32,000 nucleotides of DNA from Mycoplasma mobile 163K (GCF_000008365.1 NC_006908.1:540001-572000), one strand, 5' to 3'. Counted from the stretch's first letter, positions 1 to 32,000 are shown. Numbers and translations: made by a program. Notes: a model not told the origin generated them from the sequence alone.

Positions 1-219
1 TCCATCAATATAAACATCTCCTGAAGTCGGTTTATAAAGTCCAGCAATTATTTTGCTTAAAGTACTTTTTCCAGAACCATTATGACCTAGAATTGCTGTA
101 TATTTTCCTTGCGGGAAATTAATACTAACATCATTTAAAGCAAATGATGTTCCTGTCGAATATTTAAATTTGACATTTTTTAATTCGATCATTGGTGTAT
201 TAATATTATCTGTACTCAT
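1..219 (-). CDS. ecfA: ECF/ABC-type transporter ATP-binding protein, N-terminal part (gene runs off the left edge)
   Basis: Minus-strand ATG at 217-219. Translation is MSTDNINTPMIELKNVKFKYSTGTSFALNDVSINFPQGKYTAILGHNGSGKSTLSKIIAGLYKPTSGDVYIDG, with the Walker A GHNGSGKST typical of EcfA/CbiO ATPases. It is absent from the ORF track because it is truncated by the window edge. Confidence 0.75.
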   Translation of the reverse strand, partial: MSTDNINTPMIELKNVKFKYSTGTSFALNDVSINFPQGKYTAILGHNGSGKSTLSKIIAGLYKPTSGDVYIDG

Positions 220-239
220 AAAATCCTTTTGCTTATATA

Positions 240-800
240 TTATAGTTTATCTAAATACTCTTGGTTAAAAACACCTATAAAATCAATGTTTCTTAATTTT
301 TCCTTTACATCTAAACCATAGCCTGCAAGAAATTTATTTGGAACTATAAATCCTGCTTTATCAACTTCAAGTTTATTTTTACGATTTACTCTTTTGTCTA
401 ATAAAGTTAAAATTTTTAATGATTTTGGTTGCTTCATTTTAAGCATTCCGACAACTTTTTCTAAAGTAATTCCACTATCAACAATATCTTCAATAATCAG
501 TACATCTTTATCAAAAATATTTTGTTTTAAATCCATAACCACTTTAACATTTCCTGATGATTCGGTTGAACCTGAATAAGTGGAAAGAGTCATAAAATCT
601 CAAATATGTTCAACAGTCACATTTTTTGCAAGATCAATTAAAAACGGTAAACAACCTTTTAAAAGTCCAATAAAAATTAAATCCTTACTATTTTTATAAG
701 TTTCATTTACTCAATTTGCTAATTCTTTTACTTTGATTTGAATTTCTTCAGATGTAAATAGAATTTCTGTAAAACGTGGGTCATTAGATTTGTGCTTCAT
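240..800 (-). CDS. hpt: hypoxanthine(-guanine) phosphoribosyltransferase
   Basis: ORF 240-593 extends in frame to ATG 798-800 through two TGA(Trp) codons, checked codon by codon. It has the PRPP-binding motif VLIIEDIVDSGITL and the C-terminal FIVPNKFLAGYGLD typical of HPRT. Confidence 0.93.
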
Positions 801-875
801 AATAGAATTTTAAAGAAAAAAATATTATTTTTACAAAAATAATATTTTTAAAAATTAAAATTAAAAAAGAGAAAA

Positions 876-1400
876 TTAATTGTCTAAAAATTTAAGAATT
901 TCTACTTCATATTTAGTTGGGGCATTTATTTCACGAACATCTCCAATTTTAGATCCCATAATTCCTTGAGAAATAGGGGATGAATAACTAATTTTATTTA
1001 AAAAAGGATCAGTTTCAAGAGTTCCTACAATTTTTACTTCAAATTGCTTTTTGTTATCAATTCTTTTTAATAATACTTTTGAACCAATAGTAACTTTTTT
1101 ACTTTTAGAAGCATTTTGAATTTCAGTATAATTTTCTAGAATGTATTCGATTTCTTTAATTCTATCTTCAATTTGACCTTGCTTTTCTCTTGCTGAGTCA
1201 TACTCTGAATTTTCAGATAAATCACCTTGAGCTCTTGCATCTTTAATTTCTTCAATGATTTTTGGTCTTTCAACATTAATAAGATTATTTAATTCTGTTT
1301 TATAAGTTTCAACACTTTCTAAAGTTAAATATAATTTACCATCATTAACTTGTGCATCAAATTCATTTTTATTGATTGGATCATTTTTTATTTTTGTCAT
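876..1400 (-). CDS. greA: transcription elongation factor GreA
   Basis: 174-aa intact ORF. The N-terminal coiled coil carries AREQGDLSENSEYD-like ARAQGDLSENSEYDSAREKQ, followed by a C-terminal FKBP-like domain (ISYSSPISQGIMGSKIGD). Confidence 0.95.
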   Translation of the reverse strand: MTKIKNDPINKNEFDAQVNDGKLYLTLESVETYKTELNNLINVERPKIIEEIKDARAQGDLSENSEYDSAREKQGQIEDRIKEIEYILENYTEIQNASKSKKVTIGSKVLLKRIDNKKQFEVKIVGTLETDPFLNKISYSSPISQGIMGSKIGDVREINAPTKYEVEILKFLDN

Positions 1401-1415
1401 ATTTTCCTTTTTGAA

Positions 1416-2087
1416 TTATTTTTTTGTTATTAAAAAAATTCCATTATTTATTTTTATCTCTTCAAAATAAGCTTTAACTAATTTTAAATGATTAATAAAA
1501 TTTTTCTTAGTTTTTTTATTTATACTAAAATCATAAATTATAATTAAACCATTTTTTTTCAAATTTTTGAAATATTTTCCATAAAGATCATTTCAATTTT
1601 TTAAATCATCATTAAAAATAATAATGTCAAATTGTTCTTCTAAACTTACTTTTTCAATTACTTCTAGCTTATAAGTTATATTTTTTTTAAGTTCTAATAA
1701 TTCTTGATATTTTTGTTTATTTAAATCTTTTTCTAAAATTTTAAAAGAAGCTTTTGTTTTATTTGAAAAAGAAAGAGGTTCATATCCGTTTGTTTTTCCT
1801 AAATAAAGACCATTTTTAAAATCATTTCTTAAAATTGTATTAATTGTAAATTCCACATACAAATCATTTAAAGCATTAGGGGATTTAGTTTTTCAATCTT
1901 CATACAATTCTCCTATATCTTCTCTTTTTAAAATTAAATTCATTCCAATTTTATTATCTTTCAAATTAATTTCAAGGATTTTTCTTCTCAGTTTTCTTAT
2001 TCTTATTTGAATAAAAGTAAAAGAGCTAATTGCAAGAATTAAAACAACAATTATTGAAGAAATTAAAGCTATTTGTTCAGGGCTCAT
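1416..2087 (-). CDS. divergent class I O-methyltransferase-like protein (YrrM/TrmR family 3-like), SAM motif I degenerate
   Basis: ORFs 1893-2087 and 1593-1862 plus a tail down to TAA 1416-1418 form one frame through two TGA codons. FDIIIFNDDLKNWNDLYGKYFKNLKKNGLIIIYDF resembles the family-3 OMT signature FDFIFIDADKxNYxxYxxxxLxLLxxGGLIxxDN. The N-terminus MSPEQ...KILEINL resembles sPEqg...kILEIGT, but the G-x-G is lost. The position after ruvX/DUF1292 matches Bacillus yrrM synteny. Confidence 0.45.
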
Positions 2088-2596
2088 TAATTAATGATAT
2101 TTCTTTTTTCAATTAAATTTTTATAAGAATCTTTGATGTCTTTGGAAAATTCTTCATAGTCTTCCTCATATTCATCTTCGTCTTCGTCATAATCACCATA
2201 ATATTCTTCATCGTCATCTTCATCTTCGTCATCTTCATCTTCGTCATCTTCATCATCTTCATCTTCATCGTCGTCGTCTTCGTCATCTCCCCCATCAACT
2301 AAAGGACCACCGATACCTTCAAAATTATATTTTTCTGCTAGCTCTTTAAACTTATCAGATTGAATAAAATCTTCTCAAATTTGTTCAACAATTTTGTATT
2401 CATCTTCTTCTAAGTTACTTAATGAATTATCTTCGTTTAATTTACTGAAAAAAACTTCTTCTTTTATTGTGTAACAAATGAATGTATCTCCTGCTTCTTC
2501 GAAAGTGAATAAAACAATTCCTTTTAATTTTTTGCCATTTTCATCATATACATCAATTTCTCTTAAATCTTTTATCTCATTATTAATTTTCATCAT
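2087..2596 (-). CDS. DUF1292 (UPF0473, YrzB-like) protein with long poly-Asp/Glu C-terminal tail
   Basis: ORF 2375-2596 (MMKINNEIKDLREIDVYDENGKKLKGIVLFTFEEAGDTFICYT...) reads through TGA 2375-2377 to TAA 2087-2089. The tail is GGDDEDDDDEDEDDEDDEDEDDEDEDDDEEYYGDYDEDEDEYEEDYEEF. The gene lies directly downstream of ruvX, as yrzB does in Firmicutes. Its start overlaps the ruvX stop by 14 nt and its stop overlaps the next ATG. Confidence 0.8.
2150..2295. repeat. quasi-repetitive GAT/GAA/GAC codon tract (low-complexity, encodes the acidic tail)
   Basis: The plus strand reads ttcatcttcgtc / atcttcatcttcgtc units repeated. This tract also generates the spurious MKMKM ORF 2113-2298 in another frame. 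Confidence 0.8.
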
Positions 2597-3017
2597 ATTT
2601 TTCCTTTATAAAATAGTTATTTAAAAAATCATTCAATATTATTTGCGCCGATATTTTATCTACTATTGTTTTTCTTTTTTTACTTTTCATTTCATTTATG
2701 CTTAAATTTGCCAATACAGATGAATTATACTCATTCACAAAAAATATTGGTAAGTTAATTTCTTTTTCTAAATGTTTTTTGAAATTTTCTACAAAAATTG
2801 TGCTTTTTGTTTTTTCATTATTAATTTTAATGGGCAACCCAATAACAATTGTATCAATTTGATATTCTAATAGAATTTTCTTGATTTCTAAAATAATATT
2901 ATTAAAATTAGCATTTTTTTGAATAAAAGTTTTTAATGGAAGTGAAATTTTATTAGAATCATCACTTATAGCAAATCCTGTCCTTATTTTCCCTAAATCA
3001 ATTCCAAGTTTTCTCAT
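2583..3017 (-). CDS. ruvX: YqgF/RuvX putative pre-16S rRNA nuclease (Holliday junction resolvase-like)
   Basis: 144-aa ORF with MRKLGIDLGKIRTGFAISD (GxDxGxxRxGxAxSD motif) and IVIGLP. It starts 4 nt after the alaS stop, giving the conserved alaS-ruvX order. Confidence 0.9.
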   Translation of the reverse strand: MRKLGIDLGKIRTGFAISDDSNKISLPLKTFIQKNANFNNIILEIKKILLEYQIDTIVIGLPIKINNEKTKSTIFVENFKKHLEKEINLPIFFVNEYNSSVLANLSINEMKSKKRKTIVDKISAQIILNDFLNNYFIKEKYDEN

Positions 3018-3021
3018 CGAA

Positions 3022-5739
3022 TTAAATGATTCCTTTTTCTTTTAAAAGTTCAAATAAATCTTCTGCTTTTTCAATTTTCTTATCGATACTTCCTTGCGAA
3101 AGAATATTATTTCCTCCACCTTTTCCTTTATATTTTTCAAAAATTATATTAGAGATGTCTTTTGCAGAAAATTCCTTTGATCCAACACAAATGAAAAATT
3201 TACCCTTACTAATTTCAGAACCTAAAATAACTATTGCTTTTGGATTTTTTTCTCTCAATGTAGCAACTAAAGATTGTAAAGAAGCCATTTTTAAATTCAT
3301 GTCAAAGATTATTTCAGTGTTTTTAAATTTCATAATGCTAAAATCAGACTCTAATTTTTCAAGTTTATTTTCTGAATTTTTTAAAAGCTTTTTATAATCA
3401 GATCTTGCTTGGTCAATATGTTTTGTTATTTGTTCATTTTGTTCATCTAAATTTTTACTTCAAGAAAAATTCATTTTATAACCTTGAAAAAGACTTTTAT
3501 TTTTTTCAATCAAATTTTCTAAAACTAATTTATTTTTTGAAATTTCATCTTTTAAATATTCTTCAACAATTTTTTTACTAGTAATAGCTTTTATTCTAAA
3601 TTTATTTTTTCCTTTTGAATCTAAAGAAATAATTTTGAAAGTTTCAATTTTTTTAGTATTTTCAATATGTGTACCACCACATAAATCAGCTGTTATTTTT
3701 GGGAAATTAACAATTCTAACTTCATTTGGATCCATGTATTCTTGTTCTTCTAAAGTCATAACAGCATTTAATTTTTTAGCACCTTCTAAAGTTGTGATAA
3801 TATATTCTCTATCAACACTCATATTAATGTATTCATTTACTCGTTTTTCAACATTTTTTATTTCTTCTCAACTAGGTTTTTTAGATAAAGGAAAATCAAA
3901 AGTTAATCTTTCTTCGTTATTATCACTACCAAGTTGTTCAATTTCTTTTCCAAATTCTCTTGACAAAGCATTAAAAACAAGGTGTGTGCCACTATGATTT
4001 CTTTCTAATCCGATTCTAATATTAGAATCTACTTCTGCATTTATTAATTCAGACTTTAAAATTTTTCCTTTCACTTTATGGACATTATTTAAATGTTTAT
4101 CTTTAAAAACTTCTAAAACTTCAATTCTATTTTTATCTTGAATCAAAAGTCCTTTATCATGTCTTTGGCCTCCTGCTGTTGCGTAAAAAGGTGTTTTATC
4201 TAAAATAAGATATGAAATTTCATTTTCAGAATTTGTAAAGTGAATTTCTTCTGTTTCATTTAGTAAATATAGAATTTTGGATTTAGTTTTTAATGTAGAA
4301 TATCCTACAAATTCTGAAACTTTTTCTTTTACTAATTCAAGAGAATTTATCACTTTTTGCATTGCACTTGAATTTTCAGAACGACTTTTATTTGCATGTT
4401 CTTCTAAATATTTTGGAAGATTACTAATATCCAATTCTATTTCATATTCATCTTCTAATATTTCTTTGATAATTTCAACAGGAAATCCAAAAGTTGAAAA
4501 TAATTCAAAGGCAATTGAAAAATCAAAAGTTAAATTATTTTCTTTGAAATATTTTGCAACTTGAGATTTATTTTCTATATCTATTGAATTATCCTTAGGG
4601 AATTTAGATTTAATTTTTTCTTTTAATAAGTTAATTCCTTCAGAAATTGTCTTTGAAAACATTTCTTCTTCTTTTTTTATAATTTTTGAAACTTTTTCAA
4701 CATCAATATCATAAATAAGTGAATCTCTTACAATTTGTGTCATTTTGTGTAGAAAAGATTTTCCTTTGATTCCAAGAAATATCCCTGATCTATAAGCTCT
4801 TCTTATTAATCTTCTTATAATATATCCTCTACCATTATTAGATGGCTTTGCTCCGTCATTAATTGCATTAACAGCAGTTCTTAAATGATCTGAAATAATT
4901 TTAAAGTTCAAATTGATTTTTTCTTGGATTTTATCTTTTAAAAAATAATTATCAATTTTATATTTGTAAATCGAAAGTTTCTCTATTTCTTTAATAATTG
5001 GTAAAAATAAATCCGTTTCAAAATTTGTTGGAGTGTCTTGAAGAATGCATGCAAGTCTCTCTAGTCCTGCTCCAGTATCAATATTTTTTTGCTTTAATAA
5101 TTCATAATTTCCATTACCATCATTATTAAATTGAGAAAATACAATATTTCAAATTTCTATATATCGATCATTTTCAATATCATTTTTCAATAATTCAATG
5201 CCTCTATTTGAATATTTAGGACCTCTATCATAAAAAATTTCTAAATTTGGTCCACAAGGACCATTTCCCATATCTCAAAAATTAGTTTTTCTGCTTCCTT
5301 TAATAATTTGTGAATCAGGAACATTCAAACTTTTCAAAATTTCTAAAGTTTCTAAATCTTCTGAAAAATATGTAAAGAAAATTTTTTCACGATCAAATTT
5401 CAAGACATCAAAAATGAATTCAAAACCAAAATTAATTGCTTCTTTTTTAAAATAATCTCCAATAGAAAAATTTCCAAGCATTTCAAAAAAAGTATGATGT
5501 CTTGCTGTTTTTCCTACATTTTCAATATCATTTGTTCGGATTGATTTTTGGCTATTTGTCAATCTTTTACTTGGTGGTATTTTTTTACCTGAAAAAAAAT
5601 CTTTTAAAGTAGCAACACCTGAATTAATCCACAATAATGAATCATCTTTAATTGGAATTAAACTTTTTGAAGGTATTATTAAATGACCTTTTGATTCAAA
5701 AAAATTCAATCATTTATTTCTTATTTCTTTTGATTTCAT
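3022..5739 (-). CDS. alaS: alanine--tRNA ligase
   Basis: Four track ORFs (3022-3333, 3460-3822, 3868-4911, 5275-5709) share one frame. Gaps contain only sense codons and TGA; I scanned 3334-3459, 3823-3867 and 4912-5274. The gene is 905 codons from ATG 5737-5739. Class II core [21 protein letters not shown], editing-domain HSGTHL and CGGTH, and a C-terminal DHHA1-like GKGGG are present. Confidence 0.97.
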
Positions 5740-5751
5740 TTTATCCTTGCC

Positions 5752-6864
5752 TTAATGGAATTGATTTAAATTTCCTTTATAATAAGTCTTGTTGATTATT
5801 CCGCCACCTACACAACTTTCGCCATCATAAATAACAACATGTTGTCCTGGTGTAACAGCTTCAAATTCATCCGGGTAGGAAATTTCTATTTTATTTTTAT
5901 CTATATTCAAGATTTCTATTTTGATATCTTCTTGACGGTATCTAAATTTTGCTGTTAAATTTTTTTTATTAAAATTTTTGTTAATGAGGTTAAATTCGAT
6001 TGCCTCTAATTTATCTGATTTTAAATAATTTTTGCTGTGAATGCTAGCAACATACAAAATTTTGTTTTTTAAATCATGACCTGCAACATAGTAAGGATAT
6101 TTCATTCCAGACAAATTAATTTTTCTTTGACCTAAAGTATAGTACATTACTCCAACATGTTGTCCAACAACTTCATTTGTTTCTATATCAACAATATTTC
6201 CTGGCATATTAGGAATATAATTTTGTAAAAATTTATCAAAATTTCTTTCACCAATAAAACAAATTCCTGTTGAATCCTTTTTTTGAGCAGTCACTAAGTT
6301 ATTTTCGGCAGCAATTTTTCTAATAACATCTTTTGTCAAATCTTTTAATGGAAAAATAATTTTTTTCAATTGATCACTTGAAAGTTGAGATAAAAAATAA
6401 CTTTGATCTTTATTCCTATCTTTTGCTCTATATAATAAAGAATTTTCCACTTTAGCATAATGACCAGTTGCAATAAAATCTGGATTAAAATTTTTTTCAA
6501 CATATTCAATAAATTTTCCAAATTTTATATATTTATTGCAAAAAATATCTGGATTAGGAGTTCTTCCTTGCCTATATTCTTCTATTAAATATGTAAAAAC
6601 TTCATCATAATATTCTTTTACAAAATCCACTCTATAAATAGGAATATTTAATTGTGAAGCAATTTTTTTCGCATCTTCTCAATCTTTTTCTTGAGGACAA
6701 ATATCCTGATTAATATCTTCATTGCCTAGAATATCATTATTTGCAAAAGAATCTCAATTACGCATAAAAACAGCAATCACTTCATGGTTTTGCTGATATT
6801 TTAAAATAAATGCTGTTACAGAAGAATCTACACCACCACTAAGAGCTACTACTATTTTGGACAT
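5752..6864 (-). CDS. mnmA: tRNA-specific 2-thiouridylase MnmA
   Basis: ORF 5752-6630 extends through two TGA codons to ATG 6862-6864. The N-terminus is [19 protein letters not shown] (PP-loop SGGVDS), with [11 protein letters not shown] and KDQSYFL motifs. Total 370 aa. Confidence 0.95.
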
Positions 6865-6939
6865 TGAAATAATTATAAAATAATTTTTGTAAAATAAGCA
6901 ACTTTTACTAAAACAAATTCATTTAAAATAAATTTTAAA

Positions 6940-9900
6940 CTACAATATAAAGTCCTTTTCGTATTGAATGAAAATATTTGGATTTGCTATTTGTTCTATT
7001 CTTATTATTATTTTATGTGTTATTTCATTTTCTAATTTTGAACTAACAATTATTCCTCTATATAAATTATTTGAAATAAACACTTCAAAATCTTCCTTGA
7101 CTAAATCTTTGAATTCTTTATTTGGAGAAACTGCTGAAGATTTTAATGGATTTGGTAATATCGAAAATATTTGCTCCAAAGTTTTTTGTGCAGTTGATTT
7201 TAAATTATTTATTGTATAACCTGAATTTGAATTGTTCAAAGTAGCTTTTAACATATTGTGTGAAATATCAAACGAAATAATTCTTAATACACCATTTGTA
7301 TCATTTGCTCTGTCGATTACCAAATTAGAAATGTTGTATTGATTCATTTCAAGCATTGAATTATTAACCATTACATTTTCAATAATTTGTTTGAAATTAG
7401 TTTCATTTATTTCTGATGGTAAAAATTCTAAAGAAGCAACATTTTTTGGTGTTGGGAAAAATGTAACAATTGCATTGTTTAAATTGTTTTGATCATTTGT
7501 TAAAAAACCAGAAATTTCTCCAGTTGTTTTTTGTGTTGAAATTATTTCATTAAAATTTAAAAGCTTTATTTTGTATTCAAAATTTAATTTACCTGTTTCA
7601 TCATCTACTACAATTGAATTAGGAATAATATTAATTTCATACTCTGCTAGATTAAGTGATTGAATTCCAAAACTAAATCCCGCAACTAAAGATCTTAATT
7701 GCGCACTGGAAGTATTAGAAATAAAATTACTATTTGTAATTATTAATTCTCCTACTTGACTTGGAAGTAAATTTTTCAAATTTATAGATGTAAAATTTAC
7801 TAAAGTTGAAGCATTATCTAAAATAGCTTGATTTGGATTAACAAACCCTTTTACAATTAATACTTCTGTTTTTGAAAAATTTCCAACAATAATAGAAATG
7901 TTTAATGAAACTAGTGCTAATGAATCGTTAGAACTAATGCCATTTACAATAATTTGTGGATTAGATCCATTTGGTAAAACTTGTCTTTTTGCTAAATCTG
8001 ACAACTCAACTGGTTGAAAATTATTTATCGTATAAGATGAAGGTCTAGCATTTTTATTAAGGTTTGGAAAATTAAAGTTTTGTTCATTAGATAAAAAAGA
8101 AATAATAAGATTTAAGTTTTGTTGATCAATTGATTGGTTAATTTTGAATCCTCTTACTTCGACAATATTATTTGGAATAATAATTTCTTGTGTTAAAGGG
8201 TTTAATGAATTAGCAACAGAAGTAATAGAATTAAAAACTAAATCATAACTAAATCTTAAAATTCCTGTTTCTAAATTTTTAGATGAAATTGAAATATTTT
8301 CAATTTTCATTGTTGGTTTAACATTATTGGAAATAAAATCAAAATTGTTTGTAATAAATGATTTATTAAAATTCTCTTTTAACAATAGTTGTAAAAAATT
8401 TTCTTCAAATGAAATGTTTGAATTTTCTCTTTCCAAAGAAGATATCAATAATCTTTCAAAACTAAATTCTATATCTGAATCAACAATCGTTTCAAGATCA
8501 AGATTACTTTTTCCAGTAGAGTCATTTGTTAAAATATTTTTAATTGAAAAAATGCTATTAATAGAATTTAAATTAGCACTTGGATTTACAATTGCTCTTC
8601 TTAAAATACTTGCATTTGATTGGTTAAATTTATCAAAATCTTCTTGATTTCTTTTTAAAAACCCTCCAATTATTTTAGTATATGTTTTTGGTGATTCAAG
8701 ACCTTGTCCGCTAATTTCATATATTAAAGATAATTCTCCAGTTATAAAATTTACAGAAAAATCTTTTAAAGAATATATAAAACCAAAATCACTTGAAGGT
8801 AAATTATACAATTGTTCAAAAAGTGATTTTGAAATTGCATTTATTTCTTCATCTGTCCCACTTGATAAAATTGCTGGAGTAAAAATAGTTTCTATTCTTG
8901 TATTTAAGTTTTTCAAAATTGGATTATTTTCAGCAAGTTTTGAAGCATTTTCTAAAGTTAAAAATCCAATTAAATTTATTTGGAAAGTATCAGAAACATT
9001 TCTATTTTGAATAGATTCAATTCTCACTATTAAATTAACATTTGGTTGGGTTGATTCAGTTCCGTTGTTAGAATCAATGCTTGTTAATGAATATGAAAAT
9101 AAATTTAAATCTTTTAGAGTTGCTTCATTAAAATTAGAAATTAAAGTATTTAATCTTAAATTTTCTAACTTTAATTGAGAAGCAATTTTTTGAGTTGGGT
9201 TTTGAAAATTAACAAAATTTATAAATGAATTAGAATTTAAAGTACCAATAGGGATACTATTGTTGAAAAGATTATTCTTTAAATGATTCAATTGAGTATT
9301 CAATTGATTTCTTTGGACTTGTAAATTATTCTGTTCAGAAGAAACTATGACTTCAATACTAAAAACATAAGGTAAATCATTTTCATGTATAATTTCAAAA
9401 TCAATTGTTACTGAATTATTACTATTTAATCTTGATATTTTTGCATTATTAAAATTAAAATTAACAACACTAGGAATTGAATTTTCCATTAATGAAAATC
9501 TAAAATTATTTCCATCAACTAATATTTCAACAGCTTTTGCAGGGCTACTTAAAATAAAATCTTGAATTGAAAATTTTGCATTTGTCAATTCAGTGATTTT
9601 AATTAACCCAGGATTTTCAAAGGATCTAAAATTATTCAAAATTTTTAATACATCTTCAGAATAATTATTAGGTAAAAAATTTTTTACAGTGCTCTTATAA
9701 ACAAGACTTGTATTATTCGGACCTAAAATAGTTACATTAAAAAGAATTTGACCTTCATCATCATTTGCTTGTGCTGTAGAAAAATCAATCGAATAATTAG
9801 AAGGTATGTTATTTGTTTTCAATGAAAAAAATCTTGATGGATTTTCTTTTGCTAATTTTAAAGCATCTGAAGCTTTTAAAGTATTTTGATTACGTAAATT

Positions 9901-10080
9901 ACTTGAAAAAACTACATCAAATTTTTCCAAATTATTTAAAGAGTTGTTTGAGTTATCATTTGTTGTTTCTTTATTTGAATTTACACCTATAACAACTCCA
10001 ATAGAAATTGCTGAAATTGTTGCTACAATTCCTGTTGCAACTAATAACCCTTTAAAAAGAACACTTTTTTTATCGAACAT
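6940..10080 (-). CDS. large membrane-anchored modular surface protein (about 9 repeated ~100-120 aa modules), function unknown
   Basis: Uninterrupted 1046-codon ORF with AGAGGA-type RBS (aagaggaaaa) just upstream of the ATG. There is an N-terminal hydrophobic anchor (LFKGLLVATGIVATISAISIGVVIGV) and no Cys anywhere, so no lipobox. The body is N/S/I-rich with recurring module ends GF[LKV] (LIGFL, IGGFL, VRGFK, VKGFV, ISGFL). Each is preceded by DDEGQILF / ETGILRF / DDETGKLNF / DTNGVLRI-type strands. Confidence 0.85.
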   Translation of the reverse strand: MFDKKSVLFKGLLVATGIVATISAISIGVVIGVNSNKETTNDNSNNSLNNLEKFDVVFSSNLRNQNTLKASDALKLAKENPSRFFSLKTNNIPSNYSIDFSTAQANDDEGQILFNVTILGPNNTSLVYKSTVKNFLPNNYSEDVLKILNNFRSFENPGLIKITELTNAKFSIQDFILSSPAKAVEILVDGNNFRFSLMENSIPSVVNFNFNNAKISRLNSNNSVTIDFEIIHENDLPYVFSIEVIVSSEQNNLQVQRNQLNTQLNHLKNNLFNNSIPIGTLNSNSFINFVNFQNPTQKIASQLKLENLRLNTLISNFNEATLKDLNLFSYSLTSIDSNNGTESTQPNVNLIVRIESIQNRNVSDTFQINLIGFLTLENASKLAENNPILKNLNTRIETIFTPAILSSGTDEEINAISKSLFEQLYNLPSSDFGFIYSLKDFSVNFITGELSLIYEISGQGLESPKTYTKIIGGFLKRNQEDFDKFNQSNASILRRAIVNPSANLNSINSIFSIKNILTNDSTGKSNLDLETIVDSDIEFSFERLLISSLERENSNISFEENFLQLLLKENFNKSFITNNFDFISNNVKPTMKIENISISSKNLETGILRFSYDLVFNSITSVANSLNPLTQEIIIPNNIVEVRGFKINQSIDQQNLNLIISFLSNEQNFNFPNLNKNARPSSYTINNFQPVELSDLAKRQVLPNGSNPQIIVNGISSNDSLALVSLNISIIVGNFSKTEVLIVKGFVNPNQAILDNASTLVNFTSINLKNLLPSQVGELIITNSNFISNTSSAQLRSLVAGFSFGIQSLNLAEYEINIIPNSIVVDDETGKLNFEYKIKLLNFNEIISTQKTTGEISGFLTNDQNNLNNAIVTFFPTPKNVASLEFLPSEINETNFKQIIENVMVNNSMLEMNQYNISNLVIDRANDTNGVLRIISFDISHNMLKATLNNSNSGYTINNLKSTAQKTLEQIFSILPNPLKSSAVSPNKEFKDLVKEDFEVFISNNLYRGIIVSSKLENEITHKIIIRIEQIANPNIFIQYEKDFIL

Positions 10081-10124
10081 TTTTCCTCTTTTCTTATTTG
10101 AAATAAGATTTGTATCTTATATAT

Positions 10125-10163
10125 AATAACAAAAATCAAACTAAATGTTTGATTTTTGTTATT
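10125..10163 (-). terminator. rho-independent terminator after the Q/N-rich SHOCT gene
   Basis: Perfect 17-bp inverted repeat aataacaaaaatcaaac / gtttgatttttgttatt with a 5-nt loop, 17 nt downstream of the stop at 10180. The 3' arm is T-rich on the minus strand. Confidence 0.6.
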
Positions 10164-10179
10164 TAGAACAATGAATTAT

Positions 10180-10884
10180 TTATTTTTTTGAAGAATCATC
10201 TTTTTCAAATTCATTGAAATATAAGTCTCTTTTTTTAATAAAGTAATCATTATAAGTAATTACACCAGATTCTAGTAAAAAGTTTAATGTATTCAATTTT
10301 TCAATACTATTATTTGATAGTTGTGAAATGATTGCATCTTGGTTTTGAGTTGCAACCCCCATTGATTCACGAACTAATAAATTTTGAGTAGTTGAATCAA
10401 AATTATTTACAGCTGGTACAAATGCTGTTCCAAGGTGTAATTGAGTTGGGTAATGTTGAGCATGAGATGGTACTAAATTATTAGTATCTACAACTTGAGT
10501 ATAATCTACAACTGGGAAATTTTGAGCATTGTAATTTGATGAAGGCATATTACCTGTTACATCTACCATAGAAGGCTGCCCAAAAGATAAATCATCATTT
10601 TGATTTGAGTAGTAACCTTGTTGAGTATTTAAGTTTTGTGTGTTGTAATCGTAAGGGTACTCTTCTTGATAATAATTTCCATTACCATTAATCATTTGAT
10701 TGTTATCTACTTGATTATCATATTGCCCGTAATAATTATTTGCTTGATTATTACCAACATTCATTGTGTCAAAATCTTGACTTGGGTTTATTGTTGGACA
10801 TTCCATTGTAATTGGATGTGTTTTGCAAAAAAGTTCCCCATTTGCATTCCTTTTAATTTTACATTTTTTCATTTGTGTCTCCAT
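10180..10884 (-). CDS. Q/N/Y-rich low-complexity protein with C-terminal SHOCT-like domain
   Basis: Intact 234-aa ORF. Residues ~40-165 are N/Q/Y/G-rich (NNQANNYYGQYDNQVDNNQMINGNGNYYQEEYPYDYNTQNLNTQQGYYSNQ). The C-terminus IEKLNTLNFLLESGVITYNDYFIKKRDLY matches the SHOCT pattern (L..L..LL..G.IT..EF...K..L). The real start may be the second ATG (10870-10872), which is preceded by GGAG at a 6-nt spacing. Confidence 0.75.
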   Translation of the reverse strand: METQMKKCKIKRNANGELFCKTHPITMECPTINPSQDFDTMNVGNNQANNYYGQYDNQVDNNQMINGNGNYYQEEYPYDYNTQNLNTQQGYYSNQNDDLSFGQPSMVDVTGNMPSSNYNAQNFPVVDYTQVVDTNNLVPSHAQHYPTQLHLGTAFVPAVNNFDSTTQNLLVRESMGVATQNQDAIISQLSNNSIEKLNTLNFLLESGVITYNDYFIKKRDLYFNEFEKDDSSKK

Positions 10885-10959
10885 TTAAAGTTCATTTTTT
10901 ATTTTTTTAATATTATCATTATATCATTATTTTTGAAATTTATAATGTAAAAAAATCAA

Positions 10960-11730
10960 TTATCTTCTAAAAAATCTTAAAGCAAAAAGAACTAAATTAA
11001 TAAAATCAATAAATAGTTTTAGAGCAAATATAATGCTTATTTTTAAAAAATCTAAATTAGAATAATTATCTGTATTTACCATGTGATCATTTGTTTTTCT
11101 TATTACATATAAATCGAATCCGATCCACCCTGAAAAAATTAAAATTCCTAAAACAGAATAAATTGAAACTAATATATCACTAAAAATTCACCAAAAAAGA
11201 ACACCAATAATAATCAAAGTGAATGTTCCAAAAGTTAAAATAGGTACTAATTTAGAAAAATTAAATATTTTAAAATATCCTAAAATTCCCATAAAGATTA
11301 AAATTCCAAAAGGAATTAATAATGCAAGTAAAATGTTTCTTCCAAATTCAATTGAATTTCCTGAATAAATTAAGAAAATAAAAGAAACAATAAAACTTTC
11401 AATTAAAACAAAAATCAAGAATGCAAAAACAATTGAGAATAAACTTTTGTTTTTATTTACTAAATAATTAATTAAAAAAACTAAAACAAATTGTAATAAA
11501 GAGCCAATAATTCAAAAAGAGGTTATTCCAATATCTGATGAAGAAATAAAATTAATAAAAATGTTTCTTAAACCTTCATTAAAGGTAACACTTAAAGCAA
11601 AAAGCAAAACTAAAGAAATAGCAAGACCAAATCACATTAATGTAAATGATAATAATTTATTACTATTTTTTGTATATGTATAACTTAGAGTTTTTTTTCT
11701 AAAATTAAAAATGTTAGCATTATTTGTCAT
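10960..11730 (-). CDS. Bax inhibitor-1/YccA (TMBIM) family membrane protein
   Basis: ORF 11188-11418 extends both ways through TGA codons; the full scan 10960-11730 showed no in-frame TAA/TAG. It is a 256-aa multi-TM protein ending ...GWIGFDLYVIRK...ISIIFALKLFIDFINLVLFALRFFRR, the characteristic BI-1/YccA C-terminal signature. Confidence 0.8.
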
Positions 11731-11777
11731 TTTGCTCCTTTTTCATATAAAAGTGAACTTGTTTTACTTTTAGTTTC

Positions 11778-12629
11778 TTATTTTTTACTTTTTTTGTCAT
11801 ATTTTTCAACATTTTTCTTAAGTTTTCTTAAATAATGATTTAAAGCACTTTTAGATTTGTTTATTTGGAATGTTTCGGAAAAAATTTTACTCAATTCATT
11901 CAATGATTCAAATCTGTTTTGTTTTTTTAATTTAAAAAAACTTAATTCATCTTCTGTAAATAGTTTTTCTAAATTATTATCTATTATAAATTGATAATCT
12001 TCTAAATATTTAAAATGGGTTTCTACTAATTTTTTTTGATTTAAAATAGAAAGATTAGTGATTTTATTATTGTAATTCAAATAATCTCTTTCAATTCTAG
12101 AATCTTCAAATTTTAAATAATTTTTTATAGCTCCAATAGCTTTTAAAAAATCGCTAATCATTTCAGACTTCTTAATGTAAATTATGTCTCTATTATTTTT
12201 AGTAAAAATTTGAAAAGGCAAATTATGTTTTTTAAGATGATTAAGAATTTGTTCGGAAAATCTTTTGGAATTTATTTTAAGCTCTAGATGATAAAATTTA
12301 CTACTTAAATTACTTATTGATCCACCTGAAAAAAAGACACCTGAAAAAAAATGTGTAAATTCACTTGAAGGATATTCTTTAAAAATATTTTTATCTAAAA
12401 TTTCAATTTTAGAAGTTGAATTTTGAACTTTTTTAAAGCTAATTTTAAAAAAGTCTAATAGTAAGTTTATCTCATCTATATATTTTTTATTTCTCAAAGA
12501 AATAGTAAAAACATTTTCACTTTCTTCAATAATATTTGCAAAAAGAAAACCTTGTAAAAATAGCTTTTTTTCTTGCTTATTTCTTTTATTTGAGATTATT
12601 TCGTTTTTTACTTCACTAGAAAATGACAT
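11778..12629 (-). CDS. whiA: DNA-binding protein WhiA
   Basis: 283-aa intact ORF with the canonical WhiA N-terminus MSFSSEVKNEI, LAGLIDADG-derived middle region and a C-terminal HTH region (SKSALNHYLRKLKK). Confidence 0.9.
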   Translation of the reverse strand: MSFSSEVKNEIISNKRNKQEKKLFLQGFLFANIIEESENVFTISLRNKKYIDEINLLLDFFKISFKKVQNSTSKIEILDKNIFKEYPSSEFTHFFSGVFFSGGSISNLSSKFYHLELKINSKRFSEQILNHLKKHNLPFQIFTKNNRDIIYIKKSEMISDFLKAIGAIKNYLKFEDSRIERDYLNYNNKITNLSILNQKKLVETHFKYLEDYQFIIDNNLEKLFTEDELSFFKLKKQNRFESLNELSKIFSETFQINKSKSALNHYLRKLKKNVEKYDKKSKK

Positions 12630-12646
12630 TTTTTAATTCTTCAAAA

Positions 12647-12874
12647 TTACTTTGCATTTTTCATAGAACGCATTACACTTTTAATATGTGATTCGGATGG
12701 TTTTCTACCCATTTGTAAAAACATTGCCCTAATCATTTTTTCATTAATTGGAGGATTTTCTCTCAATTGTTTTTCGAAATAACGTTTTGTTAGGAAAAAA
12801 CCAACAACTAAACCAACAATGGTAAATAGAATTGAAAGACCAACAATAAGCCCTATTGCAAGACCAATTTCCAT
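12647..12874 (-). CDS. UPF0154 (YneF-like) small membrane protein
   Basis: 75-aa ORF with one N-terminal TM helix followed by TKRYFEKQLRENPPINEKMIRAMFLQMGRKPSE, the conserved YneF-family motif. Confidence 0.88.
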   Translation of the reverse strand: MEIGLAIGLIVGLSILFTIVGLVVGFFLTKRYFEKQLRENPPINEKMIRAMFLQMGRKPSESHIKSVMRSMKNAK

Positions 12875-12932
12875 AATACCTCCCTAAGAATTTTATTTTA
12901 TAACATTATAATACAATAATAATTCATTAAAA

Positions 12933-13904
12933 TTATTTTCTTATTCCTTTTACAACAAAATAAAAAATAATCGGAATAACAAAAACAATTAATATTGAAA
13001 AAATAAAAATTTTTAAATAAAACTTATTTCTATTTTTTCTTATACTTTCAATAACTTCTATTTTTATTACTTCTTGATCAAAATAAGCAAGAAAGTTTAT
13101 TGATTGAAATCTTCTTATTAAGGAAAAAATAAGTGTTATTAAAATTACTAGTAAAATTGAAGAACCAAATAAAATAGTTGCTCAAAAAGGATTAAATGGG
13201 GTAGGGAAAGCATTTGAAATTCACAATTGAAAATTTAATGCTCCATTTAATCAATTTTGAGATTGAATTCCCCAAAATATCAGTGTAAAAATCCCGACAT
13301 AAAAAGTATAAAAAATTGCAAACCAAATAGTAGAAATGTGCTTTTTTTGCATTTTAATATAAAAATCAGTTATTAAGGAATTTGAGTTTAAATCTCCTTC
13401 AATTGTTAAGGTTTTTGTTAATTTATTAAGGCCTTTAAACTCAATAAGAGAAATAAAAAAATTATAAAGTAAAAATAAAATAACTATACTTGGAATAACA
13501 TAAAAACCAAGATTTGAAATTGGAATTGCATTAGTGAAAAACAAAATTAATAATAATACCAATAAAAAAATGAAAAAAGAAGTTGAAATCATAACAAAAG
13601 TTCTCAGCTTCTTTTCAGAAATTAACAAACTTAGTTTTCCTTTTTTAACCTCTGTGTTTTTAGATTGTTTTACATCTGTTTTTTCTTCGCTAGTATTCGA
13701 AAATTCTTTTGTCTCAGGAATGTGTGGATTTAGTGAATTACAAGATTGAATAATAAGAGTATTATTTGATAACTTAGAATTTTTAGCTTGATTTTCTAAT
13801 TCAGAATTGTCAAAATATAAAATACTTGATTTTTTTGCAAGCTTCTTTTCTTCATTAAATTCAATAACTTCTGTAGTATCGATATTTATTGGTTTTAAAT
13901 TCAC
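12933..13904 (-). CDS. hypothetical polytopic membrane protein
   Basis: ORF 13251-13904 continues through three TGA codons to TAA 12933-12935 (scanned, no other stops). It has a ~110-aa hydrophilic N-terminus followed by about 5 hydrophobic helices. A GTG start at 13902-13904 is the only start codon after the upstream in-frame TAG. Confidence 0.6.
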
Positions 13905-13962
13905 TATTACATTATAAAACTATTTAAACAAAAATGAAAAACAAAACAACTAAAGCAAAATT

Positions 13963-13987
13963 TAATATATAATTAATTTATAAATTA
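13963..13987. promoter_or_regulatory. imperfect 25-bp palindrome in the arsR promoter region (candidate autoregulatory operator)
   Basis: TAATATATAATTAATTTATAAATTA has 10 of 12 arm positions self-complementary. It lies just upstream of a TAATAT -10-like box and the gaagg RBS of the ArsR-family gene. Palindromes arise easily in AT-rich DNA, so confidence is low. Confidence 0.25.
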
Positions 13988-14007
13988 GTGTAATATTGAA
14001 GGTAAAA

Positions 14008-14334
14008 ATGAAAGTAACAGTAACGGAATTTCTAAAAGCATGTTCATCAGATATGAAATTGAGGATTCTTGTAAATTTTTGAGATTGCAAATGTAATGAC
14101 ACATGTGTAAATGAAATTGTGAACAAATTCAAAACTTCTCAAGCAAATATTTCTCAACATTTAAGTGGTTTAAAGGATATGAATATTATTGTTTCTAAAA
14201 AAGACTCAAGAAGAAGAATCTATTCAATAAATAAAGATGTAAGAAAAACATTTGATTCTTTGTTTAAAGAAATTATTCTTCATGATGATCTAAATAAATG
14301 ACTTTGTAAGTGTCAAAATCCAGAAGTAAGTTAA
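14008..14334 (+). CDS. ArsR/SmtB-family metalloregulator-like transcriptional repressor
   Basis: ATG 14008 to TAA 14332-14334, passing through two TGA codons; the track shows only 14119-14301. The sequence MKVTVTEFLKACSSDMKLRILVNFWDCKCNDTCVNEIVNKFKTSQANISQHLSGLKDMNIIVSKKDSRRRIYSINK contains an ArsR wHTH (SQANISQHLSxL). There are Cys clusters CKCNDTC at the alpha-3 position and CKC at the C-terminus. Confidence 0.85.
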
Positions 14335-14360
14335 AAATAAAACTCAAAGAGTTTTATTTT
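14334..14360. terminator. bidirectional rho-independent terminator between convergent genes
   Basis: aaaataaaactc aaa gagttttatttt forms a perfect 12-bp stem with a 3-nt loop and T-runs on both strands. It sits right after the arsR-like stop and abuts the stop of the minus-strand membrane gene. Confidence 0.7.
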
Positions 14361-14770
14361 TATTTATTCAAAATTACCAAAGATATTATTAAAAAAGTAA
14401 TTTGAATTAAACTGATAATAATTATGTTAAATCATGTTTTATTATTTGAAACTTTTCTAAATTGAATAATATCAATTTTTTCTAAAGATTTTTTTTCCTC
14501 TGGTAAATAAAGATTTTTCTCAATTTTTCTTTGATTTTTTCGATTGAAAAGATTTAATCTAAAATTCTCTATGAAAATTGTTCTAGTAAAAATCACATAT
14601 AAAATTGTAGAGCAAATCATAATTAAAGAAGCTAAAAACAAACCGTTTTCTCATGTTTTATTATTTCCTAAATAAACACTTAAAACCATTATTATAAATG
14701 TTAGTATTAAATTGGAAATGATTAAGAGCAAATTTTTTCAATTCAAATTTTGCTTTCAATATTTTTTCAT
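14360..14770 (-). CDS. small hydrophobic membrane protein (about 3 TM helices), immediately downstream of oppF
   Basis: ATG 14768-14770 to TAA 14360-14362, 136 codons, four internal TGA codons, checked codon by codon. It starts 22 nt after the oppF stop on the same strand with no intervening hairpin. The sequence is MKKYWKQNLNWKNLLLIISNLILTFIIMVLSVYLG...FLASLIMICSTILYVIF...FNIIIISLIQITFLIISLVILNK. Confidence 0.6.
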
Positions 14771-14791
14771 GGTTATATTATAAGCATAATT

Positions 14792-17068
14792 TTATTTATT
14801 AATTCAATGATTAAATTGTTCTTCTGTTGCTAAAACATGATGGTTTTCAGCAACTTCATGTAAAATAGGAGGATTACCTAAACTTTGTTCATTTAAATAA
14901 GTAAGTTCAAAATTTGAAGATTTGAATTTTTCATTTGCATTTGAAATTTTTGGAATTGAATCAAATAAAGAAATAGTATAAGGGTGGATAGGATTTTCAA
15001 AAATCTTTTCTGTTTTTCCTCTTTCTACAATTCTACCATAGTGCATAATGATAATGGAATCTGCAATATATTCAACCATAGATAAATCATGAGCTATAAA
15101 AATTAATCCAATTTTTTTAGTTTTGCACAGGTCTTTTAATAAATTGACAACTTGAGCTTGAATAGAAATATCTAAAGATGCAATTGGCTCATCTGCAATA
15201 ATTACTTTTGGATTTGTAATTAGAGCTCTTGCGATTACAATTCTTTGTCTTTGTCCACCAGAAAATTCATGAGGGTATCTATATGCGAATTGTCTTAATA
15301 ACCCAACATCTTCAAGAGCAGAATAAATAATTTCTTTTGCAAAGATATCTTTTACAAAATATTTTGAAAACAAATTCTCTTTCATTCCAAGTAAATGTTC
15401 TAATTTTTTAATTTCTTTTTTCAAAAGATTTTTTTCAATTTCAAATGATTCTAAAGTGTCTTTTTTTTCAAATAATCTTGTTTTAAAAGATAGAGTTTTT
15501 GTTTTTCAAGAATTAATTGTATGTTTGTTTTTTTCTAGAAAAATTTCTGTTTCAATTCTTTTAAAAAAGTAATTCAATAAATTCTGAAAATATAAATCAA
15601 GAGATTCTTTTTTTAATTTTATTTCATCTTGAATTGATTTTGCCTTTATAAAATCTTCTTTATATTTTGAAATAGTTTTGCTATGTTTTACTAAGTATTC
15701 TGATAATTCTTGATCATTTTTTTCTTTTGTAGATTTTAAATTTAATTTAGCTTTTTCAATATCTTGAACATTATATGTTGGAATTTTTGAAATTGAACCC
15801 ATTTTTTTTCTTAATTCATTAATGTTATCTTTGTACTCTTTTTTCTCGTTTAAAATTGTAATTCTAGTTTGATTTGATTTACTTAATTCTTTCTTATATG
15901 AAAATTCATAACCATTTAAAATTTGTTTTTTATTTACTTTATTTTCGTTTTCAAAAGAATTAAAATATCTTAAGTTGTAATTTTTTTGAAATTCTATTAA
16001 TTTACTTATTTCTTCAATTGTTAAATATTTTAATAAATTTAAATTTTTAGATAAAAGACTAAAAGATTTTTTATATATTAAATATCATTTGTAATTTATT
16101 AAAAAATCCTTTTGATTAAGTGAGATGTTTTTTTGCTGCAAAAATAACTTTAAATTATTTTTAAACTCTTCTAAATAATTTTTTAAGGTATTCTTTCTTC
16201 TAGAAATTTTTTCTCTTTGTTTAAACTTAAAAGATTTCAAATATTTTTTTTGTTCAAAAATTTGCTCTAATAATTTTTCTCTTTCTAAAGAAACTTTAGA
16301 TAATTTAATTACTTTTTTCAAATTTTCAGTTGCCTCAATTAAATCTTTTTCATCTATAAATAAATCATCTTTTCGATATTTTTCCATTCCTTCTAAATAG
16401 GAATTAAAAATTTTCTTTGTTGTTTCAAAATATTTTGTAACAACTTTGGATTCCATATTTTGTTTTGATTCTAAAAATAAAAACATCTCTGAAAAAACTT
16501 CATCAAATTCACTCTCTGAAGTATTTATAAGTTTTAATTTCTTTTCTCATTTTGAAATAAAATCTAATTCTACTTCATTTTCAAAAACAATATTTTCCAA
16601 ACTTGTTTTGTGATAATTTTCAATAAAAGTATATTTGAAAAACTTCTTAACTTGTTCTCAATCAGAAAAAATGTCTTTGTATTTGTTTTTTAAAACTTTG
16701 TTAATTATTAAAGACTCTTTTAAAATTGAATAAACAGTTTTTTGAGAATTCATCGAAGTGTGAGGATCTTGAAAGATCATTTGAATATTTTTGTGTAAAA
16801 ATAAGCGATTTTTCTTGCTTATTTTTTTTCCAGAAATTACATTTCCATCTAAAGAAACAAAACCATTATAATCATCATATAATCTAATTAAAGAACGGCC
16901 TAAAGTTGTTTTTCCAGAGCCGCTTTCTCCAATTAAACCTAAAATTTCTCCTTCTTCTAAATCAAAACTAACATTTTGAACAGCTTTAAGAATACCATTT
17001 TTATTTGCAAAGAATTTTTGCAAATTTATTACCTTTAATAAAATTTCTTGTTCTTCACTTTTATTCAT
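14792..17068 (-). CDS. oppF: oligopeptide ABC transporter ATP-binding protein OppF with ~440-aa internal K/E/L-rich insertion
   Basis: Four track ORFs (16658-17068, 16085-16486, 15506-15802, 14804-15424) are one frame; all three gaps were scanned and contain only sense/TGA codons. Total 758 aa. Walker A GESGSGKTT and Q-loop MIFQDP lie at the N-terminus. YPHEFSGGQRQR, Walker B VIIADEPIASLD and H-loop IAHDL lie about 440 residues later. Confidence 0.9.
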
Positions 17069-19325
17069 TAAAAACCTTCTTAAATAATTTTATTCTTTCT
17101 TGAATTTTTCTATTCATTGGAACTTTTGGAGCATCTGGATGCAATAATCAAGTTGCTGCAGCATGAGTTTTATTAATTCAAAACAATGGTGGTTCTTTTT
17201 CAAAATCTATTTCTAAAGCATGTTCATTTCTAGATGCGAAAGGGTCTCCTGCAGGTAAATTTGCCATGTCAGGTGGTAATCCTTGAATGTTGTAAAGTTT
17301 TTCTTCTTTATTTTCAGGAATTGAGCTAATTAAAGCTCAAGTGTAAGGATGTCTAGGGTCTTCAAAAATCTCTTTTTTAGTTCCTCTTTCTACTATTTTT
17401 CCAGCATACATAACATAGATATAGTCACAAAATTTTGCAACAACACTAATATTATGAGAAATAAAAATAATTGAAATTCCAAATTCTTGTCTAATTTTTT
17501 CAAATAAAACTAATACTGAAGCTTGAACAGTTGGATCTAAAGCAGTTGTGGGCTCATCTGCAATAATTATTTTTGGTTGCCTTGCAACAACCATTGCAAT
17601 AACTACTCTTTGCTTTTGTCCACCGCTCAAAGTATGTGGGTATGAATTGAATTTTTCCTTTGCATTTCTAATTCCAAATGATTCTAGTAAATCAATTGAA
17701 AATTTAATTTTTTCTTCTTTTGATTTAAATCTTGAATCTCTTTCAATACAATCTAGCAATTGTTTTCCAATTGTTCTTGTGGGATTTAAAGAAGTAAGTG
17801 GATCTTGAGGAATATAACCAATGTATTTTCCTCTAATATTATTTCATTGTGAATCTTCTTTTAAAGATAGTAAGTCAATATTTTCTAATTTCATTACATC
17901 TGCATCTACAATTGCTCCGAAATTAATATTAATTAAAGCTTTTGAAGTAACTGATTTTCCGGAACCACTTTCACCAACAAAACCAATAATTTGCCCTCTT
18001 TTAACACTTACATCAACACCTCTAATAATATTAATAACTTTTTTTCTTCCAGTTTTAAAAGAAACTTTTAAATTTTTAACTTTTAAAATTGTCTCTTCTT
18101 GGAAATTTTTAGCATCTGTATTTTGTAGTGTAGAGGCTAAAGATATAGTATTTTTTAAAATATTCTCATTCATTAATTCACTAGGAGTTTTTGAAAGAAT
18201 TTCAATTGCTGGTAAAATTTTTCCTTGAAGATAAGTAGAAACAGCAAGTTTATTTGGAGAAACATGGTTAAATCTCTTTCTCAAATCTTCATTAACAAGT
18301 TTGAAAATATTATATCCATATATCCCAATAAAAGTTTCCTCAGAAGTTTTTGATAAAATTTCTATTAATTTTTGAGTACCTTTTTTAGCGCTAGAATATT
18401 TTGTATTTCCTAATGCTTCAAATCAAAGAACTTTTTTTGCCTTAAATATAATTTCTTCAAATTTTTTTACAGAATCTTCATGTACATCATAAATTTTTTC
18501 TTTGCTTAAAGATAGAAAAATATTATATTTTTCAGGAATGATTAGTTGGTTTTTTCTTGCTACAAGAAATTTTTTTGTAACTTCAACTTCTTTGATAGAA
18601 ATTTCTTTATGATCAATTTTATTTTTATTAACTGAATTAAAAATATAAGCTAATTTTCCACCTAAAATAATTCTGTCAAATTTTTTTAATAAAAAATTTA
18701 ACTCTCTTGCTTTTTCCAAAATAGAATCACCAGATAAAATTGCTAGACTAGGCCTAGTTTTAGGGTTTGTGTCAATAAGTCTTTTTAGAATAAGCAACTC
18801 TTTTTTAACAGATTCTCCAATAAATTTTGATTCTTTAAAAGTAGCAATTCCATAATTGGAAGCTGTTTTCTTAAAAGAAATATCAAAAGCATCATTAACA
18901 AAATCGTCTGCTAAACTTGCTCAATATTTTGATAAATCTAAATTATTATTCGATTCTGCATTATTTTTTGCATCTTCTTTTAAAACATTGTCAACTAATA
19001 AAATTTCTCCATTTTTTAAATCATTAATTAAATTTTCTAAAACTTCTCCACTAGTCTCTACTGAAAATTTTATTTTTAAGTTTAAAACTTTTTCAAGGGA
19101 CTCTTTTAAAAAATTAATTGAAGACATTTTTTCTTCAGAAAGATTATGATGAGTTAACAAAACAATTTTTGCTCCATCTTTTACTAATTTGTTAATTGTT
19201 GGAAGTGAATCTAAAATTTTTTGTTCGAATAAAAATTTATCATTTTTAAAAGGAATATTGTAATCAACACGCACAAAAACAACTCTATTATTAAAATTAT
19301 GATTTCCTATAGTTTGAATTTTCAT
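17067..19325 (-). CDS. oppD: fusion protein: degenerate phosphoglycerate kinase-like domain (aa 1 to ~377) + linker + OppD oligopeptide ABC transporter ATP-binding domain
   Basis: Track ORFs 18921-19325, 18423-18797, 17844-18284 and 17337-17759 share one frame. I translated all junctions (18798-18920, 18285-18422, 17760-17843, 17067-17336) and found no TAA/TAG; 752 codons in total. The N-terminal part aligns along its whole length with the pgk product at 25471-27006. The C-terminal part has GESGSGKS, LSGGQKQR, IIIADEPTTALD, SHNISV and the Opp C-terminal motif. The start is 1 nt after the oppC stop and the stop overlaps the oppF ATG. Confidence 0.85.
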
Positions 19326-19326
19326 T

Positions 19327-20478
19327 TTAAACCTTTCTTAATTGTGGATCGATTGCATCATGTACTCCAAGAGCTACAAATTGCAATGATAATGTTATTG
19401 TTAATAATAGCAATGAAGGCAATAACAAAGTTCAAGGATTGTTTGAAAAATCACCTAAAGCTTGAACTAAAATATTACCTAAATTTAGATTTGCAGGATC
19501 TGTTAAAAATCCTAAAAATGATAATGAAGATACTAAGAAAATAATTACTGGAATTCTTTGTACAAAAGAAATGGCTAATCTTCCAATAATATTAGGAAGT
19601 AAATGCATGAAAATTCTTCTTTTCTTTGAAGCTCCAATTGCTTCTGCTGCTTTAATGAAATCTAAATCTTTAACTAAAATTGCAAATCTTCTTGCTTCTG
19701 CGACTGGAGCAGATCATCCGATAATTACTAAAACTATAATTAATTGGAAAAAATCTGTACCAACAATTGAAACTAAAATTAAAACTCAAATTAAATTAGG
19801 TAAAGAATTAATTACTTCTAAAACTCTTTCAAAAAATGTATCAATTGGCTTTCCAAAATTAAAACCTAAATAAATGCCTAATGAAACACCAACAATTGAA
19901 TTAATTAGAGCAACTAAAACTGCTAAAAGCAATGATTGAATTGTTGCTGATCAACTTCTTGTTCAAATATCAAATCCACTACTTGTTGTTCCTAAAATTG
20001 TGCTAAATTGTTGACCACTATTTGTAAATGATAGCAATTCATATGCATTATAAGTAATTTCTCATTGGTTAAAACCAAGTAGTTTTTCACTAATAATCAA
20101 AGAAGCACCTTCTATATTTATTTGATTTTGAATATCAATAAAAAGTTGTCTTTGCGAATTTGTCAAAATTTGGGTTTTTAATGGATTTGCAATTGGAGGT
20201 AAATTTCCATTAAAAAAATTGCTTTGATTTGTAATAGGTATATCTCCTGCAAAAGGAGAAGTAAATGGAATAATAATTGCCATTAATAAAATAATTAGAA
20301 AAATTGATAATGCAATAACAGAATAAGGATTTGAAAAATACCTTTTGATAATTTCGATAATATTTTTCTTTGGTTTTCCAACTAATTGAAGTAAACTTAC
20401 AGAATTATTTGTACTAAATTTGAATGAATTTGAATCAGTTTTGATATTATATTTTTTATTAAAATCATTTCTATTCAT
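19327..20478 (-). CDS. oppC: oligopeptide ABC transporter permease OppC
   Basis: ORF 20062-20478 extends to TAA 19327-19329 through several TGA codons (the whole 19330-20061 stretch was scanned). Total 383 aa. It has ILGTTSSGFDIW (the LGTDxxGRD-like motif), the EAA-type loop AAEAIGASKKRRIFMHLLPN and multiple TM segments. Confidence 0.9.
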
Positions 20479-21523
20479 TTTGTAAATCCTTTCCCATTTT
20501 TGTAAATTCTGAATTATTTTTTAATTCTCTTTTTCTTGCTTCATATGATTTAATAATTGGATAAATTCCATAAGGATTTTTAGTTGCAAATTTAATTCTT
20601 GGATCTAATAATATAGAAACTATATCAACTAGAATTCTTGAAGCAATTGTTAAAGTAGCAAAGAAAAAAGTACTAAACATTACAATATTAATTTCACCAT
20701 TTGGAAATGCATTTATAAATAAAACACTTGTTCCCGGTACTGCAAAAAATGATTCAACAATTAAAGATCCTGATAATAAGAAAATAAATGAAGGAATAAT
20801 TAAACTCATCAAAGGAATAGAAATATTTTTTAAAACATATTTAAGAAATATTTCATATGATTTTAGACCTTTTGACTTTGCAATTAAAATGTAATTTGAA
20901 GAAAGAACTCTTGTTGTTTCATTTCTGGCATAAGTTACATAAGCTGCCAAAGAACCAAAAACTAAAACTAAAATTGGTAAAACTGTACTTGCTATAACTA
21001 AACCTGAACTAGCACCTTCAGCTGCTGAAGCAAATCTTGTTGGTAAACCGATTAAAAGCCCAAATAAAATGAAAAATGGAGCTAAAATAAATGAAGGAAG
21101 TGCTATAAAAATTCTTGTAAATAAGTTTATTGAAGCATCGATATAAGTTCCTCTTCTATAACCGGATCATACTCCAAGGGCGATTCCTACAATTACACTT
21201 ATTAAAAAAGCAGGACCTGCAATTGCTAAAGTAAATAACATTGGCCCAAAGAAAATTTCTGGAATTGTTCTTCCTGAAAATTGGGCTCCAAAACCTACTC
21301 TAAAATCCCCTAGAAAAAAACCTCCTAATCATTCTGCTAGTCTTGCTCCAATTGGTCTATTTAAACCAGCAGCAATAAAAGCTTCTTCTGCTTGTTGAGC
21401 ATTTGTTGCTGTTGCAAAAAATGGATTGGCTCCAAAACTACCTATTAATAAATAAGTTAATATAAGAATTACAAATAAAGCTATCGTGCCTAAAAAAATT
21501 CTAATTGATATATATTTAAACAT
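20471..21523 (-). CDS. oppB: oligopeptide ABC transporter permease OppB
   Basis: ORFs 21329-21523 and 20471-20950 are joined in frame (20951-21328 scanned). Total 350 aa. N-terminus MFKYISIRIFLGTIALFVILILTYLL, with the EAA-type loop YILIAKSKGLKSYEIFLKYVLKN. It overlaps the oppC start by 8 nt. Confidence 0.9.
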
Positions 21524-21534
21524 TACTTTCCTTT

Positions 21535-24402
21535 CTAATTAAGATCTAAATTAATTCTAATATCATTTTGATAAAGAACTCCTCTAACAAAAACTGGTAG
21601 AGAAAATCTTGGTTGAACTAAAACATTTGTTAAATTTCCTGAAGAAACAGTAGATTGATTTCCGGTTCTACTCATTTCTAAAGAATTACCTTTAATGGTA
21701 TTGAATTCTCTTGCCAAAGCAATTAAATCTCTATTTGTTTTTCTATTTTGGTATCCAATTCAAAATTTAGCAAATGCTTCACTTATATTTGAAAAAATAG
21801 GTGATCCATCAGGATTTGTTCCAATTTGTACTCTTAAACTTTCTTCTAAATGATTTAATTGATTATTTGTTAAAGCATCTCATTGATCAAATGGTATAGC
21901 AACTCTAAATTCAGGATTGGTTGTTCCATTACCAACTATTTCTTTAAAAGCTAATGAAACTTTGTAAAACTCTGGAAATGTTCTAACTAATTGATGATTT
22001 GGATCAAGCTTTGAATAATAAGAAAAAGCTTGAACTATACCTGTGGCATTTCCGTGAGTTGTTCCATCAAAAGCTGTCCCAATTCCATTGTAATCATAAC
22101 CTCATCCTGAAAATTGTGTTGAACTAAAGCCTCCTGTAATTCTTGCTAAAATATTTGGAACAGTGCTTGGAACATAAAAACTTACATTTAGTCTTGAATC
22201 AAGAGCATTAATTGTATTTACAACTTCATTATAAGCGCTAGTTACTGCATTACTTGGAGTTCCAATAAAAGTGTAAGATAAGTTTCAATCAATTGTTCTA
22301 TTAGTATTAGGATGTAAAGCATAAAATTCATCTAATAAAGTTTTCATTTCTAATGCTGCTTTTTCAAAAACTAAACTTTTAAATTGATTTGTTAAATTAG
22401 ATAAATTTTGCAAAAAGACATGATAGTCCTTTAGTGAATTTGTACTATCCAAGACTTCAAAATTACTATTTAAAAGAAATAATTCATTAACAACAGTTTC
22501 TATATTTGCTACTACATTTTCAATGCTAAAAATTCTATTACCATTTGCATCTCTTTTAGCAATTACATCTTGAACTGTAAAAGTATTATTTGTTCCATCT
22601 AAAGTTGTATTACCTGTTCTCAAAGTTGAATGAGAACTTGAATTTTGATCAATGCCTCCAATGAAAGCATCAGGAGCGAAAGTATTTATTCATGGCGAAG
22701 CTTCCTGAGCTGAAACAGTCGAAGCATAAGAATATCAATTGATTGCACTTTGTAAAATTGATCTAAATCTTTGTCCAAAACCTCCAAAGTAAGCTTCAGT
22801 AGTTGCAACATTACCTGTATTTAATGATGCTAAATCATGTCCATAATTCAAAAGTGCATAAGCATTATTGAAATTGTATTTTGAATTGCCATTTGCATCA
22901 ATTCCGCCACCGCTAGGAGCACTAACTGGAACAGTTCTTAATAATAATTGGTTATTAACAAGTTGAGTAGTTCTTCTTGCAATTTGTGAAACTTGTTGTT
23001 GTTGAGCATTTGATAGAAAATTATATCCTAATATATCAATATCTTTATTTCTAAAACTATTAAATGATTGTTGAATAAAAACATCTTGGTTGATTGAAGG
23101 AATATATCTTTCAATCTGCTCACTTATTAAAGTATTATCATCAACAAAATTTCTATTTGAATCTAAAAATTCAACATAATTTCTATTTTGTCTATAAATT
23201 AACCTACCTGCAGCAGGATCAATTGTAGTAGGAATGTAAGGACTTGCAAAAAGTGTTGTAGTTGAACGATATTCACGATTTGCAACTGAAGTCAATCCAT
23301 TTAAAGGACCTGAAGGAATTGATTCAAAACCATAATCATAAATTTGAAATTCTTTTGCAAGACCTGAAATATTTGTTGGATTAGTTTCAAAAGGCAATGA
23401 AGATTGTTTTTGGCTCATTTCTTGAATGAATTGTGAAGGAGCAGCCGAAAGAGTTAAGTCATTGTTCAATAATTTGCTAAAAGTATCATAAAAATTTGCT
23501 CCAATTTGCTCTGAAGTAGCATTTAAAGTAAAATATTTTTCACCATTTATTGTTGTAATTGTTTTTGTTCTATCTAAAATATCTTGAGATGAAACATTAA
23601 AAATTCCAAACAAATATGCATTAGAATATCTATCTGTATCACCAAATCTAGTGCTTACACCTATAGTTCTTAAAGCATCATCAATTTCTTTAGAACCTCC
23701 ATTTGCCCTTCTAAAAGAAGCTGTTAATAAATTTGTTCTCATAAAAGAGTAATAAAAATCCTCTGGAACAATTTCGTATTTAGTAGCATTTCCATTAACA
23801 TCTGTTCATTTTAAACCTTGTTTTATACCAATTTGCAATTTTATTGCTTTTGGTGCTAAAGGATCAATTGGATTTAAAGCAGTCACAAATTCGGGTGAAT
23901 TAATCGATCTTAGATCTTGTGAAGTTTGGAAAAATACTGCACTGTTGTTTTTTGCAAAATCTTCAGGAGATGGTTGATCAACATTATCATTATCAAATTC
24001 TCTTGTAGCTCCATTTGCATAAGTAACAATAATTTTTGATCCATAAATCATTTTATATCTAACTAATGTTGGAATTTCAACAGCTCCTGTAGAATTATTA
24101 AATACTGGTGAATTTAATGTTTCAAGTCTAAACATGCCAGCACTTGTATTACTTGTAATAATTGAATTTAAACCTCCAAAAGAAGCACTATAATCATAAT
24201 TGTAATTTGGTGTGGGTAAAGAACTATTGAATTCTTGAATGTATTGTCTTTTTCTCGATAAAGATAATTCATTAGCATTTGTAAAACCTTCAATAGAACT
24301 TGTTCTATTTTGATTAATTACTGCAGCAGCTACAACACCTCCTACTATTCCAACAAGAATTGTTGAACCAATTGAAAATTTAATAAATTTTTTTAAAACC
24401 AT
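21535..24402 (-). CDS. oppA: large OppA-like substrate-binding surface protein (955 aa) with uncleaved-type N-terminal anchor
   Basis: Track ORFs 23806-24402, 22735-23742, 22285-22623 and 21535-21717 are in one frame, and all gaps were scanned. It is the first gene of the oppBCDF cluster, with RBS aaggaa before the ATG. The N-terminus KFSIGSTILVGIVGGVVAAAVI is hydrophobic but contains no Cys. GLKWTDVNGNATKYEIVPEDFYYSF resembles the family-5 SBP W-x-D-G-x-x-T-x-x-D-F motif. The remainder is highly diverged. Confidence 0.7.
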
Positions 24403-24440
24403 TTTTTTCCTTTTTTATTCTAAATTTTAATTTATAAAAA

Positions 24441-24468
24441 ATATGAGAATACATTTTGCTTCTCATAT
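24441..24468 (-). terminator. hairpin plus T-run 33 nt upstream of the oppA start (terminator or attenuator)
   Basis: The minus strand reads ATATGAGAA-gcaaaatgta-TTCTCATAT followed by TTTTTAT: a 9-bp stem with a 10-nt loop. It lies between a 30-codon mini-ORF (24511-24603) and the oppA RBS. Confidence 0.35.
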
Positions 24469-24721
24469 CTTACGCTTTATTTAAAATTAATAACTTTTTA
24501 ATTTTTTAATTTAAAAATTCAAAACATAAGATACTTTGATAACTTTATTATCAAAAGATTTATTAATATTTTGTTCATAAGTACTTAATTTAAAGTTAGT
24601 CATTATATTAAAACCTTTCTGTATCTCTTTGTTGAATTTTTTAATTCAATTTTATTATAGTGTAAAAAAATAAAATTTTTTAAATATGATTTAATTTTTT
24701 CAAATAATTTAAAATTTTAAT

Positions 24722-25429
24722 GTGGAAAAAATAAGAATTCAAAAATTAATATCACAAGCCGGAATTTCGAGCAGAAGGGCAGCTGAAGATTTAATCTTAA
24801 AAAAGAGAGTAAAAATTAATGGAGTAATTGCTAAAATTGGAGATAAAGCTTCTTTAGAAGATGTGATTTTAGTTGATGAAAAGGTTATTTCTAAAGAAGA
24901 AAAAGTTTATTATTTATTAAATAAACCTAAAAATGTTGTCACTACTTTAAAAGATAATTTTAACAGATCCATAATAACTGATTTTATTGATGAAAAAAAA
25001 TATAAAATATTTCCTGTTGGAAGATTAGATTATGATACAACAGGAATTATTATTTTGACTAATGATGGAGAAACTGCAAATAAGCTTTTGCATCCTAAAT
25101 ATGAAATACCTCGAATTTACGAAGTAATTATTGATAAAGAACTTAGTTTAGAAGAAATAAAATACTTAAATTCCCAAGAAGTTTTTTTAAATAGTAAAAA
25201 AAGTTTTCAAGAAGTATCAAAAATAAGTAATTATAAATACAAAATAAAATTACACCAAGGTTCATATCACCATATAAAAAAATTGTTTGAAATTGTAGGA
25301 AAAAAAGTAAAGGATTTGAATCGAACTGAATATGCTTTTTTTAACTTAGAAAATTTATCAATAGGTAATTATAGAAAACTAAATAAACATGAAATAGATA
25401 GACTTTTGAATTTTGTTAAAAATAAATAA
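24722..25429 (+). CDS. RsuA/RluB-family ribosomal pseudouridine synthase (S4 domain + catalytic domain)
   Basis: 235-aa ORF with a GTG start. It has an S4 RNA-binding N-terminus (IRIQKLISQAGISSRRAAEDLILKKRVKING) and the catalytic motif VGRLDYDTTGIIILTNDGE. Confidence 0.9.
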   Translation: MEKIRIQKLISQAGISSRRAAEDLILKKRVKINGVIAKIGDKASLEDVILVDEKVISKEEKVYYLLNKPKNVVTTLKDNFNRSIITDFIDEKKYKIFPVGRLDYDTTGIIILTNDGETANKLLHPKYEIPRIYEVIIDKELSLEEIKYLNSQEVFLNSKKSFQEVSKISNYKYKIKLHQGSYHHIKKLFEIVGKKVKDLNRTEYAFFNLENLSIGNYRKLNKHEIDRLLNFVKNK

Positions 25430-25455
25430 AAATGAAAAGATACCTTTTCATTTTT
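25428..25455. terminator. bidirectional rho-independent terminator between the pseudouridine synthase gene and pgk
   Basis: aaaaatgaaaag atac cttttcattttt forms a perfect 12-bp stem with a 4-nt loop and flanking T/A runs. It sits between the convergent stops at 25429 and 25471. Confidence 0.7.
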
Positions 25456-25470
25456 ATTTATTTTAATTTT

Positions 25471-27006
25471 TTAAAATTTAATATCATCATTTGGTAAAGA
25501 ATCTAATTCTTCATCTTCAATATCAAATTCATCATCATTTTCATTTAAAATAATTTCTTCTGTTTTAACTTCATTTGGAAAAGAAGCTTCTCTTGTTGGA
25601 AAATCGTTTGTATTAAGCAAAAAATCTTCATCATTTTCAACTTCATTTGAAAAATAAGTTTGTGAATTTGAATCATTATATTCTGATGGAAACTCTTCAT
25701 TAGCTGGCTCAACTTCACTTGTAGAAAAAGCTGCTGTGTGTTCATGTAATACTTCTTCTGAATTCTGAGTTAGAATTGAAAAAATTTCTTCTTTTGTACG
25801 TCCTAGCTCACCTTCATTTTGAATTGCTTGAATTCCTGGTAATTCTTTACCTTCTAGAAATTCTAATGTTGCTCCTCCACCTGTTGAAACGTGACTAAAT
25901 CTTCTATCTAATCCAAGTTCTTCAATAATAGCAACACTATCACCACCACCTACAACAGTATAAACATTTCCTTTTAATTCTGTGATTGCCTTTGCAATAG
26001 CTTTTGTTCCTTCTTTAAAGTATTTAAATTCAGTAACACCTAAAGGTCCATTTCAAAGAATTGTTTTTGCATCTTTTATATATTTTTTAAATACTTCAAT
26101 TGATTTAGGACCAATGTCTAATCCCATATATCCATTTGGAATTTCTAAAGTATTTTCAAGATTATAAAATGGCTTTACATCTTCAAAATCTTTTGCTAAA
26201 GCATAATCAATAGGTAAAACAAATTTATCTAAATTATTTTTAAGATATTCTCTCGCTAAATCAATTTTGTCTTCCTCGACTAAAGACTTCCCAATCCCGA
26301 TTCCTTGTGCCGCTAAAAAAGTATAAGCCATAGCTCCACCAATAATTATTTTATCAACGTATTTTAAAAGATTATTTAAAACTCCAATTTTATCTGAAAC
26401 TTTTGCTCCACCTAAAATAGCAACAATTGGTCTTTCTGGCCTAGATAAAGCTTTGTCAAGATTTTTAATTTCTTTTTCAACTAAATATCCAATTCCTGAT
26501 TCAGCAATGTATGTTGAAATTCCGACATTTGAAGCATGTTTTCTATGCACTGTTCCAAAAGCATCATTAATAAAAACATCTCCTAAAGAAGCTCAATACA
26601 TTCCTAAATCTGGATTGTTTGATGATTCAGCATCATTATTTAAATCCTCAAAACGAGTATTTTCCATCATAACAATTTCGCCTGATTTCATGCTATTAAT
26701 TGTTTCTTCAAGTTCTGTTCCATTAGTAGCTGGGACAAAAGTGATAGGCATTCCTAATAAATTTACTAATATTTCTACAACAGGTGCAAGAGATTTTTTC
26801 TTAAGATCTTCTTCAGATTTTACTCTTCCTAAATGTGACATAAGAATGGCCTTACCACCTTCATTAACAACTTTTTTAATTGTAGGAATTACTGCTTCTA
26901 TTCTTTTATTTGATGTAACAATACCATTTACGATTGGAACATTAAAATCTACTCTGATGATAACTTTTTTGTTTTTTAAACTAATTTGATCTAGTGTTTT
27001 TTTCAT
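25471..27006 (-). CDS. pgk: phosphoglycerate kinase with ~116-aa acidic C-terminal extension
   Basis: ORFs 26593-27006 and 26053-26550 plus 25471-26052 are one frame (25474-26052 was scanned triplet by triplet). Total 511 aa. All PGK hallmarks are present: [61 protein letters not shown] and [18 protein letters not shown]. The core ends near 25822, followed by the tail [12 protein letters not shown]...[60 protein letters not shown]. Confidence 0.95.
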
Positions 27007-27224
27007 TTGTGTTAAATTCTCCTTAAAATTGAATTTTAAATAATTTGTTTAATTATACTATAAATAATTAATGAAAATCATATTTTCTAATTTGTAAAAT
27101 ATTTTAATTTTCTCTTAATGATTCTTTTGGAAATTCATATTAAAATATACCATAAACACTCAAAATTATTTTGTATTGTAATATAATAATATATAAATTG
27201 AAATTAAATAAGAGGTAGCATATT

Positions 27225-28889
27225 ATGAGTAAAGCCAAAAATGAACAAAATTTTAAAAAAGATAAAAAAGTTTTAGAAAGTCCAAAAACTAATTTTCTAC
27301 CAAAAAAAGGTTCTGAAAAAGTAATTGGTAAATTTTATTTAATTAATAACAAAAATGAAGTTCAAGAAAAAAAATGGTTCTTAAAAAAAGCAAAAGATAA
27401 AAATGGGGTTTATTTCAAAACTCAAAAAGATGGATTGGATCATTTTTATAGTTTAAATTTAAATGCAAGACTTTGAATAAGTAAAGATGGAAAATTTTCA
27501 AATACCATTTTGTCTGAAGAAAAACTTATACTTGAGCCTATTATTAAAGAAAAAAAATTAAAAAATATAGATAAAAAATCTAAAAAAAATAAAAATTTTG
27601 AGTTATTTTACCATAGGAAAAACCTTTATAATGCTTTATTTAGTGAAAAAGATATTCTAAAAATTTCTAGAGAAGAAGAGTTGGGTTTGTATCAAGAAGA
27701 AATGAACCTTGCAATTCGTGTTTTAACTCCAATTTTAAATAACTCAATGACTATAGAAAAAGACACAGAATTTATTTATAAAGATAAAATTGAAAATGAA
27801 GAGAAAAATAATAGAACATCAAAATTTGAAAATGAAATAATTTTTCCTATGGATGTTGAAGAAAACTTACTTATTCCTATAAATAATAAAGAAGAAACAA
27901 AAATAGAAACTTTAGAAAAGACAAAAGAAATAAAAATTTCTTTTAAAGAATTTGAGAGTTCAAATATTTTTGATCCAAAAATTAAAGACAAAAAGTTTTT
28001 TAATTCAAAAGAAGAACAGAAGTTATATGAATCTCAAATGAATATTGCGATTGAAAAATTAACTAAAAAAGTTGAAGAACCAGATGAAAAGACAAAAGAA
28101 ATAAAAATTTCTTTTAAAGAATTTGAGAGTTCAAATATTTTTGATCCAAAAATTAAAGACATAAAGTTTTTCAATTCAAAAGAAGAACAAAAGTTATATG
28201 AATCTCAAATAAATATTGCGATTGAAAAATTAACTAAAAAAGTTGAAGAACCAATTAGTAAAACTAGTGTTTTAATTTTAAATACAGAAAAATTACATGG
28301 AAGTAAAGATGAAATATCAAATTTTTCAAATCAAGAAAATGAAGTTGTTTTTGAACAAAAAGAAGATTTTGATGCAAGAAATTTTACTACTGAACAAATT
28401 AAAGGTGTTTTTGTAGCTGAAGATATTATTTTAGAACCTGATTTTGAAGAAAATATTGAAAAAATAAAAGAAACTTCTATTATAAAAAATAAAAGTAATT
28501 TTTTGTGAGTAAGTGATCCTACTTCAAAAATCTCTGCAAGAAATATTCAAAAAAATGAAATCAATATTTTTGAGGATGAAAATGATAAAATTTCTGACTT
28601 TTTAAAAGATACAGAATATTACAATTATGAAGAAATTTTGAGAGAGGATAATTTTCAAAATAATAGAGAAGATGATCTTAAAAATTATTCGAATCAAGAA
28701 AATACATTCTCAAATTTAAAAGTCTTAAAAAATGATGATATTGTTACAACAAAAGATTTGGAATCTTATGAAGAGTATGAAAGAAATCATTTTATTAAAT
28801 CGACAGGAAAAAATGAAATATTAAAAAATGAAGAGAAAACTAAAAAATCTTCAAAAAGAAAATGATACAAATTATGATTGGGTTATTAG
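27225..28889 (+). CDS. K/E/N-rich hypothetical protein with internal 57-aa tandem repeat, directly upstream of the diadenylate cyclase gene
   Basis: Track ORFs 27225-27476, 27510-28508 and 28638-28865 are one frame joined by TGA codons, ending at TAG 28887-28889. Total 554 aa. RBS aagagg lies before the ATG. The N-terminal ~95 aa are basic (KGSEKVIGKFYLINNKNE...WFLKKAKDKNGVYFKTQKDG...LWISKDGKF). The C-terminus ends KKSSKRKWYKLWLGY. Confidence 0.75.
27915..28253 (+). repeat. near-perfect tandem duplication, period 171 bp (57 codons), two copies
   Basis: gaaaagacaaaagaaataaaaatttcttttaaagaatttgagagttcaaatatttttgatccaaaaattaaagac... occurs at 27915 and again at 28086 with only a few substitutions (EKTKEIKISFKEFESSNIFDPKIKD[KI]KFFNSKEEQKLYESQ[MI]NIAIEKLTKKVEEP). 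A degenerate third copy of the LYxxxMNxAI part is at ~27690 (LGLYQEEMNLAIRVLTP). Confidence 0.95.
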
Positions 28890-28896
28890 GTAAATA

Positions 28897-29547
28897 ATGA
28901 ATATGATTACAAAAATAAATTTTGCTAATGGCGGAACAACAACTCCTACTGTTACTCAAAATACAACTATTGATACAAATTTGATATTTTTTTCAATTTT
29001 AATTGTAATAGGTATTATTATATTAATTTTTGTATCTTCAATTTATATTGCAAGATTATGAAGTTTTTTATTCAGAACTTCTAAATATACAAAATTAGGA
29101 CAATCAAGTAAAATAAGATTGATTCACCAAGTTAAAGAAGCTGTTGAAATCTTATCAAAAACAAAAACTGGTGCAATTATTACAATTGAAAATAAAGATC
29201 AATTAGACAATTTCAGAACAGATGGAATTATTATTGATGCAAATATTAGCTCTTCTTTAATTATTAGTTTATTTAATAAACATTCTCCTCTACATGATGG
29301 TGCAATTATTATTAGAAATAATAAAATTTTATATGCTTCAACTTATTATAAAATCACAAGAAAATCAGTTGATAATAAATATGGTGCAAGACATCGTGCT
29401 GCAATGGGAGTAAGTGAACAGACAGATGCGATCACAATTGTAGTTTCAGAAGAAACAGGAAATATTACAATTGTAAAAAATGGCCAATTTGCTACAGTCA
29501 AATTAGATGATTTCCAAAATGAATTAATCAAATCTTTAAGAGTTTAA
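28897..29547 (+). CDS. cdaA: membrane-anchored diadenylate cyclase (DAC domain, single N-terminal TM helix; CdaA/CdaM-like)
   Basis: ATG 28897 is in frame with track ORF 29119-29547 through one TGA. Total 216 aa. It has one TM helix (LIFFSILIVIGIIILIFVSSIYIA) and the DAC motifs GAIITIE, PLHDGAIII, GARHRAA and VVSEETG. Confidence 0.88.
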
Positions 29548-29576
29548 AAAAATAGGATTTTCCTATTTTTTATTTT
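29547..29576 (+). terminator. rho-independent terminator after the diadenylate cyclase gene
   Basis: aaaaaatagga ttt tcctatttttt forms a stem-loop followed by a T-run, beginning at the stop codon. Confidence 0.65.
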
Positions 29577-29612
29577 AAATTAATAAAATAAATTAGTATA
29601 ATGATTTTGAGT

Positions 29613-29701
29613 GGAGTAGTACTCAAGAGGCTGAAGAGGTGTCACTGCTAACGACATAGGGGGTAATACCCGCGAAGGTTCAAATCCTTTCTACTCCGCC
29701 A
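29613..29701 (+). tRNA. tRNA-Ser (anticodon GCU), class II with long variable arm, CCA encoded
   Basis: GGAGTAG...CTACTCC acceptor stem plus G-CCA. Anticodon loop is CTGCTAA, flanked by TGTCA/CGACA (one A-C mismatch at 31-39). There is a long variable arm TAGGGGGTAATACCCGCG and a T arm GAAGGTTCAAATCCTTT. It closely resembles Firmicute tRNA-Ser(GCU). Confidence 0.93.
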
Positions 29702-29744
29702 TTTTTTTTATGCTTTTTTGATTAACTTAAATATAATTAGAATA

Positions 29745-31247
29745 ATGTTTACACCAAAAATAATTAATAGAATATTTATTTCCTTTATCTCGATTGCTTT
29801 TATTTTTTTGATTTCAATCATTTTTATAATCTTAGGAGCTCCTTTATGATTAATTGGTTTAGGAGTTTTCTATGCAATTAATTTAGTATGTAATACTGTT
29901 TTAATCTTACAAGATCGTCATAGTGATGCAAAAATTTCTTGATTTTTTATTTTGACTTTTATTCCTGTAATTGCTCATGCTATTTATTTTATTTTTGGGC
30001 AAAAATACAAAAAAAGAGTATCAAGAGATGAATACATTAAAAAGACAAATGAATTTTTCCAATTTCAAAACCAAACTAATTTATTAGAAATTGAATTAAA
30101 GGAAAATATTAGAACTCTTTTACAAAGACAAGAAATTTTTACTCAAAGAAAATATCAAAAGGCTAAGACAACTTTTTTCTTTGAAACAACTAATGCTTAC
30201 AAGCAAATTTTTGAAGATTTAGAAAATGCTAAGGAATTTATTCACTTGCATTTTTATATTATCAAAACAGGAGAAATATGGGAACATTTTCGAAAAATCA
30301 TTACTAAAAAAAGATCTGAAGGTGTTGAAATAAGAATGATTGTAGATGATTTTGGTAATTGAAGTATGCCTAAGTCAGAAATTGATTATTTTAAAAAAAT
30401 AGGAGTCCAAATAAAAATTTTCGGAAAAGTTTATTTTCCTTTTATTGGGAGTGATAATGGTTTTAGAACTCACAGAAAAATTGTTATTATTGATGGAAAA
30501 ATTTTACATACAGGTGGAATGAATTTATCTGATGAATATGCTAGTCTTAGTAAAACATATGGTTATTGAATAGATATTAATTTAAAAATTGAAGGAAACT
30601 TTGTTCAACAATATTCACTACTATTTTTATATGACTGATTTAGTTTTACAAAAGAAAAATTAGATGTAAATAAATATGCAAAATTAAATTCTACAGAAAA
30701 TAACAATTCAGAAATAATTTTAATTGAAGATTCCCCAGAAAATGATGAGCCTATTTTAGAAGAAAGTTTAATAACTTGAATTGAAAATTCAAATAAAAAA
30801 ATCACAATAAGTACCCCATATTTTATTCCGACTTTTAGGTTATTTTTAGCAATTAAAAAAGCTTTAATGTCTGGTGTTGAAGTAGAAATTTTTTTACCAG
30901 GACAAGCTGATAAAAAATATGTCTATGTTGTTAGTTTATACTATGCTAAGAAAATTGCAAAATATGGAGCAAAAATAATGATTTTGAATAATGTTTTCTT
31001 ACATTCTAAAACAGCACTTTTTGACCAAGAATTGAGTTATATCGGAACAATGAATATAGACACAAGAAGCCTTTATTCACAATACGAAACAACAAATTTA
31101 TTTTTAGATAAAGATAGTATTCAAAAACTTGAAAAGAATTTTAATGATTATAGAAATATTTCAACACTATTAAAAATTAAAAAATCAAGTAAAATTCTTG
31201 AATTTTTCATTGGAATTTTTGCTAAATTATTCAGTCCTTTGATGTAA
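29745..31247 (+). CDS. cls: cardiolipin synthase (PLD superfamily, two HKD motifs)
   Basis: ATG 29745 is in frame with track ORFs 29952-30362, 30366-30569 and 30867-31247 through TGA codons. Total 500 aa. It has two N-terminal TM helices and HKD motifs HRKIVIIDGKILHTGGMNLSDEY and HSKTALFDQELSYIGTMNIDTRS. Confidence 0.9.
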
Positions 31248-31249
31248 TT

Positions 31250-31906
31250 TTAAACAACTCAAGGTGCAAAAATCAATATCGCAACAACAATATGAGTGAT
31301 AATCAAAAGTAGAAGAGAAACTTTTTTGTTTATCAAAATAAAAGATTCAATAATTACAAGAGGTACTCAAGCAATCAAAACTCAAAATCTTCATCCTACA
31401 AAAAATGAATTAGAAGGATTTACTAAACCTACATAAACTTGACCGTTAAAAATAACATTAGGAAAACTTGCGCCAATGAATAATTGAACGGCTAAAGCCA
31501 CTAGAATTGCTGAAATTGCAGGCCTTAGAAAAACAATAGCATTTTTTAAATAAATATTAGTTGAAGATTTTTTAACAAATTTCATTCCTAAAAGCATAAA
31601 TAAAATTGCAGGTAAAGTAAAAATTACATATGTGAGTAACATAGATAATCAACCTCATCAAGCACCATTTGCAACAATGAATCCTGTAAAAAGAGCAAAT
31701 TGAGTTGATACAACTCCAGGAGTTGCATTAGCTGCAGTTATCATCGCATCCATTTGTTCATTTAAAGCTTGTAATTTGATTCCAGAAAATTGACCCATTA
31801 ATGTTCATAATGATCTAAATAGAGGAATAAAAACTTGTCCACCACCAAAAACAATCATCGAAATAATAAAAACGCCAACAATCGAAACACCTAAAGCAAT
31901 AAACAT
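31250..31906 (-). CDS. chrA: chromate transporter (ChrA/CHR) family protein, short single-domain form
   Basis: ORF 31391-31642 extends in frame to ATG 31904-31906 and to TAA 31250-31252 through TGA codons (31253-31390 translated). The N-terminus MFIALGVSIVGVFIISMIVFGGGQVFIPLF carries the CHR-family GGG motif, and the protein is polytopic. Its stop lies 2 nt from the convergent cls stop. Confidence 0.75.
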
Positions 31907-32000
31907 TATTTTATCTCCTCTTCTTTTGAAAAATTTGAAATATTTTTCTTTGTTTTTGATTTTCTCTTTTGTCTAAAAAATTCAAAAATAAAAACACTTA
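31906..32000 (-). CDS. C-terminal end of an upstream gene, probably the partner short ChrA-family protein (runs off the right edge)
   Basis: One open minus-strand frame across 31909-32000 ends ...FIFEFFRQKRKSKTKKNISNFSKEEEIK with TAA 31906-31908, overlapping the downstream ATG (TAATG). The family assignment rests only on the usual pairing of short CHR genes. Confidence 0.35.
   Translation of the reverse strand, partial: SVFIFEFFRQKRKSKTKKNISNFSKEEEIK

Follow-up and report, generated by a model that had tools for sequence, protein, structure and literature searches.

Why should an operon for peptide import carry, in frame ahead of its oppD gene, what resembles a complete phosphoglycerate kinase (PGK)? 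The question arises at MMOB4490 (AAT27935.1 / WP_011264969.1 / Q6KHJ5), a 754-codon open reading frame (TGA=Trp) at 17061..19325 on the minus strand of the window, the whole 32,000-nucleotide stretch of Mycoplasma mobile 163K DNA analysed here. It encodes an apparently dead PGK fused to OppD. The gene has been on record as a "bidomainal protein" in GenBank since 2004, and a single sentence in a 2025 paper (PMC11864180) points out the lack of conservation of its PGK residues, which weakens the earlier note's remark that it knew of no description. Our literature search found no paper that treats the OppD fusion of MMOB4490 as such. What is new here is the authenticity of the fusion, its single origin, the lack of a credible internal start for OppD, the fast evolution of the PGK-like half and the apparent erosion of its N-lobe.

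The fusion gene and its place in the opp operon

The frame runs from an ATG at 19325 to a TAA stop at 17063-17061 and, read with code 4, specifies 754 residues. Six TGA codons lie in frame and there are no other interruptions, which gives seven standard-code fragments rather than the four counted in the earlier note; that note had correctly described an open minus-strand frame from ATG 19325, but its end at 17067 was two codons short. Within the PGK-like part of MMOB4490, TAA and TAG occur 0 times in the coding frame as against 30 and 34 times in the other two frames, so the openness is far beyond chance, and the count is 0 versus 26-34 in M. mobile and in an uncultured relative alike.

A concern with any such gene is that a sequencing or assembly error has joined two separate genes, for example by hiding a stop or a frameshift. 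We found nothing in favour of this explanation. The 2265-nt fusion gene is identical, with 0 differences, in a Logan assembly of an independent read set (SRR29904084), and the uncultured relative has an intact orthologue of it in each of four samples. The fusion is real sequence and not an assembly artefact, the probability of an error being negligible.

The surrounding genes are those of an opp operon. The upstream block on the minus strand (19327..24402) consists of oppA (24402-21535), oppB (21523-20471) and oppC (20478-19327), with the oppC stop 1 nt before the fusion ATG, and the start of oppF (14792..17068, minus strand, 758 aa) overlaps the fusion stop by 8 nt (ATGAATAA). The order oppA-oppB-oppC-[fusion]-oppF, in which genes overlap or abut, puts the fusion in the operon position of oppD, and the same opp gene order is found in the relative's samples L001, L083 and L085. 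The reading frame, the Pfam matches and the gene order together bear out the original proposal of an in-frame fusion of a PGK fold to OppD within the opp operon. The OppF of the window has a ~460-aa insertion within its nucleotide-binding domain (NBD). Elsewhere, low-complexity N-terminal extensions of unrelated sequence occur on Mycoplasma OppD proteins, and insertions of ~400 aa occur in OppF proteins of Mollicutes, so appendages seem to be tolerated in the group.

The OppD ATPase proper occupies residues 413-754 (17064..18089, minus strand). It contains the Pfam domains PF00005 ABC_tran (residues 435-594, 17544-18023, minus strand) and PF08352 oligo_HPY (residues 645-704, 17214-17393, minus strand) and has an intact Walker A motif (GESGSGKS), Q-loop (IPQDP), signature (LSGGQ), Walker B motif (IIIADEP) and H-loop (ISHN). 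Its Foldseek matches are DppD (8z1x_C) and OppD (8z21_C). The best NCBIfam models are OppD ones yet score under their cut-offs (NF043079, 348 versus 740; NF007010, 259 versus 575), so the OppD name rests on domains and operon context. The motifs, the constraint described below and the operon context are those of OppD, for which we infer ATPase activity. A linker of ~34 residues (379-412; 18090..18191, minus strand), predicted as a low-confidence helix and rich in indels between orthologues, precedes this intact ABC ATPase, in agreement with the ~35-aa linker and OppD nucleotide-binding domain described earlier.

RefSeq also carries a 370-aa model of MMOB4490 (WP_225968666.1) that begins at an internal ATG within the linker (Met385; 18171..18173, minus strand), and a length of 350-425 aa is usual for OppD in Mollicutes. 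OppD could in principle be produced separately from Met385, the PGK-like region being a pseudogene remnant or a separate ~43-kDa protein. However, no stop codon separates the two halves, and a dispensable untranslated remnant would not be expected to show 0 stops in both species. An AAGG/AGGA motif precedes the starts of oppA, oppB, oppC, the fusion, oppF and pgk (6/6), whereas no Shine-Dalgarno-like motif was found upstream of Met385, and the relative's linker contains no ATG, GTG or TTG anywhere. We therefore regard two separate products as improbable. By these sequence signals MMOB4490 has no credible internal OppD start, and it would be translated from the Shine-Dalgarno-preceded ATG 19325 as one 754-residue polypeptide (~86 kDa).

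Fold, active site and origin of the PGK-like module

The homology of residues 1 to ~377 to PGK, put forward in the earlier note, is confirmed. PF00162 (PGK) matches residues 8-369 over profile positions 3-379 of 379 (E 8.9e-68; 229 bits against a curated cut-off of 27 bits), and the orthologue's module scores 89 bits. BLASTP aligns the module with the genuine PGK of the window, MMOB4530 (27006-25471), at 33% identity over 395 residues (E 1e-61). The module is also predicted to keep the two-lobe PGK fold, with pLDDT mostly >90 over residues 1-380 in an AlphaFold2 model whose input alignment was rich in real PGKs, and Foldseek aligns it with entire PGK chains, the target-normalised TM being 0.81-0.86; the profile search and the structure prediction suggested as checks thus gave the same answer. 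The N-lobe (residues 1-175; 18801..19325, minus strand) is the counterpart of the 3-PG-binding domain and the C-lobe (residues 176-378; 18192..18800, minus strand) that of the nucleotide-binding domain. Taken alone, the M. mobile N-lobe still gives a Pfam PGK match (E 6.5e-39), but that of the relative no longer does. The C-lobe is modelled with pLDDT >90 in M. mobile and confidently in both orthologues, which have in common a deletion of ~15 residues relative to MMOB4530.

In PGK, 3-PG is bound by a basic patch formed by Arg38, His62, Arg65, Arg122 and Arg170 (human PGK1 numbering). We compared the motifs in a multiple alignment of the modules with eight real PGKs, in which every motif loss listed in the earlier note was reproduced. 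Only the His of the basic patch is kept in the M. mobile module (R38>K, R65 lost, R122>L, R170>K) and every residue of the patch is lost in the relative's. The C-lobe motifs are likewise replaced (GGAKVSDK>SGDSILEK, WNGP>WFEA, GGGDS>YGYNI, STGGGA>SPNKLA and Glu343>Lys), so that neither glycine-rich phosphate loop survives and the catalytic lysine, Glu343 and Asn336 have all been replaced; PMC11864180 concurs that the nucleotide and phosphoryl-transfer motifs of the PGK part are not conserved. The M. mobile module retains 54/89 of the columns that are invariant in the eight real PGKs and the relative's retains 29/89. The module has the clear enzyme ancestry and the loss of catalytic residues that are expected of a pseudoenzyme. 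With these substrate-binding and catalytic sites gone, it should be incapable of kinase action, and binding of 3-PG, ATP or ADP is very unlikely.

These losses bear directly on the suggestion, made in the earlier note, that the module senses 3-PG, ATP or ADP and tunes OppD to the glycolytic or adenylate state. Such a role would be consistent with the predicted preservation of the two-lobe, hinge-bending fold in M. mobile and with the few site residues left there, namely the Asp/Asn of RVDYNIP, the His of the SHLGR motif and the equivalent of K219. Against it, four of the five basic-patch residues and the nucleotide-site residues named above are replaced, and the replacements are unlike in the two orthologues, the relative lacking even RVDFN, so that no ligand site is conserved; moreover, the N-lobe, with its 3-PG site, is the least constrained part. 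The lost contacts, their different fates in the two orthologues and the relaxed constraint contradict ligand sensing, which we regard as highly improbable.

As far as our searches reached, the fusion is confined to M. mobile and one uncultured species represented by four samples. A word-indexed search of a 5.8-billion-protein collection gave only one other fusion cluster among the top 120 matches listed, a scan of 1.84 billion representatives gave no further fusion among the best 150 matches, and a search for a third lineage carrying the fusion found none. The survey of Mollicutes proposed earlier for the N-terminal extension thus has a two-part answer, with the PGK-like module present in 0/17 of the nearest Mollicute opp loci and the fusion present in one other, uncultured species. 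All of 500 bootstraps (100%) group the two modules as sisters, which together with the common C-lobe deletion and the syntenic loci indicates a single origin of the fusion.

The source of the module is less sharply marked. The resident pgk, MMOB4530 (AAT27939.1; 25471..27006, minus strand, 511 aa), sits 1 kb upstream of oppA and 6 kb from MMOB4490; it is a genuine PGK (Pfam PGK 483 bits) with all catalytic motifs intact and a 114-aa acidic tail, and is the PGK of the M. mobile gliding "twin motor" (PDB 9io5 chain O). Its position 1 kb upstream of oppA makes derivation of the module from it plausible. The shared TGA codons, offered earlier as an argument for an in-lineage duplication, are uninformative, because TGA accounts for 50/55 Trp codons of the genes in the window and both shared Trp positions are conserved across PGKs. 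The motifs in which the module resembles the resident PGK are found in Mycoplasma PGKs generally; no more than 13% of bootstraps group the module with MMOB4530 in the tree, and the proportion of shared derived residues (13%) falls in the middle of a range of 6-17%, without special affinity.

Constraint on the two lobes and the role of the module

The two halves of the fusion have evolved very differently. Amino acid identity to the orthologue is 33% for the PGK-like half and 84% for the OppD half, and dN/dS between the species is 0.68 and 0.11, respectively. With pS (~0.55) having reached the plateau for a GC3 of ~0.10, between-species dN/dS values are upper bounds, and true constraint may exceed what appears. 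No segment of the locus has diverged more than the module: neighbouring proteins are 59-78% identical and the OppF insertion 46%. Polymorphisms in the relative (nonsynonymous:synonymous) number 10:4 in the PGK-like half and 0:4 in the OppD half (Fisher p 0.023), although the 10:4 count is small and differs significantly from neither neutrality nor moderate constraint.

Within the module, dN/dS is 0.94 for the N-lobe (CI 0.58-1.36) and 0.54 for the C-lobe (CI 0.34-0.79, significantly below 1), with a core at residues 186-232 of 0.30 and 57% identity. Changes unique to one N-lobe number 4 in M. mobile versus 26 in the L001 lineage (p 6e-5), while C-lobe rates are symmetric. The relative's N-lobe has FYMINK/GARP contents of 0.57/0.03 versus 0.35/0.22 in the real PGK, a drift to AT-rich codons. 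By these comparisons the N-lobe appears to be eroding, fast in the relative, and only the C-lobe to be under weak constraint in both species. The M. mobile N-lobe keeps many structural PGK motifs and has far fewer changes than the relative's. It may be under real constraint.

One explanation is that the C-lobe provides a docking surface by which the Opp ATPase is held to some partner that binds PGK, such as the N-terminal domain of the motor beta subunit (MMOB1670), or PGK or other glycolytic enzymes; if true, peptide import would be placed beside motor chains or a local ATP source. The earlier note had mentioned a PGK in an F1-like motor of a gliding mycoplasma, and this is correct: the organism is the same and the protein is the neighbour MMOB4530 (PMC11864180, PMC8406192). 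The C-terminal domain of the real M. mobile PGK binds the N-terminal domain of the motor beta subunit (PMC11864180), and by analogy the C-lobe, its counterpart, could serve as such a surface. The C-lobe is also the only part constrained in both species, with 11 identical residues (ELNFLLKKFDR) in addition to the core and the symmetric rates, it is modelled confidently in both, and the module has been kept in frame across saturated synonymous divergence. However, the C-lobe constraint is weak and would be equally expected from a need to stay folded and soluble, five nonsynonymous polymorphisms of the relative fall in this lobe, both orthologues have the ~15-residue deletion, and MMOB4490 is not named among the proteins in the motor papers (PMC11864180, PMC8406192). 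A partner-binding role of the C-lobe is thus possible, and we hold docking as a tentative alternative.

Our preferred explanation, to which we give a probability of roughly 0.55, is that a working OppD carries the module, within a single polypeptide, as a pseudoenzyme appendage that is tolerated while it slowly decays. A Mollicute-type pgk would have undergone duplication, with in-frame fusion upstream of oppD, before M. mobile and its uncultured relative split, and constraint on the module would have been strongly relaxed since. The N-lobe would drift, almost neutrally on the whole and at a far higher rate in the relative, in which it is becoming AT-driven low-complexity sequence, and the C-lobe alone would be kept, under weak and similar constraint in both species. 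The last ~340 residues would act as the OppD ATPase that, with OppF, powers the OppBC peptide importer. The module's frame would stay open because it is preceded by the sole start codon of OppD and by the tight junction with oppC; that OppD has to be translated is by itself an explanation of the open frame. Any remaining value of the module may be that of a folded, soluble N-terminal cap.

Several observations weigh against a merely tolerated appendage. Some 350-380 codons of the module survive in both species even though synonymous sites are saturated and Mollicute genomes are generally regarded as prone to deletion. The C-lobe dN/dS is significantly below 1 and its 11-residue run is unchanged, the M. 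mobile N-lobe is little changed compared with the relative's, and the dN/dS values being upper bounds, constraint may be stronger than this explanation supposes.

Comparison with known systems

Extra globular domains on importer nucleotide-binding subunits are familiar from the regulatory domain of MalK, the C2 domain of MetN and the CBS domains of OpuAA, which are C-terminal, conserved and have defined ligands or partners. The module resembles these in being such an extra domain, but it is N-terminal, fast-evolving, without a conserved ligand site and found in only two species as searched; it does not have the character of a conserved ligand- or partner-binding accessory domain. A parallel for a PGK-fold protein physically tied to an ATPase is MMOB4530 itself (33% identical; PDB 9io5 chain O; Toyonaga et al. 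2021, 2025). In contrast to the module, MMOB4530 is free-standing, ends in an acidic tail of 114 aa, has all its residues for binding and catalysis conserved, and binds the F1-like beta subunit of the motor non-covalently. The module is covalently joined to an ABC ATPase, appears catalytically dead, has the 15-residue C-lobe deletion, and is followed by the linker and OppD, so that neither the conserved residues nor the acidic tail of the twin-motor PGK is present.

Full-length PGK is also fused in frame in PGK-TIM (NF010569 type), GAPDH-PGK and PGK-iPGM proteins and PGK-PGK tandems. The partners in these catalytic fusions are enzymes of the same pathway, and their PGK parts reach Pfam scores of 430-930 bits, in line with those of active enzymes, whereas the module is joined to a transporter ATPase, scores 229 bits (89 in the relative) and has lost its functional residues. 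In its mode of evolution the module is like the OppD extensions and OppF insertions of Mollicutes, which are lineage-specific, fast-evolving, AT-driven additions to conserved NBDs, and the relative's N-lobe seems to be converging on their low-complexity state. Unlike those appendages, which have no recognisable domain ancestry, the module demonstrably comes from a complete enzyme.

The reading frame of MMOB4490 and its product

The minus-strand frame that opens at the ATG at 19325 has no TAA or TAG before 17063-17061 and contains six in-frame TGA codons, and with TGA read as tryptophan the MMOB4490 protein has 754 residues. This reading fits a low-G+C Mollicute window (24% G+C) in whose genes 50 of the 55 tryptophan codons are TGA. 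The earlier note described this open frame accurately, except that its 3′ end was placed two codons short and the standard-code fragments number seven rather than four. The PGK-family homology proposed for the N-terminal half is borne out by a complete Pfam match to PF00162 (PGK; residues 8-369, profile positions 3-379 of 379, E 8.9e-68). After a linker (residues 379-412), the OppD half matches PF00005 (ABC_tran, residues 435-594) and PF08352 (oligo_HPY, residues 645-704), and all of its ABC motifs are intact. The gene order is oppA-oppB-oppC-[fusion]-oppF, with the oppC stop one base ahead of the fusion ATG and an 8-nt overlap between the oppF start and the fusion stop. In the PGK-like region the coding frame is free of stop codons, whereas the alternative frames hold 30 and 34, which indicates that this frame has been kept open and is no accident.

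The concern that the continuity of the frame is an artefact, in which a sequencing or assembly error joins two genes, can be given a negligible probability. The identical 2265-nt gene was assembled from an independent read set (Logan SRR29904084), and four samples of an uncultured relative each carry an intact syntenic orthologue of 710-712 residues (SRR26596556, locus L001; SRR26596559, L083; SRR26596586, L085; SRR26596589, L084). In L001 and L085 the order is oppB-oppC-fusion-oppF and then, just as in M. mobile, the 136-aa ORF and the HTH gene; the contigs of L083 and L084 are shorter and cover part of this order.

RefSeq also carries WP_225968666.1, a 370-aa model of OppD alone that begins at Met385 within the linker (window 18171-18173, minus strand). 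Separate translation of OppD from this internal start is unlikely. An AAGG/AGGA motif is found 5-12 nt upstream of all six genuine starts nearby, the same inspection found none upstream of Met385, and the orthologue's linker contains no ATG, GTG or TTG. A promoter scan for an internal promoter gave 83 matches versus 86.8 in shuffled sequence, which is not above chance and is uninformative. Because the orthologues are intact, the independent assembly is identical and the internal start is unsupported, the best-supported reading of the sequence is that MMOB4490 would be made as a single 754-residue polypeptide of roughly 86 kDa.

The naming of this protein is problematic. The GenBank entry (AAT27935.1) calls it "bidomainal protein", and RefSeq and UniProt (Q6KHJ5) use "phosphoglycerate kinase", which is misleading, as the module is dead and joined to OppD; this name for the 754-aa protein and the RefSeq start of the 370-aa model are both flagged here as annotation problems. 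The earlier note's statement that no description of such a protein was known is too strong, since GenBank has listed the gene as a two-domain one from 2004 on and its non-conserved PGK residues were reported in one sentence in 2025 (PMC11864180). The observation of MMOB4490 by itself is thus not new. The OppD fusion is not mentioned in the text of PMC11864180 or PMC8406192, the papers on the gliding motor, and the literature searched contained no other publication on MMOB4490 or on its domain arrangement. What is new is that the architecture is rare and arose once, that the 370-aa model lacks support and that the lobes decay in different ways.

Downstream of the fusion, oppF (14792-17068, minus strand) encodes a 758-aa protein whose NBD is split by a K/E-rich helical insertion of about 460 residues. 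The flanking NBD parts are 85% identical between M. mobile and the relative, the insertion 46%, and every Mollicute OppF in the opp loci compared is similarly long, mostly about 780-910 aa. Scanning the window for Rfam families and tRNAs gave a single match, a tRNA-Ser (GCT) at 29613-29701 on the plus strand.

Active site and fold of the PGK-like module

Alignment of the PGK-like module with eight real PGKs supported the proposed loss of catalytic motifs. MMOB4490 has kept the RVDxNxP strand, the His of SHLGR and the equivalent of K219. Arg65 is lost, Arg38 and Arg170 are replaced by Lys, Arg122 by Leu, Lys215 by Ser, Asn336 by Phe and Glu343 by Lys, and the GGGDS and STGGGA motifs have become YGYNI and SPNKLA. 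In the orthologue's module nearly all PGK features are gone, RVDFN included, and of 89 columns that are invariant among real PGKs, 54 are retained in the M. mobile module and 29 in the orthologue. We infer from these replacements that the module is probably not an enzyme and would not sense 3-PG or nucleotides. [quoted passage not shown]

The fold is predicted to have survived better than the active site. AlphaFold2 gave a pLDDT mostly above 90 for the M. mobile module, with a weak helix at residues 381-399 connecting it to a standard NBD, and Foldseek matched it to whole PGK chains (TM 0.81-0.86) and the C-terminal half to DppD/OppD. Real PGKs abound in the alignments behind these models, which biases them toward the PGK fold.

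Constraint on the module and its possible role

No other segment of the locus has diverged as far as the module: the neighbouring proteins are 59-78% identical between M. mobile and the relative, and even the long OppF insertion is 46% identical. The PGK-like half is 33% identical to the orthologue with a dN/dS (NG) of 0.68, the OppD half 84% identical with a dN/dS of 0.11 (95% CI 0.07-0.16), and these ratios, like those that follow, are upper bounds because synonymous differences are at a plateau (pS ~0.55, GC3 ~0.10). Within the module, the N-lobe (residues 1-175) is 27% identical with a dN/dS of 0.94 (95% CI 0.58-1.36), the C-lobe (residues 176-378) 38% identical with 0.54 (0.34-0.79), and the C-lobe core at residues 186-232 57% identical with 0.30 (0.10-0.77). 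With synonymous sites saturated, we rejected the between-species ratios as a proof of neutrality. Polymorphism is free of saturation, and in the relative's four samples the PGK-like half plus linker has 10 nonsynonymous and 4 synonymous segregating sites versus 0 and 4 in the OppD half (Fisher p 0.023). Constraint on the module is strongly relaxed, and within it the C-lobe alone is weakly constrained in both lineages.

The two lineages differ in how far the N-lobe has decayed. Changes unique to one species are symmetric in the OppD halves (13 in M. mobile, 14 in the relative) and in the C-lobes (8 and 6), whereas ancestral PGK residues of the N-lobe have been lost far faster in the relative (4 versus 26, p 6e-5). 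FYMINK and GARP values are 0.35 and 0.22 for real PGK, 0.42 and 0.10 for the M. mobile N-lobe, 0.41 and 0.14 for the M. mobile C-lobe, and 0.57 and 0.03 for the relative's N-lobe. The latter has a second-position G+C of 0.13 and lower model confidence, and on its own it is no longer recognised by Pfam.

The main rival explanation, which we regard as possible but rather doubtful, is that the C-lobe is a docking surface. It draws on the fact that in M. mobile the C-terminal domain of the real PGK binds the beta subunit of the gliding motor; however, constraint on the C-lobe is weak, the lobe carries a deletion of about 15 residues common to the M. mobile and orthologue modules, and MMOB4490 is not named as a motor component in PMC11864180 or PMC8406192. 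The more specific proposal that the C-lobe of the dead PGK docks, as real PGK does, on the N-terminal domain of the motor's F1-like beta subunit (MMOB1670) is a long shot. If it were true, the ATPase of the peptide importer would be tied physically to the motor chains under the membrane, and PGK-fold modules would be general ATPase adaptors in M. mobile.

The most economical reading, to which we give a probability of roughly 55%, is that the PGK-like module is a tolerated, slowly decaying appendage. The only supported start codon of OppD lies upstream of the module, so that the frame would have to stay open, and this by itself accounts for the missing stops and frameshifts. On this reading the relative's N-lobe is turning into a low-complexity N-terminal extension of the kind present on other Mycoplasma OppD proteins. 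The evidence as a whole favours a module with little function, if any.

Origin and distribution of the architecture

The M. mobile and relative modules are sisters in 100% of bootstraps, so the fusion arose once, before the split of the two species. The source of the module is less clear-cut. In a tree among Mollicute PGKs the modules grouped with MMOB4530, the resident PGK, in 13% of bootstraps, and a test of shared derived residues found no special affinity of the modules to it. With the relative's module, MMOB4530 leads all other PGKs tested by 20 bits; with that of M. mobile the scores tie and no PGK is preferred. Shared TGA codons, put forward as evidence of an in-lineage duplication, were rejected as uninformative given that 50/55 tryptophan codons are TGA anyway, and the motifs cited for an origin from the resident pgk are common to other Mycoplasma PGKs. 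A local duplication of the resident pgk is plausible from the layout of the locus, where oppA follows pgk at a distance of about 1 kb.

MMOB4530 (AAT27939.1; 511 aa, 27006-25471, minus strand) belongs to the gliding machinery's dimeric F1-like "twin motor" (PMC8406192; PMC11864180) and is chain O of PDB 9io5. Its C-terminal tail of 114 residues (25471-25815, minus strand) is acidic and contains no domain; domain-less tails of up to about 350 residues were seen in the profile search on five other real PGKs (P0250, P0262, P0264, P0268 and P0285). The gap of about 1 kb between pgk and oppA (24403-25470) contains no ORF of at least 100 codons. A terminator-like hairpin follows pgk (25126-25107, minus strand), and the region's best promoter-like site lies at 24683-24654 (minus strand), both as consensus matches only; with this putative terminator and promoter, pgk and opp would be separate transcription units.

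The survey of Mollicutes proposed by the earlier note, extended across protein collections and GTDB genomes, found an N-terminal PGK extension elsewhere only in the L001 cluster of the relative. The full-length query gave 2,730 significant matches in 5.8 billion proteins, and within the top 120 this cluster alone carries both domains; the 17 closest Mollicute opp loci among GTDB species representatives have an ordinary OppD of 350-425 residues, some with unrelated low-complexity N-terminal extensions. Searches with each PGK-like half alone yielded no fusion beyond the L001 cluster, and the orthologue's module as query gave weak matches to normal PGKs only. When 1.84 billion representatives were scanned with a profile, the best 150 matches included no further PGK::OppD fusion; the ten long proteins checked among them proved to be either real PGKs extended by disordered tails or PGK-PGK tandems, GAPDH-PGK or PGK-iPGM proteins. 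The representative library lists neither known fusion. A cluster may be represented by a shorter OppD-only member (seen at the 90% level), and a hidden third fusion is for this reason possible.

Other arrangements also occur. The closest non-fusion OppD proteins, P0003 (L002, 10001-11611) and P0002, are extended at the N-terminus by about 190 and 85 residues of unrelated K/E/N-rich low-complexity sequence, so that N-terminal appendages on OppD recur in this group. The PGK-PGK tandems P0249 and P0258 (795 and 797 aa) and the GAPDH-PGK and PGK-iPGM proteins P0387 and P0355 (763 and 883 aa) from the profile scan have high-scoring PGK parts that look catalytic. In a Metamycoplasmataceae MAG (L014, 116-3259) OppD-like and OppF-like parts share one 1047-aa ORF, and in [Mycoplasma] cavipharyngis (L016, 5875-7127) OppD is split into ORFs of 174 and 186 aa; each may be genuine or may stem from faulty assembly or a frameshift error.

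MMOB4490 offers a clean case of domain decay, in which a whole enzyme has been fused to an essential partner and its frame held open. One protein permits the comparison of a strongly constrained OppD, a weakly constrained C-lobe and an N-lobe dissolving into AT-driven low-complexity sequence, a pattern that may reveal the origin of the N-terminal extensions and insertions, so far unexplained, in Mollicute proteins. The fusion also lies close to the sole PGK known as a structural part of a molecular motor, which makes it a natural test of whether PGK-fold modules serve as adaptors for ATPases in M. mobile. A dead PGK on an ABC ATPase was found in two species only among the protein and genome collections searched and, compared with other ABC ATPases that carry an accessory domain, MMOB4490 differs in that its accessory domain is an N-terminal pseudoenzyme.
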